Origin: Nitrospinota bacterium
GTDB lineage: Bacteria; Nitrospinota_A; UBA7883; JACRGQ01
DNA: 50,156 nt
Reading direction: 5' to 3'
Assembly: GCA_016194375.1 (NCBI GenBank)
Contig: JACQBU010000026.1
Span: 1 to 50,156, forward strand
Shown here: in pieces, positions 1-50,156 of the stretch
Position numbering within the stretch: the stretch's first letter is position 1
How the letters are laid out: the number at the start of each line of letters is the position of its first letter
Position numbers and translations under genes: made by a program
Notes under the pieces: generated by a model
What the model saw: only the letters and a program-made list of their open reading frames with translations
The model's database searches: none
What the model was told of the DNA's origin: nothing

Positions 1-57
1 GTTCTCCACGGAACACAACGTGTAGCGTTTATGAGAGTCAAATGCGATAATTTCCAT
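1..57 (-). CDS. First 19 codons of a transposase-like gene (IS110/DEDD-type N-terminus?); the gene runs off the left edge of the window
   Basis: Reverse-strand ATG at 57-55, with AGGAGG (complement of 64-69) 6 nt upstream. Translation is MEIIAFDSHKRYTLCSVEN. From memory, the A-F/L-D-S/A-H-K-R-Y start resembles IS110-family transposases. Only 19 residues are visible, so this is weak. Confidence 0.3.
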   Translation of the reverse strand, partial: MEIIAFDSHKRYTLCSVEN

Positions 58-254
58 AGTGCGCCTCCTTTTTCTTTGGTTTAGTGAATTGACACAACAA
101 TCCACTATAAGGGGGCGCGCTTTCATATAATCATTCCCACGGAAACGGGGCGCGGTCGTCTCCGCCCACCGCCCTCGTCCCCGAATGCGGAAATCCCGTG
201 AAGTTAAGGAAATTTATCCGGATTGAAAACTTGGTTAAAAAAGAAAGGAGAAAA

Positions 255-869
255 ATGAATCAGAGGAGTTTATTTTCTGGAATGAACTTGGCTATTTTCT
301 TCACCCTGGGGTTGATTGTTTTTACGCAACCGGCCCAAGCCCATTGCGACACCATGAACGGTCCCGTGGTATTAACGGCGATGAAGGCCCTGGAAAAAGG
401 TGATGCGACCTCCGTTCTCAAGTGGGTGAAAAAAGAGCATGAGGGGGAGATTCGCGATTTATTCAAGAAGACTCTGGCGGTGAGAAGCAAGGGCCCCGAG
501 GCCAAGGATCTGGCCGACCGATACTTCTTGGAAACCCTGGTAAGGCTTCACCGGGCGGGGGAGGGAGCCCCATATACCGGGCTTTCTGCAGAACCAGTGG
601 AACCCATCGTCGCCGCCGTAGACAAGTCCCTTGAAAACGGGTCGGCAGATCATTTGATTAAGCATGTTTCCGAGGAGGTTGCTTCCGGAATCCGTAAGCG
701 TTTTACCCTTGCCCTGGAGAAGAAAAAGCATTCTGACGAGAGCATAGACGCGGGGCGAGAATTTGTCGAAGCCTATGTCGAGTTTACCCACTATGTGGAA
801 AGGCTGTACGACGAAGCCAAAGGCGGCTCTGCGGAACACGGGAAAGTGGAAGCCCACCACAAACACTAA
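255..869 (+). CDS. Secreted protein of unknown function (DUF6448-like HCDTxxGPV N-terminus, His-rich C-terminus)
   Basis: ATG at 255 with GGAG at 247-250; the GTG at 198 in the track has no SD. Signal peptide MNQRSLFSGMNLAIFFTLGLIVFTQPAQA is followed by HCDTMNGPVV. The C-terminal tail is AEHGKVEAHHKH. Confidence 0.75.
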   Translation: MNQRSLFSGMNLAIFFTLGLIVFTQPAQAHCDTMNGPVVLTAMKALEKGDATSVLKWVKKEHEGEIRDLFKKTLAVRSKGPEAKDLADRYFLETLVRLHRAGEGAPYTGLSAEPVEPIVAAVDKSLENGSADHLIKHVSEEVASGIRKRFTLALEKKKHSDESIDAGREFVEAYVEFTHYVERLYDEAKGGSAEHGKVEAHHKH

Positions 870-1162
870 AGGAGAAAAATTAACCACTAGAGGTCGACTG
901 GGACGCCCGTATCGGCCGTGGGTTGGGGTAGGGCTTGAATTATTGACTTAATTTGAAACGGAAGCCAGGGCCCCGCTCACGACACCCTCCACCGCCACCC
1001 GCCCGCGGTGGGCACGCAGGATTGTGTGTGCTTTGGCGCGAAGCGACGAAAAAGGGTTGCCCCTTCGGGGCAACGTACACACAAGATTGCCTTCTTCGCC
1101 AAGATACGAACAGGACGAGAAGCGAGAGCGGATACGAGTGCCGATACGGCTAGGACGAGATT

Positions 1163-1210
1163 GGTAGGTGCGGCTTTAGCCGCACCGGTGCGAATAAATT
1201 CGCACCTACC
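1163..1210 (+). repeat. Double-hairpin palindromic repeat, copy 1 (48 nt)
   Basis: GGTAGGTGCGG-CTTTAG-CCGCACC-GGTGCGAA-TAAA-TTCGCACCTACC. There are two adjacent stem-loops, and the outer 10 nt (GGTAGGTGCG / CGCACCTACC) are also complementary. A near-identical copy lies at 36747-36797. Confidence 0.85.
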
Positions 1211-1364
1211 TACGCAGGACCAGAACCGGCAAGGGGGAAGCCCATTGTCATAGTAAAATTTTCTCGGGCGACGCCCGTTTGGACAAGCCAAAAAATGCCC
1301 TACCCCGGGGTGAAATTGCAACTTCACAAATCATCCAAATCAGTCCATCCTTATAACAGAGGCA

Positions 1365-3320
1365 ATGATGGACAAGCATCAAAATGTTCCGTGGCTGGAG
1401 CGGTCGGCCGAGAAAATTATTGACGCCGCCCTGCCGGGCGACGGGCGTCTTTTGCTTTTCGGCGAGACCGGCTCCGGCAAGTCAACCCTCGCGCTTGAAC
1501 TGGAGCGCGCCATGCGCGGCAAGGGAAGAACCCCCTTTTTACTAAGCGCTGACCCGGGTTCGCCTTCCTTCGGCCTTCCGGGCGCGGTCACCCTCGCCCG
1601 GCGCCGCGGCGACATATGGACCGTCGCCGGGATGGAGGCGTTGTGCAGTCTGGACGCCGCCCGCTTCCGCATGCCTCTGGTTTCGGCGGTCGGCAGGCTC
1701 ACTCGCAAGGCCGCCTCCGCCCCCTTGATACTCGACGCGCCCGGCGTCGTTCGCGGCGTGGCCGGGGCGGAGCTTCTGCTCGGCCTTGCGGAGACTGCGG
1801 ACGTCGACGTCGTGCTATTGCTTGTCCGCAAAGGTGAACCGCCGCCGCTGTCGAACGAACTAAGGTCAATTTCCCAAAAACTGTTTTTTGTGGAGGCGGC
1901 GGCGGAGGCGCACAGCCCGACAAGACGGTTGCGCGAGAGAAGCCGCACCAAACTTTGGGACGAGTATCTGGCGGACGCGCAAGAGCGAACCTTTGACCTT
2001 GGGAGCATAAACCTTCTGGGCACTCCGCCCCCTTTGGACGTAAAAGAGGCGTGGCCGGGCCGGCAGGCGGCTCTGCTGGACGACCGGCAGAACACCGTCG
2101 CGTTTGCCGAGGTGTCGGCGTTGGGGAACGGGTACATAAAGGTCAGAACGCCGCCGTCGCAAAAGGAGTTTTTCGCGTTGCTCGTCCGCGACGCGCAACG
2201 CGACAGCCGGGGGTTCCTAAGCACGGCAAGGCTGTTGGAAAAAGAGGCCGTGAGGTACGCGCCCCCGCCCGACATGTGCTCACCGCCGGAGTACGCGCAC
2301 GTGACGGGGCCGCGCCCGGTGGGGCACGTCGGCGCCGCCACCGCCACGCTGGTAAACGGCGTTTTTGGCGACCCGTTGTTGCACCTGAGAATGCGGAGGG
2401 AAAAGCGGAGCATTCTTGTCGACCTGGGGGAGGCCGGGCGGCTTCCGGCGCGGATAGCGCACCAGGTGTCCGACGTGTTCATCAGCCACGCGCACATAGA
2501 CCACGTCGGGGGGTTCGTCTGGTTGCTCCGTTCGCGCATCGGCTATTTGCCGACCTGCCGTGTCTTCGGCCCCCCGGGGCTTGGGGAAAACATCCTCGGG
2601 ATGGTCCGCGGGATTCTTTGGGACCGCATCGGCGACCGCGGGCCGAGCTTCGAGGTTTCGGAACTGCGCGGCGACCGCCTTCTGACGCGGATGATAGAAG
2701 CGGGAAGGGACGAAGCCGGGCCGGTGGTCGAACGGCAGATAAAGAACGGCGTCCTCGTGGAAGAAAAAGATTTTCTGGTGCGCGCGGCGACGCTCGACCA
2801 TCGCACGCCGGTGCTGGCCTTCGCGTTCGAGTCGGCGATGAAGATAAACGTGCGCAAGGAGGCGCTGGAGCGTAAGGGTTGGGCGCCGGGGCCATGGCTG
2901 GGGGAGTTGAAAAACCGCGTTTACGACGACGACCGGGAGGCGGTGATCACCACGCCGGACGGCGGCAGGGAGAAGGCGGGCAGGCTGGCCGACGAGTTTT
3001 TGCTTATATCCCCCGGGGAAAAACTCGCGTACGCGGTGGACTTTGGAAACACGCCGGAAAACCGCAGGCGGGTGGAGGGGCTTGCCAAGTCCGCCCACAC
3101 CTTCTTTTGCGAGGCGGCGTTCGCGGAGGCGGACGGCGACATGGCGGAAAAATACCGGCACATGACAGCGCGCGGATGCGGCGAGATTGCGACCGCCGCG
3201 GGGGTCGGGCGGCTAATCCCCTTCCACCACTCCAAAAGGTATGAAAAGGAGCCGGAACAAATCTATAAGGAGATTCGCGCGGTGTGTTCAAGGGTGGCCG
3301 TGCCGAAGTTCCCGGGATGA
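1365..3320 (+). CDS. Fusion protein: Clp1/Grc3-like P-loop polynucleotide kinase domain + RNase Z-like metallo-beta-lactamase domain
   Basis: 651-aa ORF. The N-terminus has Walker A LLLFGETGSGKSTLALEL, then SADPGSPSFGLPGAV and LILDAPGVVRG (Clp1_P-like layout). The C-terminal half has the MBL motif ISHAHIDHVGG plus later His/Asp ligands (LDHRTP, IPFHHS). Confidence 0.8.
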   Translation: MMDKHQNVPWLERSAEKIIDAALPGDGRLLLFGETGSGKSTLALELERAMRGKGRTPFLLSADPGSPSFGLPGAVTLARRRGDIWTVAGMEALCSLDAARFRMPLVSAVGRLTRKAASAPLILDAPGVVRGVAGAELLLGLAETADVDVVLLLVRKGEPPPLSNELRSISQKLFFVEAAAEAHSPTRRLRERSRTKLWDEYLADAQERTFDLGSINLLGTPPPLDVKEAWPGRQAALLDDRQNTVAFAEVSALGNGYIKVRTPPSQKEFFALLVRDAQRDSRGFLSTARLLEKEAVRYAPPPDMCSPPEYAHVTGPRPVGHVGAATATLVNGVFGDPLLHLRMRREKRSILVDLGEAGRLPARIAHQVSDVFISHAHIDHVGGFVWLLRSRIGYLPTCRVFGPPGLGENILGMVRGILWDRIGDRGPSFEVSELRGDRLLTRMIEAGRDEAGPVVERQIKNGVLVEEKDFLVRAATLDHRTPVLAFAFESAMKINVRKEALERKGWAPGPWLGELKNRVYDDDREAVITTPDGGREKAGRLADEFLLISPGEKLAYAVDFGNTPENRRRVEGLAKSAHTFFCEAAFAEADGDMAEKYRHMTARGCGEIATAAGVGRLIPFHHSKRYEKEPEQIYKEIRAVCSRVAVPKFPG

Positions 3321-5570
3321 TGACCTTGGAATCATCACGGCGGCGGCGAGGTAAAGAAGGGACGCCGCCAACAGCGCGCCGCTAAAGCCGGCAAAATACG
3401 CCAGCAACGGGGCCGAGGCCGCCCCGACCACGGAGGCGAACCCGTTGGCCGCCATGCACCAGGGGACGGAGGGGTTCGACCGTTCGCCAATCTCGCGAAG
3501 CGCGAGAGGATAGGGGACGCCCATGGAAAATCCGCAAACCGAGACGATTGAAAGGAAAATTAATCCGTCGCTTATCGCCGACCGGGTGGTCGCGTATCCC
3601 CAGTATTTGAGGCAGACGGCGGCAAGGCCGACCAATCCGGCGACAGCCGCCGGAACAAAAAATCCAGTCTTCAACCTTTTGCTAAAAAGCCCGCCAAGCG
3701 CCGACGTGCCAAGGAGGACCGGTATGACGAGTGCGGCGGCGTTCACGGCCCCGCCCAGGTAGAGTATCCCCTTCTGTATAAAAGCCACCTCCACCATCAT
3801 GAAGCCGGCGCCTAGCATCAGGAAGTAAAACAGGTCGCCGAATGGCGTCGCCTTTCCATTACGCCCCCTTGCCGCCAGCGGCAGGACGAGCAAAACGAGC
3901 GAGAACAACCCCGCCTGAAACAGGATGACGACGTCCATTCCGCCGCCGGTTAGGACCGGCAACCACCTCCCTTCCAGCGCGCGCACCGTTTCGGGAAGTT
4001 TTGAAATGCGGACGTAGTTCTCGAAAAATGGCGAATCCACGGAGGCGGGGGACGTGTTGAAAAGCGCTTCCTCACGGGAGCGTAATTTACGCACCGCGTC
4101 GTAATAGACCGGCTCCTTAAATATGTTGTGTCGGTTTGTGTCTTCTTTTCGCAAGCCCGGATAGTAAACGGGGTCCAGCGAGAGTTCGTCCGCTATCGAC
4201 GCCAGGTTTTTAACGTCGCTTCCCGCGAAGCCCCCCTTTTTATAGACCACGTGAAACGTTCCCCAGGATCGGAAAGCCGCCGTGTTTTGCCATCCCGATG
4301 GCTCCATTTCGGCGATGAGGCGCAAAAGGCGGGTTTCGCCCCGTGGCGGCGGAAGAAGCGGGACGGAGGCGGCGAGAATCCCCCCGTCGTTTAACTTCTC
4401 GAGGCAAAGCCTCATGAACTGCGTGGTGAGAAGGTAGTTCTCCGACAGCACGCTCGTGCCGACGCCCTCGCCTACGGAGACGACGGGGACGGAGATGAGG
4501 TCGTATGCGCCGGAGGAGCCGTAGAGGTGGAGCCTCGGGTTCCCGCCCGTCAGTTCATAGCGCCCCTTGCCGCTCTTCTCTATGGCTTTTACGAGAATTT
4601 TTTTCTCCTCAAGAATTTTTACGGAGCCCGCCCCGAGGCGGACGGCGGCCTCCGCCTCGGTGATTCCGTTCGCGCCGATTATCAGCGTTTTTCCCGGCCT
4701 TTGAAACCGGTAGGGCAGGGTCGAGGGGAGGTGGAGCAGGTAATCGGACGGCTTGTGTGGAAGAACGGCGTAAAGTCCGCCGTTGAAGAATATCCCCGTG
4801 CCGGTCGGAACGGCCTCCCCGAAGGCGGGGTCGAGGCCGGGGGCGTGCCGCAGGTAGGGGGAGGCGACCGTATCCACCCTCCCCTCGGGGCCCCGGATTG
4901 AATCCAATATCCTGAAATTTCCATACATCTCGTACTGGGACAGCTCCTTGTACAGCGAGATTTTGGGGGCGAGGAAGGGAGACGTCAGAAGCATCACCGC
5001 AACTCCAAGCGCGGCCTTCCACTTTATCGAGGCAGTCCGCCCAAGCAGGACTGACGCCGCGACCGCCGAAAGCGCGCACAGGAGCGTCGGAAGGTTCTTA
5101 TAGTGGGAGGCGAAGAGCCACAAGGCCCCTCCCGCCGCCGCGCCCGCCATGTCCGCAAAATAAACCTTCCACGCGAAGGCCGAATGTTTTTTCATTATTC
5201 CGGTGAGCACGAGCGACGACAGGAAAAAGGGGACGCCAAAGAGCGGGTAATACGCGAAAAGGCGGAGGAGTTCCCATACGTCCCATTCAAGCCTTACGGG
5301 GTCGAACGACACGAAGCCGGACAGGGCCGTGGTCGCCGGGTACGAGAGACCCAAAAGGAGCGCCCCGTGCTCCCATTTTATTTTTTCCAAAAACGCTGGG
5401 AAGAGGCTGAGAAGAACCCCGGCGAAGCCGAGGCCGAGCATGGCGGTCGAGACGACCAGCGATGCAAAGTGGTGCCCGGTGGTGAGGACGAACCTCGAAG
5501 CGAGGTCAATCTCGAAGAGAAGCGTGGAAAGCGTCGTCAGGAAGATTCCGGCGAGCGTTTTCCCGCTCAC
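3288..5570 (-). CDS. Polytopic membrane protein with an embedded spermidine-synthase-like (class I methyltransferase-fold) domain
   Basis: 760-aa ORF with many hydrophobic helices at both ends. The central soluble region (…KTLIIGANGITEAEAAVRLGAGSVKILEEKK…, …YDLISVPV…) has the fused membrane/spermidine-synthase architecture. It is convergent with the upstream gene and overlaps it by 33 nt. Confidence 0.7.
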   Translation of the reverse strand: MSGKTLAGIFLTTLSTLLFEIDLASRFVLTTGHHFASLVVSTAMLGLGFAGVLLSLFPAFLEKIKWEHGALLLGLSYPATTALSGFVSFDPVRLEWDVWELLRLFAYYPLFGVPFFLSSLVLTGIMKKHSAFAWKVYFADMAGAAAGGALWLFASHYKNLPTLLCALSAVAASVLLGRTASIKWKAALGVAVMLLTSPFLAPKISLYKELSQYEMYGNFRILDSIRGPEGRVDTVASPYLRHAPGLDPAFGEAVPTGTGIFFNGGLYAVLPHKPSDYLLHLPSTLPYRFQRPGKTLIIGANGITEAEAAVRLGAGSVKILEEKKILVKAIEKSGKGRYELTGGNPRLHLYGSSGAYDLISVPVVSVGEGVGTSVLSENYLLTTQFMRLCLEKLNDGGILAASVPLLPPPRGETRLLRLIAEMEPSGWQNTAAFRSWGTFHVVYKKGGFAGSDVKNLASIADELSLDPVYYPGLRKEDTNRHNIFKEPVYYDAVRKLRSREEALFNTSPASVDSPFFENYVRISKLPETVRALEGRWLPVLTGGGMDVVILFQAGLFSLVLLVLPLAARGRNGKATPFGDLFYFLMLGAGFMMVEVAFIQKGILYLGGAVNAAALVIPVLLGTSALGGLFSKRLKTGFFVPAAVAGLVGLAAVCLKYWGYATTRSAISDGLIFLSIVSVCGFSMGVPYPLALREIGERSNPSVPWCMAANGFASVVGAASAPLLAYFAGFSGALLAASLLYLAAAVMIPRSSSRELRHGHP

Positions 5571-6280
5571 CGAAGCGCGCCGCCGGTCATCGGGACGAAC
5601 CTGACCGGGATGGAGTAGCGCACTTCGACTTTGTTCCCGCGTTTGGTGACGACCGCCAGCGTCTGGAAGAGGAAGGATTTCGAGAGCGGCAGGACCAACT
5701 TTCCCCCCTCCTTAAGCTGTCTGACCAGCGGCGGGGGAATATGGTCGACCGCCGCCGTGATCATTATCGCGGCAAACGGCCCTTTCCCCTCCCATCCGTA
5801 ATAGCCGTCCCCCGCCCGCGCATGCACGTTTTTATACCCTCCCTCGTTCAGTCGGGCGGCGCTGCTTTTGTGAAGGACGGGCTTTATCTCGATCGTGTAG
5901 ACCTCGCCGCAGAGGTGGGAAAGGACCGCCGCCTGATAACCCGAACCGGTGCCTACCTCAAGGACCCTTTCGTCCCCCTTCAGCTCCAAAAGCTCGCTCA
6001 TAAACGCCACGATATAAGGCTGGGAGATCGTCTGCCCCTCTCCTATGGGCAACGGCCTGTCGTAATAAGCCTCGGGAACGGACCAAAAAGGGACGAACAG
6101 GTGTCTGGGAACGGTTTTCATCGCCCGGATGACCCGGGGATCCCTGACGCCCCTTCCGACGATCTGGCTTTCGACCATGTCGTTCCTTTCGGCGGCATAA
6201 TCGGCGGCCCGGGAGGCGGGGGGCGCAAGGAGGAGCACCGAGAAAAATAGGATGAGCCATTGGGAAAAAAACCTTCCCAT
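5567..6280 (-). CDS. pcm: Protein-L-isoaspartate O-methyltransferase (with N-terminal signal/anchor)
   Basis: Motifs QTISQPYIVAFM and VLEVGTGSGYQAAVLSHL are characteristic of PCMT. The N-terminus MGRFFSQWLILFFSVLLLAPPASRA is hydrophobic. There is a 4-nt overlap with the downstream gene. Confidence 0.9.
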   Translation of the reverse strand: MGRFFSQWLILFFSVLLLAPPASRAADYAAERNDMVESQIVGRGVRDPRVIRAMKTVPRHLFVPFWSVPEAYYDRPLPIGEGQTISQPYIVAFMSELLELKGDERVLEVGTGSGYQAAVLSHLCGEVYTIEIKPVLHKSSAARLNEGGYKNVHARAGDGYYGWEGKGPFAAIMITAAVDHIPPPLVRQLKEGGKLVLPLSKSFLFQTLAVVTKRGNKVEVRYSIPVRFVPMTGGALR

Positions 6281-6377
6281 GGCTTATTTTCTCAACTACC
6301 CTTTTCCCATGCAAGTCATTTTATAAAGTCAGGTTTTGAATTTCGGAATCCGGAATAAAGCGCGATAGAATACGTCC

Positions 6378-7151
6378 GTGGCAAACAAGGACGCTCCCGC
6401 ATCCGCCCCCGGCCTGGCCGTGGTGATACTCGCCGCAGGGCGGGGCAAGCGCATGAAATCCGACCTGCCCAAGGTGCTCCACCCGCTCGGCGGCAGGACG
6501 CTCGTCGAGCGCGTGGTCGACGTCGCGCGTGAAATCTCCCCGGACAAAATCGTCGTCGTCGTCGGCCACAAGGGGGGCATGGTGAGGGAGGCGCTGGGCG
6601 GGGCCAGCGTAATCTTCGCCGAACAAGAGGAGCAGTGGGGCACGGCCCACGCCGTCTCGACGGCCTTGGAGTCCCTGCGCGGGTTTGCCGGAAAAATCGT
6701 GGTGTTGTCCGGCGACGTTCCGCTTATGGACTCCTCCACCCTGCGGGCGCTCGTAAAACTGCGTGACGACGAAGGCTCCGGCGTGGCGCTCGTCACGGCG
6801 GACGCGGAAAATCCCTTCGGATACGGAAGGATAATACGGTCGCCGGACGGGCGTGTGGAGGCGGTCGTGGAGGAGCGGGACGCCACCGAGGCGCAGAAGG
6901 CGGTCCGTGAGATTAACGCCGGGACTTACGTTTTCGAGTCCGGATTCCTGCGCCGGGCCCTCGCACAGATAAAACCGGACAACGACCAGGAGGAGTACTA
7001 CCTTACCGACGTCGTCAAGATTGCGCTGGCGGAATGGGTGCGGGTTTCGGCGCTCAAGGCCCCGGATTTCAGCCGCGTCATGGGCGTCAACAGGCCGGAG
7101 GAGCTCGAGGCGTTGGAAGCCCTGCATCACAAAACCGGAAAGGCGAATTAG
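6378..7151 (+). CDS. glmU: UDP-N-acetylglucosamine pyrophosphorylase domain only (GlmU N-terminal domain, no LbH acetyltransferase domain)
   Basis: GTG start. VVILAAGRGKRMKSDLPKVLHPLGG is the GlmU nucleotide-binding signature. The protein ends after the helical arm (…GVNRPEELEALEALHHKTGKAN) at 257 aa, with no hexapeptide repeats. Confidence 0.8.
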   Translation: MANKDAPASAPGLAVVILAAGRGKRMKSDLPKVLHPLGGRTLVERVVDVAREISPDKIVVVVGHKGGMVREALGGASVIFAEQEEQWGTAHAVSTALESLRGFAGKIVVLSGDVPLMDSSTLRALVKLRDDEGSGVALVTADAENPFGYGRIIRSPDGRVEAVVEERDATEAQKAVREINAGTYVFESGFLRRALAQIKPDNDQEEYYLTDVVKIALAEWVRVSALKAPDFSRVMGVNRPEELEALEALHHKTGKAN

Positions 7152-7153
7152 GG

Positions 7154-8974
7154 ATGTCGGGAATAGCCGGGTACGTGGGGCACCGCAACGCGAAGGACGT
7201 CCTTCTGGACTCCCTCGCGAGGCTTGAGTACAGGGGTTACGACTCGTCCGGGCTGGCCGTCATAAGCGACGGCGAGCTTAAACTGCACCGGGTCCTGGGC
7301 CGCCCCGCCGCGCTCGCGGAGAAGCTCCGCGCGAGGCCGATACCCGGAGCCGTTGGCATCGGACACACGCGCTGGGCGTCGCACGGGAAGCCCTCCGTAA
7401 GGAACGCCCATCCTCAGGTGGCGCACTCCATCGCCGTGGCCCACAACGGGATAATCGACAACGCCGTCGCGCTAAGGGAGTCGCTCGAGGCGGGCGGCGA
7501 GAAGTTCAAGTCCGAAACGGACACCGAGGTCCTGACGCACCTCATCAACCAGCACTGGAAGGGGACGTTGTTGGAGTCCGTGCTGGCCGCGCTTCAACAC
7601 GTCGGCGGCGGGCTCACGTTTTGCGCCATATCGGCGCGCGACCCCGGCCAGCTCGTGGTGGCCCGGAAGGGGAACCCCATGGTCGTGGGGCTTGGCGAGG
7701 GGGAGTACCTCGCGGCCTCGGACGCCACGGCCATATCCCCGTACACGGACAGGATGGTGTTCCTGCAGGACGGCGAGGTCGCGCTTCTTTCGCGCGACGG
7801 GGCGCAGTTCATGGACTTTAGCGGGAGGCCCGTGGACCACAAGCCGAGGAAGATTTCGTGGAACCCGGTGATGGCGGAGAAGAGGGGATACCGCCACTTC
7901 CTGCTGAAGGAGATTGTCGAATCCCCGCGCGCGGTTAGGGACACGGTGGCCAGTTGCTTTCCCATGAAGGGCGAGCGGCTTTTGGCGGAGCAGTTCAACT
8001 TCCCCTGCAAGGGGATTGAGAAGGTGCGAAAGGTCATCTACGCCGGAAGCGGCTCGTCGTACATAGCCGCCATGCTGGGGCAATGGATTTGCGAGTCGGC
8101 GGCCGGGGTCCCGGCGGGGCGCCTGATAGCCTCCGAGCGCCAGTTCGCCCGCCGCATCATAGAGCCGAGCACGCTGTTCGTCGCCGCCTCGCAGTCGGGC
8201 GAGACGCTCGACACGCTGGAGGCCGCGAAGCTGGCCCTGCAAGGGGGCGCGCGGGTTTTGGCGGTCACGAACAACCCGTCCAGCTCGCTGGCGGGCATGG
8301 CGCACGACGTGTTCGAAATCAAGGCCGGGCCGGAGATTTCGGTCGCGTCCACGAAGACCTTCTCGGCGCTCGTCGCCGCCATGGCGCTGTTGGCGATCCA
8401 CCTAGGAAGGGGCCGGAAGACCATGCCGCCCGACGAACAGCAAAAACTGCTGGACGCGCTCGGGGCGCTCCCGGAGCAGATGGAGCTGATGGTGACGCAC
8501 GAGGCGAGGATGAGGAGGCTGGCGGAGGAGTACTCCCGCTCTCGCTCGTTCTTTTTCGTGGGGCGCGGGCTTCACTACCCGGCCACGATGTACGCGGCGC
8601 TGATGATGAAGGAGGTGGCGAACGTCCACGCCGAGGGGCTCGTCGGGGGCGAGATGAAGCACGGCACCATAAGCCTCGTGGAGAAGGGGACGCCGGTGAT
8701 GTACATGGCCAACCACGAGACGCTGATGAAGGAGGCGCTCAACGACATGGACGAGCTGATGGCGCGCGGCGCGGCGGTCATCGCGGTGGGGTCGCACGAG
8801 TTCCCGGAGACGGCGGCGCACTGCCACGAGTTCATAGCGACTCCGTCCGCGCCGGACGCGCTGGCGCCGTTGCTCGCGATTGTCCTCGCCCAGCTTTTCA
8901 TTTATTATGTCGGTTTGTACGACAAAAAGGACGTCGACCGCCCGCGAAACGTGGCGAAGAGCGTCACCGTTTAA
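7154..8974 (+). CDS. Glutamine--fructose-6-phosphate aminotransferase paralog with Ser in place of the N-terminal catalytic Cys
   Basis: The true start is the ATG at 7154, 2 nt after the glmU-like stop. The protein begins MSGIAGYVGHRN… (atg tcg gga), where GlmS has MCGI. The remaining class-II GATase residues are conserved (LEYRGYDSSG, HTRWASHG, HNGIIDN, ETDTEV). It has two SIS domains and the C-terminal …NVAKSVTV. Length is 606 aa. Confidence 0.85.
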   Translation: MSGIAGYVGHRNAKDVLLDSLARLEYRGYDSSGLAVISDGELKLHRVLGRPAALAEKLRARPIPGAVGIGHTRWASHGKPSVRNAHPQVAHSIAVAHNGIIDNAVALRESLEAGGEKFKSETDTEVLTHLINQHWKGTLLESVLAALQHVGGGLTFCAISARDPGQLVVARKGNPMVVGLGEGEYLAASDATAISPYTDRMVFLQDGEVALLSRDGAQFMDFSGRPVDHKPRKISWNPVMAEKRGYRHFLLKEIVESPRAVRDTVASCFPMKGERLLAEQFNFPCKGIEKVRKVIYAGSGSSYIAAMLGQWICESAAGVPAGRLIASERQFARRIIEPSTLFVAASQSGETLDTLEAAKLALQGGARVLAVTNNPSSSLAGMAHDVFEIKAGPEISVASTKTFSALVAAMALLAIHLGRGRKTMPPDEQQKLLDALGALPEQMELMVTHEARMRRLAEEYSRSRSFFFVGRGLHYPATMYAALMMKEVANVHAEGLVGGEMKHGTISLVEKGTPVMYMANHETLMKEALNDMDELMARGAAVIAVGSHEFPETAAHCHEFIATPSAPDALAPLLAIVLAQLFIYYVGLYDKKDVDRPRNVAKSVTV

Positions 8975-8997
8975 CCCGCTTTATTCTGGAGGTTTGT

Positions 8998-10206
8998 TTG
9001 AAGGCTTTGGTGCTTGCGGCCGGCGGCGGCATGAACATGGCCCCGTTTTTCCCGACGAGGCCGAAGTCCATGATTCACGTGGCCGGAAGGCCGGTGCTTC
9101 ACAGGACCCTCCAGATGTTGCGCGAGTCGGGATTCGGCGAAGTCTGCGTGGTAGTCGGCCCGAACGGGCGGCTGATAACGGAATTTTTCGGGGCCGGCAG
9201 GAGCGTGGACATGAAGATAAGCTACGCCACCCAGGGAAAGCGGGGCGGAATCGGCCGGGCCGTCCTCGCGGCAAAGAGCCGGTTCAAGGCGGGCGAGAAT
9301 TTCCTGCTGGCGTACTCCGACGTGGTCGCGGAGGAAAACCTGGTTTCAAGCGTGATGGAGGCCTTCCGCCTCTCCGACAAACCGGCGGCCAGCATCTGCC
9401 TGACGGACGACCCGGCGGGCTTCGGCAACGTCTATCTGGACGACGCGATGAACATCACCAGGATAATCGAGAAGCCCGGCCGCGGCGGAAAGGGGAACTA
9501 CGTTTTGGCCGGGATGTTCGTCCTCCCGTACTCCTTTTTCGGGACGCTGGAAAAAAACGGCGGCGACATGGCGAAGGCGCTGGCCGCGCTCGTCAGGGCC
9601 GAGGGGCTCAAGGGCGCCATCTGGGAGAAAGGGTGGGTGGACCTCGTGCACCCGTGGGAGGTCCTTTTGGCGAACAGGATGGTGATGGGGACGTGGCATG
9701 ACGCGGTGGTTCACGAGAGCATCAAACTGAGGGACGCCAAGATAAAGGGGCCGGTTCACATCGAGGAAAACGTGGAGATACGCTCCGGCGCGGTGATAGA
9801 AGGCCCGGCGTTCATAGGGCGCGGAAGCTACATAGGCAACAACGCGCTCATACGCAAAAACTCCTCCATTGGCGCCGGTTCGGTGGTGGGGTTCGGCGCG
9901 GAGATAAAGAACAGCGTCATTTTCGGCCGCACGAAGATAGGCAGGCTTTCCTTCATCGGCGACAGCGTGATAGGGGAGAACGTGGAGATAGGCTCCGGCA
10001 CGATGACCACGAACTACGACGTGAACGGCGCCGACATCAAGGTGAGGCTCGACAAGGCCCTGCTGGGGACGGGGATGAAAAAACTCGGCGCGTTCGCGGG
10101 GGACGGCGCCCATCTTGGCAACGGCCACAACATCGCCCCCGGCGCGGTCATCCCCCCCGGATGCGTCGTGGGGCACAACATAACGCATCCGAAAAGGGGC
10201 GTCTGA
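8998..10206 (+). CDS. Archaeal-type bifunctional sugar-1-phosphate nucleotidyltransferase / LbH acyltransferase-like protein
   Basis: TTG start at 8998, with GGAGG at 8988-8992. The upstream 305 codons of the 707-aa track ORF are an out-of-frame shadow of the previous gene. The N-terminal NTP-transferase fold begins (M)KALVLAAGGGMNMAPFFPTRPKSMIHVAG. The C-terminus has hexapeptide repeats (IGRGSYIGNNALIRKNSSIGAGSVVGFGAEIKNSVIFG…). Length is 402 aa. Confidence 0.75.
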   Translation: MKALVLAAGGGMNMAPFFPTRPKSMIHVAGRPVLHRTLQMLRESGFGEVCVVVGPNGRLITEFFGAGRSVDMKISYATQGKRGGIGRAVLAAKSRFKAGENFLLAYSDVVAEENLVSSVMEAFRLSDKPAASICLTDDPAGFGNVYLDDAMNITRIIEKPGRGGKGNYVLAGMFVLPYSFFGTLEKNGGDMAKALAALVRAEGLKGAIWEKGWVDLVHPWEVLLANRMVMGTWHDAVVHESIKLRDAKIKGPVHIEENVEIRSGAVIEGPAFIGRGSYIGNNALIRKNSSIGAGSVVGFGAEIKNSVIFGRTKIGRLSFIGDSVIGENVEIGSGTMTTNYDVNGADIKVRLDKALLGTGMKKLGAFAGDGAHLGNGHNIAPGAVIPPGCVVGHNITHPKRGV

Positions 10207-10210
10207 CCCG

Positions 10211-12031
10211 ATGTGCGGAATAAGCGGGATAGTCTCCGGGGAGAACGTCGCCGCGAAGCTTCTTTCCAGCATACAGAACCTGGAGTACCGGGGGTACGAC
10301 TCCTGCGGGATGGCCGTGCTGAATGCACGCGGGCCGGTGGTGAGGAAAAACGTCGGCCACGTGGCGGACGTGGCGGAGAAGGAGCTTTTTCTTTCCCTCG
10401 AGGGCGTCACCGGAATAGCCCACACGAGGTGGGCCACCCACGGGGGCGTGACGCCGGCGAACGCCCACCCGCACCTTAGTTGCGACAAAACCCTCGCGAT
10501 CGTCCACAACGGCATAATCTCAAACTACGCGAGGCTCAAGGCCGCGCTGATAAAAAGGCGGCACAAGTTCGCCTCCGAAACCGACTCCGAGGTCATCGCG
10601 CACCTCGTGGAGGAAAACAGGAAAAAAGGGGCGCCGCTAGAGCGGGCGTTCACGTCGGCGCTGAAGGACCTGGAGGGGTCGTTCGCCGTGGCCATGGTCT
10701 CCATCGAGGCGCCGCACAGGATTTATTGCGGCAAGCACGAAAGCCCGCTCATACTCGGCCTCGGGAAAAACGAATTCTACGTCGGCTCGGACTTCAACGC
10801 CTTCATAGAGCACACGAAGGACGCCGTCGTGATGGACGACGGCGAATACGCGGTGGTGTCCGACCACGGTTACGAGGTCAAAAGGATTCGCGACGGCAAA
10901 CCCGTGCGCAAGACGATAATGAGGATAGACTGGGACTCCGAGGCGTCGCGCAAGGGGGGATTCCCCCACTACATGCTCAAGGAGATTTACGAACAGCCGG
11001 AAACAGTCCGAAAGGCCCTTTCCGTAAGCGAGGATTCAATCGTCGGGCTGGCAAAAGGCCTGACGGGGGCCAAGAGGGCGTACCTAACCGGGGTGGGGAC
11101 GACGTATTACGCCGCCAAAGTCGGGCAGTATTACTTCGCGTCGGAGGCCGACCTGGGCGTTCCGGCGGCCAGCTCGGACGAGTTTTTGGAAAACTCCCCG
11201 CTGGCGAAGGACGATTTCGTCCTGGCGGTTTCCCAGTCGGGCGAGACCTACGACACGCTTCGCCTGGTGCGGGAGGCGAAAAAAAGGGGGGCGAAAACGG
11301 CGGCGGTCGTCAACGTCGTCGGCTCCACGTTGAGCAGGCTGGTGGACCAGGTCGTGTTGCAGGGCTCCGGCCCCGAGATATGCGTCATCAGCACCAAGGC
11401 CGCGCTGGCGCAGATGATAATCCTCATGCGAGTCGCGATTGAAGCCGGCCGAATGAACGGCCGCCTGACCCCCGCAGAAAAGAGGAGGAAAACGGCGCAG
11501 TTGGAGGCGCTCCCGGCCCTGATTTCGGGCTTCCTCAACGAGTATTCCGGATTGTTCCACACCATCGCGCAGAAGCACGCCTCGCGCCACAACTGGTTGT
11601 TCATGGGCCGCGGCAGGTTTTACCCCGTCGCGCTCGAGACCGCGCTCAAGGTGAAGGAGGTGGCCTATCTTCACGCCGAGGGAATGCCCGCCGGGTTTCT
11701 AAAACACGGCGCGCTCGCGCTGATAGACGACACCCTCATGTCGGCAATGTTCGTCCCCGGCGAGTCGGAGAAGGAACTGCACAGGATGACCATGGGCTCC
11801 GTGGCGGAGATAAACGCGCGCGGCGGCAGGGTGATAGGCTTCCACTTCTCCAAGTCGTTGCGCGGCTCCAAGCTGTTCGAGGACCAGGTCCTGCTTCCGT
11901 CCGCACCGCCCCTCACGAGCCCCCTGGTGGCGCTGCTGGCGGGCCAGCTCCTTTCGTACTTTTTGGCCACGGTGCTCGGGCGCGACGTGGACAAGCCGCG
12001 CTCCCTTGCGAAATCAGTAACCGTCGCCTAG
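10211..12031 (+). CDS. glmS: Glutamine--fructose-6-phosphate aminotransferase (isomerizing), canonical
   Basis: Starts MCGISGIV… with Cys1. Motifs LEYRGYDSCG, HTRWATHG, HNGIISN and two SIS domains are present. The C-terminus is …SLAKSVTVA. Length is 606 aa. Confidence 0.93.
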   Translation: MCGISGIVSGENVAAKLLSSIQNLEYRGYDSCGMAVLNARGPVVRKNVGHVADVAEKELFLSLEGVTGIAHTRWATHGGVTPANAHPHLSCDKTLAIVHNGIISNYARLKAALIKRRHKFASETDSEVIAHLVEENRKKGAPLERAFTSALKDLEGSFAVAMVSIEAPHRIYCGKHESPLILGLGKNEFYVGSDFNAFIEHTKDAVVMDDGEYAVVSDHGYEVKRIRDGKPVRKTIMRIDWDSEASRKGGFPHYMLKEIYEQPETVRKALSVSEDSIVGLAKGLTGAKRAYLTGVGTTYYAAKVGQYYFASEADLGVPAASSDEFLENSPLAKDDFVLAVSQSGETYDTLRLVREAKKRGAKTAAVVNVVGSTLSRLVDQVVLQGSGPEICVISTKAALAQMIILMRVAIEAGRMNGRLTPAEKRRKTAQLEALPALISGFLNEYSGLFHTIAQKHASRHNWLFMGRGRFYPVALETALKVKEVAYLHAEGMPAGFLKHGALALIDDTLMSAMFVPGESEKELHRMTMGSVAEINARGGRVIGFHFSKSLRGSKLFEDQVLLPSAPPLTSPLVALLAGQLLSYFLATVLGRDVDKPRSLAKSVTVA

Positions 12032-12112
12032 CCGGCGGGGGCAGGGTTGTAGTTGAACCCTTTTGCGCCGGATGAAGCGCGGAGGAAAAAATGAAACAAA
12101 TGGCCGCAAAAA

Positions 12113-14032
12113 ATGACCGGGCCTGAAAACCGCCCCGCCCGGCCGCGCCCCAGCCGGTTGCAGGGGACCGACGGCGTGAGGGGGCCGGTTCGCCCGGCCC
12201 GGGACTTCCCGGACGGGCCGGTGGAAACCTTCCTCGGACGCGGGGTGTTGACGGAGGAGTTTTTCGAGCTTTACTGCTACGCGCACGTTCGCGGTCTCGT
12301 CGAGGATGGAAAAATGGCCGAGGGGGACGACGTCCTCATAGGGTGGGATTCGAGGGACGTGGAGAAAACTTACGTCAACGCCGCCGTGTCGGGAATCGCC
12401 AAGGCGGGGGGAAGGCCCGCGCTTTTGGGGGTTCTTCCAACGCCGGGCGCGGCCATATCGCTCGTCTGTCTCGAGGCGCCGACGGCGATAGTGATAACGG
12501 CGTCGCACAACCCGAGCGACCAGAACGGGATAAAAATATTCACGGGGCCGCTCGGCATGAAGTTTTTGCCGGAGGACGACGAAAGGCTCACGGAAAGGGT
12601 CTATTCCGTGGATTTCGAGAAGATACGGAACGCGGAGAAAAAATTCTTCCCGTTCGACGCCTCCAGGGAGGAGCGTGCGAGGTTCATACATTTTCACCTT
12701 GACGGGCGCAACAGCTGGGCGGAGGGGAACGAGAGGGTCTTCTCGGGTTCCGAGATAATAGTCGACCCCGCCCGCGGCGCGCTGGCCCAAATCGCCGCCA
12801 TGGTTTTTTCGGAGCTCGGGTTCGGGATGGTCGAGGAGGTCGCGGGCGAGCAAAACGGCGACGTGAACAAGGACTCCGGAGTGGCGCACATAGAGGGGAC
12901 GAGGGAGATAACGGCCGCCGCCTTCGACTCCGGCTCCGGCCTCGCGCGCCACGAGCTGGTGAAAAAGATGTTCGAGGAGGGGCGCGCCGCCGCGAGGAAA
13001 AACGACCCGGCGCAAAGGCCGCTTTTCGGCGTCTCGTTCGACGCGGACGGAGACAGGTTCTTCCTGCTCCTTTACGACGCGAAAAACGACTCCGTGCGGA
13101 TACTTTCCGGCGACGACTGCCTCGCGCTTCAATCCTCGTATCTCATGGCGGCGGAGCCGGAAAAGTGGAGGGGGCGGACGATGGCGTTCACGGTCGAAAG
13201 CGACGTGAACCTTCTCAGGCACGCGACGTCGCTCGGGTTCAAGCCGGTCGTCACGGCGGTGGGGGACAAGTGGATATTAAAAAAGGCGGAGGAATGCGGC
13301 GAATCCTTCGGCGTCGGCGGCGAGGAGGCCGGACACAGCATAAGCGAGGGGGTGACGACGATAAAATGCAGGGAGGAAAAGCGTCTCTTCGCGGGCAACG
13401 GCCTGAAAGGGGCGATAAACACGATTTTGGCCCTGCATAAGCTGGCCGGCGGGGGGGGCGTCATGGAAGCGGCCAGAAACCCGTTCGAGGCGGGGTTCCG
13501 CCACACCGCCTATGCGTATTACGTGAACAAGGGGCTTTTTCACAGGGGGAGCCACGCGTGGAAGGGCGCGGAGAAGACGTTGAGGGAGATTTTTAGCGGG
13601 CGGGACAAACACCGGCTTTCGCTCGAGGCGGAGGAAATAGAGGGGGAGCCGGACATGTTGTATTTCGCCATAACGTCGTGGGACGAGGGGCGGGTCGGCT
13701 CCATATTCGTCCGAAATTCCGGCACGGAGGACAAGATAAGCGCGAACGCCCGAGGCGCGAAGAAGATGGCGGGGTTGCTCAAAACCGCGTGCGACGCGGT
13801 TATAATCCGGCTCATGGAACAAATGACAGACGCGGCCAACCCCATGGCGGTTGCGCGGCTCAAACTGCTCAAACAAATCTCAAAAAAAATAACGCCCGTC
13901 GCCGGGGCCTTTCCCGGCGTTGATTTCGAGCGCCTGACGCACGAGACGGAGGTGAAACAACAATTGATGACCCGGCGCGGGGGGGAATTCGTTCTCACGC
14001 CGCTGGGGGAGGCTCTGCTTGAAAAATTTTGA
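12113..14032 (+). CDS. Alpha-D-phosphohexomutase family protein (phosphoglucosamine / phospho-N-acetylglucosamine mutase-like), unusually long
   Basis: Motifs found: LQGTDGVRG, active-site loop VITASHNPSDQNGIKIF, metal loop SFDADGDRFF, sugar loop GGEEAGHSI, phosphate loop VRNSGTEDKI. At 639 aa it is well above typical GlmM length. The start is uncertain (see finding at 12081-12126). Confidence 0.8.
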   Translation: MTGPENRPARPRPSRLQGTDGVRGPVRPARDFPDGPVETFLGRGVLTEEFFELYCYAHVRGLVEDGKMAEGDDVLIGWDSRDVEKTYVNAAVSGIAKAGGRPALLGVLPTPGAAISLVCLEAPTAIVITASHNPSDQNGIKIFTGPLGMKFLPEDDERLTERVYSVDFEKIRNAEKKFFPFDASREERARFIHFHLDGRNSWAEGNERVFSGSEIIVDPARGALAQIAAMVFSELGFGMVEEVAGEQNGDVNKDSGVAHIEGTREITAAAFDSGSGLARHELVKKMFEEGRAAARKNDPAQRPLFGVSFDADGDRFFLLLYDAKNDSVRILSGDDCLALQSSYLMAAEPEKWRGRTMAFTVESDVNLLRHATSLGFKPVVTAVGDKWILKKAEECGESFGVGGEEAGHSISEGVTTIKCREEKRLFAGNGLKGAINTILALHKLAGGGGVMEAARNPFEAGFRHTAYAYYVNKGLFHRGSHAWKGAEKTLREIFSGRDKHRLSLEAEEIEGEPDMLYFAITSWDEGRVGSIFVRNSGTEDKISANARGAKKMAGLLKTACDAVIIRLMEQMTDAANPMAVARLKLLKQISKKITPVAGAFPGVDFERLTHETEVKQQLMTRRGGEFVLTPLGEALLEKF

Positions 14033-14771
14033 CGTCGCCGGATTTTTTCCCGAGATGGAAAACTTCGCCCACAAACGGCTGTTCGCCGGGGTCGCGCGCC
14101 CGTGGGACGTACTGCCAAAAATAAACGACTACATCTCGGATTTTGTCGGAAAAAACGCGCGGTCAAAACTTCCCGCCGGGCTTCGCCTGCTAAAGGGCGG
14201 GAGCCCCGCCCTGTACTGCGAAGCGCCCGTCACCCTCAAGGAAGACCTCGTGTGCCGCCCCGTCGCCGTGTTCAGAGGCAAGGGGACGACGATCGAGCCG
14301 TCCGCGCTGATAAAACGGTTCGCCCTCGTCGGCGAGGGTTGCGAGATAAGGCAGGGCGCCTACCTGCGCGGCGGGGTGATTGCCGGGGAAAAATGCACGC
14401 TGGGGCACGCCACCGAAATAAAGAACTCGATTTTGATGAACCATGCCGAGGCGGGGCATTTCAACTACGTCGGCGACTGCGTCGTCGGCTCCTACGTCAA
14501 CCTCGGGGCGGGGTCGAAGCTGGCGAACCTGAAGTTCAGAAGCGCGGCCGAAAAGAAGAACGGATTTTTCCCGGAAATATCCTTCCTCAGCGAAAAGAGC
14601 GTGGTCAAAACCGGCCTGTCGAAATTCGGGGCGATTTTGGGGGATTACTGCGAGGTCGGGTGCAACGCCGTCCTGTCCCCGGCGAGCATTTTGTACCCCG
14701 ACTGCAGGGTTTTCCCGAACTTCACGGTCAGCTCCGGCGTTTATAAAAATGGGAGTTACCTCCGCCCCTGA
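14019..14771 (+). CDS. Stand-alone left-handed beta-helix acetyltransferase resembling the GlmU C-terminal domain
   Basis: Hexapeptide repeats …VGEGCEIRQGAYLRGGVIAGEKCTLGHATEIKNSILMNHAEAGHFNYVGDCVVGSYVNLGAGSKLANLKF…FGAILGDYCEVGCNAVLSPASIL parallel the GlmU acetyltransferase core. The TTG start at 14019 overlaps the mutase by 14 nt; the ATG at 14055 is an alternative. Confidence 0.7.
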   Translation: MKNFDVAGFFPEMENFAHKRLFAGVARPWDVLPKINDYISDFVGKNARSKLPAGLRLLKGGSPALYCEAPVTLKEDLVCRPVAVFRGKGTTIEPSALIKRFALVGEGCEIRQGAYLRGGVIAGEKCTLGHATEIKNSILMNHAEAGHFNYVGDCVVGSYVNLGAGSKLANLKFRSAAEKKNGFFPEISFLSEKSVVKTGLSKFGAILGDYCEVGCNAVLSPASILYPDCRVFPNFTVSSGVYKNGSYLRP

Positions 14772-14845
14772 AAAGAGGGGATGGTAGATTGAATTGAAAA
14801 AGCCGCAGGGTGTAGAATAAAAAAAATAAATCGTGGGGACATAAA

Positions 14846-15247
14846 ATGGCGAAATTCACTCTAGGCAAACAGGGGTCAAAACGAAAGCCAGCCGGGGTAA
14901 GGGGTAAAGGCGAAATCAAGCCTGATGCTGAAATATCTGCCAAATTGCGGGCCGAGGTTTTGGCCCGCAACGATTTTACTTGCCAGATGTGCGGCATTAG
15001 CAAGGAAGAGATTAACCCATACACAGGGCATGTAGTTAGGTTTCGCATCGGGTTCGTCAAGGGTAAGAACTTAGGCGGGACAGCCAAACTTTCCAACCTC
15101 CGCGCCCTTTGCTCCACTTGTTACCGTGGCGCGAGGCACATCACGGAGAAAAAGCCAAGCCTGATCTGGCTTCTATCTCAAATCAGACGAGCCTACCCTG
15201 ACGACCAACGCGTAGCATACGATTGGCTATGCAAGAAATTCGGCTGA
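14846..15247 (+). CDS. Small HNH/zinc-ribbon-like protein with atypical catalytic positions
   Basis: 133-aa ORF in a low-GC islet. RAEVLARNDFTCQMCG…LGGTAKLSNLRALCSTCYRGARH follows the HNH CxxC…N…CxxC scaffold. The usual D-H dyad position reads RIGFV. Confidence 0.55.
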   Translation: MAKFTLGKQGSKRKPAGVRGKGEIKPDAEISAKLRAEVLARNDFTCQMCGISKEEINPYTGHVVRFRIGFVKGKNLGGTAKLSNLRALCSTCYRGARHITEKKPSLIWLLSQIRRAYPDDQRVAYDWLCKKFG

Positions 15248-15322
15248 AAGCGTGAAAGCGTGCGGAATGATGGGAAAAGTATTCCGTCATTTTTGGCCGA
15301 ATTTGGTTAGGGAGAACTTATT

Positions 15323-24189: not shown

Positions 24190-25002
24190 ATGCGACATCG
24201 CTGGAAGTCTCTCGTATTGTCGGTTGCGATGCTCTCGACCGCGCCCGTTTCGGCCCCGCCCGTACCGAACGTCGACGCCGACGCGTGGCTGGTGGCCTCC
24301 TCGGACAAAATCCTTTGGGCGCACAACGCGGACTCCCCCCTCCCGTCGGCCAGCCTTACTAAGATAATGACGGTCATGCTTGCGTTGCGGCGCACCCCGC
24401 CGGAAACAATCGTCGCCGTCAGCGCACGCGCCGCCTCGGAATCCGGCGCGAAGACCGGACTCTCGGCCGGGGACAGGGTGCGCGCCGGACTGCTGGCGGC
24501 CGCCGCGCTGATGGAGAGCGCCAACGACGCGTGCATGGCGCTTGCCGAAAGCGCCGCCGAAACCCCGGAGGCGTTCGTCGCCATGATGAACGACGAGGCC
24601 CGCAGGATGGGTCTGCGCCACACCCGCTTCCAAAACCCGTGCGGCCACGACGCCCGGAACCATTATTCCAGCGCGAACGACGTCCTTGCCGTCGCCCGCG
24701 CCGCGATGAAGAACCCTTTCTTCGCCTCCATAGTCTCCATGCGGACGGGAAGCTTTTCGACCGTGGACGGAAAACGCAAATTTTCTTTTCAGAACAAAAA
24801 CGAGCTTATAGGCCGCTATCCGGGGGCCGAAGGGGTCAAAACCGGCACCACTCCCGCGGCCGGGAAATGTCTGGTGGCGCTCGTGCGGCGCGACGGGCTG
24901 GAGGTCTGGCTGGTCATGCTCAACGCCAGGGAGCGGTGGTGGACCTCAGCCCGGATTCTGGACTCCGCCCTTCGCGCGCTTGGCGCCCCTCTGGACTTTT
25001 GA
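24190..25002 (+). CDS. D-alanyl-D-alanine carboxypeptidase (serine peptidase S11, low-MW PBP)
   Basis: The ATG at 24190 follows the previous stop. A signal peptide is followed by the SxxK (SLTK), SxN (SAND) and KTG (KTGTT) motifs. Confidence 0.85.
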   Translation: MRHRWKSLVLSVAMLSTAPVSAPPVPNVDADAWLVASSDKILWAHNADSPLPSASLTKIMTVMLALRRTPPETIVAVSARAASESGAKTGLSAGDRVRAGLLAAAALMESANDACMALAESAAETPEAFVAMMNDEARRMGLRHTRFQNPCGHDARNHYSSANDVLAVARAAMKNPFFASIVSMRTGSFSTVDGKRKFSFQNKNELIGRYPGAEGVKTGTTPAAGKCLVALVRRDGLEVWLVMLNARERWWTSARILDSALRALGAPLDF

Positions 25003-25006
25003 GGCG

Positions 25007-26380
25007 ATGAAGGCCTCCGAAACGCCGCTTTGGGTCTGGCCTCCGCTGGCGGCGTTGGCGGCCTATGCGAACGCGCTGGGAGGCTCCTTTCAGTTCGACG
25101 ACTGGAACATAATCGTCAACCGGGACGACGTCCACACGCTCGGGCGCTTTCTGACCACGGCTTCGCACGGCGCGCGTCCGCTTCTTAACCTTAGTTACGC
25201 GATGAACTGGGCGGCCTCGCCGCGACCCTTCGGGTTCATCTTGGTAAACGTCCTCTTGCACGCCGCAAACGCCCTTCTGGCGTTTTTCGTGGCTAAAAAA
25301 CTTGTCGAGAGCCTGTCGACGTGGGACGAAAAGGGGGCCGGGACGTGCGCGTTTGTCGTCGCCAGGTTGTTTGCCCTCCACCCGGTGCAAACCGAATCGG
25401 TCTCGTATGTCGCGGGCAGGTCGGAATCTCTCATGGCCTTTTTTTATTTCGCGTCCTTTCTGGCCTACCTGGACGGCGCGGGCCGCGAACGCGCCGCCCC
25501 GTTTAGCTTATTTTCCCTTTTTATGTTCGCCTGCGCCTTGGCCGCGCGCGAGACCGCGGCCACCCTTCCCGCGGCGCTGTTTTTGTACGAACGGCTTCGG
25601 AAGGAACCCGGCCCGTGGTCGGACGCGGCAAAACGGCTGGCCCCCTTCTGCCTTCTGCTCTTGCTTGGCGCGCTTGTCATGGCGGCCAGCCCGCGATACC
25701 GGTTTCTGCTGGCCTACTCGATGAACATCAGGGGCGCGGCGTCCGCGGCGGCCACGAACCTGCTGGGCATCGGATATCTTCTCTCCCGCGTTGTCGCCGT
25801 GGGAGGATTGAACATAGACCCGGATTTGCGGGTTGCGGATTCGTTCTCGCCGCCGGTCATTTTGCTGGCCGCCTCGTTTGCGGCGGCGCTGACGTTCGCA
25901 TGGGTTGTTCGCAAACGGGCTCCGCTCGTCAGTTTCGGGATAGGTTGGTTTTTCCTGCACCTCGTGCCGACGAACTCCGTCATCCCGCGGCTGGACGTGG
26001 CGAGCGAACACCACCTGTACGTCCCTCTTTTCGGGTTGATACTGGCCGTCTTTGGGCCGTTGACGGCCACAAATCCGGCGGTCGTCAAATCAGGCCGAGC
26101 CCGTGTCGCGTTCGGGCTGTTGCTCTTCCTCCTGTTTGCCTTCACCGTTCACCGCAACGCCGCCTACGCAACCGAGATTGCCCTTTGGGAGGACGCCGCG
26201 GCGAAATCCCCGGCCAAGGCCCGGCCGCACAATAATCTCGGCCACGCCTATCATCTTGCGGGAAGGTTTGCCGACGCGGAGAGGGAATACCGCGCAGCGC
26301 TCGCCTGCGACCCGGGGTTTTATAAGTCTCGCCGCAATCTCTCGCGCCTTGAGGACGACCTTAGGAAAGGGGCGCGCTGA
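25007..26380 (+). CDS. TMTC/PMT-like polytopic membrane protein with C-terminal TPR repeats (putative glycosyltransferase)
   Basis: The N-terminal FQFDDWNIIVN motif and many TM helices are followed by a TPR-like C-terminus (…HNNLGHAYHLAGRFADAEREYRAALACDPGF…). The start is the ATG at 25007 or the TTG at 24980. Confidence 0.6.
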   Translation: MKASETPLWVWPPLAALAAYANALGGSFQFDDWNIIVNRDDVHTLGRFLTTASHGARPLLNLSYAMNWAASPRPFGFILVNVLLHAANALLAFFVAKKLVESLSTWDEKGAGTCAFVVARLFALHPVQTESVSYVAGRSESLMAFFYFASFLAYLDGAGRERAAPFSLFSLFMFACALAARETAATLPAALFLYERLRKEPGPWSDAAKRLAPFCLLLLLGALVMAASPRYRFLLAYSMNIRGAASAAATNLLGIGYLLSRVVAVGGLNIDPDLRVADSFSPPVILLAASFAAALTFAWVVRKRAPLVSFGIGWFFLHLVPTNSVIPRLDVASEHHLYVPLFGLILAVFGPLTATNPAVVKSGRARVAFGLLLFLLFAFTVHRNAAYATEIALWEDAAAKSPAKARPHNNLGHAYHLAGRFADAEREYRAALACDPGFYKSRRNLSRLEDDLRKGAR

Positions 26381-26465
26381 CGTATCCCGCTCGTCCGAAA
26401 AAAAAGAACCGCCGACGGACGCTGATGATGGAACGAACCGCGCCCCCGGCGGCCGGGCGGTTAAT

Positions 26466-27491
26466 TTATAAAAGGGATTCCTGGCCGGGGGGCGGCGTCA
26501 GCTTGAGGTGCCGGTAAGTCTCGGCGGATACGACCCTTCCGCGCGGGGTCCTCTGCAAAAAGCCGTTCTGAAGCAGGAACGGCTCCAGGACGTCCTCGAT
26601 GGTGTCCCTCTCCTCGTTCACCGCGGCGGCAAGGGCGTCAATCCCCACGGGGCCCCCTCCGAACCTGTTGATGATGGTCAGCAGAAGCTGGCGGTCCATC
26701 CTGTCGAACCCCTTTTCGTCCACCTCCATCATCCTCAGGGCGGCGTCGGCGACCGCGGAGGTTATTGCGCCGTCCCCCTTCACCTGCGCGAAATCCCTCA
26801 CGCGCCGCAAAAGCCTGTTTGCTATGCGCGGGGTCCCGCGCGAACGCCTTGCTATCTCGTCCGCGCCGGAGTCGTCCAGGGCCACGCCGAGTATCCTGGC
26901 GGACCTCCTTACTATCGTCGAAAGCTCGCGCTCGTCGTAGAACTCCAGGCGGTGGATTATCCCGAACCTGTCGCGCAACGGCGAGGTCAAAAGCCCGGCG
27001 CGCGTCGTGGCCCCGACCAGCGTGAAAGGCGGGACGCCGAGCTTGATGGAGCGCGCGGACGGCCCCTGGCCTATCATTATGTCTATGTTGCCGTCCTCCA
27101 TGGCCGGGTAGAGTATCTCCTCGACGGCCGGGTTGAGCCTGTGTATTTCGTCTATGAAAAGAATCTCCCTTTCGGACAGGTTCGTGAGGATCGCCGCGAG
27201 GTCCCCGGCCCTTTCTATGACCGGGCCGGACGTCCCGCGGAACTGAGCGCCCAGCTCGTGTGCCATTATGCGGGCCAGCGTCGTCTTTCCCAGCCCCGGC
27301 GGGCCGTAGAAGAGGATGTGGTCCATCGCCTCCCCCCTTTGCTTGGCGGCCTCGATGGATATGCGGATGTTCTCCTTGATTTTTTCCTGGCCCACGTATT
27401 CGTCCAGCCTCGTCGGCCGAAGCGAGTTTTCGGCGTCGTCCCCCTCCGTCGGCGCCCCGGTATTTTCGTCCATTCTCAGTTTCGACGTCAT
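26466..27491 (-). CDS. ruvB: Holliday junction branch-migration helicase RuvB
   Basis: Matching regions: [19 protein letters not shown], Walker [20 protein letters not shown], and …[17 protein letters not shown]. Confidence 0.95.
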
Positions 27492-28813
27492 TGTTGACTC
27501 GGGGCGGGCGGGGGCGGTTCGTACTCGGTTATTTTTCCCCCCTCCACGGTAAAAAGGAGCGAGCTTTTTTCCAGGTTCCCGTCAGGCCCCCTGGTGACCG
27601 TTCCGGTCACCCCGACGTAGGTGGCCAGATTGTCGAGGGCGTCGAGCATCTTTTTTCTTTCGCCCGCGCCGCCCCCCTCCGCGACGGTCAGCGTAATCAT
27701 CATGGCGTCGTAATAGCGGGCGGCGGCCGCGTCGGGGGGGTCCCCCACGGCGTTCCTAAAGTCGTCCACGAACGTCCTGGCCGCCTCCCCGGACATGGTC
27801 GGGTAGAACTCCCCGGTGAACAGGACGTTCTCCGCGTACTTTCCCCCTATGGTCACCAGCTCCGGCGAGAGCATCCTGTCCGTGCCCAGCACGACCAAGT
27901 CCGCTATGTTGTAGAAGGAGAGCGCGGGCAGTATTAGTCCGGCCTGCTCGTAACCCGCCGGAAGAAAAAGCGCGTCGTACCCCACCTTCATCTCGAACGA
28001 AAAGTTGTTTTTTGTCAGCGGCATCCCCTTCGTCTTGGTTATCCGGGGGTAGGAACGCCCCTTTCCGTACGTCAGGCGCAGGGCGTCGTTGAGGTCGTCC
28101 ACGGATTTTTCGGGATGCTCCTTCGCGTATGTGAAGATGGCGCCCCTCAAATGCTGGTCGTCCATGCCCCCCAAGGCGGTCATCTGCGCCCTGAAGTCGG
28201 TCTGCGCGGCCTCGAACTTCTCCACGACCCCCACGGTTCCGCCGTTTTTTTTCACCGCCTCGGCGAAGAGGCGGGCCATTTCGGCGCCGTACTGGTCGTC
28301 AGGACGCAACACCGCAAACCTGCTCAGCCCAAGGTTTTTAATCGCGGTCTCGGCCAGAAGCCCGGCCTGGCCGGAGTCGGTCGCCTCGATCCAGTGGATT
28401 CGGCGTTTTCCGTTTTGCCCGACCGTTTGTTTCGCCCCGGCGGACGGCGCGATTATCGCGAGGCCGTCCGCCGACGCGGCTAGGGCCCGCCCGACGTTGG
28501 CCTGGGTGAACATTCCGACCACGGCCAGAACCGTCTCGTCGGCCGAGAGCTCCCTCATGGCCTCCGCCATCGAGTCGCCGCCGCCGCCGGAGTCCTTGAG
28601 CACGAGCTTAAGCCCAGCCTTGTCGACGAACCGGCTTTTCGCCGAAAAGGCGAGCTGTATCCCCTTTAGCGCCTGCGCGCCGGCCTCCGCCTGGTCGCCG
28701 GAAAGCGGAAGGACGCACCCTATGGTGACGCCCTTGTTGGAGGCGCCGGCCGTCCCCGCAAAAAAAACGGCGGCCAACAGCGCCGAAACGAAAACCCGTT
28801 TACTTGATGCCAT
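27488..28813 (-). CDS. Periplasmic substrate-binding protein (Leu/Ile/Val-binding / Peripla_BP_6-like)
   Basis: A signal peptide is followed by …[25 protein letters not shown]…, typical of type-I periplasmic binding proteins. There is a 4-nt overlap with ruvB and a 14-nt overlap with the upstream regulator. Confidence 0.7.
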
Positions 28814-30164
28814 ACTTGTCCAGCTTGTATCGAATCGAACGGAGGCTCATGTTGAGGAGGCGCGCGGCGTCCCTCTTGGAACCGTTGGCGTTTTTCATCG
28901 CGTTGAAGAGCATCTCGCGTTCAATCCCCTCCACGTGTTTTTCCATGTCGACGACACCCGACGGCAGGCGCGCGGCCTCGTGCATTTTTTCGGCCCGCGT
29001 CCTCAGCTCGTCCGGCAGGTTTTCCGGATTTATCCACTTGTCGGTCTCCATGACCACGGCGCGTTCTATCGCGTGTTCCAGCTCCCGAATGTTTCCCGGC
29101 CAGCGGTAGCCCTCGAGGAGCCTGAGCGCATCGACCGAAAAACCGAGTATGTCGCGCCCGTTTTGCGCGGCCAGCTTCGCGAGAAAATGGTTTGCAAGCG
29201 CCGGCACGTCCTCCATGCGCTCGCGCAACGGGGGCAGGTGTATGACCACGACGTTCAGGCGGTAGAACAGGTCCTCGCGGAAATGGCCGCTTTTCACCCT
29301 CTCCGCAAGGTTTTTGTTGGTCGCCGCGATGAACCGGACGTCCAGACTCAGGTTTTTCGTGTCTCCCACGCGGCGTATCTCCCTTTCTTGGAGGACCCTC
29401 ACCAGCTTCACCTGCAACGACGGCGGCATCTCGCCTATTTCGTCGAAAAAAAAGCTCCCGCCGTCGGCGGCCTCGAGAAGCCCGACCTTGTCGGCGGCGG
29501 CTCCGGTGAAGGCGCCCTTCTTGTACCCGAACAGCTCGCTCTCAAGTAGTTGCTCGGGCATCGCGCCGCAGTTTATGGAGAGGAACGGACGGTTGCACCG
29601 CGGGCTGTTGGCGTGGAGGGCCCTTGCCACGAGCTCTTTTCCCGTGCCGCTCTCCCCCGTTATCAGCACCGTGCTCGGGGTGTCCGCCACTCGGACGACG
29701 AGGTTTCTAACCGTGTCCAGCGCTTTCGAGCCGCCTATCATCTCCCTCACGCCCGACTTCTGGCGAAGCTCCGTTTTCAGGCTCATGTTCTCGAGAATCA
29801 ATCCGCGTTTCTCGAGGGCGTTCTTCACCACGAGCTTCAGTTCCTCGACGTTGAACGGCTTGGTGATGTAGTCGCACGCACCGAGCTTCATCGCCTCCAC
29901 GGCGCTTTCGGCCGAGGCGTACGCCGTTATCATTATCACGGGTCGAAACCGATCCCCCTTCATGGACGCGCTCAACACGGCTGTGCCGCCGTCCTTGGGA
30001 ATCTTCATGTCCGATATGACGAGGTTCGGCTCCTCCCTCTCGAGTATCCTGACCGCCTCGTCGGTGTTGGCGGCCGTTATAACCCTATACCCCTCCCCCG
30101 TGAGCATTATATCGAGCATTTCAACCATGCTTTTCTCGTCGTCGGCGACAAGGACGGTTACCAT
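28800..30164 (-). CDS. Sigma-54-dependent response regulator (NtrC family)
   Basis: REC domain (VLVADDE…DMKIPK), AAA+ domain with GESGTGKE and GAFTGA, and a C-terminal Fis-type HTH (…AARLLNMSLRSIRYKL). Confidence 0.92.
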   Translation of the reverse strand: MVTVLVADDEKSMVEMLDIMLTGEGYRVITAANTDEAVRILEREEPNLVISDMKIPKDGGTAVLSASMKGDRFRPVIMITAYASAESAVEAMKLGACDYITKPFNVEELKLVVKNALEKRGLILENMSLKTELRQKSGVREMIGGSKALDTVRNLVVRVADTPSTVLITGESGTGKELVARALHANSPRCNRPFLSINCGAMPEQLLESELFGYKKGAFTGAAADKVGLLEAADGGSFFFDEIGEMPPSLQVKLVRVLQEREIRRVGDTKNLSLDVRFIAATNKNLAERVKSGHFREDLFYRLNVVVIHLPPLRERMEDVPALANHFLAKLAAQNGRDILGFSVDALRLLEGYRWPGNIRELEHAIERAVVMETDKWINPENLPDELRTRAEKMHEAARLPSGVVDMEKHVEGIEREMLFNAMKNANGSKRDAARLLNMSLRSIRYKLDKYGIK

Positions 30165-30253
30165 GACGTTTTCCGGGCCGATATTGCGTTCATCATCAAG
30201 CGCTTATTCTACTATACTCAACGCGCTTTTTGTCTCCGCCCCGCGCCGCCGTT

Positions 30254-31312
30254 TCAAGCGTTTTGCCCCGCGACGTAGGACGCAAAATCCGGCTCGCGGA
30301 CGCCGGCCTCCACGGTCAGCACGTAAAAACGGCCCCGAAACGGACCGGGGATTCTGACAAAATCCTTCGCCGTCGTCAGGAGCAGTTCGCCTTCCCGTAG
30401 GGAGTCGAGGACGCCCCGCATGTCCTTTTCCGAGTACGGATGGTGGTCCGGGAACGTCGAATGTCCCGCCACGTTCGCGCCCAGTCCTTTTAGAGTCGCG
30501 GCAAACTGTTCCGGCGAGCCTATGCCGCTCACAAGACGCACGTCCGCCCCCGCCAGTCGTTTCAACGGGGTTTCGGCGCCGTCCGGGCCGACAAGGGAGG
30601 CAGGTTCTATGTCGCAGGTGAAAATCCGGGTTCCTTCTCCGGCGAGTGAGGCGATTTTTTTCCTCAACGAGTCCAGCTCCCCGGGGGGGACGAGGTTGGC
30701 GCGGGTGATGAGGACGGCGTCGGCCCTTGTCAGCGACGACGGCGGCTCCCGCAACATCCCGGCCGGAAGCATTCGTCCGCCTCCGAACGGGTCGGTCGCG
30801 TCAATCAGAACGACGTCGAGGTCCCTGTACGCCGAGAGGTGCGAGAAGGCGTCGTCCAGTATGACGGTCCTCGCCTCGAAAAGCGTCACGGCGGCGCTTA
30901 TGCCGTCCGTCCTCTTGGGGGCGCATATCACGGGAACGTTCTTCAGGGCGAGCGCGCACACCAGCGCCTCGTCCGCCGCCTTAGGGTAGTCCTCAAATAT
31001 CCTCGGCCCGTTTGACACGAGTTGCACCCGGTCGCGCGATTTTCTTCGGTACCCCCTGCTGACGACCGCCGCGCGGTGCCCCGCCATTTTGGCGAGCATG
31101 ATCGTGACGGGCGTTTTCCCGGTTCCGCCGGCCGTCAGGTTGCCCACGCTTATGACCCTGACTCCGGCCACCTTTCGGGGCTTCGGGAAGCCGGCGCGGA
31201 AAAGAAGGAGCCTCAGCCTGACGACAGCCCCGTAAATATGGGACAGCGGCGCGAGCAACAACCCGAGAACACCCCCGGACGTCGGCCCGGCGCCAAACCG
31301 GCTACTCGTCAT
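30254..31312 (-). CDS. lpxK: Tetraacyldisaccharide 4'-kinase
   Basis: VISVGNLTAGGTGKTP P-loop and SRGY motif. Length is 352 aa. Confidence 0.9.
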   Translation of the reverse strand: MTSSRFGAGPTSGGVLGLLLAPLSHIYGAVVRLRLLLFRAGFPKPRKVAGVRVISVGNLTAGGTGKTPVTIMLAKMAGHRAAVVSRGYRRKSRDRVQLVSNGPRIFEDYPKAADEALVCALALKNVPVICAPKRTDGISAAVTLFEARTVILDDAFSHLSAYRDLDVVLIDATDPFGGGRMLPAGMLREPPSSLTRADAVLITRANLVPPGELDSLRKKIASLAGEGTRIFTCDIEPASLVGPDGAETPLKRLAGADVRLVSGIGSPEQFAATLKGLGANVAGHSTFPDHHPYSEKDMRGVLDSLREGELLLTTAKDFVRIPGPFRGRFYVLTVEAGVREPDFASYVAGQNA

Positions 31313-31562
31313 TCAACAATTTCCTCACGGCCGGCGGGACGAATATCCCCTCCGTGTCTTGCGACCTTAGCGCGTCCAGCGCGGCGGCGGCGCGCCCGCC
31401 TTCGCCCAGCCTTTCGTCGATTATCAGGGTTTTGCGGCCGCCTATTTCGCACAGGCCGCTTTTGACGTTTATGTCGTCGTCGGCCAGGTCTCGCAATTCG
31501 ACGGCGACCCCGCACCGTTCCAGGGCTCGGGCCAGCATCTCAAACATCGCCTCGCCAGACAT
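31302..31562 (-). CDS. Small hypothetical protein
   Basis: 86-aa ORF with coding-like composition, overlapping the lpxK start by 11 nt. I recognise no domain. Confidence 0.45.
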   Translation of the reverse strand: MSGEAMFEMLARALERCGVAVELRDLADDDINVKSGLCEIGGRKTLIIDERLGEGGRAAAALDALRSQDTEGIFVPPAVRKLLNDE

Positions 31563-31581
31563 GGTTGACCGTCCGGTGGCC

Positions 31582-32157
31582 CTAGTTCATCATCTTTCGG
31601 TAGCGTTCCAACAGCTCGTCCTTGGTGAAAACGGCCTCCACCGGAAGCCGCTCGGCCTCGAGCCTCTCGCGCCCCCCCTCCTGCCTGTCAACGAGCGCGA
31701 CGACGGCCACGACCTCGAGTCCGAATTCGCGCGCCCCGTTTATCGCGGCAAGCGCGGATTCGCCGGTGGTTATCACGTCCTCCAAAATCACCACGCGCTC
31801 CCCCGCCTTCAAATCCCCCTCGACCGGGCTTTTTGTGCCGTGCCCCTTGGCCTGCTTTCGTATGACGAACGCCCTTATCGGCGACCCCCGCCTGTAGCTT
31901 TCGCCGGCCACGGCTACGGCGATCGGGTCGGCGCCGAGCGTGAGGCCGCCCACCCCCGCGGGGGAGTGTTTGCTGACCGCCTCGAAGACGACGGATCCTA
32001 TCAGGTTTACGCCCTCCGCGTCGTACGCGGTTTTTTTGCAGTTGACGTAATAGGACGACGTTTTTCCCGAGGCGAGCCTGAACACCGGGGCGTCGGAATA
32101 CATGAACGACTTTCGGGCCAGCATGGAAAGAAGCCGGTCGCGCGCGTTTTTCTCCAT
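31582..32157 (-). CDS. pyrE: Orotate phosphoribosyltransferase
   Basis: The SGKTSSYYVNCK region and the PRPP-binding loop VVILEDVITTGES are present. Confidence 0.9.
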   Translation of the reverse strand: MEKNARDRLLSMLARKSFMYSDAPVFRLASGKTSSYYVNCKKTAYDAEGVNLIGSVVFEAVSKHSPAGVGGLTLGADPIAVAVAGESYRRGSPIRAFVIRKQAKGHGTKSPVEGDLKAGERVVILEDVITTGESALAAINGAREFGLEVVAVVALVDRQEGGRERLEAERLPVEAVFTKDELLERYRKMMN

Positions 32158-32161
32158 GCGC

Positions 32162-32824
32162 CTAGTCCCTTATCGGGTTTTCCAAAAGGCTTTTTTCGAG
32201 CGTCCGCACGAGGCGGTTAATGTCGTCGGTCCTGGTTTTTAGCGAGCCGCGGTTGACCACGAGCCGCGCCGTGACGTTCATTATCGTCTCCACCTCCACG
32301 AGCCCGTTGGCCTTGAGCGTGCCTCCGGTCGAGACGAGGTCCACAATCCTCTCGCACAGGCCGACGAGCGGTGCTATCTCTATGGAGCCGTGAAGCTTTA
32401 TCACCTCCACGTGTATCCCCTTGTCGCGAAACCACCGCGTGGCGAGGTTCGTGAACTTCGTGGCGACCCGCAGGTTTGTCCACAGCGAGGGGTCGTCGTG
32501 CTCCTTCAACCGCGCCGGCTCGGCTATTACCAGGCGGCACGCGCCGAAGCCGAGGTCGAGCATCTCGTAAATCGGCTTGTCCTGCTCCTCAAGCTGGTCC
32601 TTGCCGGAGACCCCGACGTCCGCCGCGCCGTTCTCCACGTAGACGGGGATGTCCGTGTCGCGCACTATGATGGCCCTGCAATCGGAGGACTTGTCCTCGA
32701 AAATAAGTTTGCGGTTGTCCCCCAGCGCCTCGCCAAAATCCATCCCCGCGCGTCGGAAGAGCTCGACGGACGGCTTTAAGTTTCTTCCGCGCGGTATCGC
32801 GACGGTGAGCCTCGGGTACTTCAT
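32162..32824 (-). CDS. hisG: ATP phosphoribosyltransferase, short form
   Basis: LTVAIPRGRNLKPSVELFRRAG…, DIPVYVENGAADVGVSGKD and DLVSTGGTLKANGL. At 220 aa it would be the HisGS type, which needs HisZ. Confidence 0.9.
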   Translation of the reverse strand: MKYPRLTVAIPRGRNLKPSVELFRRAGMDFGEALGDNRKLIFEDKSSDCRAIIVRDTDIPVYVENGAADVGVSGKDQLEEQDKPIYEMLDLGFGACRLVIAEPARLKEHDDPSLWTNLRVATKFTNLATRWFRDKGIHVEVIKLHGSIEIAPLVGLCERIVDLVSTGGTLKANGLVEVETIMNVTARLVVNRGSLKTRTDDINRLVRTLEKSLLENPIRD

Positions 32825-32969
32825 ATTTCAAGAAAATACCACTCGCCGCCCCCGCAGGCAAATAAAAGCGGCGCGGGGTCGAGGATTTTTATGGCGCGGG
32901 GAGGCCGTCGAATATAGAATGGGGTCGGTTTCAGAAGGGGTTTAATCCACACTGTTTTCGGAGGCAGAT

Positions 32970-33599
32970 ATGAGCGCGTTGGTTTTTCACGGCGGTTTGT
33001 CCAAAAGGATGCTTGACGCGACGGTCAAGGCGTTGCACGACGGCGAGCTTGTCATCTATCCGACCGACACGGTGTACGGCATCGGGTGCGACATGAAGAA
33101 CGGCAAGGCGCTCGAAAAGCTCAACAGGCTGAAAAACAGGCCGAGCAACAAGCCGTTCAGCTTCATATGCAACAACATCAGCGAGGCGGCCCACTACGCC
33201 AGCATCTCAAACGCCGCGCACAGGGTGATGAAGAGGTTTCTGCCGGGCCCGTACACTTTCATTCTGCCCGGCGGGAGCGGCATCCCCAAAAAAATGACGT
33301 CCTCCGAGCACACGGTCGGCATCCGCATCCCGAACCATTTCATAACGCTCGAGCTTGCGAAGGTCTTCGGCTCCCCCATCATCACCACCTCCGTGAACGT
33401 CTCCGGCGAACAGCCGGTGTGCGCGATAGGGGACCTGCCCCCCGAATTCACCTCCGCCGTCGCGGTGATAATTGACGGCGGGCCGCTTGAGAACGAACCC
33501 TCCACGATAATTGACTTCACCGAGGACGACCCGAAGGTGGAGCGGGAAGGGAAGGGGTTGGCCGAGATAAGGCCTTTCCTGGAGTTTTCGCCAGGCTAA
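32970..33599 (+). CDS. tsaC: L-threonylcarbamoyladenylate synthase (YrdC/TsaC family)
   Basis: VIYPTDTVYGIGCD, …KNRPSNKPFS… and …TSVNVSGE… are present. Confidence 0.88.
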   Translation: MSALVFHGGLSKRMLDATVKALHDGELVIYPTDTVYGIGCDMKNGKALEKLNRLKNRPSNKPFSFICNNISEAAHYASISNAAHRVMKRFLPGPYTFILPGGSGIPKKMTSSEHTVGIRIPNHFITLELAKVFGSPIITTSVNVSGEQPVCAIGDLPPEFTSAVAVIIDGGPLENEPSTIIDFTEDDPKVEREGKGLAEIRPFLEFSPG

Positions 33600-33616
33600 A
33601 TTAAGCTTGCAGGCCG

Positions 33617-34950
33617 ATGAACGGTTCCGGGTTCAAGTACAAATGGGCGGCGGCGGGGGACGTCAACGCCTTTTTCGGACTGACCCTCGATAACCTCACG
33701 GGGCTCGTCATCATGGCCTCCATACTCACCGGCATTTTCAGGATGCCCGCCGACGTCGTCCTTTTCAGGATGGTCCCCGGCACCGCGCTGGGCGTGATGC
33801 TCGGGGACCTCGCCTACACCTACATGGCCTTCCAGCTCGCGAAGAAGGAGAGGAGGCAGGACGTATGCGCGATGCCGCTGGGGATTGACGCGATCGCGCT
33901 TTTCGGGCTGACGCTCGGGGTGGTCGGCCCGGCCTACGTCGCCACAAAGGACGCCGACAAGGCGTGGGCGGTCGGCATGGCGGTGCTGGTGGTGATGGGC
34001 GCGGTGAAGACCGTCACGGCGTTTTTCGGCGCGGCCGTCAGGCGCAACGTGCCGCGCGCCGCCCTGCTCGGCTCGCTCGGCGCGCTGGCGGTGGCTTTCA
34101 TCGCCTACCTTCCGTTCCTAAAGATAATCGCCGACCCCGTCGCCGGGTTCGTGTCGCTCGGCGTGATACTGCTGACGCTCACGGCGCGCGTAAAACTGCC
34201 GCTGAGAACGGCGGAATCGACAACACGGAAAGCGCCGCCGTGGCCGGGGACGAATACGACACCCGGGACATACTGCTGGTCGAGGGCGTCGCCACGCTCC
34301 TGGCCGGAATATGCGGCGGCGTCATCCAAAACACGCCGTACATCGGCCACCCGGCGTACAAGCAGATGGGGGGAAGGGCCGCCTACACGCTGGCGACAGG
34401 CCTTTTCATCGGGTTGGGCGCGATGCTGGGATTGACCGGCTTCCTCGTCTCGATACTGCCGGAGTCGGTCATGGCGCCGATACTGGTGTTCATCGGCCTG
34501 GAGGTCTGTTCCCAGGCGTACGCCGAGACGGACAAGCGGCACCTCGCGGCCGTCACGATATGTTTCGTGCCGGTCCTCGCCAACCTCGTTTTCATCCAAT
34601 ACAACTCTCTGATGGGCGCGGCCGGAATCGGGTTCCCGGCGCTCAGGCCTGATTTTCAGGAGACGTACAAAGCCGCCATGATCCTGGGAAACGGCTTCGT
34701 CCTTACCGCCATGCTGTGGGCGGCCATGACCGCGTTTCTAATCGACGGCAAAATCGGCGCGGCGGCGGCGGTGTCCTGGCTGGCGGCAGGCCTGGTGACG
34801 ACGGGGCTCGTTCATTCCCCGTTTCCCGACGGAAGGCTTTTCCCCCCGTGGTCGGCTCCTTCCGCCTCGATTTTCCTTGCGACGGGATATTTGGCAATGG
34901 GGCTCGTTTACCTTACAATACATTTCTTTCGCAGGGCCGAAACCGACTAA
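33617..34950 (+). pseudogene. NCS2-superfamily (xanthine/uracil-permease-like) transporter with a frame break
   Basis: The N-terminal part (33617 to about 34205: …GDVNAFFGLTLDNLTG…, TM-rich) continues in another frame from about 34195 (…ENGGIDNTESAAVAGDEYDTRDILLVEGVATLLAGICGG…) to 34950. Total span is 1334 nt, not a multiple of 3. Confidence 0.55.
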
Positions 34951-34963
34951 AGAAGGAAGAAGA

Positions 34964-36703
34964 ATGGACTTGCACGCCATGAGACACTCCGCCGCCCACG
35001 TGATGGCGCAGGCGATACGCGAGCTTTATCCGAACGCCCAGTTCGCGTTCGGGCCGGAGACGGAAACCGGGTTTTATTACGACGTGAAGATTCCCGGCGG
35101 CGCCATCGGGAACGAGGACCTCCCGAAAATAGAGAAGGGGATGCAACGGATAGCGAAGGGGAGGCATCCCTTCGTCAGGTCGGAGATGAGCAGGGACGAG
35201 GCGCTGAAATATTTCGGCTCGCAGGAGTTCAAGGTGAAGGCGCTCGAGGGGCTTTTGGCCGGGGAAAAAACCGTTTCGCTCTACGAGCAAAACGGCTTCA
35301 CCGACCTGTGCAAGGGGCCGCACGTGGAGCACACCGGGCAGATAGGCGCTTTCAGCGTGGACCGCATCGCCGGCTCCTACTGGCTGGGAGACTCCAAAAA
35401 CGAGCCGTTGCAACGGGTGTACGGCCTGTGCTTCCCCACCATGGACGAGCTGAAGGAATACAAGACCATGATGGAGGAGGCGCGCAAACGCGACCACCGC
35501 GAGGTCGGGAAAAAGCTCGACCTCTTCTCCTTTCACGAGGAGGGGCCGGGGTTCGTATTCTGGCACCCCAAGGGGCTGACGCTTTTCAACACGCTCATAA
35601 GTTTCATAAGGGACGAGAACGACAGTCGCGGCTCCCGCGAGATAAAAACGCCGGAGATTTTAAGCGTGGACCTCTGGCACAGGTCGGGGCACTACGACAA
35701 TTTCAGGGAACACATGTACTTCACCTCCGCCGAGGAAAAACCGTACGCGGTGAAGCCGATGAACTGCCCCGGCTCGATACTCGTGTACAAGGAGGGGCTC
35801 CACTCGTTCCGCGACCTGCCGCTGAGGCTGATGGAGATGGGGCACGTCCACAGGTTCGAGCTTTCCGGCGTGCTTCACGGCCTTTTCCGACTGCGCGCGT
35901 TCACGCAGGACGACGGACACATCTATTGCGCGCCGGAGCAGGTGGAGGGGGAGATATCCTCGTTCGTGGACTACGTCTTCCACGTCTACAAGATTTTCGG
36001 GTTCGAGGACGTGACGGTGTTCGTCTCCACCCGCCCCGAGCACTCGATGGGCGCCGACGAGGTGTGGGAAAGCTCGACGAACGCGCTCAAGTCCGCGCTC
36101 GAAAAAAAGGGGGTCGCGTACAAGGTCAAGGAGGGGGAGGGGGCTTTTTACGGGCCCAAGATAGAGTTCAACGTGAAGGACTGCATAAAACGGAACTGGC
36201 AACTCGGGACGATACAGGTGGATTTTTCAATGCCCGAGCGGTTCGAGCTTGACTACGTGCACACCGACGGATCGAGGAGGAGGCCGGTGCTGTTGCACCG
36301 CGCCGTGCTCGGCTCGCTCGAGCGTTTTTTGGGGATTTACATGGAGCAGGTTGTCGGCGCCTTCCCGCCGTGGCTCGCGCCGGTCCAGGCGGCGATACTT
36401 TCCGTCACCGACAATCAAAACGAATACGCCAAGGAGATTCTTGCGGCGTTGAAGGCCGGGGGCGTGAGGGCGGAGCTAGACGTCTCGGGCGAGCGGCTAA
36501 ACAAGAAGATAAGGAACGCCCAGCTGGCAAAGACGCCGTACATGATAATCCTGGGGGAGAAGGAGGCGGCGGCGAGGAACATTTCCGTGAGGCTTCGGTC
36601 GGGCGAGAACGTGAACGAGATTTCGACGGAGACTTTTGTCAGGACGGTCGGCGACCTTTCCGCCTCCCGCTCAAACGTCCTCTGGCCCGTCCTTCCGTCT
36701 TAA
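34964..36703 (+). CDS. thrS: Threonine--tRNA ligase lacking the N-terminal TGS domain
   Basis: ATG at 34964 with an AAGGAAG SD. The protein starts directly in the editing-domain motif MRHSAAHVMAQAI. Class-II core …FRLRAFTQDDGHIYC… and the anticodon-binding domain are present. Length is 579 aa. Confidence 0.9.
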   Translation: MDLHAMRHSAAHVMAQAIRELYPNAQFAFGPETETGFYYDVKIPGGAIGNEDLPKIEKGMQRIAKGRHPFVRSEMSRDEALKYFGSQEFKVKALEGLLAGEKTVSLYEQNGFTDLCKGPHVEHTGQIGAFSVDRIAGSYWLGDSKNEPLQRVYGLCFPTMDELKEYKTMMEEARKRDHREVGKKLDLFSFHEEGPGFVFWHPKGLTLFNTLISFIRDENDSRGSREIKTPEILSVDLWHRSGHYDNFREHMYFTSAEEKPYAVKPMNCPGSILVYKEGLHSFRDLPLRLMEMGHVHRFELSGVLHGLFRLRAFTQDDGHIYCAPEQVEGEISSFVDYVFHVYKIFGFEDVTVFVSTRPEHSMGADEVWESSTNALKSALEKKGVAYKVKEGEGAFYGPKIEFNVKDCIKRNWQLGTIQVDFSMPERFELDYVHTDGSRRRPVLLHRAVLGSLERFLGIYMEQVVGAFPPWLAPVQAAILSVTDNQNEYAKEILAALKAGGVRAELDVSGERLNKKIRNAQLAKTPYMIILGEKEAAARNISVRLRSGENVNEISTETFVRTVGDLSASRSNVLWPVLPS

Positions 36704-36746
36704 TCCGTGGTGCATTCTCAAAATCTGGGAGCGACTCATTTTCAAT

Positions 36747-36797
36747 GGTAGGTGCGGCTTTAGCCGCACCAATGGTGCGAATAAATTCGCACCTACC
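36747..36797 (+). repeat. Double-hairpin palindromic repeat, copy 2 (51 nt); possible thrS terminator
   Basis: GGTAGGTGCGGCTTTAGCCGCACC-AAT-GGTGCGAATAAATTCGCACCTACC is identical to 1163-1210 except for a 3-nt AAT insertion between the hairpins. It lies 44 nt after the thrS stop. Confidence 0.85.
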
Positions 36798-36960
36798 CTA
36801 ATAGGACGCCATAATGGCGAAGGCCCACGCCGGGGTTTTCGGCGATTGAAATATTCGCCTGCTTACACCCGTCGCGCCTTAAGGGACATTGCAAAACTTC
36901 ACGAGTTCACGAAGAAAGGAATAGGAAAGACCATTCTCCGTTTCAAAATAACTGTATTTT

Positions 36961-37422
36961 TTACGGGTTTGCCGGAAGAATAAGGGCTTCTTTTCCCCTT
37001 TCTATGTCAATCTTATCTCTTGCCTTCCGAAAGAGTAGTTCAATCACACAAGTAGCTATAATACCTATAACAATGGTCAGAAGTGGCAAACAGAAAAAAC
37101 GTCCGGCAAACAGCGAAGGACAAATTTTATCTATAGACAATAAAAATAACCCGGCGGTTGTGATACACATGGTTGCCTGAAGAAAAAGGCTCGCTGATGG
37201 AGGTTGCTGGAAGGGAGGAACCGGGAGAGGAAATGGCAAGCAGGCAGACTGGAATAACCGGTATTTCCATAAACCAATAGTAAGAGACATCAAAAGAAGA
37301 AATGCAAAAAATAAAATCATTCCTCCGAACATTTCACAATTGTCTTGCTCTCCGAGGTTTCCAGCCGCTACAAGCGCCGCACCAGCAATAGTTGAGCCTA
37401 CGGAAGGAATCTGCCAAATCAA
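36961..37422 (-). CDS. Hypothetical small membrane protein in a low-GC islet
   Basis: 153-aa ORF with about 4 hydrophobic helices and markedly lower GC than its surroundings. TTG start. I recognise no domain. Confidence 0.4.
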   Translation of the reverse strand: MIWQIPSVGSTIAGAALVAAGNLGEQDNCEMFGGMILFFAFLLLMSLTIGLWKYRLFQSACLPFPLPVPPFQQPPSASLFLQATMCITTAGLFLLSIDKICPSLFAGRFFCLPLLTIVIGIIATCVIELLFRKARDKIDIERGKEALILPANP

Positions 37423-37652
37423 GGTATTATGATGAAGAGCAGTATTAGAAAATTCTAATGGATATTTCTTGTCCCTATTATCCGAACCTAGTTACGCGCT
37501 TTCTTCCATGAAAAAAATAATATACCCCACGTCAATAATAGTCAAACAAGGCATGGCTTGGCGGTCTATTTATATAGTTACACATTCTTTGAAAGCACGT
37601 AATTAGTAGGTGTTTTTTCTTCGGAAAAAACGCCGCTTTAAAAAAATATAAC

Positions 37653-37681
37653 TTGCAAACGATTTGGAAATTCTTTATACA
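37653..37681 (+). promoter_or_regulatory. Putative sigma-70 promoter for topA
   Basis: TTGCAA (37653-37658), a 17-nt spacer, then TATACA (37676-37681). The topA ATG at 37691 would leave a very short leader. Confidence 0.3.
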
Positions 37682-37690
37682 TCCGACCTT

Positions 37691-39761
37691 ATGGCGCAAA
37701 AAGCGGCGGCAAAACCGTCAACAAAAAAAAGCGGAAAGTATCTCGTCATAGTGGAGTCGCCCGCCAAGGCCGGCACCATCAGGAAGTACCTCGGCCCCAA
37801 TTTCGACGTTAAGGCGAGCGTCGGCCACGTCCGCGACCTCCCCAAGAGCAAGCTGGGGGTGGACGTGGAGCACGACTTTAAGATGCATTTCGTCACCATC
37901 AAGGGGAAGACGCAGGTCGTCAAGGACCTCAAGGCCGCCGGGAAGAAGGCGGACGTCATATACCTGGCCCCCGACCCGGACAGAGAGGGGGAGGCCATCG
38001 GCAGGCACATAGCCGACCTACTGGACAGCCCCGAGAAGACGTACCGGATAATGTTCAACGAGATAACCAAAAAGGCGGTGCTGGCCGCGATAGAGCACCC
38101 GATGAAAATCAACGACAACCTCGTGCAGGCCCAGCAGGCGAGGCGCGTGCTCGACAGGCTCGTAGGCTACAAGCTCAGCCCGCTCCTTTGGAAAAAGGTG
38201 CGGAGCGGGCTTTCCGCAGGGCGCGTCCAAAGCGTTGCGATGCGCATACTGGTGGAGAGGGAGAAGGAGATAGAGGCGTTCGTGGCGAAGGAGTACTGGT
38301 CATTCACCTGCCTGCTCTCAAAGGGAGGCGAAAAGCCGTTCGAGGCTAGGCTACACCAGATTGACGGCGCGAAGTTCGAGCGTCGGGGGCGGAGAGACGA
38401 CCGGTCTCATCACATACATGAGGACGGACTCGACCCGCGTCGCGGACGAGGCGATAGCCGAGGTTAGGACTCACATCGAGAGAAATCTGGGAAAGGATTA
38501 TCTCCCGGAAAAACCGAACTCGTACCAAAGCCGGTCCTCGGCGCAGGAGGCGCACGAGGCTGTGCGCCCCACGTCGGTGGAGCGCACGCCGGAGTCGGTG
38601 AGGCGCCATCTGTCGCCGGACGAGTTCAAGCTTTACGACCTGATTTGGAAGCGGTTCGTTGCGAGCCAGACCTCCCCGGCGGTCATCTCCACCCTGACGG
38701 TGGACAGCGCCGCCGGCAAATACACCATTCGCGCAACCGGGTCGAACATGAAGTTCATGGGGTTCCTGAAGGTGTACGGCGAGGACGAGGAGAAGGAGGG
38801 GGAGAAGGAAAACGTCATACCGCCGCTCTCCGCCGGCGACAAGCTGGAGTTGAACGAGGTCAGGCCGAACCAGCACTTCACCCAGCCACCCCCCCGGTAC
38901 ACGGAGGCCTCCCTCATCAAGGAGCTGGAGGAGAAGGGGATAGGCAGGCCGAGCACCTACGCGACCATCATGGACACCATTCAAAGCAGGGACTACGCCG
39001 AAACGGAGGAGCGCCGCTTAAAACCGACAGAACTGGGAAGGATGATAACGGAGCTTCTCATGCAACATTTCCCCTCCATAATGGACGTGCAGTTCACCGC
39101 CCAGCTGGAAAGCAACCTGGACAAGGTGGAGGAGGGGGACAAGGACTGGGTCGCGCTTTTGAAGGAGTTTTACGCGCCGTTTGAAAAGTCCCTTGACGCC
39201 GCCAACGTCAACATCGTAAGCCAAAAAGAGGAGATTAAGACGGAGCACGTCTGCGAAAAATGCGGGTCGCCTATGGTGATAAAGCACGGCAGGTACGGCA
39301 AATTTCTCGCCTGTTCGGCCTACCCGGCGTGCAAAAACGCAAAACCGCTCAACGACGAGGGCTCCGCGCCACAGGAACCGGTGAAAACCGGCGACAAATG
39401 CCCGACCTGCGGGTCCGACATGGTCCTGCGCTCCGGACGGTTCGGCAAGTTCATCGCCTGCGAGAATTACCCAACATGCAAGACCACAAAGCCGATTACT
39501 ACGGGCATAAAATGCCCGAAAAATTGCGGCGGGGAACTGGTGGAAAGGCGGACGAAAGGGAAGCGCTTCTTCTACGGATGCTCGAGCTATCCGAAGTGCG
39601 ACTACGTCAGTTGGGAAAAACCGGTCAAGGAACCCTGTCCCAAATGCGGACACCCGTTTTTGGTGTACGCCAACAAAAAGAAGTCGGAATCGCCGTCGCT
39701 AAAATGTCCGAACAAGGACTGCGACTATAAAAAGGAATTGGAGCCCGCACAGGAAACATAA
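37691..39761 (+). pseudogene. topA: DNA topoisomerase I with internal deletion/frame break
   Basis: Toprim start KYLVIVESPAKAGTIRKYLG and DPDREGEAI are present. After …EYWSFTCLLSKGGEKPFEARLHQIDGAKFE (about 38375) the frame changes and resumes at …GGGETTGLITYMRTDS (active-site Tyr). The region that normally carries PF-TSTLQQ is absent in every frame. Four C-terminal zinc ribbons follow. Confidence 0.85.
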
Positions 39762-40054
39762 AATTTCTCTCCCCCCCCCAACGTTTAAAGAAGGATATTT
39801 TTTTTAACATTAGTGTCATAAAAAAAATTAGCGCAAACCTAGTCCAAGACAAAATTTTTTAAAAAAAACCTCGTTTTTTTCAATCGACACTTTTAATATC
39901 AAACCGTTATGAGAGAATTACGCTTAATGTGGTTTTCCAACTTTTTTTGGTCGGTCATATTTTAAAATCAATGAGTAAGGAAATTTTTCAAATTTAATAA
40001 CCCCATGAAATTAAAGGAACTCATGCCTATTGGATGTTAATTAACCCCCATTTG

Positions 40055-40083
40055 TTGACTTTTGAATATCAGATTGGTATAAG
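40055..40083 (+). promoter_or_regulatory. Putative sigma-70 promoter for the xre-pilMNOPQ operon
   Basis: TTGACT (40055-40060), a 17-nt spacer, then TATAAG (40078-40083). It sits at the 3' end of a roughly 360-bp AT-rich intergenic region, 58 nt upstream of the xre-like start. Confidence 0.45.
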
Positions 40084-40140
40084 TATTGCGTGTCAGTTCT
40101 GGAGTGAGAAAAGTTTGTTTCTTATCGGGAGGAGTAGCGC

Positions 40141-40359
40141 TTGAGACGCGACAAGGTTGACAATCGTGTTAGAAAAATACGTGAATCCAAGATGATGAGC
40201 AAAGCGGAGCTTGCCAGAAAAACCGGGCTTTCGGCGCAGACCGTCGACCGGGTGGAAAAAGGGCACCTTTGCCGGCTTGACACAAAGCGCAAGATATTGC
40301 TCGCGCTAGGCCTTGGCTTGGAGGATCGCAAGAACGTGTTTAACGACGAGATGGGTTGA
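40141..40359 (+). CDS. XRE-family helix-turn-helix transcriptional regulator
   Basis: TTG start with a GGGAGGAG SD. NRVRKIRESKMMSKAELARKTGLSAQTVDRVEKG is a canonical HTH_XRE. Length is 72 aa. Confidence 0.75.
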   Translation: MRRDKVDNRVRKIRESKMMSKAELARKTGLSAQTVDRVEKGHLCRLDTKRKILLALGLGLEDRKNVFNDEMG

Positions 40360-40369
40360 GGAGGGGCCG

Positions 40370-41461
40370 GTGTTTTTTTCTTCCCAAAAACCTTTGGTTG
40401 CCATAGACATCGGCGGATATTCCGTCAAGGTCGCCCAATTGAGGAAGACGCGCAAGGGGTACGAGCTTTTGGGCTTCGGGATGACGCACCTTCCTCCGGA
40501 CACCGTGGTGGACGGAGAGGTGGAGAACCCGCAGGCGCTGACGGAGGCGTTGCGAAACCTGCTCAAGGCCGAAAAAATCAAGAACAAGGACGCGGTAGTG
40601 GGAATTTGCGGCCAGTCCGTGGTCATCAAAAAGATTTCGGTGCCCGTCATGTCCGAAGACGACCTGGCGGAGATGATAAGGGAGGAGGCGGAACAATACA
40701 TCCCCTTCGACATCGAGGACGTCCACATGGACTTCCAAATCGTGAAGGCCGATGGGGGCGTTCCGGCCGCCGGCGCGGCCCCCGCCGCCGCCGCCGAGGA
40801 AAAGCAGATGGACGTCATGATAGTGGCGGTGCAAAAGGACGTCATAAAGTCGTTTATGGACGTCTTCAAGGAGGTCGGCGTCAACGTCAGGGTCGTGGAC
40901 CTGTCCGTGTTCGCGCTTGAGAACATTTTTGGGCTGGCCGACAGGGCGGACTACGAATCGGCCGTGGCGCTCGTCAACATAGGCGCGTCCATGACCAACA
41001 TAAACGTTTTAGAGAGGGGGACGACCGCCTTTGCGCGCGACATTCAGATGGGCTCGTCCGTCATATCGGAGGAGATACAAAAAAGCCTTTCCGTCGGTTT
41101 TGCGGAGGCGGAAAAAATAAAGCTCGGGCACCTGCCCGAGGGGCATTCGAGGCAGGAGATAATCCCCCTGATAATGGCGGGGGTAGAGGAATTGTGCCTG
41201 GAGATTCGAAAGACGTTCGACCTCTACGAGAAGACGGCCGAACTGAAGGTCTCGAAGATATACGTCTCCGGCGGCGGCGCGATGCTGGAGGGGATTGACC
41301 GGATGATTCGCGACCAGCTCAAGATCGACACCGAGTTGTTCAACGCCTTTAGCGGCGTCGTGTTCGACCAAAAGCGTTTTGACCCCCGGTACCTCGAGGC
41401 GATGGCGCCCGTTGCGGCTATACCGCTCGGCCTGGCGCTAAGGACGGCAAGCGACAAATGA
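40370..41461 (+). CDS. pilM: Type IV pilus assembly ATPase-like protein PilM
   Basis: GTG at 40370 follows the GAGGAGGGG SD. …LVAIDIGGYSVKVAQL… begins an actin-like fold, with …VNIGASMTNINVLE… and …IYVSGGGA… further on. Confidence 0.88.
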   Translation: MFFSSQKPLVAIDIGGYSVKVAQLRKTRKGYELLGFGMTHLPPDTVVDGEVENPQALTEALRNLLKAEKIKNKDAVVGICGQSVVIKKISVPVMSEDDLAEMIREEAEQYIPFDIEDVHMDFQIVKADGGVPAAGAAPAAAAEEKQMDVMIVAVQKDVIKSFMDVFKEVGVNVRVVDLSVFALENIFGLADRADYESAVALVNIGASMTNINVLERGTTAFARDIQMGSSVISEEIQKSLSVGFAEAEKIKLGHLPEGHSRQEIIPLIMAGVEELCLEIRKTFDLYEKTAELKVSKIYVSGGGAMLEGIDRMIRDQLKIDTELFNAFSGVVFDQKRFDPRYLEAMAPVAAIPLGLALRTASDK

Positions 41462-42096
41462 TGAGGATAAACCTACTCAGGGTCAGGACCCCCAAGGCCG
41501 TGCGCCTCGTCCAGAACCAATTCCTCGTGTTTTTGGCGGCGTTCTTGGCGGCGTCGGCGGCGGCGGTTTGGTGGTCCCTAGCGGTTTACGCCGCGAAATC
41601 ATCGGCCGAGGACGCCCTTGCCGCGGAGAAGGCCAAGCTCGCGAGGCTTGAGTCGGTCACTCAGAAGGTGGAGGAGATCGAGGCCAAAAAGAAGAGGCGC
41701 GAGGAGATATTGGACGCCATCAGGAGGCTTGAGGAAAGAAAACAGGGGCCTCGGCCGTATTTGGACAGGCTGAACACGCTTCTGCCGACGGACTTGTGGC
41801 TGACGGACGTCAACGCGGCCGGCGTCGGGATTGTGGTGTCCGGCTACAGTTTTTCCAACAACGCGATAGCCGACCTTATGAGGGGCATGGAGGCGTCCGA
41901 CCAGTTTCAGGACGTGGAGCTGGGGATTATACAAAACGAGGTTTCGCAGAAGGAAAACGTGAAGCGCTTCACGCTCAACGGTCGCCTGAAGACGCTCGCG
42001 AGGCTCGATGACATCGCCAAGAAGAAGGAAGCCGAGGCTAAGGCCGCCGCCGCAAAACCGGCGGAGGCGCCCAAGCCCGCGGCCGGAGCAAAGTAG
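41458..42096 (+). CDS. pilN: Type IV pilus assembly protein PilN
   Basis: MMRINLL…, a single TM helix, a coiled coil, then the ferredoxin-like C-terminal domain. There is an ATGA overlap with pilM. Confidence 0.85.
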   Translation: MMRINLLRVRTPKAVRLVQNQFLVFLAAFLAASAAAVWWSLAVYAAKSSAEDALAAEKAKLARLESVTQKVEEIEAKKKRREEILDAIRRLEERKQGPRPYLDRLNTLLPTDLWLTDVNAAGVGIVVSGYSFSNNAIADLMRGMEASDQFQDVELGIIQNEVSQKENVKRFTLNGRLKTLARLDDIAKKKEAEAKAAAAKPAEAPKPAAGAK

Positions 42097-42101
42097 GAGC
42101 T

Positions 42102-42761
42102 ATGGGTTCAATAAAAGACAAACTGCTGGCCTATTTGCCGTACTCAAGGCTCCAGGGAATCGCCTCTAACATCAGATGGGGCGTCGTGGGCGGGGTGCCG
42201 CTTGTCATCGTGGCCCTCGCATATTTTCTTGTCATAAGCCCCGCCTCGGACCTGGTCGACGCCGCCAAGGCGCAGTTCGAGCCGATCCACAAGGACGTCC
42301 AGGAAAAGGAGGCGCTGGAGAGGAAGCTTCCGGATTTGACAAAGCAGATAGCGGAATTAGAAGCGCAAGTGGCCGACCTGCGGCAACAGCTTCCGGAGAA
42401 GAAGGAGATACCCGACCTTTTGGACCAGGTTTCCGCAATGGGCCTTCAGGCGGGGCTTGAGGTCCAGGTCTTCAAGCCGCTTCCCGAGGTCGAAAAGGAT
42501 TTTTACGCCGAGGTTCCGGTGGACATCACGGTCAACGGCACGTTTCACGGCATAGTCGATTTCTTCGACAAGGTGGCCAGAATGCCGCGGATAATGGCGT
42601 TCACCAACGTCAACATGACCAAGGCGACCGCCAGGAAGACGAAAACCGGCCCGGCCGTCCCGACCCTTACCGGAACGCAGATATCGGCAATTTGCAAGGG
42701 GGTGACCTTCCGGTTCTTGGAGGCCAAGGTGGACAAGACGGCCGCGGCGGGAAAGAAGTAG
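42102..42761 (+). CDS. pilO: Type IV pilus assembly protein PilO
   Basis: A TM helix, then a coiled coil (…LTKQIAELEAQVADLRQQLPEKKEIPDLLDQV…) and the PilO core (…FYAEVPVDITVNGTFHGIVDFFDKVARMPRI…). Confidence 0.85.
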   Translation: MGSIKDKLLAYLPYSRLQGIASNIRWGVVGGVPLVIVALAYFLVISPASDLVDAAKAQFEPIHKDVQEKEALERKLPDLTKQIAELEAQVADLRQQLPEKKEIPDLLDQVSAMGLQAGLEVQVFKPLPEVEKDFYAEVPVDITVNGTFHGIVDFFDKVARMPRIMAFTNVNMTKATARKTKTGPAVPTLTGTQISAICKGVTFRFLEAKVDKTAAAGKK

Positions 42762-42764
42762 ACC

Positions 42765-43651
42765 ATGAATAAGAAAAAGGTCCTGATAGCAGGCGCGGTC
42801 GCCTTGGCGGTCGCGGTGGCGGCCGGCGCATATTTCGCCCTCGGGGGCTTCCAAGCCGCCGCGGGGCCCCAGGAAGAGTTCGGCTCCTTGGCGAACGCCA
42901 TGGCGGGCGGGAACAAGGCCGTCGTCTCGGGGCTCGTCTCCAAACAGTTCAAGGACGCGGGGCTGGACTACAACGCGGCCGTGGAGGAGCTTTCCATCAA
43001 GCGCCCGGGATACATGGCGACCGTTGACGGGGTGGCCGTGAACGGAACCGTCGCGGACGTCTCGTACACGCGGAAGGAAATCGTCGATAAAAAACCGGCG
43101 ACCACGAAGGTCGAAAAGGAAACCTGGGCAAAGGAGGGGGACGGCAAATGGAGGCTGGCTAAATTTTCCCCCGCGGACGCCGCGCGCATCCCCGGGGTTA
43201 TAAAGTCAAGGAAGGACGCCGAGGCGAAGGCCAAGGCGGAGCGCGCCGTTACGGAGGCGGCCAAGACGGCGGATAAGAACGCGCCTTACTCCTACGTCGG
43301 CAAGCGCGACCCGTTTGCGTCGCTCATAGTGGAAGGTTCGCGGAGGAGGGCGTCGGCGCGGACGAGGCGTCAAAATGCGAGCCGGGAAGGAAGCGCGAGT
43401 TTCTGGAGGCGTTCGACCTTTCCAACTTCAAGTTGAGCGGCGTGGTTTTCAGCGGGCAGTATTACGCCCTCATAGAGGGGCAGAACGGACACGGATACAC
43501 GGTTCGGCGCGGGATGCACCTGGGAAGGCGTTGCGGGAAGATATCGAACATTACCGCCGAACGGCTCGTGGTCGAGGAGACGCACCTGAATCCGCGAGGC
43601 GGGTACGAAACAAGGGAAGTCGAATTAAAACTTAGAGAGAAAGTGGAGTAG
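42765..43651 (+). pseudogene. pilP: PilP-like pilus assembly protein with an N-terminal extra domain; reading frame broken
   Basis: Frame 0 gives the TM anchor, an NTF2-like segment and …YSYVGKRDPFASLIVEG (about 43338). The PilP beta-domain (…REFLEAFDLSNFKLSGVVFSGQYYALIEGQNGHGYTVRRGMHLG…ITAERLVVEE…) continues in another frame to 43651. Confidence 0.7.
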
Positions 43652-43658
43652 GGAAATT

Positions 43659-45758
43659 ATGAAGAAAATCTGGTTGTTGTCCCTTCTTGCGGCGTGGCCC
43701 GCGGTTTTTTCGTGCGCCACCGACCGGGCGGAACCCAGGGGCGTCGTGCGCGAAGGCGGGACCTTCATCACGAACCTCTCCCCCGTCGAAAGAAACGGCG
43801 CCCTCGAGCTCACCATCGAGGCGAGCGGCAAGATGCAGTACACGGTGTTCAAGCTCGACAACCCGAGGCGGGTGGTGATAGACGCGCCCTCGGCGGACGC
43901 GTCGGCCTTCCTCGCCCCGATAAGCCTCTCGAAGGGGGTCGCCACCAAGGTGGAGGCGCATTATTTCCCAAAGACCGGCGACTCGAGGATAGAAATATTC
44001 GTCAAGGACTCCGTGGAGGCCACGGTGAACCGATTGACCGAGAACAAGGTCGTGGCCCTCATCGGCCCGTCCGCGGCCGCCACGGCGGAGTCGGCGGCGG
44101 GCGTCCCCGGCGGGACGGAGATATCCGGGATTGACCTGCACCAAGAGTCCGGCATGACCCGCATAACGATACCGTTTAAGGGGGACAAGCCGAAATTCGA
44201 GCTAATAAAAAGGCGGGAGCTGAACCGCATAACGCTGGAGATATCCAACGCAAGGATAAAAAAGGCCGACGAGAAGACGATACCCGTCGAGGCCGAGGAG
44301 TCTCCCGTCAAGGACGCGGCGGTGTTCCAGTTCTCCGCCGTTCCGCCCAAGGTCAAGGTGGCGGTCAACTTGTCCGAGTACACCTCGTCCAACGCCTTCG
44401 TCAAGGGGGACAACCTGGTGCTGGACATAGGTCCCGACGCGGTTCTAGCCTCCGCGTCCGAATTCAAGGAGGTCAAAAAGGGCCCCAAGCCGGGGGAGAT
44501 TTCCAAAAAGGAAAAACAGCCGGGCGATTACGAGGGGCGCAAGGTCTCGCTTGATTTCCAAGGGGCCGACGTGCACAACATCCTCAGGATATTGGCGGAG
44601 GTGGGCGGCATAAACATCATCAGCTCCGAGAAGGTGCAGGGCAAGGTCACGATGAAGCTGGCCGACGTCCCTTGGGACATGGCCCTTGAGATAATCCTAA
44701 AGAACAACCAGCTCGCCATGATCCGCACGGGTAACATAATAAGGGTGGCCACCGCCGACGAAATAGCCAAGGAAAGGGAAAACCTGGCGGCGAGCCAGTC
44801 AACGGTCGAAAAGGTTGAGCCGTTGTACCTCAAGGTTTTTCCGGTCAATTACGAGTCCTCGAAGCTGTTGAAGGCCAACCTGGAGGCCGTGAAGACCGTC
44901 CGGGGCGCGATAGATGTCAACGAGAGGACGAACACGCTGATAATAAGGGACACCAAGGAGAAGCTGGCGGAGATGGAAAAGCTCATCAGCGTGCTTGACA
45001 AGCGCACCGTGCAGGTGCTCATAGAGGCCAGGATAGTCGAGGTTACAAGGACGTCCGCCCTACAGCTCGGCATCAAATGGGGCGGCTCCTACACCCCGCC
45101 CGCCGGCTCGCTCGGGCTCCCGGGCACCGTGGGCTTAAGCGGCCTGACGTCCGGAGCGGCGGCGAGCGCGACTTCGTTGGCCGGCGGAATCGTAAGCCTC
45201 GCCCCGGCGGGCGCGCCCACCGGCGCGCTCGGAATAAAGTTCGGGAGCATTGACGGCACCGCGGCTTTGGACATGCAGTTGATGGCGCTCGAAAACGACG
45301 GCCAGGGCCGGGTGATCTCTATGCCCAAAATATCCACGATGAACAACATAGAGGCGGTGATTGAAAGCGGAGAACAAATACCCTACCAGACCACGTCCGC
45401 CTCGGGCACGCAAACGCAGTTCAAAAACGCGTCGCTTGTCCTGAAGGTCACCCCCCACGCCACGGAGAACAACCTCATCAGGCTGGACATAGAGGCGAAC
45501 AAGGACGAGCCGGACTTTGCCAACCAGTTGCCGAACTCGCCCCCCCCGATCCTCACCAAGCACGCCAAGACGGTCGTGCTCATCAAGGACGGCGACACGA
45601 CGGTCATAGGCGGTTTGTTCACGGAGACGACAAACGAGACGAGGGCGAGGGTTCCGTTTTTCGCGAACATCCCACTACTGGGGTATCTGTTTAAAAACAA
45701 GGCCACGTCTGACCACAACGGGGAACTGTTGATATTTATAACTCCTAAGGTCTTATAG
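43659..45758 (+). CDS. pilQ: Type IV pilus secretin PilQ (AMIN domains + secretin)
   Basis: A signal peptide and two AMIN-like repeats are followed by N0/N1 domains and the secretin core, ending …VPFFANIPLLGYLFKNKATSDHNGELLIFITPKVL. Confidence 0.92.
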   Translation: MKKIWLLSLLAAWPAVFSCATDRAEPRGVVREGGTFITNLSPVERNGALELTIEASGKMQYTVFKLDNPRRVVIDAPSADASAFLAPISLSKGVATKVEAHYFPKTGDSRIEIFVKDSVEATVNRLTENKVVALIGPSAAATAESAAGVPGGTEISGIDLHQESGMTRITIPFKGDKPKFELIKRRELNRITLEISNARIKKADEKTIPVEAEESPVKDAAVFQFSAVPPKVKVAVNLSEYTSSNAFVKGDNLVLDIGPDAVLASASEFKEVKKGPKPGEISKKEKQPGDYEGRKVSLDFQGADVHNILRILAEVGGINIISSEKVQGKVTMKLADVPWDMALEIILKNNQLAMIRTGNIIRVATADEIAKERENLAASQSTVEKVEPLYLKVFPVNYESSKLLKANLEAVKTVRGAIDVNERTNTLIIRDTKEKLAEMEKLISVLDKRTVQVLIEARIVEVTRTSALQLGIKWGGSYTPPAGSLGLPGTVGLSGLTSGAAASATSLAGGIVSLAPAGAPTGALGIKFGSIDGTAALDMQLMALENDGQGRVISMPKISTMNNIEAVIESGEQIPYQTTSASGTQTQFKNASLVLKVTPHATENNLIRLDIEANKDEPDFANQLPNSPPPILTKHAKTVVLIKDGDTTVIGGLFTETTNETRARVPFFANIPLLGYLFKNKATSDHNGELLIFITPKVL

Positions 45759-45769
45759 GTGAGGATGCC

Positions 45770-46183
45770 ATGATGAAAAAAACCAGCCTTGCTTCGCTTG
45801 TTTTCGCGGTCGCGCTTCTTTTGGGCGCATGCGGCAAAAACCCGAACAGTTCGGTGACGTTCGGGCCGTCCTCGAAAACTTCCCCGTCGGGATACACGTT
45901 CGATGTGGAGCTTTCCCAAACCGTCATCTCAGCCCTATCCTCCGGAGGGGTTATCCACATAAGGGTCCACGTTTGGACCGATGGCGGAGGCGCCGCTGTT
46001 AACGTGCCGATATTTATTGGGGGGGACGTAACGGCGCCAACCGCCTCCTTTGTGACAGACAGCCAGGGATTCGAATACATAATGCTTACCTCGACCACCA
46101 ACGTAACCGCCGGCCATACGGGAAGAGTGACGATAACGGTCGAGAATCAGACCGTCATGGGTGCCTATCAGGTTGTTCCTTAA
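45770..46183 (+). CDS. Small lipoprotein of unknown function
   Basis: MMKKTSLASLVFAVALLLGAC has a lipobox (LGAC). The 137-aa beta-rich sequence lies between pilQ and aroB. Confidence 0.6.
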   Translation: MMKKTSLASLVFAVALLLGACGKNPNSSVTFGPSSKTSPSGYTFDVELSQTVISALSSGGVIHIRVHVWTDGGGAAVNVPIFIGGDVTAPTASFVTDSQGFEYIMLTSTTNVTAGHTGRVTITVENQTVMGAYQVVP

Positions 46184-46186
46184 TTA

Positions 46187-47269
46187 GTGCGTAACCACCT
46201 TAAGGTAAACCTTCGGGAGAGGTCGTACCCCATATTCATAGGCGGCGGCCTCCTGAAGGAGGCCGGTTCGCTCCTTCGTCGCGTCTCCAAAGCCCCCAAG
46301 GTTTGCATCGTGACGAACGCCGCCGTGAACCGATTGTACGGCGGCGCGCTCTCGGCCTCGCTTAAGAGGGGGGGATTCGGGGTCGTCACGACCCTGCTCG
46401 GGGACGGCGAGCGCTTCAAAAACCTTAAAAACGTCGAAAAAATATACGCGGCCCTCTACCGGGCCGGGTTCGACAGGTCGGATGCCGTGCTGGCTCTCGG
46501 CGGCGGGGTCGTCGGCGACATGGCCGGCTTCGCGGCCGCCACCTACATGCGGGGCGTCGACCTCATCCAGTTCCCCACGACCCTGCTCGCGCAGGTGGAC
46601 AGCTCCGTCGGCGGCAAGACCGGCGTGGATTTTCTCAAGGGGAAGAACATGGTGGGCGCGTTTTATCAGCCCAAGCTCGTCGTCTGCGACCCGGACGTTC
46701 TTAAAACCCTGCCGAGGCGCGAGTACCTTTGCGGCCTGGCCGAGGTCGTAAAGTACGGGGCGATAAAAAACGAAAGATTTTTCTCCTGGCTCGAAAAATC
46801 GGCCGACTCGATGCTCGACGGGGACGAGGGGGCCCTCGGAAAGGCCGTCCTTGAGTCATGCCGCGTGAAGGCGGGAGTCGTCGAAAGGGACGAGAAAGAA
46901 TCCGGGGAAAGGGCTATACTTAACTTCGGGCACACGTTCGGACACGGGCTCGAGACGGCGCTGAACTTCAGGAGGCTGAAGCACGGCGAGGCGGTGGCCG
47001 TGGGGATGGCCATGGCGGCGCGGCTGTCGCGCATTCTCGGGCTTTTGGACGCGAACTCGGAAAAAAGGGTCGAAAATCTGCTTTCGAGGCTCGGCCTTCC
47101 GGTTTCGCCCCCGGCCGGGGTCTCGGCGGCGGAGGTCCTAAGGGGCATGGAGCACGACAAAAAAATACTCTCCGGCAGGCTTCGGTTCGTCGTGATCGAC
47201 AAAATAGGCCGGGCGTTCGTGCGGGAAGGGGTTTCGAAGGAGATGGTGTTATCCGCTTGCGGGGGTTGA
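46187..47269 (+). CDS. aroB: 3-dehydroquinate synthase
   Basis: GTG start. …ALGGGVVGDMAGFAAATYMRGV…, …DSSVGGKTGV… and …NFGHTFGHGLE… are present. Confidence 0.92.
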   Translation: MRNHLKVNLRERSYPIFIGGGLLKEAGSLLRRVSKAPKVCIVTNAAVNRLYGGALSASLKRGGFGVVTTLLGDGERFKNLKNVEKIYAALYRAGFDRSDAVLALGGGVVGDMAGFAAATYMRGVDLIQFPTTLLAQVDSSVGGKTGVDFLKGKNMVGAFYQPKLVVCDPDVLKTLPRREYLCGLAEVVKYGAIKNERFFSWLEKSADSMLDGDEGALGKAVLESCRVKAGVVERDEKESGERAILNFGHTFGHGLETALNFRRLKHGEAVAVGMAMAARLSRILGLLDANSEKRVENLLSRLGLPVSPPAGVSAAEVLRGMEHDKKILSGRLRFVVIDKIGRAFVREGVSKEMVLSACGG

Positions 47270-47273
47270 CGAA

Positions 47274-48686
47274 ATGACGGATTACAAACGCGACATAACG
47301 ATCGATTATTCCAACGTGATGGAGGAGGCGGTCGGCCCCGAACACGGAATAAGCCAGGGCGAGCTCGAGCTCCTTCGCCCCAGGGCCGCGGAGGTCCACA
47401 AATGGCTCGCCGGGCTCAAGGAGAAGGGCGAGATAGGCTTCTTTAAGCTCCACGAGGCCGACACGACCAAGATAAAAAAATACGCCGCCCGAGTGCGCGA
47501 ACGATACGAAAACTTCGTGGTGCTGGGAATCGGCGGCTCCGCGCTAGGGGCGTCGGCCATAAACGGCGCGGTGGGCCGGAATTTCGCCCCGCTCCTCACG
47601 AAACGCAAGCGCGACGGCTACCCCCGCCTTTTCGTCGCCGACAACATAGACCCCGACAATTTCGGCCAGCTCCTTTCGGCGCTCGACCCGAAAAAGACCA
47701 TCTTCAACGTCGTCTCCAAGTCCGGCGCGACCGCCGAGACGATGAGCCAGTTCATGGTCGTCTTCGGGATGCTGGAAAAGAAGCTCAAGGGGAAGTGGAA
47801 AAAGAGGGTCGTGGTCACCACCGACCCGGCCAAGGGGGTTTTGCGCGAAATCGTGAACGAACACAAGCTGGACTCGTTCGAGGTCCCGCCCAACGTGGGC
47901 GGGCGGTTTTCCGTGGGGTCGGCCGTCGGGCTCCTGCCGCTGGCCTGCGCCGGGGTCGACGTCGACGCGCTTCTCGCGGGGTCGGCGCGGATGGCCGAGC
48001 GCACCCGGTCGGACGACATAACGGGGAACCCCGCGTACCTCTTTTCGGCCGTCATGCACGTGGCCGACGTGAAAAAGCGAAAGCCGATGGTCGTCATGAT
48101 GCCGTACTCGTCCCGGCTTTACGGCATGGCGGACTGGTTCGCACAGCTCTGGGCCGAAAGCCTGGGCAAAAGGACGACCCGCGGCGGGAGCGTGGTCCAC
48201 GCCGGCCAGACGCCGATAAAGGCGCTGGGGGCGACTGACCAGCACTCGCAGGTCCAGCTGTACGTGGAGGGGCCGTTCGACAAGATATTCGCCTTCCTGG
48301 AGGTGGAAAAATTTGACTCGGAATTGAGGATTCCGTCGGTTTTCGGAAAAAGGCCGGAGACGTCGTACCTTGCCGGTTCCACCATGAACGAGCTTCTTAA
48401 CATAGAGCTTCAGGGGACGAAATACGCCCTCACGATTCATAACAGGCCGAACCTGACCATAAAACTGCCCGAGATAAGCGCCCACACGGTGGGACAGCTC
48501 GTCTATATGCTCGAGCTTTCCACCGCCTTTTCAGGCGGGCTTTACGACGTAAACCCGTTCGACCAGCCGGGGGTGGAGTTCGGAAAAAATTTCGCGTACG
48601 CGATGATGGGCAAGGAGGGATATTCCGGACTGAAGGCGGAAATCACGGCGAAATTGAAGGACTCCAAACGCCGGACGGTCGAATAA
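47274..48686 (+). CDS. pgi: Glucose-6-phosphate isomerase
   Basis: …FVVLGIGGSALGA…, …SKSGATAET…, …GGRFSV… and …DQHSQVQLY… are present. Length is 470 aa. Confidence 0.9.
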   Translation: MTDYKRDITIDYSNVMEEAVGPEHGISQGELELLRPRAAEVHKWLAGLKEKGEIGFFKLHEADTTKIKKYAARVRERYENFVVLGIGGSALGASAINGAVGRNFAPLLTKRKRDGYPRLFVADNIDPDNFGQLLSALDPKKTIFNVVSKSGATAETMSQFMVVFGMLEKKLKGKWKKRVVVTTDPAKGVLREIVNEHKLDSFEVPPNVGGRFSVGSAVGLLPLACAGVDVDALLAGSARMAERTRSDDITGNPAYLFSAVMHVADVKKRKPMVVMMPYSSRLYGMADWFAQLWAESLGKRTTRGGSVVHAGQTPIKALGATDQHSQVQLYVEGPFDKIFAFLEVEKFDSELRIPSVFGKRPETSYLAGSTMNELLNIELQGTKYALTIHNRPNLTIKLPEISAHTVGQLVYMLELSTAFSGGLYDVNPFDQPGVEFGKNFAYAMMGKEGYSGLKAEITAKLKDSKRRTVE

Positions 48687-48689
48687 CCA

Positions 48690-50156
48690 ATGAGGCCTTT
48701 TCTTGGGGCGATTAGCGAGCGCGTGGTCGTCGCCGACGGGGCGATGGGCACCTACCTTTATTCAAAAGGGGAGTACATAACCCATTCCTGGGAACAGTTG
48801 AGCCTCACGAGGCCGGACCTAGTGCGGGCGGTCCACAGGGAATACATCGCCGCCGGCGCCGACATGATAGAAACCAACTCCTTCGGGGCGAACCGGTTCC
48901 GGCTCTCGAGGTACGGGCTGGAGCAGTCCGTGAGGGAGATAAACCTGTCCGCGGCCAGGGACGCCGTGTACGAGGCGCGGGGCGGGGTTTACGTCGCCGG
49001 CTCCATCGGGCCGCTCGGCGTGAGCCTCGCCCCCATCGGCTCCGTAAAAAAGGAGGACGCCTCCGCCGCCTTCGAGGAGCAGGCGTCGGCGCTGGTCGAG
49101 GGCGGGGTGGACGCGATAATTTTGGAGACGTTCACAAGCGTCGAGGAGCTTGAGCTGGCGGTCGCGGCGGCGCGGAAGGCCGGCGGCGGCATCCCTATCA
49201 TCGCGCAGATGAGCTTCAACGAGGACGGCATGACGGCGATGGGGGACCCTGCCGAGAAGGTCGCGCGCATTCTGGACTCGCTTCCGGTCGACGTCATAGG
49301 GGCGAATTGTTCCATCGGCCCCGCGGCGATGCTGGACATAGCGCCGAAACTGCTTTCCGGCACGAGGAAGCCGGTTTCGGCAATGCCCAACGCCGGATAC
49401 CCGCGAATGCACGAGGGGAGGATGATATACATGACCACCCCGGAGTACCTCGAGACCTACGCAAAGCGGCTTCTGCGAACCGGGGTGAGGCTCATCGGCG
49501 GCTGTTGCGGAACCACCCCGGCCCACATTCGCGCCGTCCATCACGCCGTTCGGGCGTTGTCACCGGCCCGCGTCGAAATCGAGACGAAGGAGGTCAGGCC
49601 GGAGGAGGCCGTCGCGCCGGTCCCCACCGCGGAGAAATCCGCGTTCGCAAAAAAAATCGCGGACGGCAAGTTCGTCACCTGCGTAGAGATACTGCCCCCC
49701 AAGGGGTCGGATCCTGCGAAGGTGCTGGAGACCGCCAAAAAACTGAGGGAGGCGGGAGTCGACGCCTGCAACATACCGGACGGCCCCAGGGCCTCCGCCC
49801 GAATGAGCCCGATGTCGCTGGCCGCGCTCATACGCCAAAATTCCGGCGCCGACCCGGTTTTGCACTACACGTGCAGGGACAGGAACATCCTCGGCATGCA
49901 GTCCGACCTTCTGGGCGCGCACGCCATCGGCCTGCGGGACATACTGGCGGTCACGGGCGACCCGCCCAAGCTGGGGAACTATCCCGACGCCACCGCGGTG
50001 TACGACGTCGACGCGGTGGGGCTCGTGAAGATAATAAACAACCTCAACCACGGCCTGGACGTCGCGGGCAACCGCATCGGCGCCCCGACGGCGATACACG
50101 TCGGCGTCGGCGTCAACCCCGCCGCGATAAACATCGAGGAGGAGGTCTCCCGACTA
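48690..50156 (+). CDS. Bifunctional homocysteine S-methyltransferase / 5,10-methylenetetrahydrofolate reductase (YitJ-like), 3'-truncated by the window edge
   Basis: Not in the ORF track because it has no stop. I translated from the ATG at 48690 through 50156 (489 codons) without finding a stop. The sequence reads MRPFLGAISERVVVADGAMGTYL…ETNSFGAN…GANCSIGP…IGGCCGTTPAHI (Hcy-binding domain), then …FVTCVEILPPKG…HYTCRDRN…AVTGDPP (MTHFR domain). Confidence 0.85.
   Translation, partial: MRPFLGAISERVVVADGAMGTYLYSKGEYITHSWEQLSLTRPDLVRAVHREYIAAGADMIETNSFGANRFRLSRYGLEQSVREINLSAARDAVYEARGGVYVAGSIGPLGVSLAPIGSVKKEDASAAFEEQASALVEGGVDAIILETFTSVEELELAVAAARKAGGGIPIIAQMSFNEDGMTAMGDPAEKVARILDSLPVDVIGANCSIGPAAMLDIAPKLLSGTRKPVSAMPNAGYPRMHEGRMIYMTTPEYLETYAKRLLRTGVRLIGGCCGTTPAHIRAVHHAVRALSPARVEIETKEVRPEEAVAPVPTAEKSAFAKKIADGKFVTCVEILPPKGSDPAKVLETAKKLREAGVDACNIPDGPRASARMSPMSLAALIRQNSGADPVLHYTCRDRNILGMQSDLLGAHAIGLRDILAVTGDPPKLGNYPDATAVYDVDAVGLVKIINNLNHGLDVAGNRIGAPTAIHVGVGVNPAAINIEEEVSRL

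Follow-up and report, generated by a model that had tools for sequence, protein, structure and literature searches.

A conserved cluster of six hexosamine genes

The window analysed here, a stretch of 50,156 nt from a Nitrospinota bacterium, carries six genes of hexosamine-nucleotide metabolism (hereafter g1 to g6). A check of open reading frames and translations placed all six on the forward strand where an earlier note on this DNA had put them, with gaps of 2, 23, 4 and 81 nt and a 14-nt overlap at the g5/g6 junction. Based on TIGR01173 and an alignment to S. pneumoniae GlmU, g1 (6378–7151, 257 aa) is a stand-alone GlmU N-terminal domain, a predicted GlcNAc-1-P uridylyltransferase. TIGR01135 identified g2 (7154–8974, 606 aa) as a full-length GlmS paralog with serine in place of the Cys1 nucleophile, and g4 (10211–12031, 606 aa) as a canonical Cys1 GlmS. 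Between them lies g3 (8998–10206, 402 aa), assigned by TIGR03992 to the ST0452/Arch_glmU type, with a nucleotidyltransferase and an LbH domain and with both catalytic signatures replaced. The cluster ends with g5 (12113–14032), a 639-aa phosphohexomutase and candidate GlmM according to its catalytic loops and AlphaFold/Foldseek comparison, and g6 (14019–14771, 250 aa), a predicted stand-alone LbH acetyltransferase according to TIGR03992/TIGR03991 and an alignment to ST0452. The profile searches proposed in the earlier note gave family assignments far beyond chance for all six products.

The start codon of g3 is TTG, with a GGAGG 5 nt upstream, and reading the sequence upstream of the g5 start revealed a GGAGG with an 11-codon mini-ORF (12081–12126, forward strand) that is out of frame with it. 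Independent contigs were identical over the A6 tract of the latter region and its surroundings, and independent assemblies from the same groundwater study showed zero differences at the Ser codon of g2 (7157–7159) and in the g5 start region.

Comparison of gene order in related genomes, also proposed earlier, showed that the six-gene order was kept in every family-level relative with a long enough contig, while a five-gene core without the Ser1 GlmS g2 was kept in other Nitrospinota families. Conservation of the order across the whole family and of the core across the phylum supports the view that the locus is one operon. Where the cluster is split, the pairs g1–g3, g3–GlmS and g5–g6 persist, and g5 and g6 are adjacent in Nitrospinota, Tectomicrobia and Planctomycetota MAGs. 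The canonical GlmS g4 is present in both five-gene and six-gene clusters, and g5 was found in every Nitrospinota genome searched. Since g3 occurs phylum-wide, whereas g2 is confined to one Nitrospinota family, the two do not form one module.

A split GlmU and a long phosphohexomutase

The TIGR01173 model describes bifunctional GlmU, with both domains on one polypeptide and a score above 366.85 bits. The g1 product matched only positions 2–237 of its 452, at 268.7 bits, and thus corresponds to the N-terminal domain and not to a full bifunctional GlmU. Its residues 15–248 aligned to the N-terminal domain (residues 5–237) of S. pneumoniae GlmU (1g95/1hm0) with 190 bits, and the uridylyltransferase signature LAAG(K/R)G(T/K)RMKSDLPKVLH, which contains the canonical LAAGxGxRM...PK motif of the bifunctional enzymes, was invariant together with the other pocket residues in 14 orthologs. 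The g6 product consists of the LbH domain only, matching positions 249–393 of TIGR03992 (116.5 bits) and 136–339 of TIGR03991. It aligned to the LbH domain of ST0452 (2ggo/5z09), retaining His308, Tyr311 and Asn331, the His/Tyr/Asn acetyltransferase motif of bacterial GlmU, but lacking most of the nucleotidyltransferase domain; among 19 full-length orthologs aligned, AGHFxYxGD...NLGAGxKLANL was conserved. Unlike in the bifunctional GlmU of E. coli or S. pneumoniae, the two predicted activities are therefore encoded separately, some 7 kb from each other; the part predicted to acetylate belongs to the archaeal or 'alternative' type (TIGR03992/TIGR03991) instead of resembling the C-domain of bacterial GlmU, and a fused GlmU was found in none of the 32 Nitrospinota genomes searched. 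In domain-dissection work on E. coli GlmU, each half reportedly stayed active on its own.

Phosphohexomutase domains I–III were matched by g5 in the profile search, and its catalytic loops TASHN, FDxDGDR, GxEExGH and RNSGTE(D/N)K were invariant in 12 orthologs. Sequence and AlphaFold model (pLDDT 90) together display the four loops and the four-domain fold of GlmM, and the top Foldseek matches were the bacterial GlmM structures 7ojr, 3pdk and 6gyz. Nevertheless, g5 scored far below the GlmM cut-offs (126.4 against 447 bits for TIGR01455 and 108.6 against 439 bits for TIGR03990). Although it shares four domains and four loops with bacterial GlmM (B. subtilis 7ojr, B. anthracis 3pdk) and PMM/PGM, which are its best structural matches, g5 is about 190 residues longer, contains insertions and carries roughly 60 extra residues at its C terminus, and sequence identity is 18–25%. 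The earlier claim of a single mutase held within the operon but not genome-wide, since a second phosphohexomutase of the PgmG type, the sole other one in the source genome, lies on another contig and could supply the mutase activity instead of g5.

Two forms of GlmS

Both g2 and g4 matched TIGR01135, a model that spans a class-II/Ntn glutamine amidotransferase domain and two SIS domains, over their full length and above its 418-bit cut-off (617.8 and 613.1 bits, respectively). Both resemble canonical E. coli GlmS (1jxa/2j6h/4amv) in length, in having both SIS domains and in carrying K485, E488, H504 and K603, and g2 is nearer to the E. coli enzyme than g4 (415 against 361 bits), from which it differs by Ser1 for Cys1 and by the absence of the last C-tail residue. 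The g4 product begins M-C-G-I in 18 of 18 orthologs, hence with Cys1, and alignment to E. coli GlmS showed that it also holds the glutamine-pocket residues. The g2 product begins M-S-G-I and lacks the Cys1 nucleophile: besides the copy in the window, all 10 orthologs from genomes have Ser1, as do 26 of 27 database clusters, and the orthologs encode it by TCG, TCC, TCA and AGC, that is, by both serine codon families. Within the g2 clade R26, R73, W74, H77, N98, G99, D123, K485, H504 and K603 were invariant, and E488 was present in 25 of 28 members. The first seven of these we take to be the glutamine pocket, and this assignment, the isomerase residues and the role of Cys1 follow the E. coli GlmS literature. 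The N-terminal domain of g2 is as constrained as its C-terminal domain (0.68 and 0.64, against 0.705 and 0.68 in g4). A Cys1 member, P0025, nests within the g2 clade, whose stem branch is long (1.24 changes per site).

In other hydrolases serine can act as the Ntn nucleophile, so that g2 may just be a working GlmS. Our reading of g2 is that of a GlmS that has an altered nucleophile or uses ammonia: it would be a later, family-specific paralog in which Ser is the nucleophile while glutamine pocket and isomerase site are both intact, working either as a thiol-independent or slow glutamine amidotransferase, or as an ammonia-using or regulatory GlmS.

Replaced catalytic residues in g3

The g3 product has the same two-domain architecture as the ST0452/MJ1101-type archaeal GlmU (TIGR03992) and aligned to ST0452 from end to end (174 bits, residues 1–385), but its score of 284.4 bits lies below the curated family cut-off of 292.1 bits. 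Compared with ST0452 (2ggo), Arg13 is replaced by Asn, Thr80 by Ile, His308 by Arg and Tyr311 by Phe, and the same four replacements hold in 15 orthologs. Thus, g3 lacks both the nucleotidyltransferase G-x-G-x-R (Arg13)/Thr80 signature and the acetyltransferase His308/Tyr311 pair, while Q79, Y106, D108, K159, D215 and the N331 equivalent are retained; most of the sugar and nucleotide pocket is still in place. The catalytic roles of Arg13, His308, Tyr311 and Asn331 in ST0452 are assumed here following the primary literature. Among 121 close relatives of g3, Arg13 was kept in 3, Ile occupied the Thr80 position in 120, His308 was replaced by Arg in 119 and Tyr311 by Phe in 117, and Asn331 was kept; across these roughly 120 sequences position 13 changes from R to N, D, S or T. 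An Arg one position earlier in the N-terminal motif was seen in 39 of the 121, none of them in this Nitrospinota family. Loss of the two residues is coupled, as shown by 136 diverse 50%-cluster representatives, in which 32 of the 33 members without Arg13 were also without His308, and 90 of the 103 Arg13-bearing members kept it. Mean column identity of g3 was 67%, the highest among the non-GlmS genes of the cluster (59, 56 and 51% for the others), and g3 always adjoins a GlmS gene.

With these residues replaced, g3 has most likely lost both GlmU activities, and it is probably a non-catalytic sensor or partner. Some LbH N-acetyltransferases, such as QdtC, act without a His base, so the His-to-Arg change is no proof of inactivity, and the Arg that invariably occupies the old His site may point to new chemistry rather than to ligand binding only. 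Pfam LbH_EIF2B and GMPPB_C match g3, and its combination of nucleotidyltransferase and LbH fold is shared with GMPPA and eIF2B gamma/epsilon. GMPPA, a paralog without catalytic activity, binds GDP-mannose and is a regulator of GMPPB (PMC11228364). Like GMPPA, g3 combines lost catalytic residues with a retained fold and ligand pocket under strong constraint; by analogy it would be an altered paralog retained alongside a catalytic one, and its pocket could still accommodate the nucleotide sugar. It differs in that its putative catalytic partners, g1 and g6, are single-domain proteins and in being nearer to ST0452 in sequence. We picture g3 as a probable ligand-binding partner that would serve as a sensor of UDP-GlcNAc or hexosamine phosphate or as a scaffold, much as GMPPA does for GMPPB.

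Domain homology thus bears out the earlier statement that the aminotransferase, uridylyltransferase and acetyltransferase functions each occur twice, whereas the catalytic residues, altered in g2 and g3, do not. The "second set" formed by these two genes looks, from its sequences, like conserved paralogs with changed catalytic residues and not like a working duplicate.

A probable housekeeping route to UDP-GlcNAc

No full-length GlmU was found in the 94%-complete source genome, and in none of the 32 Nitrospinota genomes searched did a full-length GlmU or a GlmM exceed its family cut-off; four outgroup bacteria had GlmU and GlmM above cut-off and were without g3. LpxA is present in the source genome, indicating that UDP-GlcNAc is needed. 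The absence of GlmU and GlmM above cut-off from all 32 genomes makes it most likely that the cluster is the housekeeping UDP-GlcNAc route, and as no canonical GlmU or GlmM was found elsewhere in these genomes, g1, g4, g5 and g6 would be needed for it. From gene content, conservation, residue states and the missing GlmU and GlmM we infer every biochemical activity and the regulatory role in this scheme. The Cys1 GlmS g4 would form GlcN-6-P, which the long GlmM-like mutase g5 would convert to GlcN-1-P; g6, an LbH protein with the catalytic His/Tyr/Asn, would then acetylate GlcN-1-P, and g1, a GlmU N-terminal domain with the canonical Arg/Lys motif, would add UMP. The operon, which is conserved, is apparently the sole means by which the cell makes UDP-GlcNAc, a precursor of its wall and lipid A. 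Taken as a whole, the reading we favour, with some reserve, is that of a housekeeping UDP-GlcNAc operon of this groundwater bacterium, built from non-canonical parts, in which g3 is a ligand-binding partner and g2 an altered GlmS.

The earlier note had instead suggested two parallel pathways, one making UDP-GlcNAc and the other, through g2, g3 and the shared mutase, making for example UDP-GalNAc as in Sulfolobus tokodaii. The Sulfolobus route reportedly uses the GlcN-6-P/GalN-6-P epimerase ST2245, which is a SIS-only protein resembling the GlmS isomerase, a mutase and ST0452. As the earlier note required, g2 and g3 are conserved and show no decay; the closest solved relative of g3 is ST0452, which is active on several sugar-1-phosphates, and the intact isomerase site of g2 could in principle take another ketose phosphate. 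However, g2 is a full two-domain GlmS and not of the SIS-only isomerase type (ST2245 being compared by its description), its Cys1 nucleophile is missing, and so are Arg13, Thr80, His308 and Tyr311 of ST0452 in g3. Moreover, the restriction of g2 to one family and the phylum-wide presence of g3 show that they are not co-inherited, a second mutase and an epimerase are both absent from the cluster, and setting aside g1, g4, g5 and g6 would leave no canonical way to make UDP-GlcNAc. Two complete parallel sets are thus unsupported; no evidence supports a UDP-GalNAc-type second pathway, and we consider the proposal unlikely.

Slightly less probable still is that g3 is a true bifunctional GlmU tolerating motif changes, with g1 and g6 as accessory proteins or acting on other substrates. 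The public JGI/NCBI annotation of its relatives, its retained pocket residues and the N331 equivalent, and a score close to the Arch_glmU cut-off (284 against 292) speak for this, but the key changes in both active sites co-vary across the subfamily, and complete canonical catalytic sets reside on g1 and g6, which are just as universally kept. An equally small chance is given to a eukaryote-like order, in which g6 acetylates GlcN-6-P, g5 is a phospho-N-acetylglucosamine mutase and g1 uridylylates GlcNAc-1-P. The unusual length of g5 and its poor GlmM-model scores fit such an order, and the conserved overlapping g5–g6 pair is compatible with either one, but the structures nearest to g5 are bacterial GlmM and PMM/PGM, its sugar loop GxEExGH is close to the GlmM/PMM loops of bacteria, and g6 has kept those residues with which ST0452 and GlmU acetylate sugar-1-phosphates. 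That g2 and g3 are decaying, functionless duplicates might be suspected from the changes at three active sites, yet it is contradicted by the conservation data and can practically be dismissed: reading frames were intact in all orthologs, the column identity of g3 is high, the g2 glutamine pocket is invariant with domains constrained as in g4, and Ser1 was kept through synonymous changes in both codon families.

Implications for hexosamine metabolism

Peptidoglycan and lipid A cannot be made without UDP-GlcNAc, and the pathway that supplies it is a drug target. A tentative and rather doubtful joint proposal is that with g3 begins a common but wrongly annotated subfamily of 'dead' GlmU/ST0452 paralogs, sensors controlling GlmS, the split GlmU parts or both, and that g2 is a natural Ser-nucleophile class-II (Ntn) glutamine amidotransferase. 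If so, g3 proteins sensing UDP-GlcNAc or hexosamine phosphate would parallel GMPPA in bacteria and offer a form of control other than the glmS ribozyme, GlmY/Z and GlmR. As a sensor or scaffold, g3 would represent a new mode of control of bacterial hexosamine flux and a clear case of a bacterial metabolic pseudoenzyme. Should g2 use Ser1, the Cys1 thiol could no longer be regarded as indispensable to GlmS-type amidotransferases; should it use ammonia, this would go against the accepted notion that GlmS is unable to. Throughout a phylum of nitrite oxidisers and their relatives from groundwater, the pathway is seemingly run with a split GlmU and a very divergent mutase. JGI and NCBI name relatives of g3 bifunctional UDP-GlcNAc pyrophosphorylase/GlcN-1-P acetyltransferase, so that the GlmU role is publicly annotated on the one protein without the catalytic residues.

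Organization of the predicted six-gene operon

The window has a GC content of ~62% and belongs to a 1.9-Mb metagenome-assembled genome that is 94% complete; its best DNA matches were groundwater metagenomes, and the NCBI names of its nearest relatives assign it to Nitrospinota. We confirmed six plus-strand ORFs at exactly the coordinates proposed in the earlier note, g1 (6378-7151), g2 (7154-8974), g3 (8998-10206), g4 (10211-12031), g5 (12113-14032) and g6 (14019-14771), together with their junctions of 2, 23, 4 and 81 nt and a final 14-nt overlap. Profile searches, with cut-offs of 418 bits for GlmS and 292 bits for Arch_glmU, showed that g1 corresponds to bacterial GlmU over its N-terminal half only (269 bits, model positions 2-237), that g2 (618 bits) and g4 (613 bits) are both full-length GlmS proteins, and that g3 is of the type of Arch_glmU and ST0452, the bifunctional Sulfolobus tokodaii enzyme (284 bits). 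The 639-aa g5 is a phosphohexomutase, and g6 is an LbH protein that matches two models in their C-terminal part, Arch_glmU and "alternative bacterial GlmU". The start codon of g3 is TTG, located five bases 3' of GGAGG. An Rfam scan of the window detected neither a glmS ribozyme nor any other RNA family, no tRNAs were found in it, and scans for promoters and terminators were uninformative, with background-level counts.

The g5 start at 12113 has no obvious ribosome-binding site. In this region, at 12081-12126 (+), lie a strong GGAGG and a mini-ORF of 11 codons that starts at 12091, crosses an A6 tract and is read in another frame than g5. This sequence was identical in independent contigs, indicating that it does not reflect a homopolymer error in this assembly.

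The cluster looks like the only UDP-GlcNAc route of the cell

The genome encodes LpxA and therefore needs UDP-GlcNAc, and full-length GlmU was absent from this 94%-complete assembly. The only other phosphohexomutase in the genome is of the PgmG type rather than GlmM, and its other nucleotidyltransferase match is RmlA. Among 32 Nitrospinota genomes, no match to GlmU or GlmM passed the curated cut-off, an N-only GlmU was found in all but two, and both the long mutase and orthologs of g3 were nearly universal; four outgroup bacteria lacked g3 and had the canonical forms of GlmU and GlmM. On gene content, the six-gene cluster looks like the only route to UDP-GlcNAc in this cell, and in the simplest reading its four steps would run from g4 through g5 and g6 to g1.

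g1 carries a complete uridylyltransferase signature, and its alignment to S. pneumoniae GlmU scored 190 bits. In g5, the four catalytic loops of a phosphohexomutase were all invariant, the AlphaFold model was confident (pLDDT 90), and the best structural matches were bacterial GlmM structures at 18-25% identity, followed by PMM/PGM. The extra length of g5 is due to insertions and a C-terminal add-on of ~60 residues that was conserved in orthologs; this add-on, beyond the four phosphohexomutase domains (residues ~575-639), consists of two helices, a beta hairpin and a helix. Unlike g3, g6 retained His308, Tyr311 and Asn331 (ST0452 numbering). It starts just ahead of the conserved P-W-D motif that closes the nucleotidyltransferase domain of both g3 and ST0452, so g6 appears to be a truncated paralog of this archaeal-type protein. 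The overlap between g5 and g6 was also conserved, which suggests that mutase and acetyltransferase are translationally coupled.

Gene order is conserved within the family

We collected g5-ortholog regions from 20 related genomes and mapped the six window proteins onto each. The order g1-g2-g3-g4-g5-g6 was present in every same-family genome with a long enough contig, while other families of the class had g1-g3-g4-g5-g6 with g2 absent, and the genes flanking the operon were not conserved. The decay or lack of conservation of the duplicated copies, which the earlier note had named as evidence against its second-pathway idea, was not observed. A scan of species-representative genomes limited the six-gene form to this Nitrospinota family and found five-gene or partial forms in the rest of the phylum, with only g5 and g6 still adjacent in many marine Nitrospina. 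The g5-g6 pair was also present in Planctomycetota MAGs, and one "Tectomicrobia" MAG had g3-g4-g5-g6. In split clusters g1 and g3 remained neighbours. In every examined context reaching beyond the g3-type gene, GlmS was immediately adjacent; the sole exception was an archaeal contig with GlmS ~1.8 kb upstream.

g2 is a conserved GlmS with serine at position 1

The N-terminus of g2 reads M-S-G-I. Ser1 was found in all ten genome orthologs, encoded by TCG, TCC, TCA or AGC, and in 26 of the 27 database clusters of the g2 clade (at least 54% identity); below this clade, identity fell to 45% and all matches had Cys1. The Ser1 codon was also reproduced by independent contigs from two samples, and together with the varied ortholog codons this ruled out sequencing error. 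Residues of the glutamine pocket (R26, R73, W74, H77, N98, G99 and D123, aligned with E. coli GlmS) were invariant across the clade, as were the isomerase residues K485, H504 and K603, with E488 present in 25 of 28 sequences. The glutaminase domain was as constrained as the isomerase domain, with mean pairwise identities of 0.68 versus 0.64 in g2 and 0.705 versus 0.68 in g4. Conserved Ser1, the invariant pocket and the constrained domains ruled out a pseudogene; as far as its sequence indicates, g2 is functional, has an altered nucleophile and is a later addition within one family. The intact glutamine pocket argues that g2 still binds glutamine. Candidate roles are those of an amidotransferase with a Ser nucleophile, a synthase using ammonia, a deaminase or a subunit regulating g4.

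A quick tree placed the g2 clade, on a long stem, beside ordinary bacterial GlmS and apart from the g4 clade; identity to these bacterial enzymes was 44% for g2 compared with 38% for g4. The sole Cys1 member (P0025) nested inside the g2 clade, and on its contig it is immediately followed by a g3 ortholog. Apparent joints in the alignment of metagenome sequences (shorter-side anchors of 21-34 letters, 90% likeness) were interpreted as contigs of other GlmS genes in these metagenomes rather than as rearrangements. In the same-genus sister genome G001 (L021:10880-12700, minus strand, contig JACQEX010000093), the Cys1 GlmS orthologous to g4 was missing ~21 codons, corresponding to window g4 residues 160-180, with a change of frame there, while the Ser1 paralog was intact. 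Either the assembly is in error here or the defect is a natural knock-out, in which case it would show that the Ser1 enzyme is sufficient.

g3 is a conserved ST0452-type paralog with altered catalytic residues

Comparison with the ST0452 structure sequence showed that g3 has Asn for Arg13 of the G-x-G-x-R motif, Ile for Thr80, Arg for His308 and Phe for Tyr311, and keeps the equivalents of Asn331, Tyr97, Asp99, Lys147 and Asp208. The same states were found in 15 orthologs. Among 121 close relatives, Arg13 was present in only 3, while Ile occurred at the Thr80 position in 120, Arg at 308 in 119 and Phe at 311 in 117. The losses of Arg13 and His308 coincided across 136 diverse 50%-cluster representatives, a set of related sequences in which counts are descriptive only: 32 of the 33 proteins without Arg13 also lacked His308, which was present in 90 of the 103 with Arg13. 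Mean column identity in the same genomes was higher for g3 (67%) than for g1 (59%), g6 (56%) or g5 (51%), and the alignments indicate that g3 is not decaying. Given the residue roles reported for ST0452 and GlmU, g3 is most likely a conserved paralog in which both GlmU activities have been lost and much of the ligand pocket is kept. Proteins of this family are named bifunctional GlmU in public annotation.

A putative role as sensor or partner is the most likely one for g3, analogous to that of GMPPA, a paralog without catalytic activity which binds GDP-mannose and regulates GMPPB (PMC11228364). Complex prediction of g3 with g1 returned a score of 0.00, which gives no verdict and counts neither for nor against pairing. 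In an archaeal contig (L135:8001-9200, JGI 3300026531), with GlmS 1.8 kb upstream, a g3 relative reads I-H-R-L-S-Y at the LbH site, placing His one position before the Arg and indicating that variants of this site exist in archaea too.

In the papers available to search, we found no account of Nitrospinota GlmU in split form, of a doubly substituted subfamily of the ST0452 type or of a GlmS with natural Ser1, nor anything relevant on ST0452 His308, GlmU His363/His374 or a Nitrospina GlmU.

Evaluation of a second amino-sugar pathway

One reading in the earlier note took the duplicated steps as two parallel sets, one making UDP-GlcNAc and the other a different nucleotide amino-sugar, by analogy with the UDP-GalNAc route of Sulfolobus. 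This second pathway was not supported, since the catalytic residues of g3 are replaced and g2 is a full GlmS with Ser1, which also ruled out g2 as a Sulfolobus-type SIS-only isomerase. Nor are g2 and g3 inherited together, g3 being phylum-wide and g2 confined to one family. No canonical GlmU or GlmM was found elsewhere in these genomes, so g1, g4, g5 and g6 are needed for ordinary UDP-GlcNAc synthesis.

Genes neighbouring the operon

An hgcA-like corrinoid protein gene (Pfam CdhD match) is located at 16622-17338 (-). It encodes only 238 aa, compared with open frames of 290-415 aa in its orthologs, and may be truncated or frameshifted. The distribution of such genes was patchy: only 4 of 13 family genomes carried one, as did members of several other Nitrospinota families. 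This pattern and the unconserved operon flanks led us to reject a link between the Ser1 GlmS and mercury methylation. Directly 3' of the operon, at 14846-16084 (+), genes for two HNH-type nucleases of 133 and 253 aa occupy a stretch of lower GC content (~51% versus ~62%). The regions retrieved from related genomes contained no match to either gene, so the stretch is probably a small inserted islet. Within a single 651-aa ORF at 1365-3320 (+), a Clp1-type P-loop domain is joined to a metallo-beta-lactamase fold, and a 760-aa ORF at 3288-5570 (-) has a hydrophobic N-terminus and no Pfam match.
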